Shown: in pieces, positions 1-64,000 of the stretch
How positions within the stretch are numbered: the stretch's first letter is position 1
Layout: each line of letters opens with the position of its first letter
Assembly: GCA_041641295.1 (NCBI GenBank)
Contig: JBEPYO010000001.1
Coordinates: forward strand, 608,001 to 672,000
Source of the DNA: Nitrososphaerota archaeon
Lineage (GTDB): Archaea > Thermoproteota > Nitrososphaeria_A > Caldarchaeales > Calditenuaceae
Direction of reading: 5' to 3'
Length of the DNA: 64,000 bases
Position numbers and translations under genes: made by a program
Notes under the pieces: generated by a model
The model's input: only the letters and a program-made list of their open reading frames with translations
The model's database searches: none
Told to the model about the DNA's origin: nothing

Positions 1-701
1 TCATAGAAGAATTCTCGAGATGCTTGGGACAGGTTCTTAATAGGTATCCGCCGAAGCCTGCACCAATAGGAAACGGGTTCTTCCGAGTAATTGTTCAATC
101 AAAGGCTCTCTACGACCTGCTTCGGAAGCCTATCGACATAGAGGTGATAAGACCATTCGTGGAGCATTGTGAAGAGTGTATGAAGAGCTTTTTGAGAGGA
201 TTCTTCGACAGCGAAGGCTCAGTAAGTAGTTATGGCTCTATTACATGCGTCAACACTGACGAAAGACTCATCAACTATGTTAAGATGCTTCTAAATAATC
301 TAGGCATCAAAACAACTGGGCCACATCTTCAGATGAAGAGAGGAACACCATTCTTCAGCAAGAAGAGGGGCAAGACCTACCGGACAAGAAAGGACGCCTA
401 TAGCCTCTACATCAGGACATGCAGCAGGCTAAAATTCTACGAGCTAGTAGGCTTCACAATCAAGAAAAGGCAGCAAAGATTAGAAGAATACCTGAGGAGA
501 CTAGGACGCCTAAACATGCCACCCAGCCAAACCTCCCCCCAAACACTATCCTCAACTCCCATCTCAACCTCCCACTCACAATATAGAATATCCGGAATGG
601 CCGCGGGTGGGACTCGAACCCACGATCGCCGGGTCCACAGCCCGGAGTGTTACCAGCTACACCACCGCGGCCACCGCTACGAGTTCGCAGATTTCAGGTA
701 A
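1..701 (+). CDS. LAGLIDADG-family endonuclease-like protein, 5' end outside the window
   Basis: Motif FLRGFFDSEGSV is present. The frame is open from base 3 (IEEFSRCLGQVLNR). It aligns by eye with 9266..10426. The C-terminal tail reads through tRNA-His on the opposite strand. Confidence 0.85.
   Translation, partial: IEEFSRCLGQVLNRYPPKPAPIGNGFFRVIVQSKALYDLLRKPIDIEVIRPFVEHCEECMKSFLRGFFDSEGSVSSYGSITCVNTDERLINYVKMLLNNLGIKTTGPHLQMKRGTPFFSKKRGKTYRTRKDAYSLYIRTCSRLKFYELVGFTIKKRQQRLEEYLRRLGRLNMPPSQTSPQTLSSTPISTSHSQYRISGMAAGGTRTHDRRVHSPECYQLHHRGHRYEFADFR
599..672 (-). tRNA. tRNA-His(GTG), intron-less, with genomically encoded G-1
   Basis: Cloverleaf: GCCGCGG acceptor stem, CCGGG-CTGTGGA-CCCGG anticodon arm, GTGGG-TTCGAGT-CCCAC T arm, discriminator C, and G at -1 (base 672). 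Confidence 0.95.
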
Positions 702-728
702 TATATTTGAGGGTGCCGGGTCTTAGAT

Positions 729-1049
729 TTAGGCGTATTCCCGCCAAGTGTAGCCGCACTTAGTGCATCTGAAGAACTGTGTCATGGGCTCGTCGGCGGA
801 TCTTGTCTGGACGCTCCACCAGTAGGCTTCCTGGTTTCCACACTGTGGGCACTGTACGTCGCCGGTCTTCGGCAGCACCTCCTTCTCAACATCATCGACT
901 ATCACTGTTTTCCGCGGCTTCCTCTGTTTGTGGGTGATGATGTCGCCTGTAGGCTTCTTCACATACCCACACTTTCTACAGACCAGTACTACGCTGTTTG
1001 ACTTCCGCTCAGTGATTAGGACTGCGTCGCAGCGTGGGCAGAACTCCAT
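729..1049 (-). CDS. tfs: transcription factor S (TFS, RpoM family)
   Basis: Two Zn ribbons and the QTRSADEP acidic hairpin motif. Confidence 0.92.
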   Translation of the reverse strand: MEFCPRCDAVLITERKSNSVVLVCRKCGYVKKPTGDIITHKQRKPRKTVIVDDVEKEVLPKTGDVQCPQCGNQEAYWWSVQTRSADEPMTQFFRCTKCGYTWREYA

Positions 1050-1130
1050 GCCTCATCCTCCACCTCTTACACCGAGAGAATAGCACCGCACGGTTATTTG
1101 ATTAACCTTATTCAAGGCCACCCGCCTCTC

Positions 1131-1409
1131 CTATGATAGGAGCTGCTGTATCGACTCTCTCAACCCCTTCGCCCTTGAGGAGAGTTCGCGTACGCCCTTC
1201 AGCAATACGTCGGCGGCTTTATGCCCCTCGCGAGTCCTAAGTATGAACCTTAACGTCCCGATTAGAGGGTGTGTTAGGGTGACGCCGGCGTATTCAACCT
1301 CCTCGAAAGAGTTGAGAACCTCCTGTAGCGAATCAAGGATGCTGAAGTCTATGTCTTTCAGCTCTAGCTCTAAGACGTTTTCACCCCTCTCGATTACCTT
1401 GACCTCCAG
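1131..1409 (-). CDS. rpoL: DNA-directed RNA polymerase subunit L (92 aa), probable CTG start; absent from the ORF track
   Basis: Manual translation gives (L/M)EVKVIERGENVLELELKDIDFSILDSLQEVLNSFEEVEYAGVTLTHPLIGTLRFILRT..., with the HPL motif. It sits in the conserved csl4-rpoL-tfs order. Confidence 0.85.
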   Translation of the reverse strand: MEVKVIERGENVLELELKDIDFSILDSLQEVLNSFEEVEYAGVTLTHPLIGTLRFILRTREGHKAADVLLKGVRELSSRAKGLRESIQQLLS

Positions 1410-2014
1410 AGCAGACCACCACCCTCCGGTGAAAGCAACCCTCCAAACATCTTAAGGAGCGTATTAACCTTCCCGTAGTAGGGGACTATCGGCCTGTTAG
1501 TATATTTCCTCTTACACCTTGTGCAGAAGAGGGCTCTGCCACTCAGGGTCAGGGGGGCGCCGCATATATCGCAGAAAGCCTGGAAGACGCCAAGACCACG
1601 ACCCCTAACCGTGAGGCTGTATATGCCAGAGTAGTCCTCCCGGATCCGCGCTACAATTATGTCTCCCACGGTGAAGAGTGGTGTTTCGCGGCGTTGTAGG
1701 GCTGCCGCTGTCCAGTGGGTCTTGACCGGGTGGCCGGCTGCAGCGAGTATGTCGCAGATAACTAGCTTGTCTTGGACCTCTCTAACTTGGCAGAGGACGA
1801 GGTCTCCCGTCCTGATCTTTACCGAGGGCTTTGCGGCCTTGACAGAGACCGAGTGTCTCTTCAAGTCGTACTCCGCAACCCCAGCGACGGTTGCCACCAC
1901 GGCCCCGTCTTTTAGGACCTCTGCACCCTCACCCGGCATGAACTCCTCCACTACGCAGAGCTTATCGCCTGGAAGGACTAGCCTGCCTGATGCTTGAAAC
2001 CTCACTCCGAGCAT
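1394..2014 (-). CDS. csl4: exosome RNA-binding protein Csl4
   Basis: LVLPGDKL...EEFMPGEG N-terminus, S1 domain, C-terminal CxxC...CxxC Zn ribbon. Confidence 0.85.
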   Translation of the reverse strand: MLGVRFQASGRLVLPGDKLCVVEEFMPGEGAEVLKDGAVVATVAGVAEYDLKRHSVSVKAAKPSVKIRTGDLVLCQVREVQDKLVICDILAAAGHPVKTHWTAAALQRRETPLFTVGDIIVARIREDYSGIYSLTVRGRGLGVFQAFCDICGAPLTLSGRALFCTRCKRKYTNRPIVPYYGKVNTLLKMFGGLLSPEGGGLLWRSR

Positions 2015-2066
2015 AGACTGCTACGGGGAGTAGATAAAGTAGATGTTCCATCATGAGGGGTGTGAG

Positions 2067-2666
2067 ATGGGTGGGCGGGGGTTGATTGTGGCCATCGAAG
2101 GAATTGACGGCGCTGGGAAGACAACCCAGGCTAAGCGGCTTGTGAGATTTCTAAGGTCGAAGGGCGTGGCGGCAGAGTATACCTCGGAGCCGACCAGCTC
2201 CGCCCTCGGAAAGATGATTAAGTCCTACTTGAGGCGGGGAGGAGTGGACCCCCACCTGCTGGCCCTCCTCTTCGCAGCAGACAGAGTCTACCATCTAAAC
2301 AAAACTGTCAACCCATTGCTGGAGAGGGGCCGCGTAGTGGTTTGTGACAGATACCTTTACTCGTCCTATGCTTATCAGGGCGTGATGACCGGCCATCCCC
2401 TTTGGGTCAGGGAGATTAACAGGATGGCCCCACCACCAGATATCGCTGTCCTGCTGGACATCAGCGTTGAAGAAGCCCTTAGGAGGAAGAAGAGGAGGAT
2501 AAGGTTCGAGGACCCGGCCTTCCTAGAGGAGGTTAGGAGGGAGTATCTTAGACTGTGCGAGGCTGGGTTGATGGTAAAGGTAGACGCCGGAGGTGGGGTA
2601 GACGCAGTCTTCGTCGAGCTGGTGCGGGTTGTTTCGCCGCGGCTTGGCCTGAGTCCTAGCGCATGA
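2067..2666 (+). CDS. tmk: thymidylate (dTMP) kinase
   Basis: IEGIDGAGKTT P-loop, LFAADR and CDRY motifs. Start placed at ATG 2067. Confidence 0.92.
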   Translation: MGGRGLIVAIEGIDGAGKTTQAKRLVRFLRSKGVAAEYTSEPTSSALGKMIKSYLRRGGVDPHLLALLFAADRVYHLNKTVNPLLERGRVVVCDRYLYSSYAYQGVMTGHPLWVREINRMAPPPDIAVLLDISVEEALRRKKRRIRFEDPAFLEEVRREYLRLCEAGLMVKVDAGGGVDAVFVELVRVVSPRLGLSPSA

Positions 2667-2683
2667 GGGATGCTCCGTGACTG

Positions 2684-3154
2684 TTATTCTTCACTGCTTC
2701 GCAGCATCTTCTTAATCTCCGAGGCCACCGATATGCATGCCTTCTCCACACTTTCAGAGAGGCCTGAGCCCTGCTCAAATCGCTCACCCTCTATGCCGTA
2801 GACAAGTATCCTAGCTGGGAGCATCCTGAGGGAGTCAGCCAAGCCGATAATCTCCGGCAAAGTCATGGTGTGTGTCGACCTCCACGCAGCCGTCTTTGAT
2901 AGTTTGTCCGTCGAGTCGAGCCTGTGGATGGTTCCTCCACCAGAGAATTTCTCCATGGCATCGACTATGACCAAGAGGTCTATGTCGCCTGTCAGGTGGT
3001 CTAGAAGCTCGGTGAGCGTCTGAAGCCTGATAACCTCTGCACCAGCCTCTCCCGAGAGCAGGTCGGCGACCCTATGCCCAGCCCCATCATCACCCCTAAA
3101 CGTGTTGCCGATACACGCCACCATTACGCGTCTTCTGCGGCTACTCTTCCTCAA
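2684..3154 (-). CDS. hydrogenase maturation endopeptidase (HycI/HybD family)
   Basis: [14 protein letters not shown] and STH motifs; directly downstream of the large subunit gene. Confidence 0.9.
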
Positions 3155-4436
3155 TCTCCAGCTTTAGGAAGTGTGTCGCACAGGAGATGCATGGGTCGTA
3201 GTTTCTTACCGCCTGCTCGAACCGCCAGACTGCCTGGCTACGTGGGAGCCTCACTATCTCGGGGGCTAGGGCCCGGAGGTCCTCCTCAATCCTCTTCTGG
3301 TTCTGGGCTGTGGGGGGCACTATCTTGGCTGAGAGTATCCGGCCCTCGCCATCCACGTCGTATCTGTGGTAGAGTATGCCTCTCGGAGCCTCAGTGCATC
3401 CGCAACCTCTCCCAGCTCTGACCTGCGGCTCAACCCTAGGACTCGACGGCTCAACATATTCGTCGATAATCCTGAGAGCCTCCTCAAAGGAGTAGTATGT
3501 CTCAGCAACTCGCGCGATTATGCTCTTGAACGGGTTCCTGCAAGGTGTCTTAAAGCCGATTCTCCTTAAGGCCCCTTTTGTGCGGTCGTGGAGCTTGTCA
3601 TAGTTAAGGTTGATTCTGGAGAGGGGGCCGACCATGTATGAGCCCCTGCCGACTATGTAGGAGTGTAGCGCATTGGAGTGTGGGACCTGCTCCTCCGCAA
3701 AATAGTCCTCGTACTGGTCAACATCAATGTCCAATCCCTTATTCGACACAATCCTTCCCTCGTTCATCGGATACTCTTCTGGGTGTCTGAGGGAGACGAA
3801 CTCGTAGTCCTGCTCAAAAGCAGGGAACTCTAGGTCCGCAACCCACTCCAGCAGGTCTTCAACAGTCGCCATGTTTTCTACTAGTCGCTCCCTCAGCTCC
3901 ATTAGCTCGCGCTTAGAAGGCACGCGGTAGAACCCACCTACGCATGCTGAGACAGGGTGAATCTCCCGGCCACCCAGCAGCGAGACTATATCATTTCCCA
4001 GCTTCTTCACCTTGAGGGCATTCTTCACTACTCTGGGGTGTTTCTTAGCCATCTTAATTGCGTCGTCGTATCCTAGGAAGTCGGGTGCGTGGAGGAGGAA
4101 GGCGTGGAGCATGTGGCTCTCTATCCACTCACCACAGTAGTAAAGCCTCCTCAGACTCCTCACCGACGGGGCTATGGTTACGCCGAAGAGCCTTTCAAAA
4201 GCATGCACCGAGCTCATCTGATAAGCCACAGGGCAAATCCCGCAGATCCTAGCAGTTATATCTGGGGCGTCATAGTACATCCGGCCCACTAGCAGTGCTT
4301 CGAAGAGCCTCGGAGGCTCGAATATCCTGAACTTGACGTCCACCACCTCGCGGCCTCTAAGCTTGATGTAGAGCGCGCCCTCGCCCTCAACCCTGGCTAG
4401 GTAGTCCACACGGTATTCCTTCTCCCTAGCAGTCAA
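3141..4436 (-). CDS. group 3b [NiFe]-hydrogenase large (alpha) subunit
   Basis: ARVEGEG, L1 motif RICGIC, L2 motif DPCISCATH followed by a short cleavable tail. Confidence 0.95.
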
Positions 4437-5203
4437 GCCTCAGCCTCCACCTCCCTAAAGCCAGGCGCCCAAGCGTTGAAGAGTCTGAAGGCCATGACGA
4501 CTTCCTCCCGCCTCCTACCCAGCTCTATGAAACGCTTCATTAGTGACTTAGAGTTAAGCGACTCTTTAGGCCCGTAGCAGCCATAGCATCCCCTCCCATA
4601 GGCTGGGCAGATGGCCCCACAGCCTGCATGAGTCACTGGCCCGAGACATGGAACGCCCCGAGCCACCATTACACATGCCGTGCCCCTCAGCTTACACTCG
4701 ACACAGACGCTCTGGTTGGGAATGCTGGGCGCCCTCCCCGAGAGGTACGCCGAAATCACCTCGAGTAGCTGGTACTTGTTTATTGGGCAGCCCCGGAGTT
4801 CGAAGTCAACCGGCACGTGGTCTGAGATGGGGGTAGACTTGTCCAGCGTCTCGATGTATTCTGGCTTCGGATAGACGTATTTCATAAACTCGGCTGAGCC
4901 CCTCCAGTTCCTGAGGGCCTGTATCCCGCCTGCTGTCGCGCACGCGCCTATGGTTATGAGTACTCTGCAGTTCTTCCTGATCTCTTTGATGAGCTCGGCG
5001 TCGTGGGGGGTTGTGATGCTTCCCTCTACTAGGCCGATGTCATATGGGCCCTTAACTACTGCACGGCTTGCCTCCAAGAAGTACGCGATCTCGAATGTCT
5101 CGCCAATTGTTAGCAACTCCTCCTCCAAGTCGAGGATGCTTAGCTGGCAGCCATCACATGACGCGAATTTATAGACTGCAATCTTTGGCCTTCTCTTCGC
5201 CAT
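4433..5203 (-). CDS. group 3b hydrogenase small (delta) subunit
   Basis: [14 protein letters not shown] and GCP FeS motifs. Start MAKRRPK at 5203 overlaps the upstream stop (TGATG). Confidence 0.92.
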
Positions 5204-6060
5204 CACACCTCCCTCCGCCCGAAGAAGTTTGAGACTTCTGAGAGGCTGAAGACAGGCCCATCCTTGCAGACGAAGAACGGGCCGAACTGGCAGTGCCCAC
5301 ATATACCGACGCCACACTTCATATTCCTCTCCATAGAGATGAAAATCCTCTCATCTGGAAGCCCCTGATTCTTCAACTCCTGCACGGTAAACCTCATCAT
5401 TATCTCAGGGCCGCAGACGTATGCATAGGTGTTGTTTGGCTCGAGCCTCAAGTATCTGAACAGTGTTGTGACTACGCCTATGTATCCGCGCCACTTCTCA
5501 TCCCCTCTATCTACAGTGACGAGTAGCTGGGTGTCCAGCCTGCTCCTCCAGACACGCAGTTCTTTCTTATAGAGCAGGTCGGCTGGCGTGCGGGCCCCAT
5601 AGAGAACATAGAGCTTCCCATACTTCTCCCTGTTTCTTATTATGTGTTGTATTGCCGGTCTTAGGGGTGCTAAACCTATTCCACCCCCAACAATAATTAC
5701 GTCCTGACCCTCAGCCTCTCTGAGCGGCCACCCCCTACCGAAGGGCCCCCTCAACCCCACGCTCGAACCTATCCGCGCCGTCGTCAAGGCCTTGGTCACA
5801 GGCCCCACCGCCCTCACGGTATGCTCCAGTGTCTGCCCGTTGGAGGAGGCTCCGCTTATGGAGATGGGGACCTCGCCCACGCCATAGGCGTAGAGCATGT
5901 TGAACTGGCCGGGGCTGAAAGCTATCTCGCCACGCCTGAGCGGACGAAGCCTAATGGTGTACGTGTCAGGCGTCTCTTTATTCCGTCCAACCAATTGGCA
6001 CCAATCAATCCTGAACGGCTCTAGAGCGGTGGCCGCTCCGAGACTCTGCTCAGTCATCAC
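5203..6060 (-). CDS. group 3b hydrogenase gamma subunit (FAD/NAD(P)-binding, 2Fe-2S)
   Basis: [15 protein letters not shown] and [11 protein letters not shown] motifs. Confidence 0.92.
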
Positions 6061-6542
6061 ACCGCACCAGTCCTCGGCTCACCGTAGATATCCGCGAGAC
6101 GCAGCCTAGCAGCCCTAAGCCTGTCAGCGACAACCATCACTATGCGCCGGTAGACCTCGTAGCCGAATTCGATGTCGCTCTCCATCATCCGCAACATTTT
6201 CTCACTGTCGATCGAGATCGCCATCGTGTTCTCAACGGCTACCGCGCCGGCGGTCTTCTTGAAGGGCTCTATGAGTGAGGACCAGCCCAGAACCTCCCCG
6301 CTGCCAATGGTCTCGAACCTGAACTCACCCCGCGGCGGAATATTGAAGTAAAGAGCTACAAGGCCATAGACTATCAGGTACAGTTTTTTATGCACTTCTC
6401 CCTCGCTGAATATCCGCTGCCCCGCTGTGAACCGAACAATGCTAGCGATTGATGCGAGCTCCTTGACCTTCTCCGCCCGCATGCCCTTGGTGAAGGGGTG
6501 GTCGCTCAGCAGTGTTAAGAGCTCGACCTGCTGGCTACTCAT
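6057..6542 (-). CDS. stand-alone cyclic-nucleotide-binding (CAP/CNBD) domain protein
   Basis: GQRIFSEG...LYLIVYGLV...[13 protein letters not shown] pattern; no C-terminal HTH is visible. Confidence 0.85.
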
Positions 6543-7675
6543 GTCGCACTCACCTCCAGCACCCTCTGCCTAATCTTCGCCGCCTCCTCCGTAATATCTA
6601 TCCCCACTGGGCACCAAGTGATGCACCTGCCACAGCCCACACAGCCCATGACGCCGAACTGGTCAATCCACGTCGCGAGCTTGTGTGTAAACCACTGACG
6701 ATACCTGCTCATCCTACTAGACCTGATGGGGCCTCCGTGGATATAGGAGAAGTCGGCATTGAAGCATGAGTCCCATCTCCTCCAACGCTCAGCAACATTG
6801 CCCGAAAGAGTTGTAACCTCCTCAACAGTCGTGCAGAAGCATGTGGGGCAGACAAGTGTACAGTTAGCGCATGCGAGACACCTCTCAGCAACCTCTGCGT
6901 AGACCGGGCTCTCGAGGTTTTTGTACAACAAGTCCTTCAGACCGTTCACGTCCAGACCCTTCCTAAACAATGTTCGAGCCCTCTCAATCCTCGCAGCGGC
7001 CTCTGAGACTTCCTCGTCAGTCGCCCTCCGCGCACCGATACGCTCTAGGAGGCTCTTGCCAGCACTCGAACCCGCCTTAGCTACGAAGTAGTGTACACCA
7101 TCGCCCACTACCTCAGTGAGGCCTATATCGTAGCCCGACCCCGCCTCAGGCCCCGTGCCGACGGATAGGCAGAAGCAGTTCTCACCCGGCTCGGTACAGT
7201 TGACCGCAACTATGAAGACCTCGCGCCTCATTGCCGAGTAGACTGGGTCCACGTATGGGCCGCCCAGCAACACCTTGTCTAGGACCGAGATGGCGGCGAG
7301 CTCACACCCCCTAACCCCTATGAAGGCCAGCTTCTTCCCCAACACGTTGTTGGGGGTGACTTCACCTTTTCTCGAAACTGTGAAGAGTTTGACGCGGGGT
7401 GGATATAGAAACCTCTTCCACGAGTGTGGGCCTACTACGAAGCCGAAGAACGCCTTATCACCTCTCTCCTCTAGCCTGTAGTATCCTGGCCCCTGCCTAT
7501 CCCTCAGCCCCACTGGTAGCTGAGAGGCTGACTCAATCTCATCGTACACTATGGCACCCTCCCTGACTACTGGCCCAATAACAGAGTATCCAAGCCCTCG
7601 AAGAGCTGTGATTAGCTCGCCGAGAAGCGGGGGGTCGAGAAGATAATGATCGCTTTGATCTCTAAGTTCCCCCAT
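6539..7675 (-). CDS. group 3b hydrogenase beta subunit (4Fe-4S dicluster)
   Basis: [16 protein letters not shown] and [12 protein letters not shown]. Start placed at ATG 7675, downstream of the TATA-like box at 7701-7710. Confidence 0.9.
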
Positions 7676-7700
7676 CACATGTTTTAGAGTATTGAAAATC

Positions 7701-7750
7701 ATATAAATATATCGTGCCTTCATGCTGAAGGTCTATGCTTTCATGCTGAA
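7701..7750 (-). promoter_or_regulatory. putative hydrogenase operon promoter: TATA-like box with two upstream TTCA-N3-TGAA palindromes
   Basis: The minus strand reads ATATTTATAT at 7710-7701. TTCATGCTGAA occurs at 7719-7729 and 7740-7750. Confidence 0.55.
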
Positions 7751-7788
7751 TATTATTGAGATATGTAGACAAGCATAAGGGTGTGGAA

Positions 7789-8568
7789 CTAGTCTACACT
7801 TAGGCCCGCATTCCTGAGAACGTGTTTGAGCGCATCAGCGAACCGCGTCGAAAGAAGCTCATCCCTCCCCAGCCTGCCGCTCCGCGAACTCAGCAACGGG
7901 TCAAAAGGAATCTCTCCTAGAAACGCAACGCCTTTAGCACGCGCCAGCTCCTTCGTAGGACTCTCAGGGTCGCTGGTGGACATGTTCTCTACGAGGCCGA
8001 TTATTTTTAGAGACGCCGACCTCAGAATATCTATGAGTCTTCCGGCCACGTTTACTGCCAAGTGCGTCGGCGTGGTAATCACGATTGCTCCGCCACTCCT
8101 CTTAACGTATTTCGAGATCGTGAGAAGTTCGTCCCCAGTCCCCGGAGGCATGTCTACTAACAGGTAGTCGAGCCTGCCGAAGGCTGTTAGGGCCAGCATC
8201 TCCTTCACGATCTCCTCCTTGGCCTGCCCTGTTAGGGGGAGGGGCCTACCCTTCGAGAAAAGGTCGATGGACATAACCTTCAACCCCTCCACCACCGGCG
8301 GGACCAGACCCTCTCCCGACTCGACAGGATTGTCCTCAACACCTAGTAGTAGGCATGAAGAGGGGCCATGCAGGTCGAGGTCGAGCAGCCCTGTCCTATT
8401 GGATGCCCGTGAGAGCATGAGGGCGGCGGTGGCGGCTATTAGGCTCTTCCCCACACCACCCTTCCCGCCCGTGACCAAGATTATTTGAGAGATTTTTCCT
8501 ATGTTCTCCTCGATGAGGGAGTCTCTGTAGTCGAGCCGGCCCCCACTATCCCTCGACGCATACGACAT
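7789..8568 (-). CDS. Mrp/MinD-family P-loop ATPase, probably ATPase-type HypB
   Basis: GGKGGVGKS, LDLDLHG, DMPPGTGDE and ENMS motifs; coupled to hypA as in Thermococcales. Confidence 0.8.
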   Translation of the reverse strand: MSYASRDSGGRLDYRDSLIEENIGKISQIILVTGGKGGVGKSLIAATAALMLSRASNRTGLLDLDLHGPSSCLLLGVEDNPVESGEGLVPPVVEGLKVMSIDLFSKGRPLPLTGQAKEEIVKEMLALTAFGRLDYLLVDMPPGTGDELLTISKYVKRSGGAIVITTPTHLAVNVAGRLIDILRSASLKIIGLVENMSTSDPESPTKELARAKGVAFLGEIPFDPLLSSRSGRLGRDELLSTRFADALKHVLRNAGLSVD

Positions 8569-8953
8569 CTCTCACACTCACACCCCGACCCGAGACAATC
8601 CTCAAGTCTAGGCTTCCACACCACTTGCAGGCCGCATATGACGCTATCAGATCTGGGAGAAAATGTATCATCTCCCTCTCCTCCTCGCTGAGACCAGAGA
8701 TGGCCTCGCCGAAAGTCATAGTGTGGCCGCATGAGCCGCAGCTAATCATAGCAGGCTCAATCTCGATGGAGAACTCTGCCCCCTTGACCGCGCTGGCCGC
8801 GATAAGCCTCTCCAAAGCCTCACGAAGCACACTTGTGTCGAGCATACTCAGCTCACCGACCAAGACCCTAAAGCTCCTGACACCACAGCCAGACTTTAAC
8901 GAAAAGTCTCTAACCGACTCGACAACACCCCTCGCGATCGCATACTCATGCAT
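8546..8953 (-). CDS. hypA: hydrogenase nickel incorporation protein HypA
   Basis: N-terminal MHE, GELS motif, and two CxxC separated by an insertion containing IHFLP. Confidence 0.93.
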   Translation of the reverse strand: MHEYAIARGVVESVRDFSLKSGCGVRSFRVLVGELSMLDTSVLREALERLIAASAVKGAEFSIEIEPAMISCGSCGHTMTFGEAISGLSEEEREMIHFLPDLIASYAACKWCGSLDLRIVSGRGVSVRDVVCVEG

Positions 8954-9265
8954 ATCTCTTAAACAACTACACTAACCAACCCATAACCCTTATCCCGGAT
9001 TTTCAATCCTAACAGTCCAAGGACATCATAGTTTGTTCTTGGACTATTTGTGAATGAGCGATCACTAAAGTATCCATATCCTGTGAATTTAGCTTCTATT
9101 GTGGCCTATGTGAATGCCTCTGGATTGACTGATCCTCCTCCTTGACTGATAGGCCTTTAGATTGGACGTGAGTGACTTATTGGAAATTTAACAATCTTAA
9201 ACCATAATATACTTTCAGCGAAGTCTCTTAAGAGTTATAAAGCCCCCATACTTGCTATTCTAGTC

Positions 9266-10426
9266 ATGTCTGGAGAGAGCTGCCCACGCGTAGCGGAGCC
9301 TGTAGCAGGGCAGGGAACAGGAGGACTAAATCCCGGTCTTCTCAACGAGCCCGAGGACCAAACAGGGAAAGGATTAGGAAGAGTCCGGCAGAGAATGACA
9401 CCGGAGGAAAAGAAGAAGCTCATGGATGTGCTGAAGAGGGAGGCTCTGAGAGGGCTAGGATACGTGAGAATATGGCGGATGTTAAGGAAGGATGGGGTAA
9501 ATGTATCGAGGCGGACCGTAGAATACTGGTATCGCAAGTTTTTTCCAGAGAGATTGGGGAGAAGGGGAAAATACCTTCCACGCGAATTGAGGATAACGCT
9601 GTACGAGGAAGTCCTGAGGCTGAGGAGGCAGGGATTAGGTTACAAGAAGATTAGGCGGAGGATTAAAGAATTATATGATATCACGCTTGCACCCGCGGTA
9701 ATTGTTGATTGGTGTAGAGGAATCCATACACCATATGGCGGAATACGAATTCCTACAGTAGACTACCTGAAGCCATCCCCAGAGCTAGCTTATGTCATAG
9801 GTGTTGTGTGCGGGGATGGATCAGCTGTTAAAACAAGGGGGAGAAGCGGTGAATATGTTATCGGATCTCAAGTTAAGGATCGAGAGTTTAGCGAGAGATT
9901 CGCAGAATGCCTCGGTCGAATACTGAATAGGAGCCCGCCAACGCCGATACTCGTTAGAGGTAAGTTTCAGGTTTGTGTAAGATCGAGAACTCTTTACCAA
10001 CTTCTCCGAAAACCAATCGACATAAACAGGATAAAGAATTTCACGGAGCATTGTGAAGACTGCATGAGAAGTTTCCTAAAAGGCTTCTTCGATAGCGAAG
10101 GATCAGTAAGTAAGGAGGGGGAAATTCGCTGTGACAACTCAGACAAACAACTCCTAAACTATGTCAAGACCCTCCTGAATCGTTTATGCATCGATGTAAC
10201 AGGGCCGCACTTAGGTGTAAAGAAAGATACGCCCATCTTTAATAAGGATATGCAGAGAATATACATGAGAAAGAAAGAAGTATATTATCTCAATATCAGG
10301 GCTCCATATAGGCTAAAGTATTACGAGCTTGTTGGATTCTCTATTCGAAAGAAACAACAACGAATGGAAAACTATTTCAGGAGAAGAGGACTACTGGGGG
10401 GTCGCCTACCAGACCACCCCCTATAG
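9266..10426 (+). CDS. free-standing tandem-HTH plus double-motif LAGLIDADG endonuclease-like protein
   Basis: Two GLGY...W HTH-like repeats and motifs LAYVIGVVCGDG and FLKGFFDSEG. No intein splice motifs are seen. An alternative start lies at ATG 9395. Confidence 0.88.
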   Translation: MSGESCPRVAEPVAGQGTGGLNPGLLNEPEDQTGKGLGRVRQRMTPEEKKKLMDVLKREALRGLGYVRIWRMLRKDGVNVSRRTVEYWYRKFFPERLGRRGKYLPRELRITLYEEVLRLRRQGLGYKKIRRRIKELYDITLAPAVIVDWCRGIHTPYGGIRIPTVDYLKPSPELAYVIGVVCGDGSAVKTRGRSGEYVIGSQVKDREFSERFAECLGRILNRSPPTPILVRGKFQVCVRSRTLYQLLRKPIDINRIKNFTEHCEDCMRSFLKGFFDSEGSVSKEGEIRCDNSDKQLLNYVKTLLNRLCIDVTGPHLGVKKDTPIFNKDMQRIYMRKKEVYYLNIRAPYRLKYYELVGFSIRKKQQRMENYFRRRGLLGGRLPDHPL

Positions 10427-10469
10427 TCTCTTTTCACCCCAATCTTGCTGGTGTCTCATTATATAAATG

Positions 10470-10561
10470 CGGGCCCGGTGGGACTCGAACCCACGGTTTC
10501 CGCGCCTTTAACGCTCTGCGGCTTAGGAGGCCGCCGCCTTATCCTTCTAGGCCACGGGCCC
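10470..10561 (-). tRNA. tRNA-Arg(CCT) with an 18-nt intron at non-canonical position 45/46 (intron 10498..10515)
   Basis: GGGCCCG acceptor stem and GCGGC-CTCCTAA-GCCGC anticodon arm. BHB-like motif CCGC-AGA-GC...GC-GCGG-AAA; removing the intron restores a 5-nt variable loop AGACC. Confidence 0.92.
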
Positions 10562-10596
10562 ATTAACACGCTGTTTGACGAATTTCAAAAACCTTG

Positions 10597-12414
10597 CTAT
10601 GGGACTGTTATGGATTTGGCGAGGTTTCGGGGCTTGTCCGGGTCGTGTCCTTTGACGAGGGCTGTGTAGTATGCGAGGAGCTGGAAGGGGATGGTGTAGG
10701 TTGTGGGTGAGAGGAGAGGATGGATCTTCGGCATCTCTATGTAGTAGTCGGCCAGCTGTTTCAGCTCTTGGTCTGAGGCGTCTCCCACGACGACTGTGTA
10801 GGCGCCTCTGGCCTTCATCTCCATTATGCTGCCTATGTTTAGTTTCCGGTACTCGTCTGGCGGCGCCACGAATATGACTGGGACACCGCTCTCTACCACG
10901 CTTATGGGGCCGTGCTTACTCTCGCCTGCCGGGTAGGTTATGCAGGGGATGTAGGAGAGCTCCATGAGTTTGAGCCGGCCCTCTAGGGCCGTGCTGTAGG
11001 ATACTCCGCGGCCGAGGATGAATACTACCCTGCTCTCAGCAATCCTCTCCGCCAGACGCCTTACAGGCTCATGAACCCTCGTCAAAGTCTCGGAAACAGC
11101 TTGTGGAACCCTCTCCAGCCAAGAGTTGAACTCGTCAATCTCGTACTGGGCTATCTTCCCCCTAAGCCTTGCGAGGCGGAGGGCAATCTTGGCCAGCACT
11201 AATACTTGCGATGTGAAGGTCTTGGTTGCCGCCACCCCTATCTCAGGCCCGGCGTTCTGGAGGACATAGGCTCTCGAGACCCTCGTCAAAGTTGAGCCGA
11301 CCGTATTGGTGATTCCGAGTATCGTGCAGGCCCTCATTCGAGCATACTCTAGCGCACTGAGCACGTCGGCGGTCTCGCCGGACTGGCTTACAGCCAAGAT
11401 GACAGTGTCGACACCTATGGAGGCTCCATAATTGGGTATGAACTCGGAGGCTATTACGGGAAAGGTGGGGAGCCGGGCAACCTGTGAGAAGAGGTATGAG
11501 CCAGCAACACATGCGTTATACGAGGTCCCCGCACCGAGGAGAAATACTGTGCGCCCCCTGTCGAGGAGCTCCGCTAGAAGGTCTACATACTCGATCTGGA
11601 GTCTGAGGGAGTTCCTAAGAGTCTCAGGCTGTTCAAATATCTCTTTGAGCATGAAGTGTGGGTATCCCTGCTTCTCAGCCATCTCGACTGTTAGGTCCAC
11701 TATCTTGACCGGCCTCTCAACAGCCTCACCCGTATCTATCCGTAGGATTCTGTAGCCGCTGCTAGTCAAGACCACCATGTCTCCGTCATGCAGGAAGACC
11801 ATCTCCTTGGTCATGTCTAGGAGGGCGGTGATGTCCGAGGCCACCATGTTAAAGCCCCTCCCAACCCCTATGATGAGCGGAGCCTCCCTCCTAGCTGCAA
11901 GGATTTTCTCCGGGCTCAAAGAGGAGACGAGAGCGACTGCATAGGACCCCTCAAGCCTCTGGAGAGCCTTCCTAAAAGCCTGCTCCAGCTCCTCACCCCT
12001 CCTCAAATACTCCTCGACCAGATGAGCTATGACCTCGCTGTCCGTCCTAGATGCTAGGGCGTGGTCGAGGTCTAGGAGCTCCTTCTTCAAGGCTAGGTAG
12101 TTTTCGATCACTCCGTTGTGAACTATGGCTATCCTTCCGCTGCAGTCGGTGTGGGGGTGTGCGTTCAGTGCCGTTGGGGCGCCGTGGGTGGCCCATCTCG
12201 TGTGGGCTATCCCAAGGGTGCCGGGCATGGAATCCAGCTTCAGCCTCGCATTGATCTCATTAACCCTGCCCGCATCCTTCCTAACCACAACCTCACCCGC
12301 GTAGACTGTCGCCACTCCGGCCGAGTCGTACCCACGGTATTCAAGCCTCTTCAAAGCCCTCAACAATATAGGCGCTGCGCTCTCCGCGCCTGCGTAGCCC
12401 ACAATGCCGCACAT
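10597..12414 (-). CDS. glmS: glutamine-fructose-6-phosphate transaminase
   Basis: MCGIVG N-terminus, HTRWATHG, SQSGET, PRNLAKS. Confidence 0.97.
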   Translation of the reverse strand: MCGIVGYAGAESAAPILLRALKRLEYRGYDSAGVATVYAGEVVVRKDAGRVNEINARLKLDSMPGTLGIAHTRWATHGAPTALNAHPHTDCSGRIAIVHNGVIENYLALKKELLDLDHALASRTDSEVIAHLVEEYLRRGEELEQAFRKALQRLEGSYAVALVSSLSPEKILAARREAPLIIGVGRGFNMVASDITALLDMTKEMVFLHDGDMVVLTSSGYRILRIDTGEAVERPVKIVDLTVEMAEKQGYPHFMLKEIFEQPETLRNSLRLQIEYVDLLAELLDRGRTVFLLGAGTSYNACVAGSYLFSQVARLPTFPVIASEFIPNYGASIGVDTVILAVSQSGETADVLSALEYARMRACTILGITNTVGSTLTRVSRAYVLQNAGPEIGVAATKTFTSQVLVLAKIALRLARLRGKIAQYEIDEFNSWLERVPQAVSETLTRVHEPVRRLAERIAESRVVFILGRGVSYSTALEGRLKLMELSYIPCITYPAGESKHGPISVVESGVPVIFVAPPDEYRKLNIGSIMEMKARGAYTVVVGDASDQELKQLADYYIEMPKIHPLLSPTTYTIPFQLLAYYTALVKGHDPDKPRNLAKSITVP

Positions 12415-12558
12415 TTAGCCGCGAGTAGGCTCCCCCCGCATTTAAGTCCTGCTATTTCGAAAGAATAGACGCGCTTCTCTCCAAGGATTGGAGAGGAAGA
12501 TGTTGCCAGCTTTTGCTAAGTGTTTTCTTGAGATGGTGGGGAACGCCTCACAGGGGAG

Positions 12559-12846
12559 ATGGTTGTGCGAGAGTTTACTACGCTGGTGGGGGCGGGCTTG
12601 GGCGTAGATTTAAATGTCCCCCCTGGATTTGTGCTGGCTGGTGTCTTCCTAATGGTTAGGCCGAGGCCGCAGCTTTTTGTGAGGCTGGCTGTCAAGGTGC
12701 TCGGAGTAGTAGGCCTAGTCATCTCGGTCCAGATGATGCAGGCGCTCTTCTCCCTCGAGATGGGGGCAATGACTGTCTTCCCCTACATCGCCATCGCAGT
12801 GTTTGCCGCCCTCTTGGTCGCCAGCATCCTTGCAATCCTAGCCTGA
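12559..12846 (+). CDS. small hypothetical membrane protein (about 3 TM segments)
   Basis: Hydrophobic ORF immediately upstream of thrC. Confidence 0.5.
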   Translation: MVVREFTTLVGAGLGVDLNVPPGFVLAGVFLMVRPRPQLFVRLAVKVLGVVGLVISVQMMQALFSLEMGAMTVFPYIAIAVFAALLVASILAILA

Positions 12847-12862
12847 GCCATAGGTTGAGACG

Positions 12863-14044
12863 GTGCCTCCTCAGGAGTATCAGCTTGTATGTATAACGTG
12901 CGGCGAGACCTACCCCTACAACGAGATAGTATACAGGTGTCGGAGGTGCGGTGATCTATTAGAAGCGAGGATTGAGGGTGGAGATGTTTTCAGGCTGGAC
13001 AGTCTTGGGGGACGGGTTCAGAGCATTTGGCGGTATAGGGAGCTGCTGCCCAGCTTTTTCACCCGGATAGTTAGCCTAGGGGAGGGTTATACTAGGCTCC
13101 TGAGGGCTGAGAGGCTCGCGGAGACGGTCGGTGTCAGGGAGCTGTATGTCAAGCTGGAGGGGCTCAACCCTACGGGGAGCTTCAAGGACCGTGGCATGAG
13201 CGTGGGCGTCTCGATGGCCTGCACGCTAGGGGCGAGGAGTGTGGTCTGCGCCTCAACCGGCAACACTTCAGCCTCCCTAGCCGCCTACGCAGCTAGGGCA
13301 GGTCTTGAGTGTAGAGTCTACGTGCCCGAGGGAAAGATAGCTCTGGGAAAGCTCTTCCAGGCTAGGATGTTTGGGGCCAGAATCCACCAGGTCTCGGGAA
13401 GCTTTGACGACGCCTTGAGACTAGTAATAGAGAGGAGTGGCGGCGAGGCCTATATTCTAAACTCGGTGAACCCGTGGAGGATTGAGGGGCAGAAGACTGC
13501 AGCCTTCGAACTCTGGGAGCAGATGGGTGGTGAGACAGACTATGTAGTCGTGCTACCGGTGGGCAACTCTGGAAACATCTCCGCCTACTGGAAAGGATTC
13601 CGAGAACTCCTCGACCACGGACTCATCAACACGGCACCCAGGCTGGTGGGGGTGCAGGCCGCGGGAGCCGCACCAATCGTCGAGATGCTTAGCAGGGGCT
13701 TGGACAGGCTCCCAGACTGGCCAAACCCTGAGACGATAGCAACCGCCATCAGGATAGGCAGGCCGATAAACTGGAAAAAGGGGGTCCGCGCAATAAAGGA
13801 GTCAGGTGGAACGGCAGTCAAGGTAAGCGACGAGGAAATCCTCCAAGCCCTGAGGCTCCTAGCAACGACTGAGGGAATTGCGACCGAGCCCGCGGGAGCC
13901 GCACCAATAGCGGGCGTCAAGAGGCTTGTGGAGGAGGGCTGGCTCGGCAGAGACGACAAGGTCATCTGCATAGCCACGGGAAACATGCTCAAAGACACCA
14001 GCGAGATACTCGTAGCGTGGAACCAGCCCCAGAAACACGTCTAG
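12863..14044 (+). CDS. thrC: threonine synthase
   Basis: N-terminal Zn ribbon, NPTGSFKDRG PLP-lysine motif, ASTGNTS. Confidence 0.95.
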   Translation: MPPQEYQLVCITCGETYPYNEIVYRCRRCGDLLEARIEGGDVFRLDSLGGRVQSIWRYRELLPSFFTRIVSLGEGYTRLLRAERLAETVGVRELYVKLEGLNPTGSFKDRGMSVGVSMACTLGARSVVCASTGNTSASLAAYAARAGLECRVYVPEGKIALGKLFQARMFGARIHQVSGSFDDALRLVIERSGGEAYILNSVNPWRIEGQKTAAFELWEQMGGETDYVVVLPVGNSGNISAYWKGFRELLDHGLINTAPRLVGVQAAGAAPIVEMLSRGLDRLPDWPNPETIATAIRIGRPINWKKGVRAIKESGGTAVKVSDEEILQALRLLATTEGIATEPAGAAPIAGVKRLVEEGWLGRDDKVICIATGNMLKDTSEILVAWNQPQKHV

Positions 14045-14125
14045 CCCCACCACCCTGGCAGAGCCTAGACACATAATCCCATGAACCTACATATACGGCC
14101 AGCCCCACGCGAATTTGAAGAGGGT

Positions 14126-14222
14126 GGGCCGGTAGATCAGCGGTAGATCGCCCGCCTCGCAAGCGGAGGCCTCGCTCCGCCGAGAACGCGGGAGGTCCCG
14201 GGTTCGAATCCCGGCCGGTCCA
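14126..14222 (+). tRNA. tRNA-Ala(CGC) with a canonical 25-nt intron at 37/38 (14162..14186)
   Basis: G3:U70 pair in the GGGCCGG/CCGGTCC stem. BHB formed by the CTCG/CGAG helix and the GCGGAG/CTCCGC intron stem. Confidence 0.95.
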
Positions 14223-14289
14223 AGGTTTTCCAGTTGTTGTGCCGCTCTCAGAGGGGTTTATTTTTAAATATCGGGGCTGATGCGTCAGA

Positions 14290-15744
14290 TTGGGAGGATT
14301 TATTGCCAAGGAATCCGAGAAGTTCGAGCGGTTCAGTGAGTGGTTTGATAACGTCCTCCTAACGGCGCGGATAGCCGACAACAGGTATCCTGTGAAGGGG
14401 TTTATCGTCTACCTTGAGAATGGGTGGTTCGTCATTGAGAGGATTAGGAGGAGGCTTGAGGAGCTCCTCGAGGAGGACGGACACCTTCCCATGTATTATC
14501 CACTAGTAGCTACGCTGGAGAATTTCTCGCGCGAGGCTGAGCACATCAAGGGGTTCATGGGCGAGGTTTTCGCGGTCGGTAAGCTTCGGACTGGGGAGAG
14601 CGAAGTCCAGGAGGAGGCCCCACTCATACTCAGGCCCACCTCAGAGACCATAATGTACCCGATGTTCGCCCTCTGGATCAACAACCACTCAGACCTTCCA
14701 CTGAAGGTCCACCAAAGCTGCGCGGTATACCGCTACGAGACAAAGGCTACTAGGGCCCTCTACAGGGTTAGAGAGATTCCGTGGAATGAAGCCCACACAG
14801 CCCATGCCACTAGGGAGGAGGCAGAGGCGCAGGTGAGGAAGGCCGTCGAGATCTATAGAAAGGTGTTGGACGAGCTGGGGATTGCCTACCTCACCCTTCG
14901 GAGGCCTGACTTCGACAAGTTCGCAGGCGCGGAATACTCTATAGCGTTTGATGCGTGGAATCCTGACGGGAAAGTCAACCAGGTTGCGACGGTCCACAAC
15001 CTGGGGACAAACTTCTCCAGGGTCTTCGGCATAGTCTTTGAGAAGAAGGAGGGGGGTAAGGACTATGCCTGGCAGCTCTGCTATGGCTTCGGCTACAGTA
15101 GGGTCCTCGCAGCCATCATTGCACAGCACGGAGACGACCTAGGACCAATCTTCCCGCCCTGGGTGGCGCCAATCCAGATCGTAATCGTCCCCATACCGTA
15201 TAAGGGTAGGGAGGCTGAAGTGTATGAGTACGCTAGGGAGGTGTATAGTCTTTTAAGGCCGGGCTACAGGGTGAGGCTTGACGACCGCGAGGACGCCACG
15301 CCGGGTGAGAAGTACTATTATTGGGAGAGGAGGGGTGTGCCGCTGAGGGTTGAGGTGGGTCCGAGGGATGTTGAGAAGAGGGCCGTGGTGCTTGCGAGGC
15401 GGGACACTGGTGAGAAGTTTAGCGCGCCTATTGAGAAGTTGAGGGAGGAGGTTGCAAGGGTACTTGAGGACATAGCCCGGAACCTCTCTGAGCGCTCGAA
15501 GAAGAGGCTCTGGGAGCAGATAGTAGATGCAAAAAGCCTAGAGGAGGGTGCAAAGAGTGTTGATCTGGGCAAGATATGTAGGGTTAGCTGGTGTGGAAGG
15601 GAAGAGTGCGCCCTCTCACTAAAGAGTGCAATGGGTGCGGAGGTGCGTGGATATCGCTACGATGTTGACGAGAAGAGTGATAGGCCCTGTATTGTCTGCG
15701 GCTCACCTGGCAGGACTTATCTCTACGTCTCGAGGGCCTACTGA
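14290..15744 (+). CDS. proS: proline-tRNA ligase (archaeal/eukaryotic type)
   Basis: FSEWF, LRPTSET, YRYETK, C-terminal Zn domain ending RAY. Confidence 0.96.
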   Translation: MGGFIAKESEKFERFSEWFDNVLLTARIADNRYPVKGFIVYLENGWFVIERIRRRLEELLEEDGHLPMYYPLVATLENFSREAEHIKGFMGEVFAVGKLRTGESEVQEEAPLILRPTSETIMYPMFALWINNHSDLPLKVHQSCAVYRYETKATRALYRVREIPWNEAHTAHATREEAEAQVRKAVEIYRKVLDELGIAYLTLRRPDFDKFAGAEYSIAFDAWNPDGKVNQVATVHNLGTNFSRVFGIVFEKKEGGKDYAWQLCYGFGYSRVLAAIIAQHGDDLGPIFPPWVAPIQIVIVPIPYKGREAEVYEYAREVYSLLRPGYRVRLDDREDATPGEKYYYWERRGVPLRVEVGPRDVEKRAVVLARRDTGEKFSAPIEKLREEVARVLEDIARNLSERSKKRLWEQIVDAKSLEEGAKSVDLGKICRVSWCGREECALSLKSAMGAEVRGYRYDVDEKSDRPCIVCGSPGRTYLYVSRAY

Positions 15745-15758
15745 GGCAGCGATGTATC

Positions 15759-16538
15759 CTATGTCAGCTCGCCCTGGCTGACCTCTATTAGGCCCTTCTC
15801 CTCCAGCCGCCTCAGAACCTCCTCCACCTCCTCCTCAGGTATCCCAAGGGCCCGGGAGCATGTTTCAACCTCAAGTACCGAGCCCTCAGGGAGGGAGGAG
15901 ATGTAGTTGTAGATCATGCGTTCTTTGGACGTGAGTGTTGGGACTTCCGGGAAGCTCTCCGCCATCTTCTGCGCAATAATGGCCCTAGCCTCGTCAAGTA
16001 TCCTCATGGCCTCGTCGGAGAGCTCTTCTTGGTCAGCCTCTTGGGAGGGGAGGCTTATCGACATGCCAGAGCCGGCTATTAGACTGTCTATCGCGCCACT
16101 AAGGCTGTCTAGGCTCTCAGCGGCCTCCGGGACAACCTTCACAATCTCCATCCTGACACGCTCCAACAACCCCTTCAGCACGGGCGCCAGCCCTATGATC
16201 TCCCGGAGCTCCAGAAGACTCTCCATCCTTACCCTAACCTGCTCGAGGACTAGGAGGGACTGGAGGACAATCCTCGCAATCCTACGGAGCTCGGCTATCT
16301 CACCGGCATAAATGGCCGCGTAGCCCTCATCACCCATCTGGAGGGCTTGGATACACCGCTCAAAATACTCCCTCCCACGAGCCTCCAGCCCCGCATACTT
16401 GTTCTTCAAACGGTTAATCTGGGTGTTAAGCATCATGAGGGCGGATGATAGTCTCGAACTGTAGGAGTCTGGCGCCTCCCTTACTCTGCGCCCCCTCCCA
16501 AGGGCCCTGGCCCTGATATACTCAATAATCCTAGCCAT
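15759..16538 (-). CDS. ESCRT-III / CdvB-like protein with C-terminal winged helix
   Basis: Snf7-like core (AAIYAGEIAELRRI...LEQVRVRME), FPEVP MIM2-like segment, terminal wHTH (LRRLEEKGLI). Confidence 0.8.
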   Translation of the reverse strand: MARIIEYIRARALGRGRRVREAPDSYSSRLSSALMMLNTQINRLKNKYAGLEARGREYFERCIQALQMGDEGYAAIYAGEIAELRRIARIVLQSLLVLEQVRVRMESLLELREIIGLAPVLKGLLERVRMEIVKVVPEAAESLDSLSGAIDSLIAGSGMSISLPSQEADQEELSDEAMRILDEARAIIAQKMAESFPEVPTLTSKERMIYNYISSLPEGSVLEVETCSRALGIPEEEVEEVLRRLEEKGLIEVSQGELT

Positions 16539-16685
16539 TGTTCAGAGGCCCTGCCGCCCGTCTCCATAGATAAATCCTGAAGGTGGGGGGTCGCGGGGCC
16601 ATTAACCCGTATTACCTGATAAATCTCCGGGGAGTCCCTGCGACATGCTTGATGGCTGTGAACGGATAAATATGGGGGCGGATAT

Positions 16686-16871
16686 TTGGGAGGCGTGTCA
16701 GGCTCGCGGAGGCGTAGGAGGGAGGCGCCCCTGCCAGCCACTGGGGCAGGGCTACTAAGATTCTTTGAGGAGGAGACCAAAGGTATTAAGCTCAAGCCCC
16801 AGATAATATTGCTGGCCGGCGGCCTCTTGATAGCAATGGTACTACTGTTTCGAGTCCTCTTCCCAATATAG
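16686..16871 (+). CDS. preprotein translocase Sec61beta subunit
   Basis: AGLLRFFEEE...IKLKP motif followed by a single TM helix. Confidence 0.9.
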   Translation: MGGVSGSRRRRREAPLPATGAGLLRFFEEETKGIKLKPQIILLAGGLLIAMVLLFRVLFPI

Positions 16872-16948
16872 GGAGTCCCCCTAAAAACCAGCCTGAAGAT
16901 GGTGAGGAAAAAATGTAGGAGGTGTATGTGGTAGCGGCAGGGCCTCTT

Positions 16949-17119
16949 CTACTGGCCCTGCTGCGTCTGTGCAGGCGGCGCCTCTGGAGGAGCTGGCTTC
17001 GCGGCAGGCTTCTTGGCCGCAGCCTTCTTCTTGGCTGCAGCCTTCTTCCCCTTCGCGCGCGCCGTCTTCTTTCCACCCTTCTTAGCCTTTGCCGACCCCT
17101 TAGCTTTTCGCGCCGGCAT
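16949..17119 (-). CDS. 56-aa Lys/Ala/Pro-rich basic protein (histone H1 tail-like); absent from the ORF track
   Basis: Manual translation MPARKAKGSAKAKKGGKKTARAKGKKAAAKKKAAAKKPAAKPAPPEAPPAQTQQGQ. ATG start and an upstream TATA-like CTTATATT. Confidence 0.75.
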   Translation of the reverse strand: MPARKAKGSAKAKKGGKKTARAKGKKAAAKKKAAAKKPAAKPAPPEAPPAQTQQGQ

Positions 17120-17219
17120 ACCTCACACGCAAAATATAGTGAGATTATCAATAATATAAGAATTTTGCTGTCCCAGCTATTCCACGAAGGGTTTATACCA
17201 CCACAGCCACCATGTTTGT

Positions 17220-17816
17220 GTGTTGTCGAGGTTCTCGGTGATTGTTTTAGCAGCGGGTGGGTCGAAGCGGATGGGGGCGAACAAGCTTCTAACAACACTC
17301 TCAGGTAAGCCGCTGGTTTCGTGGAGTGTTGAGGCGGCGCTTGCCTCAGGCTGTGCTGAGGTGGTAGTGGTTGTTGGACATGAGGCGGAGAGGGTTAGAG
17401 AGGTCCTTCCCCCAGGCGTTAGGCCTGTGGTTAACAAGGAGTGGGAGGAGGGGGTTTCAAGCAGTATTAGAAGGGGTGTGATTGAAGTCTCCCACGACTC
17501 GGAGGCGGTGGTCATAATGGTTGCCGACCAGCCCCTAGTCCATCCCTCCATACCAGCGCTCCTAGCCAACCTAGTGCTTCAGGGAGGGCACCCTCTATCC
17601 TGCGCCGCCGTGGGAGGCGAGCCTCGAAACCCGGCCGCCTTCCACAAGAGCCTCTACAACGAGCTGATTGGATTGGAGGGTGATAGGGGCGCGAAGAGCG
17701 TTATTTTCCGGCACCTATCCGAGGCGGCGCTTCTCGAAGTGCCTGAGGAGATGCTTATGGACGTAGATACGCCCGGGGACTTGGAGAGATTGGCAAAAAT
17801 CCTGAAACCCAGCTAG
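17220..17816 (+). CDS. MocA/MobA-family molybdenum cofactor nucleotidyltransferase
   Basis: VLAAGGSKRMG.NKLL, DQP, GDRGAK and DVDTP motifs. Confidence 0.88.
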   Translation: MLSRFSVIVLAAGGSKRMGANKLLTTLSGKPLVSWSVEAALASGCAEVVVVVGHEAERVREVLPPGVRPVVNKEWEEGVSSSIRRGVIEVSHDSEAVVIMVADQPLVHPSIPALLANLVLQGGHPLSCAAVGGEPRNPAAFHKSLYNELIGLEGDRGAKSVIFRHLSEAALLEVPEEMLMDVDTPGDLERLAKILKPS

Positions 17817-17868
17817 GTAAAATTGATTTATCCACTATGGGGCTCGGATTTGGCGGAGGCTGGACGGT

Positions 17869-18633
17869 TTGGGCAGGCTTGACGGGCTAGTAGCTCTGGT
17901 AACCGGTTCGAGCAGGGGGATTGGTAGGGGCATAGCTGTAGAGATGGCTAGGGAGGGGGCGAAGCTAGCTATACACGCGACCCGTATAGAGGGTTTGAGG
18001 GAGACTGCTCAGACCCTCACCGAGCTGGGTGCAGACTTTGTGGAGCTTGCAGCAGACCTATCCCGGGCCGAGGCATGTGATAGGTTAGTGGACGAGACAG
18101 TCGAGAGGATGGGCAGAGTCGACATACTCGTTAATAATGCGGGGGTCAACGTTGCCAAGCCCGCATCGGAGCTAGGCCTTGACGAGTGGGACTGGGTGTT
18201 GGCTGTAAACCTTAAGGCCCCCTTCATCTGCTCGAGGCGCGCCGCCAAATACATGTCAAGTAGGAAGTGGGGTAGGATTATCAACATAGCCTCGGTGACC
18301 TCCTTCATGGGCATCGGGTGCAGAGCGGCCTACGCCTCTTCTAAGTCGGGTATACTGGGTCTGACCCGCACCCTAGCCCTTGAGTTGGCGCCGCATGGTG
18401 TCACGGTCAACGCTATAGCACCGGGATTCATTGCAACCGACATGGTTAAGCGGCGGATAGAGGAGGGGACACTCGACCTCGAGAGATTACTCAAGAGAAT
18501 ACCTCTTGGCAGGCTTGGAACCCCAGAGGAGGTGGGGAGGCTGGCGGCGTTCTTGGCAAGCCCCGAGGCCTCCTACATCACCGGCCAAGTCTTCGTGATT
18601 GACGGCGGGTTCCTAGCCAACGCCACTCCTTGA
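17869..18633 (+). CDS. short-chain dehydrogenase/reductase (FabG-like)
   Basis: [23 protein letters not shown]. Confidence 0.92.
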
Positions 18634-18680
18634 AAAACTCGAATACGTTATTAAGCGGGGATTAGCAGTTCTGGTTGAGG

Positions 18681-19280
18681 ATGCCTAAAAAAGGCAGGAA
18701 TGGAGCGAGCCCCAGAGGAGGGCGCCACAAGCTATCATATCTTGTAGCCCTCATCCCCGCGGCTGTCTTCGTGGGTCTTATCGTGTTCCTATTATCACAG
18801 CCCGCCGCTCAGCCGCCCATCACACAGGTATCCCCTACAGCCGAGAGAAAGGAGGCACCGGACTTCGTATTGAGAAAGCTCACCCCCAACGGCCTGAGCG
18901 ATGAGACATTCACCCTTTCATCTGCCAGGGGTAGGGTGGTCTTCCTAGACTTCGCATGGTGGCGGTGCCCACATTGTAACAACATGGAGCCGGTGATTAA
19001 GGACCTCTACTCGGAGTTCAGCGGTCGAGGAGTCGTCTTCGTTACCGTGCTACTCGATGACATGCAGAGCAGTGTCTCGGATAGTGCCCGCTTCGTCGCC
19101 CAGCATGAAATTCCTTGGACGGCTCTCTGGGACGAGGGAGGGAGAGTTTTCAGCCGGTATGGAATAAGGGAGACCCCCACTTATGTCATAATAAACAGGG
19201 AGGGTAAGATTGTCACGGTCGTGAAGGGTGAGCAGCAAAGGCAGGTTCTCGCCGACATTTTGAGATCGGTTCTAGGGTGA
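18681..19280 (+). CDS. membrane-anchored TlpA/ResA-family thiol-disulfide oxidoreductase
   Basis: N-terminal TM helix, WRCPHC active site, YGIRETPT cis-Pro motif. Confidence 0.88.
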   Translation: MPKKGRNGASPRGGRHKLSYLVALIPAAVFVGLIVFLLSQPAAQPPITQVSPTAERKEAPDFVLRKLTPNGLSDETFTLSSARGRVVFLDFAWWRCPHCNNMEPVIKDLYSEFSGRGVVFVTVLLDDMQSSVSDSARFVAQHEIPWTALWDEGGRVFSRYGIRETPTYVIINREGKIVTVVKGEQQRQVLADILRSVLG

Positions 19281-19732
19281 TAGGTGGCTTGGGCCACTGG
19301 TCGCCTCCACGCATGGCGTACCTATCCTCAGCCATCCTCTCAGCCGCAGGTCTCCCCCTCTCGATCTATCTAGTCTCACCGGGCGAGCTCCCCCAGTTCT
19401 GCGAGGTTGGGAGCAGATTCTCCTGCGTGACGGTAATCCACAGCGAGTACTCCAGATTCATGGGCATACCTGTTGCAGCTGTTGGGGCTTTATGGTTTGG
19501 AGGGGCCCTAGCCCTGTCCTTGGCAGCGGTGGCTGGGCTCAGGGTTGGGAACATCCTCCTATACTGGTCGGTCCTAGGCGTTCTCGGCGCTCTGGCCCTA
19601 CTCTTCGTCGAGATATTCATGATAGGGAGTATATGCCTGCTCTGCACCTTTGCGCACGCAGCAGGGGCAGGGATCTTTGCAGCAGCCTACCTAGCACATA
19701 TCTGGACTCAGCCGCCCATAACCTCTGGGTAG
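19277..19732 (+). CDS. vitamin K epoxide reductase (VKOR)-family protein
   Basis: C..SC..V..SEYS..GIP motif, CLLC, TM helices. Confidence 0.88.
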   Translation: MIGGLGHWSPPRMAYLSSAILSAAGLPLSIYLVSPGELPQFCEVGSRFSCVTVIHSEYSRFMGIPVAAVGALWFGGALALSLAAVAGLRVGNILLYWSVLGVLGALALLFVEIFMIGSICLLCTFAHAAGAGIFAAAYLAHIWTQPPITSG

Positions 19733-19947
19733 AAGTAGAAAGTCTTCCCCACCTCCCTTATGACCTCACCCACCTCAGCAGCCTCGTCTATCACCTTCCC
19801 CCTACCCACAAGTTTAAAGAAGGCTCCAGAGACGCCTATCTCCCTCGAAACCCGGTCTATAAGCTGTTCTACACGCTCGTTGAGAGACACCTCGATCTTG
19901 AACCTCCGCGCAGGGCCTATGAGCGGTATAATCTCGATTACCTCCAT
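19708..19947 (-). CDS. ubiquitin-like beta-grasp protein ending in Gly-Gly
   Basis: 79 aa, ubiquitin-like core pattern, C-terminus PEVMGG, upstream TTAAAA box. Confidence 0.75.
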   Translation of the reverse strand: MEVIEIIPLIGPARRFKIEVSLNERVEQLIDRVSREIGVSGAFFKLVGRGKVIDEAAEVGEVIREVGKTFYFYPEVMGG

Positions 19948-20104
19948 TCCACCCGCCCTTCCGCACCCCCCATATTTTAAGGGAGCAGGATCTAGCGGGT
20001 GGGGGATTTCTTGGGTATATAGGGAAAATTATCGGACGCAGCTCGAGGTGGGGTGGAGAAAACTCTATTATCGGTTAGGGGGGTTTAGCTGTGAGCTGAG
20101 GGGC

Positions 20105-20545
20105 TTGGGAGCTGGGCTGGACGAGATGGATAGAAAAATCATAGAGTTGATGAGGCTTGACGCTAGGAGGAGCTATCAGTCAATAGGTAAAGAGCTCGGG
20201 GTCTCGGAGGGGACCGTCAGGAAGAGGGTGAAGAGGCTGATAGAGGCTGGAGTCATAAAGCGCTTCACAATTGAGGTTGAGAAGCCCCAGCAGGTCCAAG
20301 CAATATCCATGATCTCTGTAGACCCCTCTGTCCCAACCCCCGTCGTCGCCGAGAAGCTTGCGAAGGTCCGGGGGGTCGAGAAGGTCTACGAGATCACAGG
20401 AGAATATGACGCCTTAGTCATTATCTCTATGGATAGCATCGCAGAGCTTAACAGGTGTATTGAGGAGATTAGGATGATTCAGGGTGTGAAGGAAACTAAC
20501 ACGGCGATGGTTCTCAGGGTCGTGACCCCTCAATTAGCCGGATGA
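20105..20545 (+). CDS. lysM: Lrp/AsnC-family regulator, LysM-like
   Basis: DARRSY..IGKELGVSEGTVRKR HTH, plus PTP and VYEITGEYD RAM-domain features resembling Sulfolobus LysM. TTG start inferred. Confidence 0.75.
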   Translation: MGAGLDEMDRKIIELMRLDARRSYQSIGKELGVSEGTVRKRVKRLIEAGVIKRFTIEVEKPQQVQAISMISVDPSVPTPVVAEKLAKVRGVEKVYEITGEYDALVIISMDSIAELNRCIEEIRMIQGVKETNTAMVLRVVTPQLAG

Positions 20546-21023
20546 CCTTCTCGACAGCCTCCTTGGGAGTCTGTGCAGTGTGTATGAGAGTCTTGTGCCT
20601 ATCGTCTAAATACTTGCCAGCGTATTCATCCGCTACGCCCCCTGAGCCCACTAAGGCGACGACGGGTTTCTCCTCCAAGTAGGCCGCCGCGACCTCTATG
20701 AGGGTTCCCGCACCTCCGCCAACCACTATGACACCGTCCGCCGACCAGACATTAACCATGTTCCTCATGTGGCTTAGCCCCGTCGCGATCTTGACAGTGC
20801 TATAGGGGTTGGCCTGCGAGGTGTCCTTCTGGGGCAGGATAGATACAGTGATGCCTCCGTGCTCGTAGGCTCCCCTCGCCGCCGAGGCCATCACTCCACC
20901 AAGCCCGCCCGTCAGAAGAATATGTCCACGCCGCGCAACCTCCGCACCCACCTCATAGGCTAAAGCCCTAGCTACGTCGGTACAGGAATCCTCGTTATAG
21001 CCCACAACAAGTATCTGATACAT
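20514..21023 (-). CDS. TIGR00725 / LOG-like Rossmann-fold protein
   Basis: TGGLGGVM, RN..NV, GGGAGTLIE motifs. Confidence 0.85.
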   Translation of the reverse strand: MYQILVVGYNEDSCTDVARALAYEVGAEVARRGHILLTGGLGGVMASAARGAYEHGGITVSILPQKDTSQANPYSTVKIATGLSHMRNMVNVWSADGVIVVGGGAGTLIEVAAAYLEEKPVVALVGSGGVADEYAGKYLDDRHKTLIHTAQTPKEAVEKVIRLIEGSRP

Positions 21024-21079
21024 GTGTAGCCACCTCCGTAGACTTACACCTTCCTACCATCTCAAAAAATGTGCCTTTT

Positions 21080-21607
21080 TTAAGGGCGGTGTCGCCTGTG
21101 CTTTCCCTCACCCTTGGCCTGGTTCACCGCCGCATCCACGACGTTGGCGTCCATCAGGGCGAGTAGGAGTTCGTCATAGTTCTTCTCAATATCCACTAGG
21201 GCGCTGTCGGGGGAGGTTATGTCCACCATTCTTTTACATTTCCAGACATACCCACCGCCCTTAAGATTCAGCCTAGTGAACACACCCACAAGCCTTCTGT
21301 CCAAGTCGTAGTTAGGCCACGGCAGGATGTATTCGACAAAGCAGAATCTGTACGCTTTCTCATGGACATCCCCGTAGAAGGTGTTGAAGTAGAGGTTGAG
21401 CGGCTCATCCCTCACATAGGTCTCCCAAGTCGTGTACCGCGTGTAGAATGGGACCCAGCCATCCTCCCGGAGCTCCATATCCTCCAGGGAGATTGGGCGC
21501 TTCCAAGCAGATGGAAAGAACCCGCGCATCTCAAGGAGCGGTAAAATTGCCCTCTGAATAATCCCCTGCCTCATCAACTCTATCCTCTCCCTGAGGCTAA
21601 GATTCAT
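21080..21607 (-). CDS. hypothetical protein
   Basis: 175-aa ORF with ATG start and upstream GTGATGAGG; no recognised motif. Confidence 0.65.
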   Translation of the reverse strand: MNLSLRERIELMRQGIIQRAILPLLEMRGFFPSAWKRPISLEDMELREDGWVPFYTRYTTWETYVRDEPLNLYFNTFYGDVHEKAYRFCFVEYILPWPNYDLDRRLVGVFTRLNLKGGGYVWKCKRMVDITSPDSALVDIEKNYDELLLALMDANVVDAAVNQAKGEGKHRRHRP

Positions 21608-21731
21608 TCCTCATCACTCGCCAAGCAGCTCGGCCACGACCCGCGAGCCAATCATTCTCCGCCAAACGGACGCTAAATCTTACTACATAGCGGTTTAAAT
21701 AACCTTAACTCAGTTATGAGAGAGGGTCAAA

Positions 21732-22511
21732 ATGATAGTCGTAGACGCTAATGAGGCCTCTGAGAACTCTAAGATGGTTGAGGCTCTTAAAAAAGTGGTG
21801 GAAGTCGCCGTCAAGCCCTTGGAGGCGGGAGACTACCTGATACTCGGCTCGAGGGGACAGGCGCTCATAGAGAGGAAGAGGATCTTCGACTTTCTAAACA
21901 GCTTGAAGGGTAGGCTGTGGGACCAGCTTACCGCCCTCAAGAGCTTCGAGGGTGAGAAGCTGCTTATTCTTGAGGGCTACCTGGGGCTTTATAGGAAGAG
22001 TAAGTGGAATGAGACAGCGGTTCTCGGGCTGATCGACCGGATCGTGCTGGAGTGGGGGATACCGATTATACCCACGCCCGACGTAAGGGCCACGCTCACT
22101 TATCTGGTGTGGAAGCATAAGAGGCTGGGCGAGGAGGAGAGGCTTAGAGAGTATCCTTTGAGGGTCAGTGGTAGGGAGATGACACCCCAAGAGCAGGCGC
22201 TCTACACGCTTGAGGGCCTCTGCGGACACAAGACAGCCAAGGCCCTCCTAGCCCAGTTCAAGACGCTGGGAAACGTTATAGCCATCTTCCACAACCGCCC
22301 GATACTTGAAGTCGAGAAGGCGCTCAGGGATGTAAAGGTTGGGGGGCGCAGAATACCTTCAACCACGATAAAGAAGATGCATGTAGCCGTAAACACGGTT
22401 TATACGGAGCCCAGCCAAGCTGGTGTGGAGGGTGTCGATGCCCAGTCCAGCAGAGAGAGCGGAGAAGGTGATGGCAGCAGTCAGGGAGCTCAAGGAGAAG
22501 GGGGGTTATGA
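21732..22511 (+). CDS. ERCC4/XPF-family structure-specific nuclease (short form)
   Basis: VDANE, GDY...IERK..DF..S..GRLWDQ nuclease motif, HhH-like C-terminus. Confidence 0.88.
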   Translation: MIVVDANEASENSKMVEALKKVVEVAVKPLEAGDYLILGSRGQALIERKRIFDFLNSLKGRLWDQLTALKSFEGEKLLILEGYLGLYRKSKWNETAVLGLIDRIVLEWGIPIIPTPDVRATLTYLVWKHKRLGEEERLREYPLRVSGREMTPQEQALYTLEGLCGHKTAKALLAQFKTLGNVIAIFHNRPILEVEKALRDVKVGGRRIPSTTIKKMHVAVNTVYTEPSQAGVEGVDAQSSRESGEGDGSSQGAQGEGGL

Positions 22512-22860
22512 AAAGGCCTACGAGCTGATAAATCAGATCAAGGACCTATGCCCGCCGGGAATCGAGTGGGGCTTCGAGCTGGCCAGGGTGGCGGGAATCT
22601 CATACATCGCTGAGGGAGGCAGGATAGTGGTCCTGAGCGTATCGAGGGGTGAGTTCGGCCCCTTCATGGATTCGCGGATGAGGGTGATCTCGGTGGACAA
22701 TATCCCTGTCAATGCCCTGTCAGGCGTAGTATCTGACCCCGAAGGCTTCCTCGACTCTTTCGTCAACCACCTACATCAGTGGCTTAAGAGCTCATCCCCA
22801 AACAACCCTCTGCGGTCTGAAGTATTAGAGTTTGTTAAAGCGCTATCCGCTAAGAGGTAG
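22438..22860 (+). CDS. hypothetical protein
   Basis: ORF overlapping the end of the ERCC4 gene; ATG 22438 preceded by GGAGGGTG. Confidence 0.6.
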   Translation: MPSPAERAEKVMAAVRELKEKGGYEKAYELINQIKDLCPPGIEWGFELARVAGISYIAEGGRIVVLSVSRGEFGPFMDSRMRVISVDNIPVNALSGVVSDPEGFLDSFVNHLHQWLKSSSPNNPLRSEVLEFVKALSAKR

Positions 22861-22869
22861 GCAGCCCAC

Positions 22870-23340
22870 CTACCCTTTCAGCCGCTTTATTATCTCCTCA
22901 GCCTCGAGCTTACCCTTCTCGGAGAGCCTGTAGATCTTCACTCCCGACTGGTCGGTGTCGGCCACGAAGTGGTCCTTGTAGGGCTTTCTGAAGAACTCGG
23001 TGTCAAGCCAGCTCTTCGGCACCTCCTTCCCCAGCTCCCGCGTCCTCTGGTTTATCTGCTCCCTACTCATGGGCCCCTCATAGTAGAGTAGCAGCTCGAC
23101 AAGCTCCCTATACGTGAGTGATTCGAGGTGTTGTAGGAGGTCCTGCGGAAACCTCTTGGCTGCCTGCTGGGCCGAAGGTGCGTGTTCTTGTGCGAGATGC
23201 CCCACCGACTGCTGGGCGAGCGCCACGGCCTCCCCCAGCCCCGACGCCTCAACCGAGCCCCGAACCCTAAGCTTCAGCATCGGCGATAACTGAAGCTCAA
23301 CCTCCACCTCATACTCTCTATTCTTTTCTCCGTGCTGCAT
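22870..23340 (-). CDS. hypothetical protein with a C-terminal winged-helix-like domain
   Basis: GPMSREQI...YRLSEKG pattern. Confidence 0.6.
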   Translation of the reverse strand: MQHGEKNREYEVEVELQLSPMLKLRVRGSVEASGLGEAVALAQQSVGHLAQEHAPSAQQAAKRFPQDLLQHLESLTYRELVELLLYYEGPMSREQINQRTRELGKEVPKSWLDTEFFRKPYKDHFVADTDQSGVKIYRLSEKGKLEAEEIIKRLKG

Positions 23341-23372
23341 AGCATAAGATGGGCCCAGATACAATAAATCCT

Positions 23373-23906
23373 TTAACCGCTTGGACGTGGCTCGGTTTTT
23401 CCAAGACTAAGGATCTGTGAGGGCCTGAGTACCGATACTCCAGTGACACCTCCGAGGACCTCTATTAGCACTATCCAGTCGGGGTTCTCGAGGTTCACTT
23501 TGCGGTCCACCCTGGCCGCTACCGCCTCTATCACCTCGCGGCTCGAGAGCTGCGTGTGCCGCTTCTCCACGACCACCTTATACGTCGCATCAGGCGGTAT
23601 CTTGTCCTTCAGCCGGTCTACAGTCGCGGCTATCTCCTCAATCTTGCTTTGGGCCACAAGCTCTACAGGTATCAGCCTCATGATGCCCTCCACCTTGATG
23701 GGCTCCTTGGCTGCAATCTCTCTAGCCCTCTCGACGACCTGGAATGGGTCTAGCCGAGTGTAGGCCGTTAAGACGCCCTGAATCTTGGTTATCTCCACCT
23801 GGGGGTTCTCGTCACCCATCTCGCCCAGGAGGCTTGATAGTGTTGCTACACCCAGGACCTCCTGCCCTCTAAGGGTTGTCGCTATCAAGTTGAATGGCCT
23901 GGTCAT
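23373..23906 (-). CDS. THUMP-domain RNA-binding protein
   Basis: FNLIATT, TYKVVVEKR, KVNLENPDWIVLIEVLG. Confidence 0.88.
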   Translation of the reverse strand: MTRPFNLIATTLRGQEVLGVATLSSLLGEMGDENPQVEITKIQGVLTAYTRLDPFQVVERAREIAAKEPIKVEGIMRLIPVELVAQSKIEEIAATVDRLKDKIPPDATYKVVVEKRHTQLSSREVIEAVAARVDRKVNLENPDWIVLIEVLGGVTGVSVLRPSQILSLGKTEPRPSG

Positions 23907-24317
23907 CCGGCTAGTAAAGGTGCGCGCAGGGACAAAAACATCTCTCACCACCATTAGAGGGGTATCTCGGCTAACCTCCTGCCTCGTAGAACGCCTGGCC
24001 AGTCGGGCAAACCCCCATCTAAGAGGCTTGCACTATCCAAAACCAGAAAAACCAGCACATACATTTAAACAAATAGACATCACGGCGAAAATAGTGTAAC
24101 AAAATAAACCTATCACATGGGATTCCAGGCATTTACTAAGAACGGAGAGATAGAGCGTGATAATAGCACCGTCAGCGAGTTTTTGTCATGGGGTCAGAAA
24201 CATGACCACTGGTTCTCTAAGAAGCATGATTGGTCTCCTTTGCTCAGGATTGAGGCTACGCTTGGCAAGAACTATCTTATATTAAGGTGCATCCCAGACT
24301 TAGCCATAATACAACAC

Positions 24318-24950
24318 CTACAACCATCCTAGAAGGGCCTCCACTAGTGAACTAACGTTACTGCTGTTGCTGATGAGGATGGAGGGATGTGAATGATCTC
24401 CTTCGCGCTCCATCTTAAAGCCTACCTGAGGCGGGTCGAAGTAAGCGGGGTTTCTTACGACCCCTGTCTCTGTAGTAATCTTATCCAATCCAGCCATTTC
24501 CAAGGCCACGAAGAACTTGGAGGTAGCCCCACCTATCATAACTAGCTTCGCACCGCTTAAAGCAGCATTTCTAAGGAAGACAAGTAGCCTAGGATCACTC
24601 AAACTCTTCTCGAACCACTCGCCTCCGAATACGACCAACGTGTTAGCGCTCAGCGCCACATCTCCCGGAATATCTGCTAAAGATGTTATACGAGCCCCTC
24701 TAAATTCAAGCTCTTTAACAACTTCAGACGCCAACTTACCACCGCCTATATGAAGAACCATAAAATTACTTAAATCGCGCTGCACGCTCCATCCTCCCGG
24801 TGTTTGAATACTCCGTGACCACATTGTTGATAGTAGAAAACTTGAAGATAATATAATGATTAATGCTGATAGTACAATCAACCCCAACATAATCATGCTT
24901 TTTCTTTCTTTGATCGATAAAAGTTTCCTATCTACATGGATTATCATCAC
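24318..24950 (-). CDS. membrane-anchored hypothetical protein
   Basis: N-terminal TM helix followed by an alpha/beta domain. Confidence 0.6.
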   Translation of the reverse strand: MMIIHVDRKLLSIKERKSMIMLGLIVLSALIIILSSSFLLSTMWSRSIQTPGGWSVQRDLSNFMVLHIGGGKLASEVVKELEFRGARITSLADIPGDVALSANTLVVFGGEWFEKSLSDPRLLVFLRNAALSGAKLVMIGGATSKFFVALEMAGLDKITTETGVVRNPAYFDPPQVGFKMEREGDHSHPSILISNSSNVSSLVEALLGWL

Positions 24951-25326
24951 TAAGCTTGTATTGTCAACTTCTACTTAAGCTTAGTTCATATTCTCATTTA
25001 AGGTGGTTGTATCCGCGACAGGCCTGTTACCGAATGGGCTCTCTCATATGCGCTTACATTCTGGAGAGGATTATCAAGACGGCACCAATCTCTATCAGGC
25101 CTAATAAATTGACAAGTGTCCCGACACAGCCCACTTTCACGGTACTGAAGACTGCCTCATTTAAGATGTTGTCGCTAAAATGCTAACTATACAAAATATG
25201 AAGACTCTTAAAAAGGACTGTGATAGACTCCATCAGACCTTAAATGACCTCCCTTATATTTGGACACCACATACCAAAAAATAAAAGAAAGGTAAGTAAT
25301 GCTTAGTATATGGAGGGTAGCGGTAT

Positions 25327-26337
25327 TTGAAAAACGTCACCCTCATTTTTGACGATAAATGTGCTATATGTCGGAGACTTGCCACTGATGTGAAAAAATA
25401 TTCTTATGGGTTAATAAGGGCATTACCGCTTGACAGCGGCGAATCGAAAGAGTTGCTCCATAAACTATATGGTGAACACCCTCCCAACAGCTTCTTTCTA
25501 ATTCAGCAAGATGGAAGCTATATACAGGTGAGTTATGGTATCAGGGCAGCTTTTAAAATAGCTAGTCTGGTGGGTCTCAAGAATGCTGTGAGGCTTTTTG
25601 CATCTTATCTCGACTATCACAGGGTGCTCAGGAGGTCGTTGAGGTCAAACATATGCTGTAATAATGGAACTATAGCGATTAATGTGGCTAAACGTCGAAC
25701 ATTAAACTTCCTAATTAGGGGCGGGGTCTTATTAGCATTTTACGCATTGCTAGGGTCTTGGCTTATTCCCAAGACTCTCGGAGAACAGCGGGAAAGACCT
25801 ATAAGAATAATTGAGACAAGACGAGTAGCTGGTGAAGAAAAAAGGAATATCTTAGGGGGTGTCATCTCTGATAATGACTTCCTAAATGCAATGCACTGGC
25901 TAATCAGAAATTCCTTCACGCCTCAGATCAATGACGCTAGCGTGGAGCATATTTTTGCCCAGGCTGGTGAGACACAGCTGGTCTTTCTCAAAGTACAAAT
26001 ACCATTCAGAGGTGAGGGGGACCCCCAACTGCTCTTCATAAGAGGCATAGAGGGTCCGCTGAAGGATGAAAAAGTGGCTCTAGCGTCTTATATTTCTCCA
26101 GATGGCCACCAACACGGATTCGCGAGTAAAGATGGAATAACCAGAGAGGTTACCTATGGGAGCCATGATCCTCTAGGCTGCGGAATCTGCTTAGCCAGAT
26201 GCGTGGTGCTCACTTGCTGGACATGTTGGATCGCATGCGCATATGCGTCTACGGGTGTAGGTGTTGCGCTTTGCCTCGTATGCACCCTAGTATCTTGTCC
26301 ATTCTGTTTTACGGGGTGTTACTCGTACTGTCGGTAG
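25327..26337 (+). CDS. DCC-type thioredoxin domain plus Tat-like signal plus Cys-rich C-terminal peptide (halocin C8-like precursor)
   Basis: FDDKCAIC (DxxCxxC), KRRTLNFL followed by a hydrophobic helix, 12 Cys in the last 52 aa, GGAGGGT SD-like sequence before the TTG start. Confidence 0.7.
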   Translation: MKNVTLIFDDKCAICRRLATDVKKYSYGLIRALPLDSGESKELLHKLYGEHPPNSFFLIQQDGSYIQVSYGIRAAFKIASLVGLKNAVRLFASYLDYHRVLRRSLRSNICCNNGTIAINVAKRRTLNFLIRGGVLLAFYALLGSWLIPKTLGEQRERPIRIIETRRVAGEEKRNILGGVISDNDFLNAMHWLIRNSFTPQINDASVEHIFAQAGETQLVFLKVQIPFRGEGDPQLLFIRGIEGPLKDEKVALASYISPDGHQHGFASKDGITREVTYGSHDPLGCGICLARCVVLTCWTCWIACAYASTGVGVALCLVCTLVSCPFCFTGCYSYCR

Positions 26338-26370
26338 GTTGTCAAACCCTTTTGATAGGTGTTAGCGACC

Positions 26371-26730
26371 ATGTCTATGGATTATGATTGGAAGAGAGCT
26401 AGGAGAATTGCAGTATATCACATAATGTTGGGATTGATGTTTTTAATACCTACTTTACTTGGTCCATTTGCTCTGCTCTTAAACTTAGACGTATATTGGC
26501 CTCGTGGTTGGTATTGGTTATATGTAGCTCCGCCGATATACGGGTCTATGGCAGTCCACAACTTCCTTATAGCTTATGGTCTACGGAGGAAGAGGCCTTG
26601 GGCGTGGCGTGAGACGGCTCTCAAGGACCCAAGATGGTACGCCTCAAGACGCTCAATACTCTCGGCAATAGCAATAACAATCATAATAGTTGTGTCAATT
26701 ATAATATTATTTTTTTCATATGCGGGGTGA
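26371..26730 (+). CDS. small multi-pass membrane protein (candidate immunity protein)
   Basis: About 3 hydrophobic helices; directly downstream of the Cys-rich precursor gene. Confidence 0.6.
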   Translation: MSMDYDWKRARRIAVYHIMLGLMFLIPTLLGPFALLLNLDVYWPRGWYWLYVAPPIYGSMAVHNFLIAYGLRRKRPWAWRETALKDPRWYASRRSILSAIAITIIIVVSIIILFFSYAG

Positions 26731-27111
26731 TGCTCTCACGTTCCAGCCCCTCACAACCTTGTAGACATACTTGATGACCTTATCGTCGAAGGGCCTCCAC
26801 TATTGTGGATGTGGATGACGCCATAGAACACTCTCTCATCTCTTCAGCAGTATATGAAATATGTATCATCCACCCACCTCAGTCTCCTTGGCCTCTAATA
26901 CTCCAGTGCAAACATCGCCCTCGTCGTCCCTCAGCTCAAACTCCTTCAGCTTGGCAATTCTCTCGGATAGCGGCTCATCAAACCTGACATAAGTCCGCCA
27001 GGGCCTATACCCTTTAGACGAATATTCCAACCACTCACGGTTGCTCGAATTGGGAGTAGTGGATATAAACGGTTGAGGCCCGACAGAACAGAACACCCCA
27101 GATCTAAACAA
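26730..27111 (-). pseudogene. probable degraded gene remnant
   Basis: Short protein-like frames (…VRFDEPLSERIAKLKEFEL…; …PFDDKVIKYVYKVVRGW…) broken by stops or frameshifts. Confidence 0.3.
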
Positions 27112-27388
27112 CCAAAATCACTAATGAAGGGAATAATAAGAGAGTGAACAGGAGAATTAGGACAAGAAGGAAAAATAGGGGAAGTTGGCCGGGCGGCACT
27201 CCACCAGAGAACCCGGAAGATCCAGGCAGCAGTGCTACGACCTAAGCTTGTTGGGGGTTAAAATCCTTATATCTGATGGAAGAGTATTGGTATAGTCCAC
27301 TTTGAGGACAGGGTTATAGAGATTCCCACACAAGCTAAGAAGTTAACAGTTAAATCCCTGGTTGTGTTGATATGATTTAAGATGCCTC

Positions 27389-27955
27389 ATGAGTGAAGAA
27401 TGGTGGCGTAGGAGGAGGTTCTTCCGGCCCTTCGAGTTCATCGATGAGATGATGAGGGAGTTTGAGCGCTGGTTTGAGGAGGAGTTTAGAAGGTTTGAGA
27501 GGGAGTGGCCCAAGGAGCTGGTGAGGGAGGTTAGGACCCCGACTGGGGTGCGGAGGGAGATAGGCCCGATAGTCTATGGATACTCAATAACGATAGGCCC
27601 TGATGGGCGACCAGTCGTCAGGGAGTTCGGGAACGTCAGGCCGAGCAGGCGCGGAGAACTCCCAGCCCTCACCGTGGAGAGGGAGCCGCTAGTCGACATG
27701 ATAGTCGAGGATGAGCAGATAAAAGTGGTAGCCGAGGTCCCAGGCGTCAGGAAGGAGGACATTAACCTGACTGTGCGCGACTCCAGACTCATCATCAAGG
27801 TTGACACAGAGACTAGGAAATATTACAAGGAGCTGGACCTGCCTGAGGAGGTTGAGCCCGAGAAGGCTAAGGCCACTTATAACAACGGAGTCCTCGAGGT
27901 GGTTTTGCCCAAGAAGGGAGGCGGTCACCCGCCGAAGACCATAAAGGTCGAGTAG
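27389..27955 (+). CDS. small heat shock protein Hsp20
   Basis: GPIVYGYSITIGPDG, EPLVD, AEVPGV, ATYNNGVLEV. Confidence 0.95.
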   Translation: MSEEWWRRRRFFRPFEFIDEMMREFERWFEEEFRRFEREWPKELVREVRTPTGVRREIGPIVYGYSITIGPDGRPVVREFGNVRPSRRGELPALTVEREPLVDMIVEDEQIKVVAEVPGVRKEDINLTVRDSRLIIKVDTETRKYYKELDLPEEVEPEKAKATYNNGVLEVVLPKKGGGHPPKTIKVE

Positions 27956-27986
27956 CTGGGCTCCTGAGCATCCATTTTTTTAAACG

Positions 27987-28313
27987 CTAGTCTGGCCAGC
28001 TCCAATACTTGTAGAGTATGTATGCTTCGCCGCGCTTGAAGAACCTGTGTTTTACCTCGCTGAACCTGAACCTAGATGCCTCGGGGCGCGGAGTCATTCT
28101 TTCAACCCCCTCCGACTCGATTATCCTGAATCCTACAACGTCTCCGATCCTAGAGCCGTAAGGGTGAGTGGCACTCTTCATCATCGTGTCTATAAGGTAT
28201 GACGCGACGTTCTCGGCCTCCTCTCTCGTCGATAGTCCGCCGCTTAGTCCGAACTCCTCCTGCCCCACCCAGCCCCTACCCTGGACGAAGAATTCTATCA
28301 CATAGAGACCCAT
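27987..28313 (-). CDS. hypothetical protein
   Basis: 108-aa ORF with upstream GAGGTGA SD; in an operon-like arrangement with 28327..28800. Confidence 0.65.
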   Translation of the reverse strand: MGLYVIEFFVQGRGWVGQEEFGLSGGLSTREEAENVASYLIDTMMKSATHPYGSRIGDVVGFRIIESEGVERMTPRPEASRFRFSEVKHRFFKRGEAYILYKYWSWPD

Positions 28314-28326
28314 TCAGCCTTCACCT

Positions 28327-28800
28327 CTAACCCCGCAGCCCCACCCTCCTGATGGCGGCCTCGTTTATGATGCTTGAGGCTGCGAGCGCGATTGGGAGGG
28401 CTGCGATACCGGCCTCCACTAGCGGCTGCTGGCCTAGGAAGACTATGTGTGCTATTGCAAGTGCTGCGCCAATTCCCGCCGCTGAGAGGTTTCCCAAGGT
28501 CGAGGATGTGATGGAGAGTGCCAATGCTGCGAGGGTAGCAATCACGGCTAGGGGCCAGGGGAGAAGTCGCGCCACGGTTATACTGGGATTCAGGATTATG
28601 AGGAGTAGATAGGACACCGCTATTATTGGAGGAATATACCCCAAGAGCGCCGGCCTAGTCCTCTTCTCCTCGCTCGCCACCATGACTAGGGTGAATCCGC
28701 TTCTACATGAGGGGCACTCGGCCTTCCATGCTTGGAGATAGACTTCATACCCGCAGTTTGTGCATCTGAAGAGCCGGAGCCTCTTGCCCACGAAATCCAC
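28327..28800 (-). CDS. Zn-ribbon plus multi-TM hypothetical protein
   Basis: CTNC...CPSC followed by hydrophobic helices. Confidence 0.65.
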   Translation of the reverse strand: MDFVGKRLRLFRCTNCGYEVYLQAWKAECPSCRSGFTLVMVASEEKRTRPALLGYIPPIIAVSYLLLIILNPSITVARLLPWPLAVIATLAALALSITSSTLGNLSAAGIGAALAIAHIVFLGQQPLVEAGIAALPIALAASSIINEAAIRRVGLRG

Positions 28801-28844
28801 GTGTTGCGCTCATGGATATATATGTGAGCAGTGTAACTTAACGT

Positions 28845-29864
28845 GTGATGGAGCCAGAAGCCGCTGACAGCCTATACGACATAGTTATAATCGGGTCCGG
28901 ACCCGCCGGATACACCGCTGGTATATACGCCGCTAGAGCAAACCTCAAGACGGTTATAATAGCGGGAGTCACGCCGGGTGGACAGCTCATGTTAACAGGC
29001 GTAGTCGAGAATTTTCCCGGATTCCCTGACGGAGTCCAAGGGCCTGACTTGATGGAGAGCATGAGGAGGCAGGCAGAGAACGCCGGAGTGGAGATCGTAT
29101 ATGACGACGCGGTGGACGTGGATTTCAGCACCTATCCAAGGAAGATAATAACCTCTGATCGGACCTTCCTCGCCAAGGCCGTGATAATTGCGACTGGAGC
29201 GTCGCCGAAGTGGCTCGGGCTTGAGTCTGAGAAGCGCTTGCTAGGGCGCGGCGTATCCAGTTGTGCAACATGTGACGGCCCGTTATTCAGGGGGGCGAAG
29301 TGTGCCGTCGTTGTTGGCGGCGGCGACTCTGCCATGGAGTATGCCCTCTTCCTATCCAAGCTAGTTGAGAAGGTGGTGGTTGTCCACAGGAGGGATAAGC
29401 TCCGGGCCTCGAAGATTATGCAGGAGAGGGCCCTCTCAAACCCGAAAATAGAGTTTGTGTGGAATAGCGTTGTAGTGGATGTGTTGGGGAGTGAGAGGGT
29501 TGAGGGGGTCAAGGTCAAGAACAAGCTGACGGGTGAGGAGAAGGTTATACCTTGCAACGCAGTGTTCGTCGCAATAGGCCACGCGCCTAATACTGAGTTT
29601 CTGCGGGGTAAGTTGGAACTAGACGAGGAGGGATACATTAAACTGTATAATAACTTCGAGACGAGTGTTAAGGGTGTTTTCGCGGCTGGCGATGTCCACG
29701 ATAAGAGGTATAGGCAGGCGATAACGGCTGCTGGTTTTGGATGCATGGCTGCGATGGAGGCGATAAGATTCATAGAGGAGGGACATCCAGAGAGGCTTGA
29801 GAAGGAGTATCGTGCTGGACGGGTAGAAGTGGTCTCCGGCTCTAACCCCTCAGAGCAATCTTAG
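28845..29864 (+). CDS. trxB: thioredoxin-disulfide reductase
   Basis: GSGPAG, CATCDG, GGGDSA, AAGD...RQAITAAG. Confidence 0.96.
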   Translation: MMEPEAADSLYDIVIIGSGPAGYTAGIYAARANLKTVIIAGVTPGGQLMLTGVVENFPGFPDGVQGPDLMESMRRQAENAGVEIVYDDAVDVDFSTYPRKIITSDRTFLAKAVIIATGASPKWLGLESEKRLLGRGVSSCATCDGPLFRGAKCAVVVGGGDSAMEYALFLSKLVEKVVVVHRRDKLRASKIMQERALSNPKIEFVWNSVVVDVLGSERVEGVKVKNKLTGEEKVIPCNAVFVAIGHAPNTEFLRGKLELDEEGYIKLYNNFETSVKGVFAAGDVHDKRYRQAITAAGFGCMAAMEAIRFIEEGHPERLEKEYRAGRVEVVSGSNPSEQS

Positions 29865-30468
29865 AAATCCTGTGGGCCTCCTTAAGGGGCGCAATTAGGT
29901 CGCACCCCACAGAGTTAACCAGCCTCAACACAGACTCGACATCAACCATGTGGCCCACGCTCACATAGTATCTCCTACCACCCTTCCCTCTAAGAATTAC
30001 ACCTACCCTCTCTCCTCCAGCCTCAAGATACTCCACACCATCCTCAACCCTAGTCTCACCGTAGAGAAGCGATTTCGCAACACCCACCGATGGTGTGTCG
30101 GCGAGTAGGCCGACGATGCTGGCGAGGCCCGCCTTCCTCGGGTGGGCTAGACCATGACCATCAACTAGGAGTAGATGAGGCCTTGTTGACAGCCGCTTGA
30201 TGGCAGCTAGCATTAAGGGGGCTTCGCGGGCATATAGCAGCCCGGGGATGTAGGGGAAGAAGACATCTCCACGAAACGTTACTGTCTCTACCACCTTCCT
30301 CCCAGTTTTGGACCATAGGACAGCAGCTGCTACACCCTCCTCCCCCCTGTAGGAGACGTCGAGGCCACACAACATCTCAACGCTCCCAACATCCAGCTGT
30401 GTGACATGTACCTGTCCAGCCAAGAGTAATTGTATTCCCTTGAAGAAGTCGACTAGATGGGATACCAA
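29842..30468 (-). CDS. nfi: endonuclease V
   Basis: GLDVSY, PYIPGLL..RE, VDGHGLAHPR, GVAKS. Confidence 0.93.
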   Translation of the reverse strand: MVSHLVDFFKGIQLLLAGQVHVTQLDVGSVEMLCGLDVSYRGEEGVAAAVLWSKTGRKVVETVTFRGDVFFPYIPGLLYAREAPLMLAAIKRLSTRPHLLLVDGHGLAHPRKAGLASIVGLLADTPSVGVAKSLLYGETRVEDGVEYLEAGGERVGVILRGKGGRRYYVSVGHMVDVESVLRLVNSVGCDLIAPLKEAHRISKIALRG

Positions 30469-30518
30469 TCTAAGTGGGGATGATGTGTCGGAGGGATATA
30501 TTTACAGCGGGTGGTGTG

Positions 30519-31733
30519 TTAACGCCTTGCCGGAGCTGGCTCAACCGCACGAACATTCTCTAGGACCATTTCTATCGATTTTGAGAGTTCGGCAAGGCTC
30601 TCCACCCTTATCGCCGCTCCCTTGACCTCGGCTGGGCCGAGTACGATGAGTGGGATGCCCTGTAGGGCTATTGTCTCGGCGAGTATTTGGTTCTCTGAGT
30701 TCAGGGGGCCTATTGGCGGTGAGGTGTAGATTGCCGCGGCGCAGTCCCGGGCCTCTTCGAGCGCTCGGTGCACGTTCTCTGGGCTTATGGGTTGGAAAGC
30801 CTGCTCGGCAATAATCACCCCTCCGAGCAGGGCCGCTACACAGTAGTCTATGTCTCCCTTGTGTAGCACGCCTGTAGAGAACTGGTAGCCTAGCCTGGCG
30901 AGCATCCTGTAGACTAGAGCCCCGCTCCCACCACCCGCCACCACGAAAAGTCGCGGCTTATCCTCCGCCCCGGGCCTAAACTCGACTGACATGAGCTCTG
31001 GAGAAAAGGTTAGCTGCCCGTCTAGTCCGTAGAGGTGCATGGGGCCGCCAAGAGCTACGAACTCCTCCGGCGAGTCGTATAACACGACTCTGCCTCCCGA
31101 CACGATTAATAGACGGTCAGCCATCCTGAGGGCTAGCTCAACCTCGTGGAGCGAGGCTATGACGGCTATTTCCCTCTCCCTAGCGACCCGCTTAATCGTT
31201 AGAAGTATCTCCACCCTCGCCTTCGGGTCGAGGTAGGTTACTGGCTCATCGAGTATGAGGACTTTGGGCTCCTGAGCCAAGGCCCTCGCTATCATCACCT
31301 TCTGCCTCTGCCCGTCGCTGAGCTCGCTTAGCCGCCTGTCCGCCAGGTGTTCGATGCCCGCGTCGGCTAGGGCCCTCCAGACTTCCCTCCTGTCCCTATC
31401 GGTTAGAGTGTGTAGCGAGTTGGTGTAGGGGTATCTGCCTAGCGAGACAGCCTCGAAGACTGTGAGCTGCGTCGGACGCAATTGTTCAGTGAGCACAGCC
31501 CCCACGAGCCGGGCAATCTCCCTCGCACTCATCCTCGCGGCAGCAGCTCCGTCAACATACACCACGCCACCTAGGGGCTTCATCAGACGAGCAAGTGTTT
31601 TCAGGAGCGTAGTCTTTCCAGCCGCGTTAGGGCCTATCACGGCTACAAACTCGCCACCCCTAACCGAGATGTTAACCCCGGCTACGACAGGCCTCCCACC
31701 ATACCCCGCCGACAGGTTGACAGTCTCGATCAA
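30519..31733 (-). CDS. iron-siderophore/cobalamin-type ABC transporter ATPase with C-terminal extension
   Basis: GPNAAGKT, LSDGQRQK, LDEP. Confidence 0.9.
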   Translation of the reverse strand: MIETVNLSAGYGGRPVVAGVNISVRGGEFVAVIGPNAAGKTTLLKTLARLMKPLGGVVYVDGAAAARMSAREIARLVGAVLTEQLRPTQLTVFEAVSLGRYPYTNSLHTLTDRDRREVWRALADAGIEHLADRRLSELSDGQRQKVMIARALAQEPKVLILDEPVTYLDPKARVEILLTIKRVAREREIAVIASLHEVELALRMADRLLIVSGGRVVLYDSPEEFVALGGPMHLYGLDGQLTFSPELMSVEFRPGAEDKPRLFVVAGGGSGALVYRMLARLGYQFSTGVLHKGDIDYCVAALLGGVIIAEQAFQPISPENVHRALEEARDCAAAIYTSPPIGPLNSENQILAETIALQGIPLIVLGPAEVKGAAIRVESLAELSKSIEMVLENVRAVEPAPARR

Positions 31734-32797
31734 ACCTGTACACCTCGTCCTTTTAGGAGGAGGTAGATTACCAAGGGCGCGCCGAAGAGTGCTGTTACCG
31801 CTGTTATCGGTATCTCGATTGGTTTGAAGGCGAGGCGTGAGAGTAGGTCGGCGGCTGCGGCGAGGGTTGAGCCGAGGAGGGCTGATGCGGGGATGATTGT
31901 GAAGTGGTTTGATGTTCGTGTGAGCTGACGGGCTAAGTAGGGTGCTGAGAGGCCGATGAAGCCTACTGAGCCGGCTATGGTCGTGACTATCGAGACCGGT
32001 AGGGCTGCTGCTGCGACTATAAACATCCTCGCCCTATTCAGGTTCATCCCCATACTCCTCGCATAATCCTCACCCAAGAGAAGGGCGTTCAGAGGCTTGC
32101 AGAGAAATATCGTCGCAAATAGGAAGACAAGAAGGAGGGGTAGGCCTGGGCTTAAGATGCTCCACCTAGCGCCTGAGAAGCTCCCCATGATCCAGTATGT
32201 GAAGGCCCTGAGTCTCTCGATGTCGGCGAAGATCTGGAGGATGCTGGTTATGGCGTATGCGAGATATGAGAACATTATGCCCGCAATAAGTATTGTCGTG
32301 GTGGTGCGCACGACTCCGGAGAGGGCGACCATGACTATTACCACTGTGAGGGCTCCTATGAAGGCGGCGGTGTAGAGGGAGTATGGACTTGTTGGCGTCC
32401 AGAGGCCGAGTGTCGCTCCCGTGAAGATTGAGATGGCGAGAAAGAGGCTTGAGCCTGCCGAGACACCCAGTATGTAGGGGTCGGCCAGCGGATTTCTGAA
32501 AAGGGCCTGAAGTATGGCCCCGGCTACTCCTAGGGAAGCTCCACCAAGCATCGCAGCCAGAGTCCTAGGAAGCCTGATGGATTGGACTATGAGCGACTCC
32601 TCGGCTCCGCCACCACCAGCCAAAGCCATCAACGCATCCCACGGATGGATTGCGTAGCCGCCGAGAACTATCGAGGCGATAAATAGTGGTGCGAGGGGGA
32701 GGCAGAGGAGAAGCAGCACCCGCCCTCTCCGCTTGGGCTTAAACTCGGCCGCGACACCCAACTCTGTCAAAACCTTCCGGCTCAATAGTCTCACCAC
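31730..32797 (-). CDS. FecCD/BtuC-family ABC permease
   Basis: IRLPR, FRNPLADPYILG, LGEDYARSMG. Confidence 0.92.
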   Translation of the reverse strand: MVRLLSRKVLTELGVAAEFKPKRRGRVLLLLCLPLAPLFIASIVLGGYAIHPWDALMALAGGGGAEESLIVQSIRLPRTLAAMLGGASLGVAGAILQALFRNPLADPYILGVSAGSSLFLAISIFTGATLGLWTPTSPYSLYTAAFIGALTVVIVMVALSGVVRTTTTILIAGIMFSYLAYAITSILQIFADIERLRAFTYWIMGSFSGARWSILSPGLPLLLVFLFATIFLCKPLNALLLGEDYARSMGMNLNRARMFIVAAAALPVSIVTTIAGSVGFIGLSAPYLARQLTRTSNHFTIIPASALLGSTLAAAADLLSRLAFKPIEIPITAVTALFGAPLVIYLLLKGRGVQV

Positions 32798-32799
32798 CC

Positions 32800-34062
32800 T
32801 CAGCCTCCCAGCCTCACGAAGTACCTCGCCTCACCACCCGGGTATAGGTTTGGGTAGAGTATGATTGCCAGGCTCCTAACCCAGCCCTCGGTGTCGTAGT
32901 ATCCCAGCTGGTATACAGTGGGAGAGTAGGCGTATACTCGCCCCTCCCTGAATGCCTTGATCTCCTTTAATTCGGGCGCCTCGGACAGGATGTCTGAGAG
33001 AGAGGAGACGAAACTGGTCGGATAGACTACGACATCCGCGTCCCTACACCTTGACAGCACCTCTTCGATGTTGACCGTGACGCTGCCAGTCGACCTAATA
33101 TCGGAGAAGGCATACCTAGCACCAAGCATCCTCAGAGCATTGGCTGGGAAGGACTCTCCACCTGCAACATACACGGTCCCCCTGTAGACCATGAGCCAGC
33201 ACACGAGCGGGGCACCGAGCCCAGACCTCTGAATATCGTTGACGACGCCACCAACCTCCCTCTCAGCCTCCGCGAATACTTTGTATGCCTCCTCGTCTAA
33301 GTCGAAGAATGTTGCTATCAGTTTGATCCATTCGAAGCGGCCTAGAGGGCTAGTCTCTAGGTATTCGTTGTCTACCACGTATGGTATTTTGAGCTCGTCC
33401 AGCCGCTGGGGCAGGTCTGAGCCGGGGAAGGTGTAGATGATGACTAGGTCGGGCTTGAGGGCTATGAGCTCCTCGAAGTTGGGAGAGTAGTCTGGCCCAA
33501 CATCCTTTATCACGCCCCTCGAGAGCCGCTCCGCCACCTCCTCAAAATACCATTCATACTGCCCACCCCACATGATGCCCACAACCTTGTCAAGTATCCA
33601 CGGCGCAAACTCTCTGAGCCGCTCAACCAGTGCCACATGCGTGGCAGACATGAGGACAACCCTCTCTACAGGAGTGTAGACGACCACACCGCTTATGTCC
33701 GCGGGCGGCTCGCGGCCACGGGGCACCAGTATTAGCGTCCTATTCAGAGCGTCCCGGACAACCTTATACCCCTCAAACAGCTTTATCTCAAAAAGCTTAG
33801 AGTACTTGACCTCTAGCTCGAGTGGGAGGCGCGGTAGTTGACGAGTCGTTTCAGTCAGCCTGAGAGTAGTTGTTGCGGTCCACGTGGTCGTCCTTTCTAT
33901 GGGGACTGTGGTGGTGTAGGCCTCTGTTCTGGTCTGAGTGATGGTGAGAGTGCTGGTGCGTGGGGGAATTATCGGTGTGGAGGCGGCGACCACTAGACCT
34001 GCTATGAACCCTATGACGAGCAAGGCTGTGATTATCGGTATGGTTCTTCGCTCCAGAGACAT
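32800..34062 (-). CDS. ABC substrate-binding protein (iron/cobalamin family) with Thr-rich linker
   Basis: N-terminal TM helix, PVERVV, E.LIALKPD, PLGRFEWIK. Confidence 0.9.
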   Translation of the reverse strand: MSLERRTIPIITALLVIGFIAGLVVAASTPIIPPRTSTLTITQTRTEAYTTTVPIERTTTWTATTTLRLTETTRQLPRLPLELEVKYSKLFEIKLFEGYKVVRDALNRTLILVPRGREPPADISGVVVYTPVERVVLMSATHVALVERLREFAPWILDKVVGIMWGGQYEWYFEEVAERLSRGVIKDVGPDYSPNFEELIALKPDLVIIYTFPGSDLPQRLDELKIPYVVDNEYLETSPLGRFEWIKLIATFFDLDEEAYKVFAEAEREVGGVVNDIQRSGLGAPLVCWLMVYRGTVYVAGGESFPANALRMLGARYAFSDIRSTGSVTVNIEEVLSRCRDADVVVYPTSFVSSLSDILSEAPELKEIKAFREGRVYAYSPTVYQLGYYDTEGWVRSLAIILYPNLYPGGEARYFVRLGG

Positions 34063-34112
34063 TGGATGGATATTCCATCCAACGGTATTTAAATCTACCC
34101 TCTCAAATACCC

Positions 34113-34325
34113 CTACGACCCACTCCCAAGCCGCTCCCTAAGCCGGCCAATCTCCCTACGAACCCTATCAAGCCTAGCCTCCAATCGTGAAACCCTGTCA
34201 CCCTCCGAGAACTCGCCAAGAATCCTCTCAGCATACATGAGATCCTCCGGGGTAACGGCTATACGCCTCGGGGGGCGACCAGTCCTAAGCAGTCGTAAAA
34301 GCCATCTCAGCACCATCGAGACCAC
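34113..34325 (-). CDS. small hypothetical protein
   Basis: 70-aa ORF with a coiled-coil-like end and upstream TTTTAA. Confidence 0.45.
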   Translation of the reverse strand: MVSMVLRWLLRLLRTGRPPRRIAVTPEDLMYAERILGEFSEGDRVSRLEARLDRVRREIGRLRERLGSGS

Positions 34326-34451
34326 GCCTCTGATGCAGGTTATGATGGTTCTCCAGCCCTATTAAAACTGGGCTTGAAGCCTAGGGACCCGGCTATCCTT
34401 AGGGAATACCTAGAGTCTGATGGTCTAAGCCTTAGGTAACACACTTATGGG

Positions 34452-35168
34452 ATGGCTAGGCAGCGGGCTTGTGGGAGGATGTTGGAGGGTAGTAGGGATC
34501 TCGAGGCTGTTGTCAGGGTGGCTGTTGAGAGGGTTACTGGCCTTGGCCGTGGAGTCGTCCTAGGGCTTGGAAGCGGGAGGACAGCGGCAGCCTTCATCAA
34601 GTCGCTGGCCGCATCTGGAGGGGCTCGGACAGTTGAGGCCGTGATTCCGACCTCACTTCAGGCGGAGGCGGCGGCATCGGAGAACGGCTTCAGGATTGGA
34701 AGCCTCTACAACTACGAGGACCTAGACATCTACGTCGACAGTTTCGACCAATGCAGTCTCGCAGGCGACCTAGTTAAGGGGATGGGTGGAGCCTTGGCCA
34801 GGGAGAAGCTGCTGATGAGGCTGGCTAGGTTCGTCCTCTTGATAGGGACTGAGGAGAAGCTGGCCGAGAAGCTTTCTGCACCGATACCGCTTGAGACCAT
34901 ACCATACGCTGCACCCACACTGCCGAGGCTGCTGCGAGGTAAGGGGTGGAGTGTGAGGGCCAAGATCTCCGAAGGAAAGGCCGGCCCGGTCGTGACTGAT
35001 AATGGAAACGTCTTAATGCTTGTTGAGGTTGGCGTGGTGGATGACCCGCCCCTCCTTGAGAGGGAGTTGAAGATGATTCCCGGAGTTGTAGAGGTTGGTG
35101 TCTTCCCAAACAGGGGGTATAAGGTCATTATAGGGATGAGAGACGGCACAATTAGGGAAATAACATAG
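34452..35168 (+). CDS. rpiA: ribose-5-phosphate isomerase A
   Basis: GLGSGRT, KGMGGALAREK, GPVVTDNGN, IPGVVEVG. Confidence 0.92.
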   Translation: MARQRACGRMLEGSRDLEAVVRVAVERVTGLGRGVVLGLGSGRTAAAFIKSLAASGGARTVEAVIPTSLQAEAAASENGFRIGSLYNYEDLDIYVDSFDQCSLAGDLVKGMGGALAREKLLMRLARFVLLIGTEEKLAEKLSAPIPLETIPYAAPTLPRLLRGKGWSVRAKISEGKAGPVVTDNGNVLMLVEVGVVDDPPLLERELKMIPGVVEVGVFPNRGYKVIIGMRDGTIREIT

Positions 35169-35316
35169 GAGGACCTGCCCGCCGCAGCCAGCCACTCCCA
35201 ACAACCCCCTACCCGGCACCCCCAGAGACTGTTAAAACGGTCAGAAACAGTCATGAACCACGATACGCAGGATTCTAATTTAGGAAGGCTTTTACCCCCC
35301 ACAGCAGTCGTTCACA

Positions 35317-36165
35317 GTGATGATCAGCCACAAGATCCAGCTTCCCGCCACACTCCTCACCCTCATGCTCCTAATCGCCACGGGGGTGTTTTCCCATGTG
35401 GCAGCCGCACAGGAGGAGCAGGAGGAGACGGAAGATCTGCCGCTCGGACTCCAGCTAACCGAGACACTACACACGATAATAGAGGAGCACAAGCAGGCAA
35501 TTCAGAACGTGATACTGGAGTTCAAGCTGGAGCATGAGGAGTTGATAGAGAATAAGACAGAGCTGATCAGGAGCTTTATCGAGGCGAGGTTTAACAGGAC
35601 CTTAGAGATAAAGGAGGCCATACGGGAGCTTAACATGCTATACGCGGCGGGGAACATTACGCGGGAGGAATACTTGGCGAGGCTCAGCATGTTGAGGAGC
35701 GAGTTAAAGGCATTGGCAAAGTCATCGGAGAAGCTCGGCAAACTCCTCCACGAATTTGCGTCGGAGATGAAGGAGATTGTTAAGGAGAAGGTCGAGAGGC
35801 TGAGGGAGATTAACAGGGAGTTTGGGAAGAGGGTCTCGGAGGAGGCGAGAGAGATAGGGAAACGAATGAGAGATGAGCTGAGAAGAGGAGAGGAGTCAAA
35901 CACAACAACTACCACAACAACCCCCCAACCCCCGAGTAGTGAGAATAGAGGGCGGGGTAGGGGCGGCCCCCACTCCTCTAATACAACAGCCACACAGACA
36001 GAAGAGGTCGAGGGGCAGCATAGAGGTAATGGGCATGAAAACCGGGGAAGAGGCCATGCATCAACTTCGACATACACCACCGCCGTAGACGTTGATGAAG
36101 AGGAGGGTAGGGGTAGAGGAGAGGGGCGGGGACGATCCTCCAGCGAGAGGATGGGAGGAAGATAG
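35317..36165 (+). CDS. secreted coiled-coil protein with Thr/RG-rich low-complexity tail
   Basis: Signal-peptide-like N-terminus, helical core, repeated ENRGRG/RGRG units. Confidence 0.7.
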   Translation: MMISHKIQLPATLLTLMLLIATGVFSHVAAAQEEQEETEDLPLGLQLTETLHTIIEEHKQAIQNVILEFKLEHEELIENKTELIRSFIEARFNRTLEIKEAIRELNMLYAAGNITREEYLARLSMLRSELKALAKSSEKLGKLLHEFASEMKEIVKEKVERLREINREFGKRVSEEAREIGKRMRDELRRGEESNTTTTTTTPQPPSSENRGRGRGGPHSSNTTATQTEEVEGQHRGNGHENRGRGHASTSTYTTAVDVDEEEGRGRGEGRGRSSSERMGGR

Positions 36166-36253
36166 TCGGAATACAGAAACGCGGCGGCACGAAACAATTA
36201 TGTGATGCCGATAGGATGGATAGTCATCGCCAGCCAAACTGCAGGGGATAGGA

Positions 36254-37123
36254 ATGCTGTGGATTATTGCGCTTGCAATGGCCTTAGCGCTGCCCTCCTA
36301 CACCGTGTATCACATAACCATTCTCCCCGACGGCTCCGCCGTCTGGGTTATCGAGCACAGATTCCCCCTCTCTACGGCTGATGAGATTGAGATATTCAAG
36401 AATATGGTGTCCCACCCCGAGAACCTCACCGCCGACTACGAATCGAGAATCGAAGCCATAGTCGCTGACACCTCTCGGGTTCTTGGACGTGGCATGTCAA
36501 TTGAAGGCTTCAGGGTGGGAGTGGATACAGTTGAGACCGTGAGCGGTAGGATGGGGCTTATCAGGATTGAATTTACTTGGCGGGGCTTCGGGAAAACAAC
36601 ACCCACAGGCGCGGTTGAGCTGGGAGACGTCTTCATAGGCGGCTTCTACCTATCCGAGGGCGAGACCCTCAGAGTCAAGATTCCTGCATCATTCGAAGTG
36701 GCTGAGGCCAGACCAGCGCCAGATAGCCGGGGGGCCGACTATGTCGAGTGGCGGGGAAAGATAGTCTTCACAGACGGAGAGCCCCGACTCGTGATAAAGC
36801 CCACCACCGCTCAGCCTCCAGCCCCAACCCTGCTATGGGGCGAGCCTACCTTACTCTATGTGGCAGGCGGGGCAGCAGCCTCGATCCCAGTACTATATGC
36901 GGCCTATAGGTTGAGGGGTAGGAGGAGGCCGAGGGAGAGCGAGCTGGACATGGTGATCAGAATCATTAAGAAGCATGGTGGCGTGGTTTACCAGTCCCAG
37001 ATTGTGCGGGAGAGCGGCCTGTCAAAATCCACTGTCAGCACAATTCTCAAGATGTTGGAGTCTGAGGGCAGGGTTACGCGGGTGAGGGAGGGCAGGGAAA
37101 ACATAGTCAGGCTTATGCGGTAA
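36254..37123 (+). CDS. membrane-anchored protein with extracellular domain and C-terminal winged-helix HTH
   Basis: Signal peptide, beta-rich domain, TM helix, then QSQIVRESGLSKSTVS..L..LE..G wHTH. Confidence 0.8.
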   Translation: MLWIIALAMALALPSYTVYHITILPDGSAVWVIEHRFPLSTADEIEIFKNMVSHPENLTADYESRIEAIVADTSRVLGRGMSIEGFRVGVDTVETVSGRMGLIRIEFTWRGFGKTTPTGAVELGDVFIGGFYLSEGETLRVKIPASFEVAEARPAPDSRGADYVEWRGKIVFTDGEPRLVIKPTTAQPPAPTLLWGEPTLLYVAGGAAASIPVLYAAYRLRGRRRPRESELDMVIRIIKKHGGVVYQSQIVRESGLSKSTVSTILKMLESEGRVTRVREGRENIVRLMR

Positions 37124-37189
37124 GAGAGAAGATGCTTCGGCGCTAGCATTTATTCTAGAACTCCCTGCTCTGATGAGAGTGATTGAGGT

Positions 37190-38629
37190 ATGGCTTTCCG
37201 ACTCGGCAGGCTTAGGGGCGAGATGCCGCGGGATGTCGCCGAGTACACATCGTCTCTCAAATTTGACCGAGAGATTTACGGCGAAGTTATTGTGATAAAT
37301 GCCGTTCATCTCAAGTTGCTGGCGAGGCTCGGCCACCTCAGCGGCGACGCACTGACAAGGGGGCTCGCAGCCCTCAGGGAGGCTTATGACAACCCGTTGG
37401 AGATGGAGGATCCGAGCCTCGAAGATGTCCACATGGTTGTCGAGGACTATCTCGTCAAGACTGTACCTGAGGCCGGCGAGAACCTCGCCCTCGGCAAGAG
37501 CAGGAATGACTCGGTTGCAACAGCCATTAGGATGAGGGCTAAGTCTTGGGCTTTGACTTTGATGGAGTCGTCGCTAGGGCTTGTTGAGGCCCTTCTGGTG
37601 AGGGCGTATGGCGAGGCAGAGACAGTCTACCCGGCAACAACTCACCAGCAGACGGCAGCACCCGCAACCTTCGGCTTCACACTCACACACTATGCCTCTA
37701 GGCTATTATCAGCCCTCGGAAGCCTAGCTAAGGCCTACGAGGAGCTGGACCAATGCCCCCAAGGCGCGGCAGCCTGCTGCGGCTCCACCCTACCAATAGA
37801 CAGAAGGTGGCTTGCGGAGCAGCTAGGCTTTAAGCGGGTTCTGGAGCACGCACTCGACGCGTCCTCTAGCCGCGACTTCGCCGTCGACATTCTCTCGGCA
37901 GTGCTGAAGCTCCTCGTAGTTGTATCAGATATGGCCGAGTGGCTGATACACGACTTCACGCTGGGGTTGCTGGACATGGGAGACGAGTTTTGCTCGACCA
38001 GTAGCATAATGCCCCAGAAGAGGAATCCAGTTGTCCTCGAGGTTGCGCGAACTAAGGTGTCTGAGGCGCTGGGTGAGGTTGTCAGGGTCTCTTCAATGAT
38101 TCAGAGGAGGGTGGGGGGCTATGTCCTCGACCTGCAGCAGGTTACTCCCTCAATCTGGAGGCTGCTCGGGGAGGCGGAGAGCACCATGAGGGTGCTGTCC
38201 AAGCTTGTGGGGACGCTGAGTGTCGACGCGGAGGCCGCTCTTAAGAGGTGTGGGATGGAGGCGGGGATGGTGGAGCTCGCAAACTACTTGACCTTGAAGT
38301 ATGGCGTCGGCTTTAGGCGGGCCCACAGGGTCTGTGGCAGGATTGCGCGGATGCTCGCAGAGGGAAGCCTCACAGAGGAGGCTCTATGGCGAGTGTTTGA
38401 AGAAGAGGGGATACCTGCTAAGCTCACCCTAGAGGAGGTTTCCAAGATCCTTGACCCGCGCACGATTGTATCCAACTACGCCACCCTCGGGTCTGCTAAC
38501 CCCAGCGAGGTTAGGAGGATGGTTGAGGAGATGGGGCGTAGAGTGGAAGAACTTAGGACATGGGTCTCGGAGAAAAGGAGAGTGCTCGAGGCTGTGGTGG
38601 AGAAGACCTTTAACGCTCAGGCCCTTTAG
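37190..38629 (+). CDS. argH: argininosuccinate lyase
   Basis: EDVHM, GKSRND, SSIMPQKRNP, FRRAH. Confidence 0.9.
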   Translation: MAFRLGRLRGEMPRDVAEYTSSLKFDREIYGEVIVINAVHLKLLARLGHLSGDALTRGLAALREAYDNPLEMEDPSLEDVHMVVEDYLVKTVPEAGENLALGKSRNDSVATAIRMRAKSWALTLMESSLGLVEALLVRAYGEAETVYPATTHQQTAAPATFGFTLTHYASRLLSALGSLAKAYEELDQCPQGAAACCGSTLPIDRRWLAEQLGFKRVLEHALDASSSRDFAVDILSAVLKLLVVVSDMAEWLIHDFTLGLLDMGDEFCSTSSIMPQKRNPVVLEVARTKVSEALGEVVRVSSMIQRRVGGYVLDLQQVTPSIWRLLGEAESTMRVLSKLVGTLSVDAEAALKRCGMEAGMVELANYLTLKYGVGFRRAHRVCGRIARMLAEGSLTEEALWRVFEEEGIPAKLTLEEVSKILDPRTIVSNYATLGSANPSEVRRMVEEMGRRVEELRTWVSEKRRVLEAVVEKTFNAQAL

Positions 38630-39677
38630 AGGTTGTACCGAGGAACTCTTCCACGGCCCCAGCTATTACTTTGGCGGCGAATTCAAGCTCCGATATGCTT
38701 ACCGCCTCCTCAGACGTGTGTGCTAGGAGGGAGTTTCCGGGACCGTAGGCAGCTATGTTTCGCGTAAGCCTGTATAGTATGTTCATGTCGCTTGCACCCG
38801 TCTTCTTCAGTATTCGCGGCTTTCCACCCTGCCTTAGGATTGAGCGGGTGAGCGCCCTGACGATTGGTGAGGAGAGCCGGGTCTCGACTGGCTCCGTCAG
38901 GTCCAGCACCTCCATCCTGCAGCGGTGAAGAGTGACGGCAGCCTCAACTCTCTCCAGTATCGCGGAGGCCTCGACGCCAGGCGGGTATCGGACGTTTACT
39001 ACTGCCTCAGCGGCCTCGGGGAGCTTGGTAGGCCAATCACCTGCGCGTATCATTGTTACGGCGGATGTGGGGTTTTCGTAGCTTTTCCCCGCGAAGCTCA
39101 TTCTGATGTCTTGTATCGCGTCGAGTAGCTTGTCCAGTGCCGATTCGCCCATGTATGGGGCTGAGCTGTGGCCGCCCCTTGCGGTGGCATAGATTTTTAC
39201 GGTTAGGCTGCCCCTGTAGCTCACCGCTATTCCGTTGCCGCCTGTAGGCTCTCCTATGATGACGCCATCCGGTCTCAACCCTCTGCCCAGCATCTCCTGC
39301 GCCCCTCTACCCTCACCCTCCTCATCAACCAGCCCCGCAACAATCACCGTCGCGGCGTCGGGGTCAATCCTAGCTTTGGACGCGCCCACGAGCATGGCCG
39401 CAAGCGGGCCCTTAGCATCCACAGCACCCCTGCCATAGACCTCCGAGCCCCTCAGACCATACTCCAACTCCCCTGGAACCGTGTCTACGTGGCCAGCCAG
39501 CAATAGCAACCTCGGACCACTCCCCCTCCTAAAAATATAGTTCCCTGCATTGTCTATCTCGAGCGAGTCATAGCCAAGCCTGCGGGCCAGTACATCCATG
39601 GTCTCGGCGAGCCTCCGCTCCATACCGGTCGGAGTGTATTTGCTGAGAAGTTCTAGGAGTACCTCTTCAACCCTCAA
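38610..39677 (-). CDS. lysK: [LysW]-lysine/ornithine hydrolase
   Basis: GHVDTVPG, GRGAVDAKG, YGPG..LAHT (M20 family), located in the lys cluster. Confidence 0.9.
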   Translation of the reverse strand: MRVEEVLLELLSKYTPTGMERRLAETMDVLARRLGYDSLEIDNAGNYIFRRGSGPRLLLLAGHVDTVPGELEYGLRGSEVYGRGAVDAKGPLAAMLVGASKARIDPDAATVIVAGLVDEEGEGRGAQEMLGRGLRPDGVIIGEPTGGNGIAVSYRGSLTVKIYATARGGHSSAPYMGESALDKLLDAIQDIRMSFAGKSYENPTSAVTMIRAGDWPTKLPEAAEAVVNVRYPPGVEASAILERVEAAVTLHRCRMEVLDLTEPVETRLSSPIVRALTRSILRQGGKPRILKKTGASDMNILYRLTRNIAAYGPGNSLLAHTSEEAVSISELEFAAKVIAGAVEEFLGTTSKGPER

Positions 39678-40840
39678 CCAGCGCCACCCCTAGCAGACTG
39701 CTGAAGGACCTTTTCCAAGGCAGAGATAGCCACACTAACATCTTCTTCGTTTATCAGGTATGGAGGTAGGAATCTCACAACAATGAGCCCGGCCCTGAGA
39801 GCTAGGACACCCTCCTCCTGGAGACCGGTGATCACGGAGGAGGCCTTCACCTTGAGCTCGACCCCAATCATCAACCCCTTACACCTAACCTCCCTCACAA
39901 CGCCTGAAAACTCAGAGGCCACTTCTCCCAGACGTGAGGCGATAATCCCTCCCATCCTGACAGCCGCCTCCGGAACATTCTCACGCTCAAGCGCCTCGAC
40001 GCCACCGACGACCGCAGCCAACGCTAATGGATTTCCCCCATGCGTCGAGCCATGCTCACCCTCCTCCACCCTCGCCGCCACCTCTTCCGAGACCGCAACA
40101 ACGCTGACTGGAAACCCACCGCCAATCGACTTCCCAGCCACCAAGATGTCGGGCCTGACGCCGTGCTCCGTGTGGCTCCACACGCGACCAGTCCTGCCGA
40201 ATCCTGCCTGAACCTCGTCAACTATGAGGTAGGCGCCCACCTCCCGACACCTCTCCTCCAAAGCCCTCATGAACTCGCGCGTGGCTATGTGTATCCCACC
40301 CTCGCCTTGGACAGGCTCAACTATCACGGCCGAAACCCTCTCATCAATGGCCCTGAGGGCGTCGACGTTGTTGAAGGGTAGGAAGAGTGTCTCGCCTGGG
40401 AATGGGTCGTAGCCCTGCCTGTATCTCGGGTTGTGCGTTACGCTGAGGGCGGCCATCGTCCTGCCATGGAAGGCTCCGGTAAAGGAGACGTAGACCTTCC
40501 TGCCACTCCGCTTCCTCGCAAGCTTTAAGGCGAGCTCCACCGCTTCGCTGCCACTGTTCATGAAGAATAAGTGTCCGAGATGGCTTGGCAGTATCCTACC
40601 CATACTCTTCAAAGCCTCCTCAAGTATATCAGTATCAAAGATGGGGGGCAGACAGGTTATCGACTCTAGCTGACTTCTAAGCCTGGCGACAACGTATCTG
40701 TTTCTGTGGCCTAGGAACGCGGCTCCATGCCCAGTATGGAGGTCTAGGTATCTCCTCCCCGAAGCATCCCATACATACTGCCCCTCAGCCCTAGAGACCT
40801 TCAGGCCCCTGGGGGCAGAGAATCTCAGGAGGGCCGGCAT
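39674..40840 (-). CDS. lysJ: [LysW]-aminoadipate/glutamate semialdehyde transaminase
   Basis: FHGRT, EPVQGEGG, DEVQAG.GRTG, class III PLP lysine motif. Confidence 0.92.
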   Translation of the reverse strand: MPALLRFSAPRGLKVSRAEGQYVWDASGRRYLDLHTGHGAAFLGHRNRYVVARLRSQLESITCLPPIFDTDILEEALKSMGRILPSHLGHLFFMNSGSEAVELALKLARKRSGRKVYVSFTGAFHGRTMAALSVTHNPRYRQGYDPFPGETLFLPFNNVDALRAIDERVSAVIVEPVQGEGGIHIATREFMRALEERCREVGAYLIVDEVQAGFGRTGRVWSHTEHGVRPDILVAGKSIGGGFPVSVVAVSEEVAARVEEGEHGSTHGGNPLALAAVVGGVEALERENVPEAAVRMGGIIASRLGEVASEFSGVVREVRCKGLMIGVELKVKASSVITGLQEEGVLALRAGLIVVRFLPPYLINEEDVSVAISALEKVLQQSARGGAG

Positions 40841-40848
40841 AGGGCACT

Positions 40849-41697
40849 CTAGCTCCTCAGCACGCGGATGGTCTCCTCGACAATCTTCCCAGCCAAGTCG
40901 TAGCCGGTCACCTGCACCGTGTTCCTAAACTCGACGACCGCGTTAACCTCGCTGACAAGGGTCTCACCCTCACGAGTCTCTAAGAGGTCTATTCCTAGGA
41001 CCCCTCCACCCATAGCCTCTCCCGCCCGAATAACCAGGTCTACCTGTTCCTCCGTGAGGTTGGCGGGTGCTGCCTTGCCTCCCAGGGCTGTGTTTGTCTT
41101 CCAGCGCTGGCTAATCCTGTAGATGGCTGTGGGGACCTCGCCCCACACGTAGAAGGCCCTGATGTCGCGGCCCGGCTTCTCCACATACTGCTGGATGTAG
41201 TGTATCTTGAAGTGGGGGGAGCTCATAGCTTCTCTGAAGTCCATTATGTCGAGGAGGTCGTCCTCACTCTTGGCTCGCGCTATCATCCGCCCCCAGCTTC
41301 CCATGATTGGCTTGACCACGACAGGGTAGCCGATCTCGCGCGCAGCCATGAGCGCACCCTCCCTGCTGTACGCTATCGCTGTCCTCGGAACCTTCACGCC
41401 TCTACTCACAAGCCTAGCCGTTGTGACGAGCTTGTCCCCACTATCCCTGATCGTCTCGTAAGAGTTTACGACCCTTATCCCCCGCGACTCGAGTATCGCG
41501 GTGGTGGCCAGGGCCCTGTAGTGGCTCACACACCTCTGGAAGACGAAGTCGACGTCATCGCCCTTACTGTCAGCACCTAGGAAGTCTATCTTCTCAGGTA
41601 TGAAGACTAGCCTCAGTCCTAGGCCACGGCTCCTGATAGCCTCTATAAGCATCCTCTCCTCGTGCCGCAGCAGGTCGTAGACTAGGCCAATTATCAC
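40849..41697 (-). CDS. lysX: alpha-aminoadipate-LysW ligase
   Basis: ATP-grasp GSWGR; AIYR...WKTNTA...EFRNT matches LysX-type signatures. Confidence 0.85.
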   Translation of the reverse strand: MIIGLVYDLLRHEERMLIEAIRSRGLGLRLVFIPEKIDFLGADSKGDDVDFVFQRCVSHYRALATTAILESRGIRVVNSYETIRDSGDKLVTTARLVSRGVKVPRTAIAYSREGALMAAREIGYPVVVKPIMGSWGRMIARAKSEDDLLDIMDFREAMSSPHFKIHYIQQYVEKPGRDIRAFYVWGEVPTAIYRISQRWKTNTALGGKAAPANLTEEQVDLVIRAGEAMGGGVLGIDLLETREGETLVSEVNAVVEFRNTVQVTGYDLAGKIVEETIRVLRS

Positions 41698-41701
41698 TAC
41701 C

Positions 41702-41884
41702 CTACTCTCCCCAGTCCTCCCCCACTTCCTCGGCCAGCCTCAGAGTCCTAGAACCGTTGCTTGTGACTAGTTCGAGTTGGGCTCCACACTCTTCATGCTC
41801 GAAAAGCTCGCCGTCAAGGGCGTCGTCGGGGATTTTGACGGCGCCGAAGCAGACGGGACACTTGAGTTCCGGCAATAGGCTCAC
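41702..41884 (-). CDS. lysW: amino-group carrier protein LysW
   Basis: CPVC...HEEC Zn site and C-terminal EDWGE. Confidence 0.95.
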   Translation of the reverse strand: MSLLPELKCPVCFGAVKIPDDALDGELFEHEECGAQLELVTSNGSRTLRLAEEVGEDWGE

Positions 41885-41917
41885 CTATTCCGTACCTAAG
41901 ACACCTGAATTCTTATT

Positions 41918-41961
41918 GATAAACGTATCTCGACTGCCGTAACTCGTATTTCCGGTTACGG
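41918..41961 (-). promoter_or_regulatory. putative lysW promoter with upstream inverted repeat CCGTAAC-N11-GTTACGG
   Basis: Minus-strand TTTATC at 41923-41918; inverted repeat at 41937-41943 / 41955-41961. Confidence 0.45.
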
Positions 41962-41991
41962 GTATAGTATCCTCAAATCCTCTATGCGGCG

Positions 41992-42789
41992 TCAAGTGCT
42001 GACCACCGTCCCTCTGCCCGATAAGGCCACTGAGATGGGGTCGTCGCCGAGCCCGCTAGCTATCAACACCCTCTTTACGCCACCCAGTGCCGCTTCAGAG
42101 GCAAGTGCAAGCTTCCTGTTCATACCGGGGCCAATCTTCTTAGCCAGCTCAGACGCCTCGCCGGGAGAGAGCCTCTCCACAACCTTCCCATCCACAATTA
42201 CGCCCTCCACGTCGCTGAGAAAGACAAGCATCTCGGCGCCGATCCCTCGAGCTATCCATGAGGCAGCCTGGTCCCCATCGACATTCAGAATCTCCCCCTC
42301 TGTTCCGAGGGCTAGAGGGGCTATTACTGGGAGATACCCTGCCTGCAGTATCTGGGCTATCAGGGATGCATTAACCGACCTTATGCTTCCAGTATATCCA
42401 CCGGGAATTATCCTCTTCCTACCCCGCTCATCCACGATGATTATCTTCTTTTTTCTTTCAGCAACTAGTAGTCCGCCGTCGACGCCCGAGAGCCCGACCG
42501 CCCTGCCACCATACCGCTGAACCGCCGAGACTATCTCCTTGTTTATCTTCCCGGCCATCGCCATCACGTAGACCTCCAGCTCCCTCTCATCCGTGTATCT
42601 GCTCCGGATTCCCGAGGGTGACGTGACTATGGTGGGCGTCACTCCAAGCCTCTTAGAATATTCGGTCACTATGTCTCCGCCCCCGTGGACGAAGACTATC
42701 CCTTCACCACTGCTGCGGGCCAAGCTCTTCGCGATGTTCTCCATATTGCTCTGAAGAGCCCGACCACCTGCCTTAACAACAATCACCAT
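41992..42789 (-). CDS. lysZ: [LysW]-aminoadipate/glutamate kinase
   Basis: VVKAGG, VHGGG, SRYTD, LNVDGD, GMNRK. Confidence 0.92.
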   Translation of the reverse strand: MVIVVKAGGRALQSNMENIAKSLARSSGEGIVFVHGGGDIVTEYSKRLGVTPTIVTSPSGIRSRYTDERELEVYVMAMAGKINKEIVSAVQRYGGRAVGLSGVDGGLLVAERKKKIIIVDERGRKRIIPGGYTGSIRSVNASLIAQILQAGYLPVIAPLALGTEGEILNVDGDQAASWIARGIGAEMLVFLSDVEGVIVDGKVVERLSPGEASELAKKIGPGMNRKLALASEAALGGVKRVLIASGLGDDPISVALSGRGTVVST

Positions 42790-42812
42790 ACCACGCCCTT
42801 CACCCCATCCAC

Positions 42813-43868
42813 TCACACAGGGCTTATGGGCAGCATGTTCAGCCCCTCCCTCTCATCAAGCCCGAGCATAATGTTCATGCACTGGACCGCCTGGCCTGCA
42901 GCCCCCTTCATCAGGTTATCTATGGCAGCGAATAAGGCTGCCCTCCTCCTAGAAGGCTCAACCGCGAACCCCACATCGCAGAAGTTGCTTCCAATCACGT
43001 ATTTCGGGTCCGGATACTTTACTGGGCCGGAGCGGACTATACGTATGAAGGGTTCCTTACCGTAGTGTCTTGCATAGGCCCTCCATATGGTGGTCTCGTC
43101 TAGAGAGTCTGCGAGCCAGACGTGGGCGGTTGCCAGGGCGCCCCTAACGTTGCCGACCGCGTGGGGGACCATGGCTATCTGAAGCCTTCTGCCGCAGAGG
43201 AGTGAGAGCTCCTGCTCAACCTCCGCCACATGCCTATGCCCTTCCGCCTCGTAAGGTCTGATTACGTTGGCTCTCTCGGGGTGGTGGGTTCCTTGACTGG
43301 GCTGCCGCCCAGCCTCGCTGCTCCCCACTTTAACGTCCACGGCAATGTGCTCTACTTCTATAAGCCCCTCCCTCACCGCTGGGGCTAGAGCGAGTATAGC
43401 TGCTGTCGCGTTACACCCCGGACAAGCCACTACCCGCGCATTCCTTATCTCGTCCCTGTGAATCTCGGGCAGCCCATAAACACTCTCCGACAGCAGTTCA
43501 GGGTCTCCGTGCGTAAACCCATACCACTCCTCGTAGAGCCGAGGGTCTCTAAGCCTGAAGTCTGGGCTTAAGTCCACAACCCTTAAACCGGCCTCAACCA
43601 GCCGCCGAGCCATCGTGTGAGATACGCCCGAAGGGACGCTCAGGAAGACCAGCTCGGCCTCGGAGACTATCTTCTCCAAGTTGAGTTCGGAGAACTTCAT
43701 CGTGCCCAATACTGAGCGGAGATTTAGGTGAACAGCTGCTACAGGTTTTCCGGCATACTCGCGTGAGGTAGCTGCGACGATCTCGACGCGTGGGTGGGTC
43801 GCTAGGAGTCTTAAGGCCTCGCCGCCAGTATAGCCGCTCGCACCTATTATCGCAACCCTTGTGGTCAT
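42813..43868 (-). CDS. lysY: [LysW]-aminoadipate/glutamate phosphate reductase (ArgC family)
   Basis: GASGYTG, ACPGCNAT, DNLMKGAAGQAVQ. Confidence 0.93.
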   Translation of the reverse strand: MTTRVAIIGASGYTGGEALRLLATHPRVEIVAATSREYAGKPVAAVHLNLRSVLGTMKFSELNLEKIVSEAELVFLSVPSGVSHTMARRLVEAGLRVVDLSPDFRLRDPRLYEEWYGFTHGDPELLSESVYGLPEIHRDEIRNARVVACPGCNATAAILALAPAVREGLIEVEHIAVDVKVGSSEAGRQPSQGTHHPERANVIRPYEAEGHRHVAEVEQELSLLCGRRLQIAMVPHAVGNVRGALATAHVWLADSLDETTIWRAYARHYGKEPFIRIVRSGPVKYPDPKYVIGSNFCDVGFAVEPSRRRAALFAAIDNLMKGAAGQAVQCMNIMLGLDEREGLNMLPISPV

Positions 43869-44710
43869 CGCTTCATCACCGAGACCACATACTTTGCGAG
43901 CTCGTCAGCAACACTTATCCCAGTCGCCTCCATGAACCCCTTAAACTCCGGCACACCATTCACTTCATTCAGATAGAGTTGCCCGCTGCTCTTATCCTCA
44001 AGGATGTCAATTGATATGAACTCGCCGCCGACTGTCTTGGCAGCCTTGATGCTTAGCTCGGCTATCTCGCCATTAACCTTGATCGGCTCAGTCTTACCTC
44101 CGAGCGCTACATTAGTCCTCCACTCGTCCCCTACGCTCTTCCTAACCACAGCGCCAATCACCTCTCCGCCTATTACTATTGTCCTAATATCCCTCCCCCC
44201 ACTCTCTATGTATTCTTGGACGATGTGTGTTCGCAGCTGCTGGCTCTGCATCATCTGCCTGTGCTCTAGGACGCTTCTCCAAGTGTTCTTATCCTTCACG
44301 AGGGTTACGAGCCTGCCCCAGCTCCCGATGGGGGGCTTATCGACGAAGGGTTTGGGGAAACGCCTATACGCTACTTCCGCAGACTCCGCTCCCAATACAA
44401 CCATGCTTCGAGGTATCTTGAGGCCTTGAGCCTTCAGCTTGCTCAGTGTTAGTATTTTATCGCCGCAGAGCATGAGTGTTGTGGAGCTGTTTATCGCTAT
44501 TGCGCCTGCCGCCTCCCTGATGGCGGCGGAGTAGAGGGCCTTCTGCATCGAGACAACCCTGACTAGAGCAACCCCTGCGGCCAGCTCTCCTATCAGCAAT
44601 GGCATGGTGTTGACGTTGGTTAGCTTGACCTCTACCCCCCTCTGCCTAAAGCTCTCTATCATCAGCTTCTCCTCAAGCCTCGGCATATCGTAGAGCAGCT
44701 CAACCTCCAT
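43865..44710 (-). CDS. argX: glutamate-LysW ligase
   Basis: ATP-grasp; EWRTNVALGG and PEFKGF match ArgX-type signatures. Confidence 0.8.
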   Translation of the reverse strand: MEVELLYDMPRLEEKLMIESFRQRGVEVKLTNVNTMPLLIGELAAGVALVRVVSMQKALYSAAIREAAGAIAINSSTTLMLCGDKILTLSKLKAQGLKIPRSMVVLGAESAEVAYRRFPKPFVDKPPIGSWGRLVTLVKDKNTWRSVLEHRQMMQSQQLRTHIVQEYIESGGRDIRTIVIGGEVIGAVVRKSVGDEWRTNVALGGKTEPIKVNGEIAELSIKAAKTVGGEFISIDILEDKSSGQLYLNEVNGVPEFKGFMEATGISVADELAKYVVSVMKR

Positions 44711-44847
44711 CCCCTTTTCTACACCCTCCCCGCCACGACCATTCCAGCGCTACTGCATGATGATAAGCCTAAATAAAAACCCATTCCAAAACTAAAGAAA
44801 ATTAAGAATAAATGGCCTGTTTCTAAAGAATCTACAGGCACACAGGC

Positions 44848-45540
44848 TCACCTAATCAGCGGGAAAATACTAGTGACTATGTAGTCGATGAACTCGGACT
44901 CGGGCATCTTTGTGAAAGCGGTTACAACAGCATTCCTTGTCAAGCCTATGATCTTCCCACCGGTCCGCGTCGTGTAGACGATGTACCATATCTTCCCGTG
45001 GCTGAGGTATTCTTGGTATAGAGCCGTGTCCATGAGCGAGGGGCCGGCAAGCGCTAGCTTGTCCACACCCGGTATGTCGACCTGGTCGAACCAGATCAGC
45101 TTTGTCCCCTCTGGGTTGGACTCGTGTATCTGCTGCATGTTCTCTGGGGGGATATAGGCCTCGACGATGCTCTTATAGTTGAGGAAGAGGGCGTTTGAGA
45201 GTGTGGTTGCTGCAGAGTTTGCGAAGTGCTTCTCCTGGGCTATTGTTAGAAGTATCTTATCACCTCTGTTCCGAAACTCCACATAGGCCTCGATCGTCTT
45301 CACAATTGGCAGCTGTTTTCCCCTCTGCTTGATTCTGACGAGCTTATCCCTGCTGAATATCCCGGAGATGTAGTCCTTTCCCGCATGAATGTCCCGAACA
45401 TCTGTTAGGAGCTCAATCTCCCTATCCTCCTCCTTAACCAGCTGCCTCTCCTTAAACTCGCCCAGCTTGGCCGCTATCGTGGCTAGAGAGACCTCCTCCC
45501 TAACCTCGAAGATCTTCGCAGTAAGTACCATCGACTCCAT
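44848..45540 (-). CDS. conserved-looking hypothetical protein
   Basis: Long ORF with normal codon style and an upstream TTAAAT box. Confidence 0.75.
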   Translation of the reverse strand: MESMVLTAKIFEVREEVSLATIAAKLGEFKERQLVKEEDREIELLTDVRDIHAGKDYISGIFSRDKLVRIKQRGKQLPIVKTIEAYVEFRNRGDKILLTIAQEKHFANSAATTLSNALFLNYKSIVEAYIPPENMQQIHESNPEGTKLIWFDQVDIPGVDKLALAGPSLMDTALYQEYLSHGKIWYIVYTTRTGGKIIGLTRNAVVTAFTKMPESEFIDYIVTSIFPLIR

Positions 45541-45712
45541 GACAGACGGGTTATGGCCGTATTTAAGAGATGATGAGCACACATGCTCTGCCGCGTTGTC
45601 TAGTTGGTTGGATTGTAGGGTAGATATTGAAGTCTATGGGATTGTTTTCGTAGTAGGGTAGGCATCTGTATGAGTCGAGGCTCCGACCCGGTGCAGCGGG
45701 GTGGCTGACATC

Positions 45713-47494
45713 ATGCTACGAGTTGCAGTCATAGATCTTGACCACTGCCAGCCAACAAAGTGTGGGACACCGTGCATAGCCTTCTGCCCGCCAGTCAGGA
45801 ATAAGATAGAGGCCATCAAGATGGGTGAGAACGGGTTTCCAATAATCAATGAGGAGCTCTGCATCGGCTGCGGCATATGTGTTGCTAAGTGCCCCTTCGA
45901 GGCGATAGCCATAGTCAACCTGCCATCGGAGCTCGGAGGCGACCTCATACACCAGTATGGCGTTAACTCGTTTAGGCTCTATAGGCTGCCCTACGCCGAG
46001 CCAGGGACGGTCACAGGGCTTCTCGGGAGAAACGGTATAGGGAAATCCACGGCCCTATCGATTCTGGCTGGGCAGCTCAAACCCAACCTAGGAAAACTTG
46101 AAGACGGGTATGGTTGGGAGGAGGTTGCGAAGAGGTTCCGAGGAACACTGATTCAGGACTACTTCAAAAAGATGTCAGCCGGTATGCTCCGAGTGACCTA
46201 CAAGCCGCAGAACATTACTCAAATCCCCCGAGCAGTGAAGGGGAGGGTCCGCGAGGTTCTAACCCGAGTCGCAGGCTCCAAGCCGATAGACGATGTCGTC
46301 AAGAGGCTTGAGTTAGAACACCTCTTGGATAGGGAGGTCTCCGCTCTGAGTGGTGGCGAGCTCCAGCGTCTAGCAATCGCGGCGGCCATATTGAGGGGCG
46401 GGGACTGCTATATTTTCGACGAGCCCTCCAGCTTCCTAGACGTCAGGCAGAGGGTGAGGGCGGCATCGGCCATTCGAAGCCTGGTAGGAGAGGGGGCTCG
46501 GGTCTTCGTCGCAGACCATGACCTCTCATTCCTAGACTATGTCTCCGACACCATATTCATCTTTTACGGCGAGCCAGGAGTCTATGGAATAGTCTCAGGC
46601 CCCTACAGTCTAAGCGAGGGTGTCAATACTTATCTCGAGGGCTATGCACCGCTTGAGAACGTTAGGTTCAGGAGATATGAGATAGCCTTCTCAGCACATA
46701 GCCCCCCAGCACCTGACTCTGCCGGAGGGCCGTCCATCTACTGGTATCGGATGACGAAGACGTATGGGTCTTTTAGACTGGTAGTTGAGGAGGGTAGCGC
46801 CAAGATGGGGGAGGTGGTGGGCATAGTGGGGCCGAATGGCATAGGCAAATCCACATTCATCAAGCTTCTAGCAGGAATCGAGTCGGACGACTCTGGCAAC
46901 AGGATAGAGTATAGGTCGCTCAGCTACAAGCCCCAGCACCCGGAGCCGAGAGACGAGATAGTAGCCGACGCCTTGAGGAGGGCGGCTGGAAAGGACTTCG
47001 ACACAGAGCTCTACCGGTCGGAGCTGCTGAAACCCCTCGGCCTCGACAGGCTCCTAGACAGAAACATGATGGACCTCAGTGGTGGAGAGCTACAGCGCGT
47101 AGCTATTGCTGAGGCACTGTCAAAAGAGGCCGAGATCTATCTCTTAGACGAGCCGAGCGCCTTCCTAGACGTAGAGGAGAGATACGTTGTTGCGCGGCTC
47201 CTCAAGAGGCTGGCCAGGGAGAAGGGCGCCTACATATTCCTGGTGGAGCATGACTTGATGCTGATTGACTTCGCCGCTACTAGGCTGATGGTTTTCACAG
47301 GCCAGCCTGGGATAGAGGGGCATGCCCTACCGCCGATGGGTATGAGGGAGGGGTTCAACAGATTCCTCTCGGAGCTAGGCATAACATTTAGGCGCGACAG
47401 GAAAAGCAATAGGCCCCGCGTAAACAAGCCAGACTCGAGGCTTGACCGCATCCAGAAGGAGATGGGAGAGTACTACTATGTTGAGGCGGGGTAG
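45713..47494 (+). CDS. rli: ribosome recycling ATPase ABCE1/RLI
   Basis: N-terminal 2x[4Fe-4S] Cys pattern, two ABC domains, C-terminal RPRVNK..SRLD..QK..GEYYY. Confidence 0.96.
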   Translation: MLRVAVIDLDHCQPTKCGTPCIAFCPPVRNKIEAIKMGENGFPIINEELCIGCGICVAKCPFEAIAIVNLPSELGGDLIHQYGVNSFRLYRLPYAEPGTVTGLLGRNGIGKSTALSILAGQLKPNLGKLEDGYGWEEVAKRFRGTLIQDYFKKMSAGMLRVTYKPQNITQIPRAVKGRVREVLTRVAGSKPIDDVVKRLELEHLLDREVSALSGGELQRLAIAAAILRGGDCYIFDEPSSFLDVRQRVRAASAIRSLVGEGARVFVADHDLSFLDYVSDTIFIFYGEPGVYGIVSGPYSLSEGVNTYLEGYAPLENVRFRRYEIAFSAHSPPAPDSAGGPSIYWYRMTKTYGSFRLVVEEGSAKMGEVVGIVGPNGIGKSTFIKLLAGIESDDSGNRIEYRSLSYKPQHPEPRDEIVADALRRAAGKDFDTELYRSELLKPLGLDRLLDRNMMDLSGGELQRVAIAEALSKEAEIYLLDEPSAFLDVEERYVVARLLKRLAREKGAYIFLVEHDLMLIDFAATRLMVFTGQPGIEGHALPPMGMREGFNRFLSELGITFRRDRKSNRPRVNKPDSRLDRIQKEMGEYYYVEAG

Positions 47495-47502
47495 GGGCAT
47501 CC

Positions 47503-47919
47503 TTATCTCTTCAACATTATCTCGTGCCGATTTTCCCAGCTATGCCTGACAGCGGCAGCCACCTCATTACATGCAACCAACATTAGGGCTTTCTCAAACT
47601 TCCGAAACATCTTAGCAACTTCTCTCTGCTTCATCTTCAAGACCTTCGCAGCCTTATCCAAATCATATCCAATAGGTGTGGAAAACTGGGATAGGTCGAA
47701 GGGCGGCCGCGGCTTGTAGTCTCTGACGCGGTAACATGCCTCAAGCCAAGTGGAAGCCTCCTCCTTCGACGCAACATGCCTATCGCTCCAGAGCCTCAAG
47801 ACACCGCTCTTCTCCGGCATTAGCTCGCAGACCAGCTCTGTTAAAGCTTCCCAGACTATGAAGCTCCGCCTATCAGAGAAAGCCACACCCTCATCGATAC
47901 AGACAATATAGCTCGTCAT
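47503..47919 (-). CDS. hypothetical protein
   Basis: 138-aa ORF with GGAGGT before the ATG. Confidence 0.65.
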   Translation of the reverse strand: MTSYIVCIDEGVAFSDRRSFIVWEALTELVCELMPEKSGVLRLWSDRHVASKEEASTWLEACYRVRDYKPRPPFDLSQFSTPIGYDLDKAAKVLKMKQREVAKMFRKFEKALMLVACNEVAAAVRHSWENRHEIMLKR

Positions 47920-47989
47920 ACCTCCTAGGCCCTAAGCCCTATCCATCCTTAGTTTTTACTTATAGTGTTTCCCACTTAACACCAATCTC

Positions 47990-48754
47990 TCAGTTAGTGG
48001 ACGGTGATTCTCCCAGCCTGCTCCTAAGCCGTCTCAGAAACCGCTCCGTTCTCTCCCTCCTCGGCCGCTCTAGGACTTGACGGGCATCACCCTCCTCAAC
48101 GATCTGACCCTCATCTATGAAGACGACACGGTCTGCCGCCGCCTCGGCAAAGTCCAACTCATGTGTGACGATGAGCATTGACCTGCCCTGCTTCGCGACT
48201 TGGTATAGGGTCTCGACAACCTCGTATCTCAGCTCGGGGTCCAGTGCAGAGGTAGGCTCATCTAGTAGGAGTAGTTTGGGGTCAATCGCTAGAGCCCTCG
48301 CTATAGCGGCTCTCTGCTGCTGGCCACCCGAGAGCTCCAGAGGATACTTTCCGGCTAATTCTCCGAGGCCGAGCATGTCAAGAACGGACTTAGCCGTCTC
48401 CTCTGCCTCTCGTCTACTCATCCCCTTACTAAGCTCTAGTGGAAGGGCCACATTCCTGATAATGGTCATGTGGGGAAAAAGGTTGTATTGCTGGAAGACA
48501 AACCCTGTATTCGCTCTTATTCTTCTGAGGACCGCCGGGTCAGGGCTCACAGTGAGCCCGTCTATGCGAATCTCCCCACTCCAAGGCCTCACCAAGTATG
48601 GAATACATTTCAGGAGCGTGCTCTTGCCCGAGCCACTCGGGCCGAGAATAACGACTTTCTCGCCCCTCTTGACGCGCAGGTCTATGCCCCTCAAGACCTC
48701 AACCTTCCCATAGCCAGCCCTTAACCCGTTAATTTGCAGCAGCTCCTCGCTCAA
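47990..48754 (-). CDS. polar amino acid ABC transporter ATPase
   Basis: GPSGSGKST, FQQYNLFPHM, LSGGQQQR, DEPTSALDPE. Confidence 0.95.
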   Translation of the reverse strand: MSEELLQINGLRAGYGKVEVLRGIDLRVKRGEKVVILGPSGSGKSTLLKCIPYLVRPWSGEIRIDGLTVSPDPAVLRRIRANTGFVFQQYNLFPHMTIIRNVALPLELSKGMSRREAEETAKSVLDMLGLGELAGKYPLELSGGQQQRAAIARALAIDPKLLLLDEPTSALDPELRYEVVETLYQVAKQGRSMLIVTHELDFAEAAADRVVFIDEGQIVEEGDARQVLERPRRERTERFLRRLRSRLGESPSTN

Positions 48755-49419
48755 ACTAGAGCCCTCTTATAACCGGGAATAGCATATCGCGTCTCCAGCA
48801 TCTTAGAAAACTGCGACGTGGGCAGACAGATGGCGAGATAAATCGCAGCGGCCAGCAAGTATATCTCGGGCATAAACGTGTAGGAGACCATATACTCGGT
48901 CCTTCTAAACAGCTCGGCAACACCAATAATCGAGGCGAGCGACGTATACTTGATGAGGGCTACAAACTCGTTGACTAGCGCGGGGGTGGCAACCCGGATT
49001 GCCTGCGGAAATATGATGAACCGGTAGGTCTGGACAGTCGTCATCCCAAGCGACTCCGCGGCAAGATACTGCTCCTCAGGAATACCCTTAATCGCAGAGC
49101 GGAGGATCTCGGCCTGATAAGCCGCGCTATTGAGGCCGATCGCTATCACAGAGGCTGTGAAAGCGTCCAGCCTAATACCAACCGTGGGAAGACCAAAGTA
49201 GATAAAGAATATCTGCACGAGTAGCGGTGTTCCGCGGAAGAACTCGATGTACGAGCGGGAAATAATCGAAAGTGGCTTAGAGCCAAAAACTCTTGCCGCG
49301 GCTAAGACGGCCCCCAGTGCTAAGCCGAGAGCGAAGGAGAGAAGTGTCAGCTGCATCGTTACGGGTATGCCCTCCAGCAAGTAGGGGAGGATCTGGAACA
49401 AAAAACGACTAATGTCCAA
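48751..49419 (-). CDS. polar amino acid ABC permease
   Basis: FRGTPLLVQ, AAYQAEILRS. Confidence 0.95.
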   Translation of the reverse strand: MDISRFLFQILPYLLEGIPVTMQLTLLSFALGLALGAVLAAARVFGSKPLSIISRSYIEFFRGTPLLVQIFFIYFGLPTVGIRLDAFTASVIAIGLNSAAYQAEILRSAIKGIPEEQYLAAESLGMTTVQTYRFIIFPQAIRVATPALVNEFVALIKYTSLASIIGVAELFRRTEYMVSYTFMPEIYLLAAAIYLAICLPTSQFSKMLETRYAIPGYKRALV

Positions 49420-49432
49420 CTCCTAAAACCGT

Positions 49433-50263
49433 TTATTGCCCAAGCCACTTATTAATTTCTTCCTCGAAGATCCGGCTCATCTCGCCGCTTGACGTAAGAT
49501 CTTCTATCACCTTGTTGACGATGTATTTCAGCTCCTCTTCACCCTGTGGGATTCCTATAGCAGCACCGCTTAGACTCCCAATCTTCAGGACTACAGCCAG
49601 CTCAGGGTCGCGGGATGCAAGCACGGTAGCGATTATGTCTCCCACGATTATCGCGTCGAGGTCTCCCCTCTTTAGCGTCATGACCATCTCGGGGTAGACC
49701 CGGTCATAAGAGACTATGTTAGCCTTTCCCCCCAGGTTCTCCTTGGCCCACTCCTCCTGTATCGTGCCCTGCTGGACACCTATGTTTTTGCCGACCAGCG
49801 CTGACTCTGAGGTGATTTGAGACGCCTTACTCTTAAGCACCACGACCGCGGCGTCGTATGCCACATAGTATCCCTTAGAGAAGTCGATCTCTCTTTCACG
49901 CTCCGCCGTGTGGTGGAGATCTGCCAAGATAAGGTCGATCTGCCCAGCCTTCAAGGCCTGAATCAAAGCACCAAACTTCATGTCGCGGATCTCAAGTTTG
50001 ACACCGATCTCCCGCGCAATCCTATCAGCAATCACGATGTCTATGCCAGCGAAGTTGCCCTGCGCGTCTATGTATTCGAAGGGCGGCCAGTCTGCGCTCG
50101 TACCAACTATTAGCACACCTCGACTCTTAATTGTGTCGAGAAGAGACGGCTTGGCCGGTGGAGTCATAAGTGAGGAGGCTGCATAAAACCCACCGGCACC
50201 AATAACAACACCTACAACCAATGCGACTGCAATCCAAACGGCACCAACACTTTTAGCCGCCAT
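49433..50263 (-). CDS. polar amino acid ABC substrate-binding protein
   Basis: GTSADWPPFE, GID, ER...DFS, GVQQGTIQ. Confidence 0.93.
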   Translation of the reverse strand: MAAKSVGAVWIAVALVVGVVIGAGGFYAASSLMTPPAKPSLLDTIKSRGVLIVGTSADWPPFEYIDAQGNFAGIDIVIADRIAREIGVKLEIRDMKFGALIQALKAGQIDLILADLHHTAEREREIDFSKGYYVAYDAAVVVLKSKASQITSESALVGKNIGVQQGTIQEEWAKENLGGKANIVSYDRVYPEMVMTLKRGDLDAIIVGDIIATVLASRDPELAVVLKIGSLSGAAIGIPQGEEELKYIVNKVIEDLTSSGEMSRIFEEEINKWLGQ

Positions 50264-50449
50264 GTTCGGTCAAAGTAAGGAAGTGGCCTGTTTAAAGACT
50301 TTTTTATAACACCGCAATACAGGCAGTTTTTACAACTTAAGACAGGCCATTTGGTTGAATTCTTTAAGTGGGGTGCTGTAGACAATATCTGCGACTCATA
50401 TTTTTCTACGATAAGAAGATATATATTGAGGGGAAAGGCTGGAATAAGC

Positions 50450-50788
50450 ATGACACGTTATAAGGCCCCCGATCTTCCAGCCGAGAAGGTTACCCCGGAG
50501 CTGGTTAGAGATGAGCTACTGAAGTGTTTTGAGAGCGCCAACAAAGAGTTCATGGAGATCCTCGGCCAGCCCTATCAGGACGAGGTCTTAAAGCAGCAGG
50601 TCCGCCAATTCCTCGAGGGCGTGTTTAAACAGTGTGGGGTAAGCATCGAGAGGCCGACTAAGGAGGGGCTCTTGATGGCGATAGAGGCCTGTAAGGCCAA
50701 TGCTGAAAAGATGATGGGAGAGAAGGGCGCAGCAGTTATCAGACACCACTATGAAGAAATGATGAAGCTGATTAGCAAGCTCCGCTAA
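50450..50788 (+). CDS. hypothetical helical protein
   Basis: ATG 50450 lies about 25 nt after a TATATA box; no family recognised. Confidence 0.65.
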   Translation: MTRYKAPDLPAEKVTPELVRDELLKCFESANKEFMEILGQPYQDEVLKQQVRQFLEGVFKQCGVSIERPTKEGLLMAIEACKANAEKMMGEKGAAVIRHHYEEMMKLISKLR

Positions 50789-50856
50789 GACACGCCCTAC
50801 CTACAAAATAACTAAAAAATTACTGGGTCTTAGGAGACTATCTCTCTTAAACTCTT

Positions 50857-51114
50857 TTAAGCCAAGAGTTCAGCCTTAACCAACGCATCTACAAGCTCTT
50901 TTATAGGCTCTCGAAGCTCATCTGGGTTTATCTCTGATATGTCTGCAACCTCCTGTATTACCTCCTCAACAGTCTTCTCCTCAAACCTATCCCAGATGGC
51001 TACAATCGACTCGTTCACAAGATACGCAACTCCTTTCTCGTTGACTAGGAGGAGCTCACCCTCCCCGGTCTGCGTGAGATATCCCTTCTTGTTTAGACGC
51101 TTTTCCTCAGCCAA
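50857..51114 (-). CDS. PqqD/RRE-like small winged-helix protein
   Basis: LLLVN...YLVNESIVAIWD...TVEEVI...LVDALVKAELL pattern. Confidence 0.7.
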   Translation of the reverse strand: MAEEKRLNKKGYLTQTGEGELLLVNEKGVAYLVNESIVAIWDRFEEKTVEEVIQEVADISEINPDELREPIKELVDALVKAELLA

Positions 51115-51234
51115 TTCAGCTATAGACTGGACCGCGCCTTATAACCCTTTACTGACTATTTCAAGCGAACTCGAAATAAAAACTGGCAACGAGGGGCATT
51201 AATGACATATATCGGCGATGCGCTGTTTTTCTCG

Positions 51235-52050
51235 ATGGTCCCGGCCGGGCAGAACACGTCTTGGGGGTTGAGGAACAGGCTCTCGAGGATAATTAAGCCG
51301 AAGGATGGCAGGACACTTATGCTTGCTGTAGACCACGGATATTTTCTGGGCCCTATCCGCGGCCTCGAGAACCCAAGGAGGACGATAACACCACTCCTTC
51401 CATACGTGGATGCGGTGATGCTTACGCGCGGTGTTCTAAGAACCTCGATAGACCCGGAGTATGATGTTCCCGTGGTCTTGAGGGTTTCAGGAGGGAATAC
51501 GATTGATGGCCCCGCACTTGGTGATGAGGAGATTGTAACGTCGATGGAGGATGCTATCAGGCTTAACGCCTCCGCCCTCGCATTCTCAATATACGTAGGT
51601 ACACAGTTCGAGCATCAGACACTCAAGTCGCTAGCTAGGCTTGTGGACGCTGGTGAGAGGTATGGGATACCTATTCTAGCGGTCACGGCTGTGGGGCGTG
51701 AGCTGGAGAAGAGGACTGCAAAATACATCGGGCTCGCATGCAGGGTCGCAGCTGAGCTGGGAGCGCACTTCATCAAGACATACTATACAGAGGACTTCCA
51801 CAGGGTTGTGGACTCTGTCCCTGTACCGCTCGTGATTGCGGGCGGGCCTAAACTAGAGTCGGACCTAGATGTCTTACAGCTCGCATACAACGCTGTATCA
51901 GAGGGCGCGGCGGGCATAGACTTCGGCCGCAACGTCTTCCAGAACCCCAACCCAATAGGCATGATCAAGGCGCTACGGGGAATAATCCACGAAAACATGA
52001 CACCGCAAGAGGCTGCAGAACTACTAAAGCCGGAGAAGATAAAAGCATAG
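51235..52050 (+). CDS. lsrF: LsrF-like class I aldolase/thiolase (DhnA family)
   Basis: WGLRNRLSRI, MLAVDHGYF.GP, AAELGAHFIKTYY, IAGGPK, GRNVFQ. Confidence 0.85.
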   Translation: MVPAGQNTSWGLRNRLSRIIKPKDGRTLMLAVDHGYFLGPIRGLENPRRTITPLLPYVDAVMLTRGVLRTSIDPEYDVPVVLRVSGGNTIDGPALGDEEIVTSMEDAIRLNASALAFSIYVGTQFEHQTLKSLARLVDAGERYGIPILAVTAVGRELEKRTAKYIGLACRVAAELGAHFIKTYYTEDFHRVVDSVPVPLVIAGGPKLESDLDVLQLAYNAVSEGAAGIDFGRNVFQNPNPIGMIKALRGIIHENMTPQEAAELLKPEKIKA

Positions 52051-52262
52051 AGAATTTTGTAATCGGTATCGCGGTAGCAATCCTCTATCCTTTTTCTGTG
52101 ATACTCGACGCTACGCTAAAAAGCATAGGTGTTGAGATAGCTACTTCTAGCTGGAGGTGAGACTTGTTTACCCTGCGCAGCCCTGTCATATACGCGACCT
52201 ATTCTTTTATGCGTTAATCTATATAAAAAGCATATTAACCTGTTCATTTCCGTTAAGAAGCA

Positions 52263-54617
52263 ATGACGTTAACTAAGCTGTTCGGCGCTAAGGTTCGGCG
52301 TAAAGAGGACCCACGGCTCTTGACCGGCCGTGGAAAATTTACGGCCGACATACATCTTCCCGGGACTTGCTATGCCGTTTTTGTTAGAAGCATGCGCGCC
52401 CATGCCCGGATCAAATCTGTTGACGTCTCGGATGCGCTTAGAATGGAGGGCGTGATAGCTGCCTTGACAGGTCAGGATATTAAAGATGCGTTAGGGGCAG
52501 TGCCTACTGCTTGGCTGCTACCCGGAGCCGAGCTCAAAGTGCCTAGGTATATGCCGTTGGCGGTGGACCGGGTAAGGTATGTTGGAGACCCTTATGCTGT
52601 GGTTGTAGCCAGTTCGCCCTACATAGCGGTCGATGCTGCTGAGCGTGTCAAGGCTGAGTTTGAACCCCTTCCTTCAGTAACCAATCCTGAGAGGGCGGTC
52701 CAGCCCGGTGCGCCACAGCTCTATGACGATGTCCCAAATAATACTGCGCTTGTCTGGAGGGCCTCTGGCGGAGATGTTGATGAAGTGTTTTCACGCGCAG
52801 ATGTTATAGTCAAGCAGAAGATGTTTATTAATAGACTTCAGCCTACGCCGATAGAGACTAGGGGCGTTTTAGCCGTCTATGACAGGTATGCCGAGAAGGC
52901 CACCGTCTATATAACCAGCCAGTTTCCACACGTCCACAGGCTTCTTCTATCGGAGATTACAGGCATACCCGAACACCGGCTCCGCGTGGTCTCCTACGAC
53001 GTGGGAGGGGGATTCGGTTCAAAGGGTCACTGTTACGGAACAGAGGCAGTGGTCCTGTATTTGGCTATGAGGCTGGGAATTCCAATCAAGTGGATTGAGA
53101 CGAGGGAGGAGAACTTTAAGTCGACTATCCATGCGAGGGAACGTGTCGTATATGCAGAGGCTGCGGCGGCTAGGGACTGCAGGGTTCTGGGTCTTCGGGT
53201 GAAGTGTTACGCCAACTTGGGCGCCTATCTCTCTACATTTGCCCCCGGCATAGCTTCCTTAGTGTTTGGGGGCACGTTCCCGGGCCCCTACAACATCCAA
53301 GCCGTCTCGGTCGAAGTAGTTGGGGCTTTGACCAATACAGCACCGGTTGATGCGTACAGGGGGGCTGGCATGCCTGAGGGCACATATGTTCTCGAACGCT
53401 TGATTGACTTGATTGCTAAGGAACTCAACATGGACCCTGCAGATGTTAGGGCGCGCAACTTTATTCCTAGAGATGCATTCCCATACCGCACACCCATGGG
53501 GCTTACCTATGATAGCGGTGACTATGAGAAGGCTTTCAGAAAGGCTCTCGAACTTGCAGAGTATTGGCGCTGGCGCGAAGAGCAAGAGCGCGGCAGGGCT
53601 GCAGGGCGGCTGATCGGAGTCGGTATCTCGAGCTTCGTGGAGCTCAGTGGGCTGGGGCCGTCGGCGGCTATGAGGGCTGTGGGGTTAAGCTTGGGATTCT
53701 GGGAGAGCGCAGTTGTGAGGGTTCACCCGACTGGAAAGGTTACAGTCTTCACCGGTGGTCATCCGCATGGGCAGGGTGAGGAGACCACCTTCGCCCAAAT
53801 AGTTGCCGATAAGCTGGGAGTGTCTATCGAGGATGTTGATGTCGTCCACGGGGATACGGAACTCACCCCGTTTGGGCTGGGCACGTACGGTAGCAGGACA
53901 GCAACGGTCGGAGGCGGAGCCATAGCACTAGCATGTGACAGAATAATCGAGAAGGGAAGGAAGATCGCGGCCCACTTGCTAGAGGTGCGTGAGGAGGACG
54001 TTGCATTTGAGGCGGGCAGATACTACGTGAAGGAGCTACCCGAGAGGCAGAAGAGTATACAGGAGGTGGCCCGCGCAGCCTACGCAGCCGGCGTCAACGA
54101 ACTCCCACAAGGAGTAGAGCCAAGCCTAGAGGCCACGGCCTTCTACGACCCATCAAACTTCACGTTCCCATTCGGCACACACGTCTGCGTAGTCGAGGTC
54201 GACCCGGAGACCGGCCAAGTCAAGATTCTGAAATACGTGGCTGTAGATGATTGTGGAAACCAGATAAACCCGATGATTGTTGAGGGACAGATTCATGGAG
54301 GAGTGTTGCAAGGGCTTGCTCAGGCGCTCTACGAGGAGGCGGTTTATGATGAGAGCGGCAACCTGCTGACCTCAACGCTCGCCGACTACTTGGTGCCAAC
54401 GACCGTAGAAGCACCTGACATCATCACAGATTTCACAGTCACTCCCTCCCCCCACAATCCACTGGGCGTTAAGGGTGTAGGTGAGGCCGGAACCATAGCC
54501 TCCACATCGGCAGTAGCCAATGCTGTTCTAGACGCCCTCACACACCTCGGGGTCAGACACATAGACATTCCACTCACACCCGAGAAGATTTTGAGAGCGC
54601 TAGGAAAGATTCAATAA
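52263..54617 (+). CDS. xanthine-oxidase-family molybdopterin-binding large subunit (form II CoxL/CutA-like)
   Basis: [36 protein letters not shown]. Confidence 0.92.
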
Positions 54618-54688
54618 TGTGCTAGGACTCCCGCTAGTCAGCCGACGTATTTACTGGTATGGAGAGGCTGACAACTTAGAACCCGTGT

Positions 54689-55513
54689 TTAATCTCCGAC
54701 GATTATCCTTCCTTCCATACCTTGCTCGCGGTGCCCAGGGATGGAGCAGTAGAACGTATAGGTGCCTACCTGATCGAATGTAAGCACTCCCAAGGATGTG
54801 GACCGCTGAGGATTGTTTAGCTTGAAGCCAAGCTCGTCTATTGTGATGTCGTGCAGTTGGTTGTCAAAGTTCTTCACCACTAGTACAATGTTATCTCCCC
54901 TGTCGACGGTGAACTCTTTAGTAGTTTTGTAGTTAACGCTCTCCTCCTCGATGTACAGCGTCGCGCCGGGTGAACCACTAGCTAGGGGCCAGCCCGAGCC
55001 GCCTGGTGAGGCTGATGATAGGTAGGCAGTGAAGAGTGATCCCACCATCACGCCGAAGACTATCAGAGAAACTGCGTTAAGCTTGGAGACTTTAAGTGGT
55101 GTGATAGGTATCCTGCCCCTAATTTCTCGGAAGCCCTGTATAGCAAAGACGACTGAGAGGGGCGCGCCTAAAAGAAATGTAAGCGCAATTATGAATGAGT
55201 CTGGCTGGCTGCTAGGCCGTGAAAGTATTCCCAATATCTCTGTCACAAAGAGTGCTAGCGTGACCATCAGGCTTGCTGACCCCGCTAGAAAGCCCCACAA
55301 CCTACCACGCAGTACCGCTATGAGCGAGGCTATGTAGGCTAGTATGAAGACGATGAAGGGTATTGCTGGAAACGGAAATCCAAAGCCGCCGAAAGCGATA
55401 AGGAAATAGGCGAAATATACTGAGCCGAGTGCCAGAATAACCGACATCGATATTTTGTTTATCGACCACCTGTGCATAGTCTTAGAATGCTCTTCTGACA
55501 TGATATTTTCCAT
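54689..55513 (-). CDS. multi-TM membrane protein with C-terminal type-1 copper cupredoxin domain
   Basis: About 5 TM helices, then H...YCSIPGHREQGMEG. Confidence 0.8.
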   Translation of the reverse strand: MENIMSEEHSKTMHRWSINKISMSVILALGSVYFAYFLIAFGGFGFPFPAIPFIVFILAYIASLIAVLRGRLWGFLAGSASLMVTLALFVTEILGILSRPSSQPDSFIIALTFLLGAPLSVVFAIQGFREIRGRIPITPLKVSKLNAVSLIVFGVMVGSLFTAYLSSASPGGSGWPLASGSPGATLYIEEESVNYKTTKEFTVDRGDNIVLVVKNFDNQLHDITIDELGFKLNNPQRSTSLGVLTFDQVGTYTFYCSIPGHREQGMEGRIIVGD

Positions 55514-55599
55514 GAGGGTAATATAAAATAGTTATGTGAATAACATAGTTCTGGTTGTCTCACATAGACTTATTAAGGTCATCTCCTATGAGTGTGGTC

Positions 55600-56028
55600 A
55601 TGACAGCTGAACAGAACAAGACTGTCGTCAGAAAAATAATTGAAGAGGTGAATCGCGACCACAGCATTAGTAACATAGACAACATACTAAGAAAATTCTA
55701 TAATGATGAAATGGTTTACCATGGCACTGGCACAGGCGAGACACTTGATAAGAATGGTATGAAAGAGTTTTTCAGCATCTATTTTGCAGCTTTCCCCGAC
55801 ATGAAATTTGAGATCCAAGACCTCGTCGCAGAGGGCGACAAAGTGGTATACCGCATGACTGCAAAGGGCACGCATAAAGGAGAATTGATGGGAATACCTG
55901 CTACAGGCAGAACTTTCTCGGTCAGGACGATTGGAATAATGCGGTTTAAGGATGGTAAGGTTGTGGAAGAGTGGGAAAACTTTGACGAGCTTGGTGTATT
56001 TCGACAGTTGGGCCTAGTCAAAGAATAG
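55600..56028 (+). CDS. SnoaL-like ester cyclase (NTF2 fold)
   Basis: AFPD...DLVAEGDKV...GTHKGELMGIPATG...DGKVVEEW. Confidence 0.9.
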   Translation: MTAEQNKTVVRKIIEEVNRDHSISNIDNILRKFYNDEMVYHGTGTGETLDKNGMKEFFSIYFAAFPDMKFEIQDLVAEGDKVVYRMTAKGTHKGELMGIPATGRTFSVRTIGIMRFKDGKVVEEWENFDELGVFRQLGLVKE

Positions 56029-56335
56029 AATAATGAAGTCAATATATTGACCTCACTTTAGCCCTGTAACACCGAGCATACGCTAGTATATTTGGCCGGC
56101 TCAAAAGTTATCCGCCATCTTTTTTACCAACATTTACTCTTGCATACGACCTAGTACAACTTGACAGTCACTGCCTCGCCCTGATAAAGGTTCTAAGAGC
56201 GCCTAGGGAGATTTGATGGGTTGTTAGGACCGTCGCGTATTCCGCTTTGAGTGTTAAAGTTCTTTAATAGAGGCACCCTCAGGATTTATTGTTGGGGTAG
56301 TCCGTAGGCTTTTGTGGGGAGGGGTTTAGGGGCCA

Positions 56336-57469
56336 TTGAGGTTCTTCGCAACCACTGTGACTGGGCTTGAGGATGTAGCGGCTGCGGAGATCTCGAGGCT
56401 TCTTGGCGTAGATGTGGTTACCGATGTCTCGAAGGTCTTCTTCGATGCGTCGCCTGAGGGGTGTGCCCTCCTCAACTACTCGGCCAAGAGTGTGAACAAG
56501 GTCTATCTGCTTGTGGCGCGGGGTGAGGCTACGGGTCTAGCCGAGATAGAAGGACTCGCGGCTGCGCCGAGCCTAGTTGAGCTTATCGATAGGGGGCAGA
56601 GTTTTGCGGTGAGAGCGGAGAGGCATGGTGAGCATGACTTCACCAGCTTGGACATAGCGGCGGCTGTGGGGGAGGCTATAATAGAGTCATACAAGAGTGC
56701 GACCGGCGTTAGGTTGAGGGTTGACCTCAACGACCCTGATGTCGAGTTTCTAGCCATCCTGAGGGATAGCGACTTTATCCTAGGTCTCAACACTACCGGC
56801 CTATCACTCCACCACAGATACTACAGGGTCCGACACCATAGGGCCGGCCTCTCCCCAACCGTCGCGTACTCGATGTTGATGATTGCTGGCTGGCAGCCAA
56901 GCGAATCCTTGCTAGACCCGTTCTGCGGCTCAGGAACAATCCCGATAGAGGCGGCAATACATGCCCTCAACATCCACCCGGGAATAAGGATGGAAAACCT
57001 CGCGATGACGAGGCTTAGGATCTTCAGCCCCGCTATGCTTCGCCAGCTTAAGGAGAGGCTGATGAGTGAGGAGGAGTCTCCCAAGCCTCTGGATATAGCT
57101 GGGATAGATGCATCACCAAAAGCTCTCGCAGACGCGGAGACGAATCTAGAGATGGCCGGCTTAAAGGGGTGTGTAAATCTATCATTGGGAGACGCTCTGA
57201 ATCTCGAGAAGTTCATCAAGAAGCCCTTCAGCAAGATCGTCTGCAACCCTCCATTCGGAGTGAGGATGGGGCTCCGCGACCCCTACAGCTTCTACACCAA
57301 GGCATTCTCATCTATGAGACGTGCCTCGCCGGGCGCGAGTCTCACACTTATTGCGAGTAAGCCTGTAGTTGTTGCCCGGGCCCTAGAAGATGTGGGCTGG
57401 ACCGTGACGGGGGAGAGGAGGATAATGCTCGGCTCGATAGCCGCCCATATAATAAAAGCAGAGCAGTAA
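56336..57469 (+). CDS. trm14: THUMP plus SAM methyltransferase, tRNA m2G6 (Trm14-like)
   Basis: GLED, THUMP domain, DPFCGSGTIPIEAA, NPPFG. Confidence 0.82.
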   Translation: MRFFATTVTGLEDVAAAEISRLLGVDVVTDVSKVFFDASPEGCALLNYSAKSVNKVYLLVARGEATGLAEIEGLAAAPSLVELIDRGQSFAVRAERHGEHDFTSLDIAAAVGEAIIESYKSATGVRLRVDLNDPDVEFLAILRDSDFILGLNTTGLSLHHRYYRVRHHRAGLSPTVAYSMLMIAGWQPSESLLDPFCGSGTIPIEAAIHALNIHPGIRMENLAMTRLRIFSPAMLRQLKERLMSEEESPKPLDIAGIDASPKALADAETNLEMAGLKGCVNLSLGDALNLEKFIKKPFSKIVCNPPFGVRMGLRDPYSFYTKAFSSMRRASPGASLTLIASKPVVVARALEDVGWTVTGERRIMLGSIAAHIIKAEQ

Positions 57470-57475
57470 ACCCTG

Positions 57476-58120
57476 CTAAACTATCTGCTGATATTCCTCG
57501 CCTGGGACGGGCTGGGCGGTGAATTGCTCGATGGTCAGGGATGATAGGAGTTCAGGGGTGGCCTCTCCCCGCTCAATCAGGTATCTTCGCGCGAGATACC
57601 AGAAGGCGAATGGGAGGGAGGTTCTGCCCCTATTATTCATGGGGATTATGAGGTCTATATTGTTGCAAACGTTGTCGGTGCTGCACATAGCTATTACCGG
57701 CTTCCTAGCGATCGAGGCCTCAACCACTGCCTGCAAGTCGTAGCGAGGGTCGGAAACCAGCACGACCTCTGGCTCGACATAGTATTTTAGTGTCCTATTT
57801 GTCAGGATTCCGGCCGGTATCTTGCCGGCGACGGGGATGCAGCCAGTAACCTCGCAGAACCTCTGAACAGCCCTTATCCCATAGACGTGTGTTGAGACGA
57901 CCAAGATTTTTGAGGGTTCGAACAGGGCCATGAACCGGGCCGCTATGTTCAGCCGCTCTAGGAGCTTCCTAGCCTCGAATAGGTATACCCCGTCCGGCCT
58001 CATCCTATATATGAAGCGCTCCATGTGGGCAACCTTTACCTTGGCTCCAAGATGCACTCCACTCTTAACGAGGAGCTCCTGAAGCTCCACGTCAGGTGAG
58101 AGATAGTCCCTAGCCTCCAA
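57476..58120 (-). CDS. rps2: 30S ribosomal protein S2
   Basis: GVHLG, R.DGVY, DP..D.QAV.EA, DLIIPMNNRG. Confidence 0.95.
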   Translation of the reverse strand: MEARDYLSPDVELQELLVKSGVHLGAKVKVAHMERFIYRMRPDGVYLFEARKLLERLNIAARFMALFEPSKILVVSTHVYGIRAVQRFCEVTGCIPVAGKIPAGILTNRTLKYYVEPEVVLVSDPRYDLQAVVEASIARKPVIAMCSTDNVCNNIDLIIPMNNRGRTSLPFAFWYLARRYLIERGEATPELLSSLTIEQFTAQPVPGEEYQQIV

Positions 58121-58226
58121 GCATCATCACCGGGATAGCCACCCTCAAGCCTACCTCGCACAAGATATGGACAATTCTGTATTCATATACCTTTACAGAG
58201 CCCTCCCCACACGCATCGAGAAGGGT

Positions 58227-59474
58227 TTAGGCAATCCTCCTGACCCTTGAGGCCCCAACTTCTTCGCTGATCCTGACCAGCTCGTTGGCCTTGGCAATCC
58301 TTTCACCTCCCAGAACACCAGCCTTAATCACCTTACACCCCATTCCAACCGCAAGGTGCGAGAGATAGGCGTCGGTTGTCTCGCCTGACCTGTGGGAAGC
58401 GACAGGCACGGCACCACCCTTTAGGCAGGCCTCTACGGCGCCCCAAGTCTGGTATAGGCTCCCAACCTGGTTGGGCTTGATGATGGCCGCGTTGATAGCT
58501 CCCTTCTTGAGGCAGTCCTCGATCAGTTCTCGCCGCGTAACAACTAGGTCGTCGCCGCAGATTAGAGTGTTGGGTAGGCGTTTTCTCAGTTCGGCGAAGG
58601 CGTCTGGGTCATCCTCCAAGAATGGATCCTCTATGTATACTAGGTTTGCCTTTCCCGCCAACTCTTCGATGTAGTTTATGAATCCTTCACGGTCCAAGTA
58701 GAGGCCCTGGCTCTTCAAGACATATCTCCGCGAGGACTCATCATATATGCTCCCAGCAGCAACATCTAAGCCCACGCCTATCCTAATACCCATCTCGTCA
58801 CCGACCCTCTGGGCAGCCTCCTTAACAGCTTCAAGGGCAGCCTCTACAGAGATAGGCGGGGCATAGCCGCCCTCATCGCCTTTCCCAAGTGGGAACCCGC
58901 TCACCCGCTTCGACAGTATTTCTCCAAGCCTCCTATGCACCCTGATGTTGGCCTCCACCGCCTCGTGGATTGTCTTCGGGTTCAGCGGTATGACGAGATA
59001 CTCTTGGATCTCTGGCGCGCCTTGGCCGGCGTGTTTCCCACCTCCTAACACGTTGCCTAGTGGTAGCGGAAGTGCAGGCTCCTGCCCTGTCTCACGGGCG
59101 ATGAGTTTGTAGAGTGGCTCGCCTCGTAGAGCTGCGTAAGCAGATAGCACTGCGACCGAGACCGCGAGTGCTGTGTTCCCTCCAATGCCTGAGTAGTTGG
59201 GGGTACCGTCAATCTCTTGCAGCAGCTTATCAAACTCGATGAAGCCGGTGTATTCGTGTCCAACCAGCCTCGGGGCAACCCTCTCCCTCAATACCTTGAC
59301 GGCAGCCTCGGGGCCTCCTACCGGATAAGGCTCCACCTCCCTCTTACCCCTGCTCTTACCTGCGGGTGCCGCCGCGCGTCCTTTCACCCCGTCTACAACC
59401 GCCTCTACCTCTATCGTCTTATCTCCTCGAGAGTCGAAGACCACCCTACCAGACAGGCCTGTTATCCGCCCCAA
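58227..59474 (-). CDS. eno: enolase
   Basis: DSRGDKT.E, GDEGGY, IKPNQVG, SHRSGET, ERIAK. TTG start placed at 59474. Confidence 0.93.
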   Translation of the reverse strand: MGRITGLSGRVVFDSRGDKTIEVEAVVDGVKGRAAAPAGKSRGKREVEPYPVGGPEAAVKVLRERVAPRLVGHEYTGFIEFDKLLQEIDGTPNYSGIGGNTALAVSVAVLSAYAALRGEPLYKLIARETGQEPALPLPLGNVLGGGKHAGQGAPEIQEYLVIPLNPKTIHEAVEANIRVHRRLGEILSKRVSGFPLGKGDEGGYAPPISVEAALEAVKEAAQRVGDEMGIRIGVGLDVAAGSIYDESSRRYVLKSQGLYLDREGFINYIEELAGKANLVYIEDPFLEDDPDAFAELRKRLPNTLICGDDLVVTRRELIEDCLKKGAINAAIIKPNQVGSLYQTWGAVEACLKGGAVPVASHRSGETTDAYLSHLAVGMGCKVIKAGVLGGERIAKANELVRISEEVGASRVRRIA

Positions 59475-59689
59475 CCACTTCCTCCCCCGCCAGATGCTAC
59501 GGAGAACTCTAAGAAGCTGTCTATGACCTCCACGTGGGAAAGGAACATCCTCCTGCAGCAGTACCTCTTGACTCCCAGAGAATCGAGAGCTTCTGCGGGC
59601 TTCATGCCAGACTTGACAAGCTTGTTGTACCGCTCCCATAGATGCCCTATAGGCGCTCCACAGCTAAAACACCTGATGGGGAACAACAT
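59462..59689 (-). CDS. rpoN: DNA-directed RNA polymerase subunit N (Rpo10)
   Basis: PIRCFSCG...RYCCRRM. Confidence 0.96.
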   Translation of the reverse strand: MLFPIRCFSCGAPIGHLWERYNKLVKSGMKPAEALDSLGVKRYCCRRMFLSHVEVIDSFLEFSVASGGGGSGWGG

Positions 59690-59789
59690 GTTCACTCGAC
59701 TAGTCCTAAGTGGCAGGATAAAAATTAGGGCCCAAGGGCGGGTCCCTCCCCAACCCATATTTATATGGGCGGGAGACATTGAAGGGTGA

Positions 59790-60611
59790 ATGTCCTCAAC
59801 CCGCGTCTCGACAGGCATCCCAACCCTCGACAGGATAACTGGAGGTGGGCTGATACCCGGCAAGACATACCTTGTCACAGGAGAGACGGGCGTGGGGAAG
59901 ACCATCCTCTCCCTCCACTTTTTGATGGAGGGGCTTAGGAGGGGTGAGAAGGTGTCCTATGTCTCGCTTGATGAAAGGATTAACGGCGTGCTTGACGGCG
60001 CCCTGACGCTTGGCTGGGACTTCTGGACCCCATACAGGGAGGGCAGGTTCTTCCCATTCGAGATACGCATCTACTCGGAGGACCTTGGCCGCTACAGGAA
60101 GGATAGCAGGGCGTATATCGACACCATAATCAAGATGACGCGGGGAGGAGAGGTCTCGCGGATAGTCCTCGACCCCATATCCGCAATGGCCTTCGGAGCA
60201 GCCGACGAATATGCAGTCCGCGAATATATCCGCGAAATCATAGTCTACTTGGAGGAGAAGATAGGTGCAACCACCATACTGACGTGTGACATCCCCTCAG
60301 GCTCTACACAGCTCAGCAGGTTCGGATACGAGGAGTACCTCTCATCGGGTGTAATCGTCCTCGGCCTAGTCAACCTAGATGGCCGCCTGGTGCGGACCCT
60401 GCTGGTGAGGAAGATGCGCTGGTCTCCTGCAGACCACTCTATCTACACCTTCGAGATAGTTAGGGGCCGGGGGATAATCATCGGACCCACGCTTAGGGCT
60501 CTTCAGCAGAGGATGGCAGTGCCTGGGGCAGCCAACTCGCCGACCACTAGGGCTCAAGGTGTTCAGGCAGGCTCGTCTGAGGGGGCTACGAGAGACTCCT
60601 CCCCAATATAG
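59790..60611 (+). CDS. KaiC/RAD55-family RecA-superfamily ATPase
   Basis: STGIPTLD, GETGVGKT, RIVLD, VRKMR. Confidence 0.88.
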   Translation: MSSTRVSTGIPTLDRITGGGLIPGKTYLVTGETGVGKTILSLHFLMEGLRRGEKVSYVSLDERINGVLDGALTLGWDFWTPYREGRFFPFEIRIYSEDLGRYRKDSRAYIDTIIKMTRGGEVSRIVLDPISAMAFGAADEYAVREYIREIIVYLEEKIGATTILTCDIPSGSTQLSRFGYEEYLSSGVIVLGLVNLDGRLVRTLLVRKMRWSPADHSIYTFEIVRGRGIIIGPTLRALQQRMAVPGAANSPTTRAQGVQAGSSEGATRDSSPI

Positions 60612-61888
60612 ACCTCACGCTCACCCCAAGGATTCTTTACAACCCTGACGAAGTGTAGAACTACCTGCTCCCCCTCCCGGACCTCCTCCAACATCTTTAC
60701 AGCCTCACCCCACGCCTTACAGAATATCGATCCAGACATATCCTTGAGCCAGAAGCTTGAGAAATCAGTCTCACCCTTCTTGGTCTTCATGCGGGTGGTG
60801 GGCGACTTGGAGAAAACCTCACCTTGGACGGAAGCGTCAACCATACCTGCGCGCAAATCCCCTATTGCCTGTATCTTGGGCCGAGGCTCAGCCTCAACAT
60901 GGGCCGGCTCATACTCTAGGGGAATGATTGCCCAGCCCTTACCGACCCGTGTGTAACGCATCTCCCTAACAGATATGAGCTGGCCGGGGCTGATGTCCTC
61001 TGAATAAACCCTCTCAACCCCGTCTTGGGTTATGCCTAGTAGCATTCCCTGTTGTGGGAGCCTGCGTTCGATTTTGAGTAGCACCGGCTCCTGTGGGGGT
61101 AGAGGTGGTATGAATATGCTGGAGCGCGATGTTGTTGATAGAGTTCCGCCTGGAGACCATTTTGCCCCGGCGACATATGCTATCTTACCGATACTAGATT
61201 CGTCTAGGAGGCCCACATGATCCCTCCACAGACTGAGTTCAGCCTTAACGCCACGCCATCCAATGAGCAAGTCTCTAACACCCACAGCCTCACCCTTCAC
61301 AGAGACACTCCTCGCCTCAGAGAACCCGAGAATAACGGCCTTAAAGTCTACGGTCCCACGCGCCTCAAAAACCTCGGGCAACTCGGCGAAGAAATGCTCA
61401 AGGGGAGGAAGACCCGGCCCAGCCTCGGATATCTCGGCATGCTCGCCGAGATGTACCTCAACCGCGCCATCGGGCCTCTCACGGGTATAAGCTCCTCTCA
61501 CCAAGATGCTCTTACCAATGGCCACGTTAGCAGCCTCAAGCCTACTTACCGCATCACCCCACGCAACGGCGTCTACAACCCCCGAGTCGTCTCCGAGCCT
61601 GAGGTAAACGACTGGGGGCTCGCGCCTAGGCCTAGACACCCCTATCACTCTGGCCTCAATATTCACCGACCCAAGCCCGCCCACAAGCTTAGACAAAGCA
61701 ACGGTAGAAGAGCCCTGCCTAAGGCCCTCAAACAACCCAAGCTCGCCGGCCACAATATAGAGGGCTCCGAGGCGAGTCAGCCTCGGGTCCTCAGAAACCC
61801 TCCTCTCAACCTCCACCTCGATCTCCTCCCGCTTATCCTCCCCCACGAGGCTCAGAACACGCCTCAAAAGCGCCTCATAATCACTCAT
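60563..61888 (-). CDS. multi-OB-fold replication protein A (ssDNA-binding)
   Basis: Repeated OB patterns (LGDDSG...AWG; LKDMSG...AWG) and an N-terminal helical domain. Confidence 0.75.
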   Translation of the reverse strand: MSDYEALLRRVLSLVGEDKREEIEVEVERRVSEDPRLTRLGALYIVAGELGLFEGLRQGSSTVALSKLVGGLGSVNIEARVIGVSRPRREPPVVYLRLGDDSGVVDAVAWGDAVSRLEAANVAIGKSILVRGAYTRERPDGAVEVHLGEHAEISEAGPGLPPLEHFFAELPEVFEARGTVDFKAVILGFSEARSVSVKGEAVGVRDLLIGWRGVKAELSLWRDHVGLLDESSIGKIAYVAGAKWSPGGTLSTTSRSSIFIPPLPPQEPVLLKIERRLPQQGMLLGITQDGVERVYSEDISPGQLISVREMRYTRVGKGWAIIPLEYEPAHVEAEPRPKIQAIGDLRAGMVDASVQGEVFSKSPTTRMKTKKGETDFSSFWLKDMSGSIFCKAWGEAVKMLEEVREGEQVVLHFVRVVKNPWGEREVYIGEESLVAPSDEPA

Positions 61889-62019
61889 CCCACATACCAG
61901 TCCCGAACCCGGCATTTATACCCTGAAGACCCATGTCTCGATGTAGGGGCTAAGGAATCGATGACCGCACGGTCCCCTAGAATAGAAAAGCATATAATCA
62001 TGTACAATTAAAAAGGTAC

Positions 62020-62424
62020 GTGGCAGTCAGAACTAGGCCTACAGGTGTAACAATTCTAGCGATTCTGGAGATAATAGGTGCGATATTGTCTCTGCTGGGT
62101 GCCGTGTTTTTCTTTACTATTGGAGCATTAGCAGGAGTGGCCCCAGCGGCAGGTCCTTTGGGCGGCTTATTCGCGGTGATCGGGGTCGCCTTTGGCGGGC
62201 TGCTTTTAATCTTGGCCCTAATAGGGTTTGTGCTTGCCTATGGTTTCTGGACGGGGAAGGGTTGGGCGTGGATTCTTGGAATAATATTCTCGATAATCGG
62301 GATAATAATTGGTCTGGCCTCTATTATCGGTAACCCCGCTAGCATAGTAGGCATAATAATAAACGTCTTGATAATATACTATTTGACTAGGCCGCATGTA
62401 AAGGCGTGGTTTGGAAAAGCATAG
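62020..62424 (+). CDS. small multi-pass membrane protein
   Basis: RPTGVTILAIL, GKGWAW, YYLTRPHVKAWF. Confidence 0.8.
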   Translation: MAVRTRPTGVTILAILEIIGAILSLLGAVFFFTIGALAGVAPAAGPLGGLFAVIGVAFGGLLLILALIGFVLAYGFWTGKGWAWILGIIFSIIGIIIGLASIIGNPASIVGIIINVLIIYYLTRPHVKAWFGKA

Positions 62425-62452
62425 TAGGTATACTAGCACACCACTCCTTTTT

Positions 62453-64000
62453 TTAGCTTGGTTTTTCAAAGTATAATATGTCAAGCGGGTGAAATACCTT
62501 CATATGTGCACCATCCTCTATGTGGATTGCGCAGACACTGCTCTCGGTGACTATGGCCTCGACACCTCTTGAGGCGAAGAGTTCGAAGAGCCTAACACCC
62601 ATGGTCTTGGAGAGCCCTCTTCCGATTGGGCCGTGCTTCATTCCAAACGTCCCAGCCATACCACAGCACATGCCATCCTCGATGACCTCTGCCTCCAATC
62701 CTGCAGCGCGCATGAGGGCCACAATATTCTCAGCGCCTGATAGAGGCCTCTGGTGGCACGGCACATGGATGCCGTAGCGCTTCTCGGAGCGGGCTTTCAC
62801 CGCCAACACACCCTCACCAACCAGTCTCCTAAGGACTTGGAGGGCCTCTACAGTGTTTCTCGAAAGGGCCTCAGCCCTCTCATCACCCTTCAGCAGGTAG
62901 GGGTATATGTGTTTCAGTGTGTAGGTCGCGGTGGGCTCGATCGAGACGATACTGTACCCCTGCTCGACATAGCTTGAGAGAAGCTCCACATTCTTGACCG
63001 CGTATTTCTTGGCGCCATCCCAGTCCCCGTAGGCTATTAGTGGATACCCTGAGGTGAGCTGAGGGGGTAGCTCAACCTTCACTCCGGCGAGCTGGAGAGC
63101 TATGACAAGGCTCTCAGCAATCTCCGGCCTACAATAGTTCGGGAAAAAGTCCAAGAAAAGTGCAACGCGGGCCCGTGGGATAGGAACCTCCTGCCTAATA
63201 CGGTTGAATCTCTTGACAAATGTCTCTCTCCTAAACTCTGGGAGTGGTGCTGTGCGGTCGAGGCCGACCAGCTTTTCGAGCAGGAAGCGCGAGGCGCGGG
63301 ATTTTAAGACCCAGTTGCTCACTGGGGCAAGCTGGGATGCAAGCTTTCCGAGGGCCTCGTACCTCATCATCGACCTGTCAGCCTTGGGATAGCCATACCT
63401 CGATGCCAAGAGATTCTTAACCCTCGAGATCATGAGCGGTATGTTGATGGAGATGGGGCAGACCTCTTTGCAGAGCCCGCATGATATGCAGAGATGGGCG
63501 AAGGATGCCTCCCCCAGCCCGTGGATGTTGGCGGTCCAAGGTATGCCGATAGGCCCAGGATATATGTGGCCGAAGATGTGGCCGCCTGTAACGCTGTAGG
63601 GTGCGCATACGTTCATACAGGCGCCGCACCTTATGCAGTATAGAGCCTCCCTGAAGACGTCGTCACCCACCATCCTGCTTCTTCCATTGTCTAGTATGAC
63701 TATGTGCATCTCGCGGGAGCCGTTACCAGCCATAGGAGACCTCCCAGCCATGATGGAGACATATGTAGTGAGTCTCTGCCCCGTCGCAGCGACGGCATGC
63801 GCCCTAGCAAGTATGAGAGCTTCTTCGACCGTCTCAACTATCTTCTCCATGCCGACTAGGACTATCTGGACACGGGGGAGGCTGGAGGTTAGCCTACCGT
63901 TACCCTCGTTCGTTTCTAGGACCACCGCACCCATCTCGGCAATGGCCACGTTGGCTCCGTTGAGGCCTATATCGGCCGTGAGAAAGACTTCGCGGAGTCT
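62453..64000 (-). CDS. LutB/LldF-like FeS oxidoreductase fused to CCG domains, 5' end outside the window
   Basis: NEGNG, CIRCGACMNVC, YPGPIG, CISCGLCKEVCP, HVPCH, CCGMAG. The frame is open to base 64000. Confidence 0.88.
   Translation of the reverse strand, partial: RLREVFLTADIGLNGANVAIAEMGAVVLETNEGNGRLTSSLPRVQIVLVGMEKIVETVEEALILARAHAVAATGQRLTTYVSIMAGRSPMAGNGSREMHIVILDNGRSRMVGDDVFREALYCIRCGACMNVCAPYSVTGGHIFGHIYPGPIGIPWTANIHGLGEASFAHLCISCGLCKEVCPISINIPLMISRVKNLLASRYGYPKADRSMMRYEALGKLASQLAPVSNWVLKSRASRFLLEKLVGLDRTAPLPEFRRETFVKRFNRIRQEVPIPRARVALFLDFFPNYCRPEIAESLVIALQLAGVKVELPPQLTSGYPLIAYGDWDGAKKYAVKNVELLSSYVEQGYSIVSIEPTATYTLKHIYPYLLKGDERAEALSRNTVEALQVLRRLVGEGVLAVKARSEKRYGIHVPCHQRPLSGAENIVALMRAAGLEAEVIEDGMCCGMAGTFGMKHGPIGRGLSKTMGVRLFELFASRGVEAIVTESSVCAIHIEDGAHMKVFHPLDILYFEKPS

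Follow-up and report, generated by a model that had tools for sequence, protein, structure and literature searches.

Homing endonucleases are thought to persist inside introns or inteins of conserved genes. The closest described relatives of the genes reported here, I-DmoI, I-Tsp061I and the nuclease domain of PI-PfuI, share with them the fold, the motif pair, the acidic motif ends and archaeal thermophilic hosts. However, the genes of these enzymes lie within rRNA introns or inteins and their target is a single site, whereas the family described here, which we call docked, is free-standing, lies outside its target gene, is found at many tRNA genes and carries one or two extra N-terminal helix-turn-helix (HTH) bundles. 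A LAGLIDADG scaffold combined with an HTH module is also found in WhiA, a bacterial LAGLIDADG-derived transcription factor. WhiA has lost its catalytic residues, bears its HTH at the C-terminus and is a single conserved gene; in contrast, the docked family has an N-terminal HTH region and invariant catalytic residues, and its copies come and go.

Two further systems resemble the docked family in their position beside tRNA genes. In intronless homing by SegB and other Seg and Mob enzymes, a free-standing gene lies by tRNAs; the T4 segB gene neighbours tRNA genes or lies between them and, according to the accessible part of its description, is preferentially inherited with flanking DNA (PMC2330249). 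SegB is a GIY-YIG enzyme of a phage genome which acts at one locus during co-infection, whereas the docked family consists of LAGLIDADG enzymes in archaeal chromosomes, abuts the tRNA 3′ end with base precision, is multi-copy and spreads between tRNAs. Archaeal integrated elements with tyrosine integrases (SSV-type, pNOB8-type and thaumarchaeal iMGEs) share the landing zone with the docked family: as described in the accessible part of a thaumarchaeal survey, they land in the 3′ part of tRNA genes, the tRNA stays functional, and the thaumarchaeal att sites are short (median 17 bp; PMC6563490). The docked elements differ in having no integrase, in comprising 1–1.5 kb and one gene, and in the absence of att duplication at three of four loci with empty sites. 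The main text of that survey contains neither the word LAGLIDADG nor the word homing. No free-standing LAGLIDADG gene docked at the 3′ end of an archaeal tRNA is described in the accessible parts of PMC6125680, PMC10547907 and PMC6563490, the supplementary tables of the last of which could list such loci, and we could not find a description of this lifestyle for LAGLIDADG enzymes in print.

Two LAGLIDADG genes converging on tRNA genes

The window analysed here is a stretch of 64,000 nucleotides from the 1.56 Mb genome of a Caldarchaeales/Aigarchaeota-type hot-spring archaeon. An earlier note on this DNA had pointed to two paralogous LAGLIDADG genes unlike their neighbours in composition, each converging on the 3′ end of a minus-strand tRNA gene (His and Arg), and these observations were borne out. 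ORFs 3..701 and 9266..10426 share 58% identity over 170 aa (E 7e-67) and match Pfam LAGLIDADG_3 with E values of 1.5e-13 and 2.6e-13, respectively. GC content over both genes is 0.40–0.50, as compared to ~0.55–0.59 in the surroundings, and AT skew is positive across both. ORF 3..701 is clipped at the window edge; its whole frame occupies C1:607385-608701 of the host genome and reads antisense through tRNA-His, with a stop only beyond it. The claim that neither an intein nor an intron surrounds the complete copy likewise held: Rfam detected no intron RNA within positions 1–11000, where the two tRNAs were the sole matches, and the ORF list contains no host frame flanking the gene. Placement in a tRNA intron does not apply either, because the gene lies antisense to the tRNA. 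The features are as follows.

C1:607222-608598 of the host genome, ~1377 bp: whole insertion at tRNA-His, starting 779 bp before the window (empty-site alignment)
1..597, plus strand: right-hand 597 bp of this element, with the C-terminal LAGLIDADG half and a C-rich, Pro-rich tail
598-672, minus strand: tRNA-His(gtg), by ARAGORN and Rfam (66.8 bits); its 3′ end is the docking point
8996..9265, plus strand: left end and ~270-bp AT-rich leader of the element at tRNA-Arg, by alignment to the empty alleles of G006 (L045) and G004 (L044)
9266..10426, plus strand: LAGLIDADG gene encoding a 386-aa protein (Pfam, alignment, AF2 model)
10427..10468, plus strand: right terminus of the element at tRNA-Arg, a C-rich and then AT-rich tail ending in ...CATTATATAAATGC at the first base past the tRNA
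10469-10561, minus strand: tRNA-Arg(cct), 93 nt, by ARAGORN and Rfam (59.5 bits); its 3′ end is the docking point

Both tRNAs are unique in the host genome, tRNA-His(gtg) being the sole His tRNA called and tRNA-Arg(cct), which has extra bases in its variable region, the sole tRNA called with that anticodon. A TATA-like TTATAAA at 9235-9241, 25–31 nt ahead of the ATG at 9266, is presumably an archaeal promoter box. Read on the tRNA strand, the terminus of the tRNA-Arg element forms a T-rich trailer, ATTTATATAA, and a terminator-like site (10494-10469 plus tail) is located at this right end. The C-rich sequence that the earlier note had taken for a spacer is instead the conserved 3′ tail of the element; it is largely ORF, encoding a Pro-rich C-terminal tail, and is alike in copies at other tRNAs. 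Contigs aligned to 8300-11000 break within the gene at 9590-9630, where the paralogues share words, and none spans the element; such alignments cannot reveal rare empty alleles. The stretch is present in three hot-spring DNA data sets, each possibly its source, and no RNA data set was listed.

In the 386-aa protein, residues 1–41 are disordered, and a gene caller sets the start at M44, for a product of 343 aa (P0001). The AF2 model shows two HTH-type three-helix bundles at residues ~46–151 (helices 46–92 and 106–151), in accordance with the two N-terminal HTH-like repeats noted earlier, and Pfam gave weak matches of this half to HTH_21 and HTH_32; precomputed N-terminal domains of homologues are PF13565, PF13276, PF13936 and PF13384. 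A monomeric double-LAGLIDADG domain follows at ~172–373 (pLDDT 89–98 over the nuclease half), with the motifs ...IGVVCGDG... and ...GFFDSEGS... at residues ~176–185 and 270–279. Alignment revealed G183, D184 and G185 as well as D276, E278 and G279 as invariant. The acidic motif-end residues D184 and E278, conserved in 17 of 17 aligned members, are taken to be the catalytic acids by analogy with I-DmoI, which was the best match both by structure (Foldseek E 3.8e-10, TM 0.76 on target) and by profile (E 6.9e-10). Matches to WhiA domains were weak (Pfam E 0.06, Foldseek E 1.9e-5), and NCBIfam contained no model for the family, giving only weak matches to intein-bearing proteins. The protein shares with two-motif monomeric LAGLIDADG homing endonucleases the two motifs in one chain, the alpha-beta-beta-alpha-beta-beta-alpha ×2 fold and the acidic motif ends and, as judged from its sequence, is apparently an intact DNA-cutting nuclease.

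Empty sites, copies and distribution

Comparison with orthologous empty loci, as proposed in the earlier note, gave precise borders and showed that the elements are insertions which are present or absent in congeners, have base-precise borders, comprise a single gene, occur at many tRNAs, have multiplied recently in some genomes and have decayed in others. At tRNA-His, the left flank is joined straight to the tRNA 3′ end in G005 (L048; 0 bp), and 32 bp lie between them in G006 (L047). The empty tRNA-Arg(cct) site has ~1 bp in G006 and 9 bp in G004, the tRNA-Arg(tct) site ~34 bp in G004, and empty tRNA-Pro sites were found in G007 and G004. At these four orthologous loci the element is thus present or absent between congeners, in each case as a stand-alone gene between host genes. 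Insertions of 1377, ~1473 and ~1453 bp contain one ORF each, the LAGLIDADG gene, and abut the last base of the tRNA. The insertions at tRNAs encode neither a tyrosine nor a serine integrase, and their junctions overlap with the target by TGGC and CGG only (3–4 nt), the ~3 nt CGG being common to target and left junction of the tRNA-Arg element. Terminal inverted or flanking direct repeats of at least 11 nt were absent from the three elements searched; assignment to insertion sequences or DDE transposons was rejected, as these three elements have no terminal inverted repeats or target-site duplications of this length. Exact words shared between the tRNA ±30 nt and 4 kb on the element side at five loci comprised chance 10–11-mers only, without any att-type repeat of at least 12 nt. 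The inserts of G003 and G007 at the Arg(cct) site were considered as remnants and rejected, since they have no translated similarity to the family.

The host genome carries six copies of the HTH-HTH and double-LAGLIDADG gene, five full-length and one fragment. All five full-length copies are docked, the gene ending 45–85 nt short of the 3′ end of a convergent tRNA that is single-copy; the chance of this is ~0.0015 per gene and ~9e-15 (about 1e-14) for five, if copies are independent. Four of the five are intact. Their mutual identity is only 55–58%, which indicates no recent movement in this genome, and the precise borders at the His and Arg loci could stem from one old event each. When aligned with one another, the five leaders proved poorly conserved, the Pro and Ile copies excepted, and a common left end could not be defined from the alignment.

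Recent spread was found elsewhere. One metagenome-assembled genome (MAG) contains at least 12 copies, 75–92% identical, at 11 different tRNAs, so spread was recent and not tied to one tRNA. These copies have a common right end, and their left ends stop variously 0–320 bp past the common core. In some subfamilies additional DNA of the left flank is present, and in one a 13-nt tRNA-end piece lies at the left border; a short form of ~0.95 kb in relatives is docked too, without the first HTH. In a tree, copies cluster by genome and not by tRNA. Different tRNAs are occupied in different genomes. The family was detected in 28 of 41 related genomes, with 0–47 matches per genome, many of them broken by internal stops and many at contig ends; eight of 31 high-quality relatives had no match, and others had dozens with many stops.

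A wider sample of 79 loci extends from Caldarchaeales to Nitrososphaerales, Nitrosopumilales and Bathyarchaeota. With ARAGORN, 40 of 77 gene ends had a convergent tRNA no more than 200 nt away. The enrichment of homologues at tRNAs, a check suggested in the earlier note, was confirmed with a T-arm plus acceptor matrix, 46 of whose 48 genome-wide hits fall in tRNAs: a convergent tRNA 3′ end was found at 50 of 73 gene ends, as opposed to 2/73 in opposite orientation and 2/59 control windows, counts that are not independent across genomes which are kin. At loci L059/L010 and L093 the tRNA is co-directional instead. A tRNA 3′ motif is missing from the vicinity of approximately 23 of the 73 gene ends, and docking is therefore not obligatory or was lost via rearrangement; the element end at L056, for instance, is the same as that at L106, but no tRNA is present at L056. 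Among 88 pattern matches on viral contigs only one weak relative was found (28% identity, E 3e-8), which provides no evidence of a viral vehicle. None of the 67 CRISPR spacers of the array at C1:854898-859365 matched an element in any fetched locus; one 20-nt match (E 0.004) lies outside the element in L130.

The tRNA-Pro locus deviates from this pattern in that the gene itself is interrupted by the insertion. The last 32 nt of the ancestral 3′ part were moved to the far border of the insertion, and tRNA-Pro(cgg) is now completed by a different 3′ part which matches the allele of other species. At the joint, a 33-nt perfect hairpin is called as an intron, and the old 3′ part is 2.1 kb off. The minimum free energy fold of the precursor contains the hairpin and no cloverleaf, and is compatible with the insert being, or not being, a spliceable bulge-helix-bulge intron.

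Possible routes of insertion

We propose, with a probability of about 0.6, that the docked genes are free-standing homing-endonuclease elements directed at the 3′ boundary of tRNAs, and that they are copied through break repair in which the tRNA serves as homology arm. An element of ~1.4–1.5 kb consists of a short leader, which has its own putative promoter, and a single gene; in the product, a tandem-HTH head that presumably binds DNA is joined to a monomeric LAGLIDADG endonuclease resembling I-DmoI. This enzyme may recognise acceptor and T-arm DNA, the conserved 3′ part that all tRNA genes share, and cut an unoccupied tRNA gene at or close to its 3′ boundary. The tRNA-bearing broken end would then invade an occupied tRNA locus, and the element would be copied outward from the tRNA side. 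At the same locus in another genome, rejoining by homology would amount to classical intronless homing; at a different tRNA, rejoining would proceed through a few bases of microhomology. The T-rich end of the element would take over as tRNA trailer, and splicing would be unnecessary because the element sits just outside the mature tRNA. Copying of this kind would account for the constant tRNA-side end, the ragged far end dragging donor flank, the lack of target duplication and the occasional stranded tRNA 3′ fragments, although the ragged left ends could alternatively be subfamily-specific leaders. The suggestion in the earlier note of minimal selfish elements that insert beside tRNAs without an integrase is supported by the empty sites, the single-gene insertions, the variable copy number and the burst at 11 tRNAs.

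This burst and the constant right end would also be in keeping with the protein being itself a recombinase, its HTH head binding element and tRNA ends and its LAGLIDADG domain breaking the DNA, in a site-specific transposon independent of homologous repair from a donor copy. The N-terminal HTH matches, in the protein and its homologues, are of types typical of transposases. Nevertheless, we consider this unlikely, as terminal inverted repeats and target duplication are lacking, left ends are ragged and the short form is docked despite its missing first HTH; moreover, LAGLIDADG enzymes are not known to join DNA.

Somewhat less probable still is that the LAGLIDADG genes are cargo, passengers or remnants of elements which a tyrosine integrase, encoded elsewhere or lost, inserted into tRNA 3′ parts. 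The 32-nt fragment at the far border of the Pro locus and the 13-nt fragment in one subfamily are reminiscent of such events, and the tRNA 3′ part is commonly used by archaeal integrated elements, with short att sites in Thaumarchaeota (accessible part of PMC6563490). However, the empty sites at His, Arg(cct) and Arg(tct) leave space for one gene, with 3–4 nt overlap and no att repeat, and across the 79 loci the conserved partner of the tRNA is always the LAGLIDADG gene in one orientation. The displaced and resident fragments of tRNA-Pro are not alike in the T-stem, in contrast to an att duplication; these sequences suggest that flanking tRNA sequence was transferred together with the element, although the locus could also be the product of an integrase-type event in which the crossover fell within the 8 inner nt that both parts share.

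A role as domesticated DNA binders serving the adjacent tRNA, e.g. in regulating or terminating its transcription, had been considered in the earlier note by analogy with WhiA and now appears very improbable. Fixed position and orientation at tRNAs over a phylum-level range, the weak WhiA-domain matches and the predominance of intact genes among the old copies of the host genome would fit such a role, but orthologous loci vary in presence and are not vertically conserved, occupied tRNAs differ between genomes, some high-quality relatives lack the family while others hold dozens of matches with many stops, the catalytic residues are invariant, and I-DmoI rather than WhiA is the best structural match. 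That insertion is untargeted, with survivors only in the harmless gap after a tRNA of a compact genome, is hardly credible, for although ~30% of copies lie away from tRNAs and the genomes are gene-dense, independent insertions abut the tRNA within 0–3 nt in constant orientation, 50 convergent cases stand against 2 co-directional ones and other intergenic gaps are used at no comparable rate.

Possible consequences for archaeal genomes

The docked family appears to have gained a highly conserved target, without harming the host, by sitting a single base beyond the mature tRNA. Every tRNA gene of a genome would thereby become usable as a landing pad, and the family would act partly as a homing element and partly as a transposon. 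For genome annotation, gene callers run docked ORFs antisense through tRNAs and thus leave spurious 'GGTRTH'-type tails in protein databases, and the elements break MAG assemblies at tRNA loci.

One can speculate further, as a rather tentative extension of the proposed homing, that the enzyme breaks tRNA genes themselves. Donor repair would then bring in a foreign tRNA 3′ part, and non-homologous rejoining at the far end would strand tRNA 3′ fragments together with joint sequence that the cell must splice out; the family might thus be a natural generator of non-canonical tRNA introns and of chimeric, possibly split, archaeal tRNA genes. The tRNA-Pro(cgg) gene would be an example caught in this state, its 5′ part being of one allele type and its 3′ part of another.

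If the enzyme is active, the docked family would represent thermostable nucleases whose natural targets form a conserved and readable class. It would also be a new entry among archaeal mobile elements, not mentioned in the accessible part of the thaumarchaeal integrated-element survey (PMC6563490), and a concrete source of rearranged archaeal tRNA genes.

Docking of LAGLIDADG genes at tRNA 3' ends

The genome under study is archaeal, with a size of 1.56 Mb and a GC content of 52.5%, and the window corresponds to its positions C1:608001-672000. Public records show Caldarchaeales (Aigarchaeota) MAGs of hot-spring origin as its relatives. The earlier note had drawn attention to two LAGLIDADG genes in the window, each beside a tRNA gene:

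3..701, plus strand: C-terminal part of the paralogous ORF, cut by the window edge
598-672, minus strand: tRNA-His(gtg)
9266..10426, plus strand: complete LAGLIDADG ORF, encoding 386 aa
10469-10561, minus strand: tRNA-Arg(cct)

As both tRNAs are encoded on the minus strand, both genes indeed run towards a tRNA 3' end. The proposed paralogy was supported by 58% identity across 170 aa (E 7e-67), and both ORFs matched Pfam LAGLIDADG_3. Both genes are poorer in GC and richer in A than their surroundings, the latter as had been noticed. The neighbourhood includes two ordinary host genes, namely a TFS/RPB9-type zinc-ribbon protein gene upstream of tRNA-His (729-1049, minus strand) and a HypA gene (8546-8953, minus strand), which closes a hydrogenase-type gene run (2684-8953) and flanks the Arg locus on its element side.

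Six places in the genome are homologous to the protein, all on the plus strand. Five are full-length copies, one of them (at tRNA-Arg(tct)) with an internal TAG, and the sixth is a 5'-truncated, frameshifted fragment. In all five full-length copies the 3' end of a minus-strand tRNA lies 45-85 nt past the gene end, an arrangement referred to here as docking. The family has multiple targets: the docked tRNAs are His-gtg, Arg-cct, Pro-cgg, Ile-gat and Arg-tct, each the sole gene called for its anticodon among the 48 tRNAs found by ARAGORN. The probability of docking by chance is ~0.0015 per gene and ~9e-15 for five out of five, if the copies are taken as independent. These copies differ from one another by 42-45% in protein sequence and are therefore old. 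The fragment (C1:859681-860528) has no tRNA beside it, merely a degenerate tRNA-end-like stretch, and is positioned just past a 68-repeat CRISPR array. This array lies outside the window (C1:854898-859365), has a 25-nt repeat at a spacing of 64-68, and its end (L006:1-945, a fetched locus) is located ~320 bp ahead of the fragment. Its 67 spacers showed no match to any of the fetched elements.

Element borders and stranded tRNA sequences

Comparison with orthologous empty loci, as the earlier note had recommended, defined the insertion boundaries at tRNA-His, tRNA-Arg(cct) and tRNA-Arg(tct), and thereby revealed insertion polymorphism among congeneric genomes (G004-G006) as well as the anatomy of the element. 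At tRNA-His the left flank is joined straight to the tRNA 3' end in G005, and 32 bp lie between them in G006. The empty sites at tRNA-Arg(cct) hold ~1 bp in G006 and 9 bp in G004, and at tRNA-Arg(tct) ~34 bp in G004 compare with ~1453 bp in the genome under study. Two of the insertions are delimited as follows:

C1:607222-608598: insertion at tRNA-His, 1377 bp
window 8996-10468: insertion at tRNA-Arg(cct), ~1473 bp

Each insertion contains a ~265-bp leader, the gene and the gene tail, and no more; the right end of the element adjoins the first base past the tRNA. Overlap with the target at the junctions is confined to TGGC (His) and CGG (Arg). No tRNA-derived repeats of at least 12 nt were found within 4 kb, and no terminal inverted or flanking direct repeats of at least 11 nt in three elements. 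An Rfam search of window 1-11000 found no intron RNA, in agreement with the intron-free context noted initially. The C-rich stretch before the tRNA had been regarded as a spacer; this view has to be corrected, because the right ends of copies at different tRNAs share one conserved tail, so that the stretch belongs to the element. In an alignment of the copies of a MAG with the prefix JAVVGN (loci L073-L129) this tail reads ...CCCCTCCCCCAACCATTTCCC...CTCAAAATAATAACTAA, and 2-3 nt separate it from the tRNA. The C-rich stretch codes for a Pro-rich protein end, and in many cases the reading frame does not meet a stop before it has reached or entered the tRNA.

At tRNA-Pro(cgg) the insertion lies inside the tRNA gene, not outside. 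Along the plus strand, with the left flank first, the locus consists of these parts:

C1:885840-885871: 32-nt tRNA-Pro 3' fragment with a CCGGC-type T-stem, as in the identical allele of the related genomes G003 and G002
between the two tRNA-Pro 3' parts: ~2.1 kb including the LAGLIDADG gene
C1:887985-888017: a different 33-nt tRNA-Pro 3' part of the CCCAC type, identical to the allele of G004 and the related genome G007
C1:888018-888050: 33-nt perfect hairpin, an intron according to ARAGORN
past the hairpin, as last part: the ancestral tRNA-Pro 5' part

In G007 and G004 the tRNA-Pro gene is uninterrupted and lacks both the element and the hairpin. Across the genome under study just two tRNA-end motifs are orphans, and the displaced fragment is the first of them; the second (C1:1518368-1518391, plus strand, 22 bits) lies outside any called tRNA, and no family member was seen beside it. 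In one JAVVGN subfamily the left border holds a 13-nt piece of a tRNA end, and at the loci L106 and L109 and the second copy in L110 only tRNA fragments follow the gene. Taken together, the Pro locus, the 13-nt border piece and the fragment-only loci suggest that the DNA can be broken inside the tRNA and that the element brings donor tRNA sequence along. The Pro locus, and only this one, might instead stem from an integrase-type crossover within the shared inner 8 nt.

Other inserts were observed at the same tRNAs. In G006 the 3' flank of tRNA-Arg(cct) is empty and the tRNA gene itself is interrupted by ~1.5 kb at tRNA position ~26-31 with a 5-6-nt overlap (L037:2271-3770 and L045:1-1500; G006:C19, about 3929-5463). 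A 260-aa ORF inside this insert gave no Pfam hit; the insert might represent a giant intron or a mobile element of a different kind. G003 carries inserts of 514 bp at tRNA-Arg(cct) (L038:987-1500) and 341 bp at tRNA-Pro(cgg) (L136:1129-1469), exactly at the points where LAGLIDADG elements dock. They are 67% alike over the tRNA-proximal 180 bp, have a C-rich and then AT-rich tail resembling that of the LAGLIDADG elements and show no similarity to the LAGLIDADG gene; L072:1528-1729 was grouped with them. These inserts may represent a second, non-autonomous tenant of the same docking site. At the Arg site, G007 has an unrelated insert of 538 bp. In G006, a tandem duplicate of tRNA-Val(cac) directly follows a docked element (L009:2605-2927 = L057:4150-4472).

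Distribution of the family and properties of its protein

The family was matched in 28 of 41 related genomes and in 23 of the 31 high-quality ones, with 0 to 47 matches per genome; numerous matches contain internal stops, and numerous ones lie at the ends of contigs. Databases name its members only 'LAGLIDADG family homing endonuclease' or 'intein-encoded DNA endonuclease-like protein', and NCBIfam holds no model for the family. A wider scan of one genome per species yielded 79 loci from Caldarchaeales to Nitrososphaerales, Nitrosopumilales and Bathyarchaeota. Among 77 gene 3' ends, ARAGORN called a convergent tRNA within 200 nt in 40 cases and at 201-400 nt in 3, a co-directional tRNA in 1 and no tRNA in 26 despite 400 nt of room; 7 ends offered too little sequence. 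Inspection by eye revealed, at several of the 26 tRNA-less ends, tRNA ends missed by ARAGORN or 13-40-nt tRNA 3' fragments. A matrix covering the T-arm and acceptor strand was trained on the tRNAs of the genome under study, where 46 of its 48 genome-wide hits of at least 16 bits fall in tRNAs. At a cut-off of 18 bits, it detected a convergent tRNA 3' motif in 50 of 73 windows of at least 200 nt, against 2 of 73 in the opposite orientation and 2 of 59 in control windows 1.2-1.5 kb upstream, which bears out the suspected association of homologues with tRNA genes. The exceptions are ~23 of the 73 ends, which lack the motif, and two loci with a co-directional tRNA. At these loci, L059 (= L010) and L093, the tRNA lies just past the gene, whose 3' end faces the tRNA 5' end, the reverse of the usual docking.

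C-termini of predicted proteins from other genomes spell the antisense T-arm ('...GGTRTH...', '...GGIRTLD...'), an independent sign of the same docking. Gene callers run ORFs antisense through the tRNA (window 3-701; database proteins P0005, P0012, P0016, P0028 and P0084), and database proteins therefore carry false GGTRTH or GGIRTLD tails.

An AF2 model calculated from a 17-row alignment (mean pLDDT 79.5) comprises a disordered segment (residues 1-41), two three-helix bundles (46-92 and 106-151) and a double alpha-beta-beta-alpha-beta-beta-alpha domain (172-373, pLDDT 89-98). The bundles, together with weak N-terminal Pfam matches of the complete ORF to HTH_21 and HTH_32, agree with the two HTH-like repeats described before. 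A shorter form, widespread among relatives, is missing the first HTH bundle but docks just as the long one does. Foldseek returned I-DmoI as top match (E 3.8e-10, TM 0.76 normalised on the target), followed by PI-PfuI and the TliVMA intein nuclease, and a profile search of PDB sequences agreed (I-DmoI, 6.9e-10). Domestication, for which the earlier note had named WhiA as analogue, is a rival to a selfish lifestyle; the Foldseek match to WhiA was much lower (1.9e-5). The nuclease motifs are intact: G183-D184-G185 and D276-x-E278-G279 were invariant throughout the alignment (17 of 17 members). They include the catalytic positions of I-DmoI-type enzymes, and the predicted catalytic residues are thus kept.

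Mode of spread and relation to known systems

Recent spread is documented by the JAVVGN MAG, which contains at least 12 copies with 75-92% DNA identity at Thr-ggt, Gly-tcc, Ser-gct, Pro-cgg, Asn-gtt, Met-cat, Ser-gga, Ser-aga, Ile-gat, Glu-ttc and Gly-ccc tRNAs. Their left ends are uneven: the sequence common to all starts ~60 nt before the conserved core, and subgroups share an extra 70-320 nt that stops at different points. A maximum likelihood tree was built from 44 intact cores; it took in only copies with a single stop-free match spanning query positions ≤115 to ≥355, plus four copies of the genome under study, and left out the Arg-tct copy with its TAG. As copies cluster by genome or taxon and not by tRNA identity, the family is probably specific for tRNA 3' ends in general.

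A selfish element that targets tRNA 3' ends is very probably at work here. The data are best accommodated by a free-standing homing-endonuclease element, with a probability of about 0.6 for the full mechanism. The enzyme would recognise tRNA genes by their conserved 3' part and break unoccupied ones at or near the 3' boundary, and repair would copy the element from an occupied locus, with the tRNA sequence common to both as starting point. Where the two are alleles of one locus, the process would amount to intronless homing; at different tRNAs the far end would be closed by microhomology. Such a break-and-copy route would account for a right end that is fixed, for left ends that are ragged and include donor flank, for the missing target duplication and for the stranded tRNA fragments. 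Further rivals are a transposase-like activity of the protein, an integrase acting in trans and a survival filter. Integrase-type elements use the same landing zone but different machinery; a survey of integrated elements of Thaumarchaeota includes 'Ca. Caldiarchaeum subterraneum', and its main text mentions neither LAGLIDADG nor homing (PMC6563490).

The closest enzyme family, the I-DmoI-type LAGLIDADG nucleases, differs in residing inside introns or inteins with one target each. In lifestyle, phage T4 comes closest with its free-standing Seg/Mob genes, in particular SegB in the T4 tRNA cluster (PMC2330249); unlike the present family, SegB is a GIY-YIG protein of one phage locus. Freestanding mobile HEGs are named as a class, with no more said, in an excerpt of PMC6125680. 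A search of literature largely outside the subscription journals found no description of free-standing LAGLIDADG genes at tRNA 3' ends. We regard the family as a probable free-standing LAGLIDADG homing element with generic docking at tRNA 3' ends and transposon-like multiplication.

Follow-up and report, generated by a model that had tools for sequence, protein, structure and literature searches.

A DCC1-like domain fused to an internal twin-arginine-type signal and a 12-cysteine tail on an insertion island of a hot-spring archaeon: a candidate exported antagonistic peptide

The fusion protein encoded at 25327..26337 of the window (the whole 64,000-nt stretch of DNA that was analysed) opens with a thioredoxin-like domain bearing DxxCxxC and continues through a vicinal CC pair and a KRR motif with hydrophobic helix to a folded middle domain and, at its end, a 52-residue tail (Table 1). 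Our best explanation of this architecture, which we put forward tentatively and at slightly less than an even chance, is an antagonistic peptide, stapled by disulfides and exported by Tat, that is made fused to a cytoplasmic oxidoreductase and paired with a separately encoded immunity protein. In such a scheme, the N-terminal CxxC domain, aided by the vicinal cysteines, would form or shuffle the tail disulfides in the cytoplasm, and with these in place the cargo would fold and pass Tat proofreading. The RR helix would engage TatC and TatA; middle domain and tail would then cross the membrane, and the signal helix would hold the redox domain on the cytoplasmic side. Once exported, the hydrophobic 52-residue tail would be cut from the middle domain and would attack the membranes of competing cells, the producer being protected by a 119-aa membrane protein encoded downstream. 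We hypothesize that the fusion protein is in this sense "self-maturing".

Table 1 Features of the fusion gene and its surroundings, in window coordinates
Feature	Position	Strand	Description and basis
Divergent THUMP-domain gene	23373-23954	-	Left flank of island
Low-GC insertion island	23955..27388		3.4 kb; GC 0.39-0.50 vs 0.55-0.58 in flanks
Island ORF	24318..24950	-	210 aa, N-terminal membrane anchor; no Pfam/NCBIfam match; not found in 40 relatives
Imperfect 24-nt direct repeat	24326..24349 (left copy); 26782-26805 (right copy)		21/24 identical; exact 13-nt core GAAGGGCCTCCAC
Shine-Dalgarno-like GGAGGG	25312..25317	+	9 nt 5' of TTG start; read from sequence, putative role
Fusion-protein ORF	25327..26337	+	336 aa, TTG start; ORF list, translation
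Divergent DCC1-like thioredoxin-fold domain	25327..25650	+	Residues 1-108, D9-x-x-C12-x-x-C15; predicted cytoplasmic; PF04134, AlphaFold2, fold search
Vicinal C110-C111	25654..25659	+	Between redox domain and RR motif; candidate shuttle cysteine pair
Internal twin-arginine-type signal or signal anchor	25687..25764	+	Residues 121-146, KRRTLNFL (K121-R122-R123) and hydrophobic helix; aligned with homologues' RRxFL; model
Folded middle domain	25792..26166	+	Residues 156-280; strand, two helices, six-stranded antiparallel sheet (AlphaFold2)
Hydrophobic 12-Cys tail	26179..26337	+	Residues 285-336 and stop; candidate released peptide; GRAVY 1.42
Stretch duplicated elsewhere in genome	26186..26616	+	Copy at G000:C1 ~349.6-350.06 kb (L002 1186-1634), minus strand; 69% nt identity (blastn, tblastx)
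119-aa membrane protein	26371..26730	+	Candidate immunity protein or partner; ATG start, GTG at 26359 also possible
HSP20 gene	27389-27955	+	Right flank of island

The ORF is a real gene rather than a chance frame, because 31 other protein clusters match it (E ≤ 1e-3, best 1.8e-30) among 1.84 billion representatives, giving 32 proteins with the query. Its 336 codons are intact and keep all family hallmarks and all catalytic cysteines. Most members share one plan: a divergent DCC1-like domain, an internal twin-arginine signal, an optional middle domain carried by the long forms, and an unalignable Cys-rich end. An alignment-based query added 5 further haloarchaeal members, and the Atlas also contains clusters from Actinomycetota. 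A word-indexed search with the ORF recovered only the query itself; a metagenome scan with alignment A3 returned no relative and a second scan only the contig of the known member P0005, and plasmids, phages and viral contigs gave no family match. The full-length gene was found in none of 40 relatives, in none of 400 further genomes from its phylum and in 2 of the 401 haloarchaeal genomes searched, and one genome (G006) holds a truncated 129-aa DCC relative. Judged from these sequence searches, the family is undescribed, rare and patchily distributed; a literature search on DUF393, DCC, thiol-disulfide oxidoreductases and twin-arginine found no such fusion. No part of the protein was matched by a model of a known toxin, bacteriocin or halocin (Pfam, NCBIfam, hhalign).

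Profile and modelling evidence assigns the N-terminal domain a thioredoxin fold of divergent DCC1-like type, bearing out the DCC thioredoxin proposed by the initial annotation, whose FDDKCAIC motif lies at residues 8–15 (C12 and C15). Of the HMM searches that it suggested, the one for DCC succeeded in part (PF04134, E 8.5e-4, 21 bits, residues 6–100, which does not reach the 27.8-bit cut-off) and those with halocin C8-like models found no match. PF04134 is also matched by 11 of 15 aligned relatives, the best at E 8.5e-6. AlphaFold2 models residues 1–110 at pLDDT 93–98, and fold searches with this domain return thioredoxin, glutaredoxin and GST-N structures (Z 5.3–7.5; Foldseek E 1e-2). All of 35 sequences have C15 and at least 90% of them C12; the redox site is therefore retained, not decaying as a leader. 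The vicinal CC, described initially as a linker, is invariant in alignment A2, with CC at the matching position in six relatives (P0002, P0003, P0004, P0005, P0007 and P0008) and CxC there in haloarchaeal members.

As in DCC1-like/DUF393 proteins (PF04134; YuxK-type), the fusion has DxxCxxC in a thioredoxin-like fold of ~100 aa, and the source annotation of one family member reads "DCC family thiol-disulfide oxidoreductase". It differs in scoring below the Pfam cut-off and in context, since the known proteins of this kind, like those we found in related phyla, stand alone at ~130–140 aa, whereas here the domain is fused to a signal and a predicted exported Cys-rich cargo. To our knowledge, the role of DCC-family proteins is not known.

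What was initially taken for a pro-region is present as a folded domain rather than a linker, given a pLDDT of 83–96 over residues 156–278. Its role may be that of a pro-domain or a shield. It has no Pfam match at E ≤ 10 and no clear known fold in fold searches (best Z 6.9, on β-barrel fragments; Foldseek), and is common to seven relatives (P0002, P0003, P0007, P0008, P0012, P0019 and P0028) and to P0021, which lacks the DCC domain. The tail beyond it matches the description first given, with six cysteines (285, 288, 292, 297, 300 and 304) separated from six more (316, 319, 324, 327, 331 and 335) by the 11-residue AYASTGVGVAL. R291 and R336 are its only charged residues. AlphaFold2 models the tail poorly (pLDDT 35–46); in this low-confidence model the cysteines, spaced 3–4 residues apart, fall on predicted short helices; Pfam and NCBIfam hold no family match for it.

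Homology with the top matches stops before the 12-Cys tail, and the best-scoring stretch of every match except P0021 ends at or before residue 230. The ends are unalignable and differ from member to member in cysteine number and spacing, as the initial annotation anticipated in asking for C-terminal hypervariability; polymorphic toxin systems are likewise marked by a C-terminal end that varies behind a conserved N-terminal part. Among the 23 members with at least 6 cysteines after the signal, 20 have an even number of them (range 8 to 20; binomial P 2.4e-4, for relatives that are not independent), which fits full disulfide pairing. Several counts, such as 10, 14 and 18, are not multiples of four.

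Cysteine-rich ends could instead hold metal. Under this alternative, the protein would be a Tat-exported metal-thiolate or metal-cluster protein for storage or detoxification of copper, zinc or another metal: while still cytoplasmic, the end would take up metal; the DCC domain would keep its thiols reduced or aid this loading, and Tat would export the loaded, folded cargo. Copper storage proteins have Cys-lined helices, which the tail recalls in its 3–4 residue spacing on predicted short helices, and the hot-spring sample would suit such a role. Haloarchaeal members have metallothionein-like CGCGCC-type ends with 14–20 cysteines in ~50 residues, a resemblance that favours metal binding. Typical Tat cargo is cofactor-loaded, according to the available part of one report (PMC12036975). 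We nevertheless consider the metal explanation unlikely. Spacing varies from member to member, and no classical metal-binding or Fe-S motif turns up repeatedly; metal sites do not call for an even parity as strong as this one, with its counts of 10, 14 and 18; the tail is very hydrophobic with just two charged residues; and no DUF326/Csp or metallothionein model matches. The island carries no metal transporter or metal regulator in its ORF list or by family search, and the retained orphan copy of the membrane protein, described below, would be hard to account for.

The alignment shows the RR segment to be a Tat-type signal that the family conserves, which sustains the internal Tat-like signal of the initial annotation. 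The KRRTLNFL and hydrophobic helix that it placed about 120 aa in are there, with a 15-residue Kyte-Doolittle mean of 2.02 for the stretch after the motif. As had been conceded, the motif deviates from the Tat consensus (S/T-R-R-x-F-L-K or RRxFL), yet it lines up with the RRxFL motifs of homologues. Homologues without an RR motif had been named as evidence against the proposal; strict RRxF[LIVMT] occurs in 21 of the 32 family matches (query included), RK/KR variants in 2 more, and a basic pair with hydrophobic stretch within residues 100–150 in 25 of 32. The host genome encodes TatC (128 bits) and two TatA proteins (41.5 and 31.4 bits). Many family signals end with AxA-like sites directly before the first cysteine, as seen in short forms. 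No AxA-type cleavage site was found after the RR helix of the fusion in its sequence or alignment and, with the motif off RRxFL, this helix may therefore be a plain uncleaved signal anchor.

The RR pair (residues 122–123) lies behind a folded domain, not in the N-terminal signal position of Tat substrates. FecR, as described in the available part of the report, combines an N-terminal cytoplasmic domain with an internal RR motif (Arg79/80) and is Tat-inserted (PMC12036975). The fusion is predicted to resemble it in having an N-terminal cytoplasmic domain, an internal RR with a single helix and a C-terminal part across the membrane. The two are unrelated in domains and function (FecR is a sigma regulator), and Tat dependence, proven for FecR, is what we infer for the fusion.

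An internal anchor could also serve a membrane-anchored thiol-redox protein, a redox sensor or a relay that carries redox equivalents between the cytoplasmic CxxC/CC and an outer Cys-rich domain, and that is neither cleaved nor released nor toxic, with the RR helix as a positive-inside signal anchor. The conserved CxxC with a second CC/CxC pair near the membrane does resemble a relay, a TM helix is predicted at 120–145, and both the off-consensus motif and the missing cleavage site would agree. Such a protein is distinctly unlikely in our judgement, as a housekeeping relay should keep its outer domain and the ends here are unalignable. AxA-type sites directly before the Cys-rich part of short forms also speak against it, as do the sporadic, island-borne distribution and P0021, which has the same outer module without a cytoplasmic domain. 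This protein, from a Methanosarcinales MAG, has an ordinary N-terminal signal ahead of the middle domain and ends in a hydrophobic Cys tail like that of the fusion; on this single case, the redox domain goes with the RR-type route.

If the tail is a disulfide-stapled peptide, as we prefer to read it, its export has an engineered parallel. In E. coli, Tat export of a disulfide protein required engineered cytoplasmic disulfide formation by CyDisCo, as far as the available part of the source describes (PMC9995818). The logic proposed here would be alike, disulfide-dependent cargo being oxidised in the cytoplasm before Tat acceptance; CyDisCo, however, is engineered and acts in trans with Erv1p and PDI, whereas the fusion would be natural and act in cis. 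We find one extended form of this idea unlikely: that oxidation in the cytoplasm and export in the folded state are united in one natural polypeptide, whose DCC domain and CC shuttle oxidise their own hypervariable cargo before Tat transport and stay behind as anchor, while the peptide is released as a weapon. Were it true, in-cis oxidative folding of export cargo would be a concrete function for the enigmatic DCC/DUF393 domain, and Cys-rich peptides would have a route through the folded-protein Tat pathway. The family would then also stand as a novel class of polymorphic toxins of peptide type, common to archaea and bacteria, of which halocin C8-type precursors may be distant relatives. The fusion would represent a compact design for secretion of disulfide-rich peptides.

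The mature halocin C8 peptide (HalC8) has ten cysteines, and the initial annotation likened the fusion to its precursor. That likeness stands for the order of parts, a signal, a folded domain and a Cys-rich end, and fails for sequence and profile similarity. In the available part of its description, ProC8 of Natrinema consists of a HalI immunity part and the 76-aa HalC8 and is Tat-routed (bioRxiv 10.64898/2026.07.27.741052); like the fusion, for which the signal is predicted, it would pass from an archaeal Tat-type signal through a folded domain to a hydrophobic Cys-rich C-terminal peptide. The two are also alike in their patchy, island-like occurrence. A ProC8 homologue is modelled, at low confidence, as two helices and a five-strand meander, to be set beside the strand, two helices and six strands of our middle domain, but at pLDDT 41 this model is too weak for fold comparison. 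The differences are several: the ProC8 signal is N-terminal with no redox domain, whereas ours is internal, behind a 110-aa domain; the fusion tail has 12 cysteines in 52 aa, against the 76-aa mature peptide that the available text gives for ProC8; ProC8 carries its immunity in cis, according to the same text, where for the fusion this role would fall to a separate membrane protein; and the archaeon that encodes the fusion comes from a hot spring and is not halophilic.

Comparison with HalI and HalC8 gives no support for homology of the middle domain or the tail. The whole protein matches no halocin model at E ≤ 1 in Pfam or NCBIfam (PF22862 Hac8_like_N, with TIGR04449 halocin_C8_dom assumed included), nor do the middle domain and tail alone at E ≤ 10 (TIGR04449 again assumed included). 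Comparison by hhalign with three PF22862-positive precursors gives a probability of at most 0.1%, and BLASTP of the tail against the halocin C8 tail reaches E 0.7 only. Some loci of related genes have a regulator type in common with halocin C8. HalR-type regulators (HVO_A0261_N with FilR1_middle) adjoin a halocin C8 homologue and occur at 2 of 4 related loci: one adjoins the haloarchaeal family member in G826, and the other, the sole copy in its genome, lies 1.9 kb from the P0021 gene.

The membrane-protein gene begins 33 nt past the fusion stop, on the same strand. A word-indexed search of 5.8 billion clusters found no homologue; its only other copy is an intact, 70%-identical paralogue at a second, orphan locus of the same genome. 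The paralogues have a dN/dS of 0.11 with dS saturated at 1.6, and purifying selection on the orphan copy may therefore predate loss of its partner. The same locus has a copy of the tail that begins at residue 287 and keeps 11 of the 12 Cys positions, with a 1-nt deletion near its end (a frameshift), no N-terminal part and no start codon. By analogy, orphan tail and membrane paralogue resemble orphan toxin-end/immunity cassettes. Downstream membrane protein, orphan tail-plus-membrane-protein copy and insertion island are all absent from the initial annotation and make up the strongest context evidence.

Polymorphic toxin systems such as CDI and Rhs carry orphan C-terminal toxin and immunity cassettes. 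The fusion is like them in its conserved N-terminal part, unalignable end, small gene directly 3' and second locus with end and partner only. It is unlike them in lacking a known toxin fold, delivery repeats and a pre-toxin domain; its family's ends are tiny Cys-rich peptides, and there is a single orphan cassette, whose end is frameshifted. Membrane proteins beside the homologues are unrelated to one another: those downstream of P0021 and P0005 show no relation to the 119-aa protein, and at a haloarchaeal locus (G959) no small membrane gene follows. Two further links were rejected. A fragment of the LLM oxidoreductase gene that adjoins the orphan copy was sought in the window flank, and blastn and tblastx show only the 450-bp match of tail plus membrane gene; derivation of the truncated DCC gene of G006 and the orphan locus from one ancestral site was dropped on reading the translations, as the adjacent LLM genes look like different paralogues.

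An exported disulfide-rich peptide need not kill. A role in signalling, as a surface or adhesion module, or in self-recognition would draw on the same architecture, parity and export evidence, and would agree with the missing recognisable toxin domain. It is quite improbable, hypervariable ends with a dedicated membrane protein and orphan cassette being typical of toxin/immunity pairs, and the HalR-type regulator context being in common with halocin C8 loci. For the antagonistic peptide that we prefer, tail, partner membrane protein and orphan cassette suggest a toxin/immunity hypothesis in a poorly studied archaeal lineage. If true, this would extend Cys-rich halocin-like antagonistic peptides past halophiles to hot-spring archaea and bacteria.

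Base composition and gene comparison indicate that the gene is carried on a small imported DNA island. This island is missing from three same-genus genomes (G003, G005 and G007), where the THUMP-to-HSP20 distance is ~90 nt. The direct repeat brackets 2.45 kb with three island ORFs, none of which has a full-length match in 40 relatives. It is very improbable that the gene decays or lies silent on this DNA as a passenger without present function: its strain-specific occurrence, low GC, truncated relative in G006 and frameshifted second tail copy would fit, but the intact frame, Shine-Dalgarno-like site, full set of catalytic cysteines and confidently folded domains do not. The host is, as first supposed, non-halophilic: the genome comes from a hot spring, and three hot-spring DNA runs may be its source sample.

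The open reading frame that the initial annotation took for a redox domain fused to a signal and a Cys-rich peptide proved genuine, encoding 336 residues from a TTG start with GGAGGG 9 nt before it. Its parts are as described there: an N-terminal FDDKCAIC (C12 and C15), a vicinal CC linker (C110–C111), K121-R122-R123-TLNFL running into a hydrophobic helix, and a 52-residue tail of six cysteines, an 11-residue Gly/Ala/Val stretch and six more cysteines. This tail is very hydrophobic (GRAVY 1.42), with R291 and R336 its sole charged residues. An AlphaFold2 model, built on a 35-sequence alignment, comprises a thioredoxin-like fold (residues 1–110, pLDDT 93–98), a helix (120–145), a second folded domain (156–278, pLDDT 83–96) of a strand, two helices and a six-stranded antiparallel sheet, and the tail, at pLDDT <50. 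Fold searches place the first domain near thioredoxins, glutaredoxins and GST N-domains (Foldseek E 1e-2; Z 5.3–7.5) and give no convincing match for the middle domain (top hit Z 6.9, on beta-barrel fragments). The DCC1-like assignment survives at sub-threshold level (Pfam E 8.5e-4, 21 bits against a 27.8-bit cut-off). Neither the HalI nor the HalC8 model matched, and an NCBIfam scan of the protein gave no meaningful match.

A word-indexed homologue search returned the query alone. Exhaustive phmmer against 1.84 billion representatives found 32 proteins including the query at E≤1e-3, the best being P0002 (1.8e-30). Their common plan is a [DN]xxCxxC domain at the N-terminus, a twin-arginine motif and hydrophobic stretch at residues 100–150 (25 of 32 by a loose rule) and a C-terminal region with 8–20 cysteines. 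DCC1-like was matched by 11 of 15 aligned members; of 35 sequences, all have C15 and at least 90% have C12. In short forms (200–265 aa) the Cys-rich part immediately follows the signal; long forms (307–485 aa), the window protein among them, have the middle domain inserted. Just before the RR motif, CC is kept in archaeal long forms and CxC in haloarchaeal ones. Seven matches miss the loose rule: P0004, P0006, P0022 and P0023 are short or cut off past the first domain, P0017 and P0032 have an RR- or KR-type motif below the hydrophobicity cut, and P0021, from a Methanosarcinales MAG, lacks the DCC domain. A Cys-rich end is missing from P0019 and P0030, which do carry the signal.

We propose that the first domain remains in the cytoplasm and the rest is exported by Tat, after which the tail would be released to act on membranes, the downstream membrane protein conferring immunity. 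We infer every functional step, and hold the whole tentatively, at a little under an even chance. The first domain is predicted to be cytoplasmic: the protein has no sequence ahead of it, and the helix has its RR-positive side inward. FecR is described as a proven precedent for an RR signal placed internally, after a cytoplasmic domain (PMC12036975). Tat is reported to refuse unfolded cargo, disulfide-dependent proteins passing only if oxidised in the cytoplasm, as with engineered CyDisCo (PMC9995818). The fused CxxC domain and nearby CC may thus oxidise the tail in cis.

As anticipated, the C-terminus is hypervariable: homology to the query stops ahead of the tail in all matches except P0021, and cysteine number and spacing vary by member. 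Ends of CGCGCC type in haloarchaeal members would suit a metal-thiolate cargo, which we consider unlikely. The count after the signal is even in 20 of 23 members with at least six cysteines there (binomial P 2.4e-4, for relatives that are not independent), and such counts, 10, 14 and 18 among them, are more readily explained by complete disulfide pairing than by metal sites of four Cys. Less likely again is an uncleaved membrane redox relay, to which the imperfect RR motif and missing cleavage site of the window signal would point. The RR motif of the window protein deviates from the twin-arginine consensus; across the family, strict RRxF[LIVMT] occurs in 21 of 32 matches, with RK/KR variants in two more, and the hydrophobic stretch frequently closes with an AxA-like site.

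A second locus in the same genome, L002, matches the window over 450 bp at 69% nucleotide identity. The match opens at residue 287, the tail start, and extends across most of the membrane-protein gene; since the two are matched together, tail and membrane protein would travel as one unit. The tail copy lacks the N-terminal part and a start codon and has a 1-nt deletion close to its end; 11 of 12 cysteine positions are kept, with most other residues changed. The adjacent membrane-protein paralogue is intact (70% identity over 84 residues), and a dN/dS of 0.11, with dS saturated at 1.6, points to purifying selection on the membrane protein. Orphan toxin-end/immunity cassettes show this pattern. 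That the peptide is exported for a role other than killing seems doubtful, slightly more so than the relay, and that the gene is a decaying passenger is highly improbable. The L002 cassette has a GC of 0.44–0.45 against 0.51–0.58 in its flanks. Its neighbouring genes encode a protein of 151 aa, either anchored or secreted, and a membrane protein of 88 aa with no assigned family.

Coordinates of features in the window and at comparison loci
Locus	Feature	Position	Strand
Window	Low-GC stretch	~23955-27388	
Window	210-aa anchored protein		opposite to DCC fusion
Window	DCC fusion	25327..26337	+
Window	119-aa membrane protein	starts 33 nt downstream of DCC fusion	
Window	Region matched by L002	26186-26616	
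Window	24-nt direct repeat	24326-24349, 26782-26805	
Window	97-nt tRNA	14126-14222	+
L002	151-aa protein	1713-2168	+
L002	88-aa membrane protein	2268-2534	+
L054 (G006:C11)	1.6-kb insert	6680-8250	
L054	Endonuclease ORFs	7153-7779, 7646-8047	
L055 (G006:C12)	129-aa relative	7288-7677	-
L055	Neighbours of 129-aa relative	4725-5320	
L027	HalR-type regulator	4069-4908	-
L058	HalR-type regulator	5975-6775	+
L047	HalR-type regulator	2199-3020	-
L059	Features at G959 member	779-2236; 4136-5554	-; +
L029	Features at P0005	306-1580; 3949-4520	+; -

The proposed kinship with halocin C8 stands as a functional and contextual resemblance of loci; homology is not demonstrable by models, profile comparison or BLASTP. 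Middle domain plus tail aligned to three PF22862-positive precursors at a probability of ≤0.1%, and BLASTP of the tails gave E 0.7. One such precursor, modelled at low confidence (pLDDT 41), has two helices then five strands, an order suggestive of that in the middle domain of the window protein. ProC8 is described as a Tat-exported protein of 283 aa with the regulator halR immediately upstream of its gene (bioRxiv 10.64898/2026.07.27.741052). P0021, with an ordinary N-terminal signal, middle domain and similar hydrophobic Cys tail, has the ProC8 layout. An HVO_A0261_N plus FilR1_middle (HalR-type) regulator adjoins the halC8 homologue at L047 and, divergently transcribed, the haloarchaeal member in genome G826; the P0021 gene has one 1.9 kb away, the sole copy in that 1-Mb genome. 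Genomes G826, G474 and G959 have 8–10 copies each, with none near the G959 member and none in the window's own genome.

The window gene sits in a stretch of GC 0.39–0.50 between flanks of 0.55–0.58, where the THUMP–HSP20 gap is 3.4 kb against ~90 nt in three same-genus genomes. At the equivalent site the same-genus genome G006 has a different insert with a split or broken LAGLIDADG-type endonuclease gene, and the position resembles a hotspot for insertions. Across 40 relatives, no full-length match was found for any of the three island ORFs; the membrane protein has one weak partial match there, with two stops (G020). A thioredoxin reductase gene 2.5 kb off belongs to the conserved backbone, so its nearness is meaningless. 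Genes for TatC and two TatA proteins are present in the genome. Among the neighbourhoods read for four other family members (L027, L029, L058 and L059), that of the G959 member is a low-GC patch (0.52–0.62 against 0.65–0.70) and has a transposase of the IS66 family 1.9 kb upstream, a further sign of horizontal movement. P0005, from a soil-type metagenome, is preceded by a gene for a secreted peptidase of the A4 (G1) family, which could be a processing enzyme, and followed by two small convergent membrane ORFs.

The full-length gene was found in none of the 40 relatives and in none of 400 other genomes of the phylum; in 49 of the latter the sole matches are weak, cover the DCC part and fall in open frames of ~130–170 aa. 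G006 encodes a 129-aa version that terminates immediately past the CC, and neither a signal nor a Cys-rich region follows it. By-eye reading of the translations shows a PIN-like ORF nearby and, upstream, a small partner ORF. Twelve of 301 sampled Halobacteriota genomes had a match at E≤1e-5, 11 being stand-alone DCC proteins and the twelfth P0021, and of 401 haloarchaeal genomes searched with a haloarchaeal profile, 2 had full-length members. Plasmid, phage and viral collections gave no family match. Public records name the Halosimplex salinum member just 'thiol-disulfide oxidoreductase DCC family protein' and that of Halorubellus litoreus just 'hypothetical protein'; unnamed Actinomycetota clusters of 299–390 aa in the ESM Atlas are a lead only. 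The literature searched yielded nothing on this architecture, which an archaeal toxin survey may have mentioned earlier (Makarova et al. 2019). Runs containing the window are of hot-spring DNA, a source that agrees with the Calditenuaceae label.

An imperfect direct repeat (21/24, 13-nt exact core) brackets 2.45 kb with the three island ORFs; a rough hand estimate puts the chance expectation for such pairs at ~0.002 over 4.7 kb. The repeat could be the scar of an attachment site, but low GC continues past it. Elsewhere in the window, a tRNA found by Rfam (58 bits) and absent from the ARAGORN list is probably an intron-containing archaeal tRNA.
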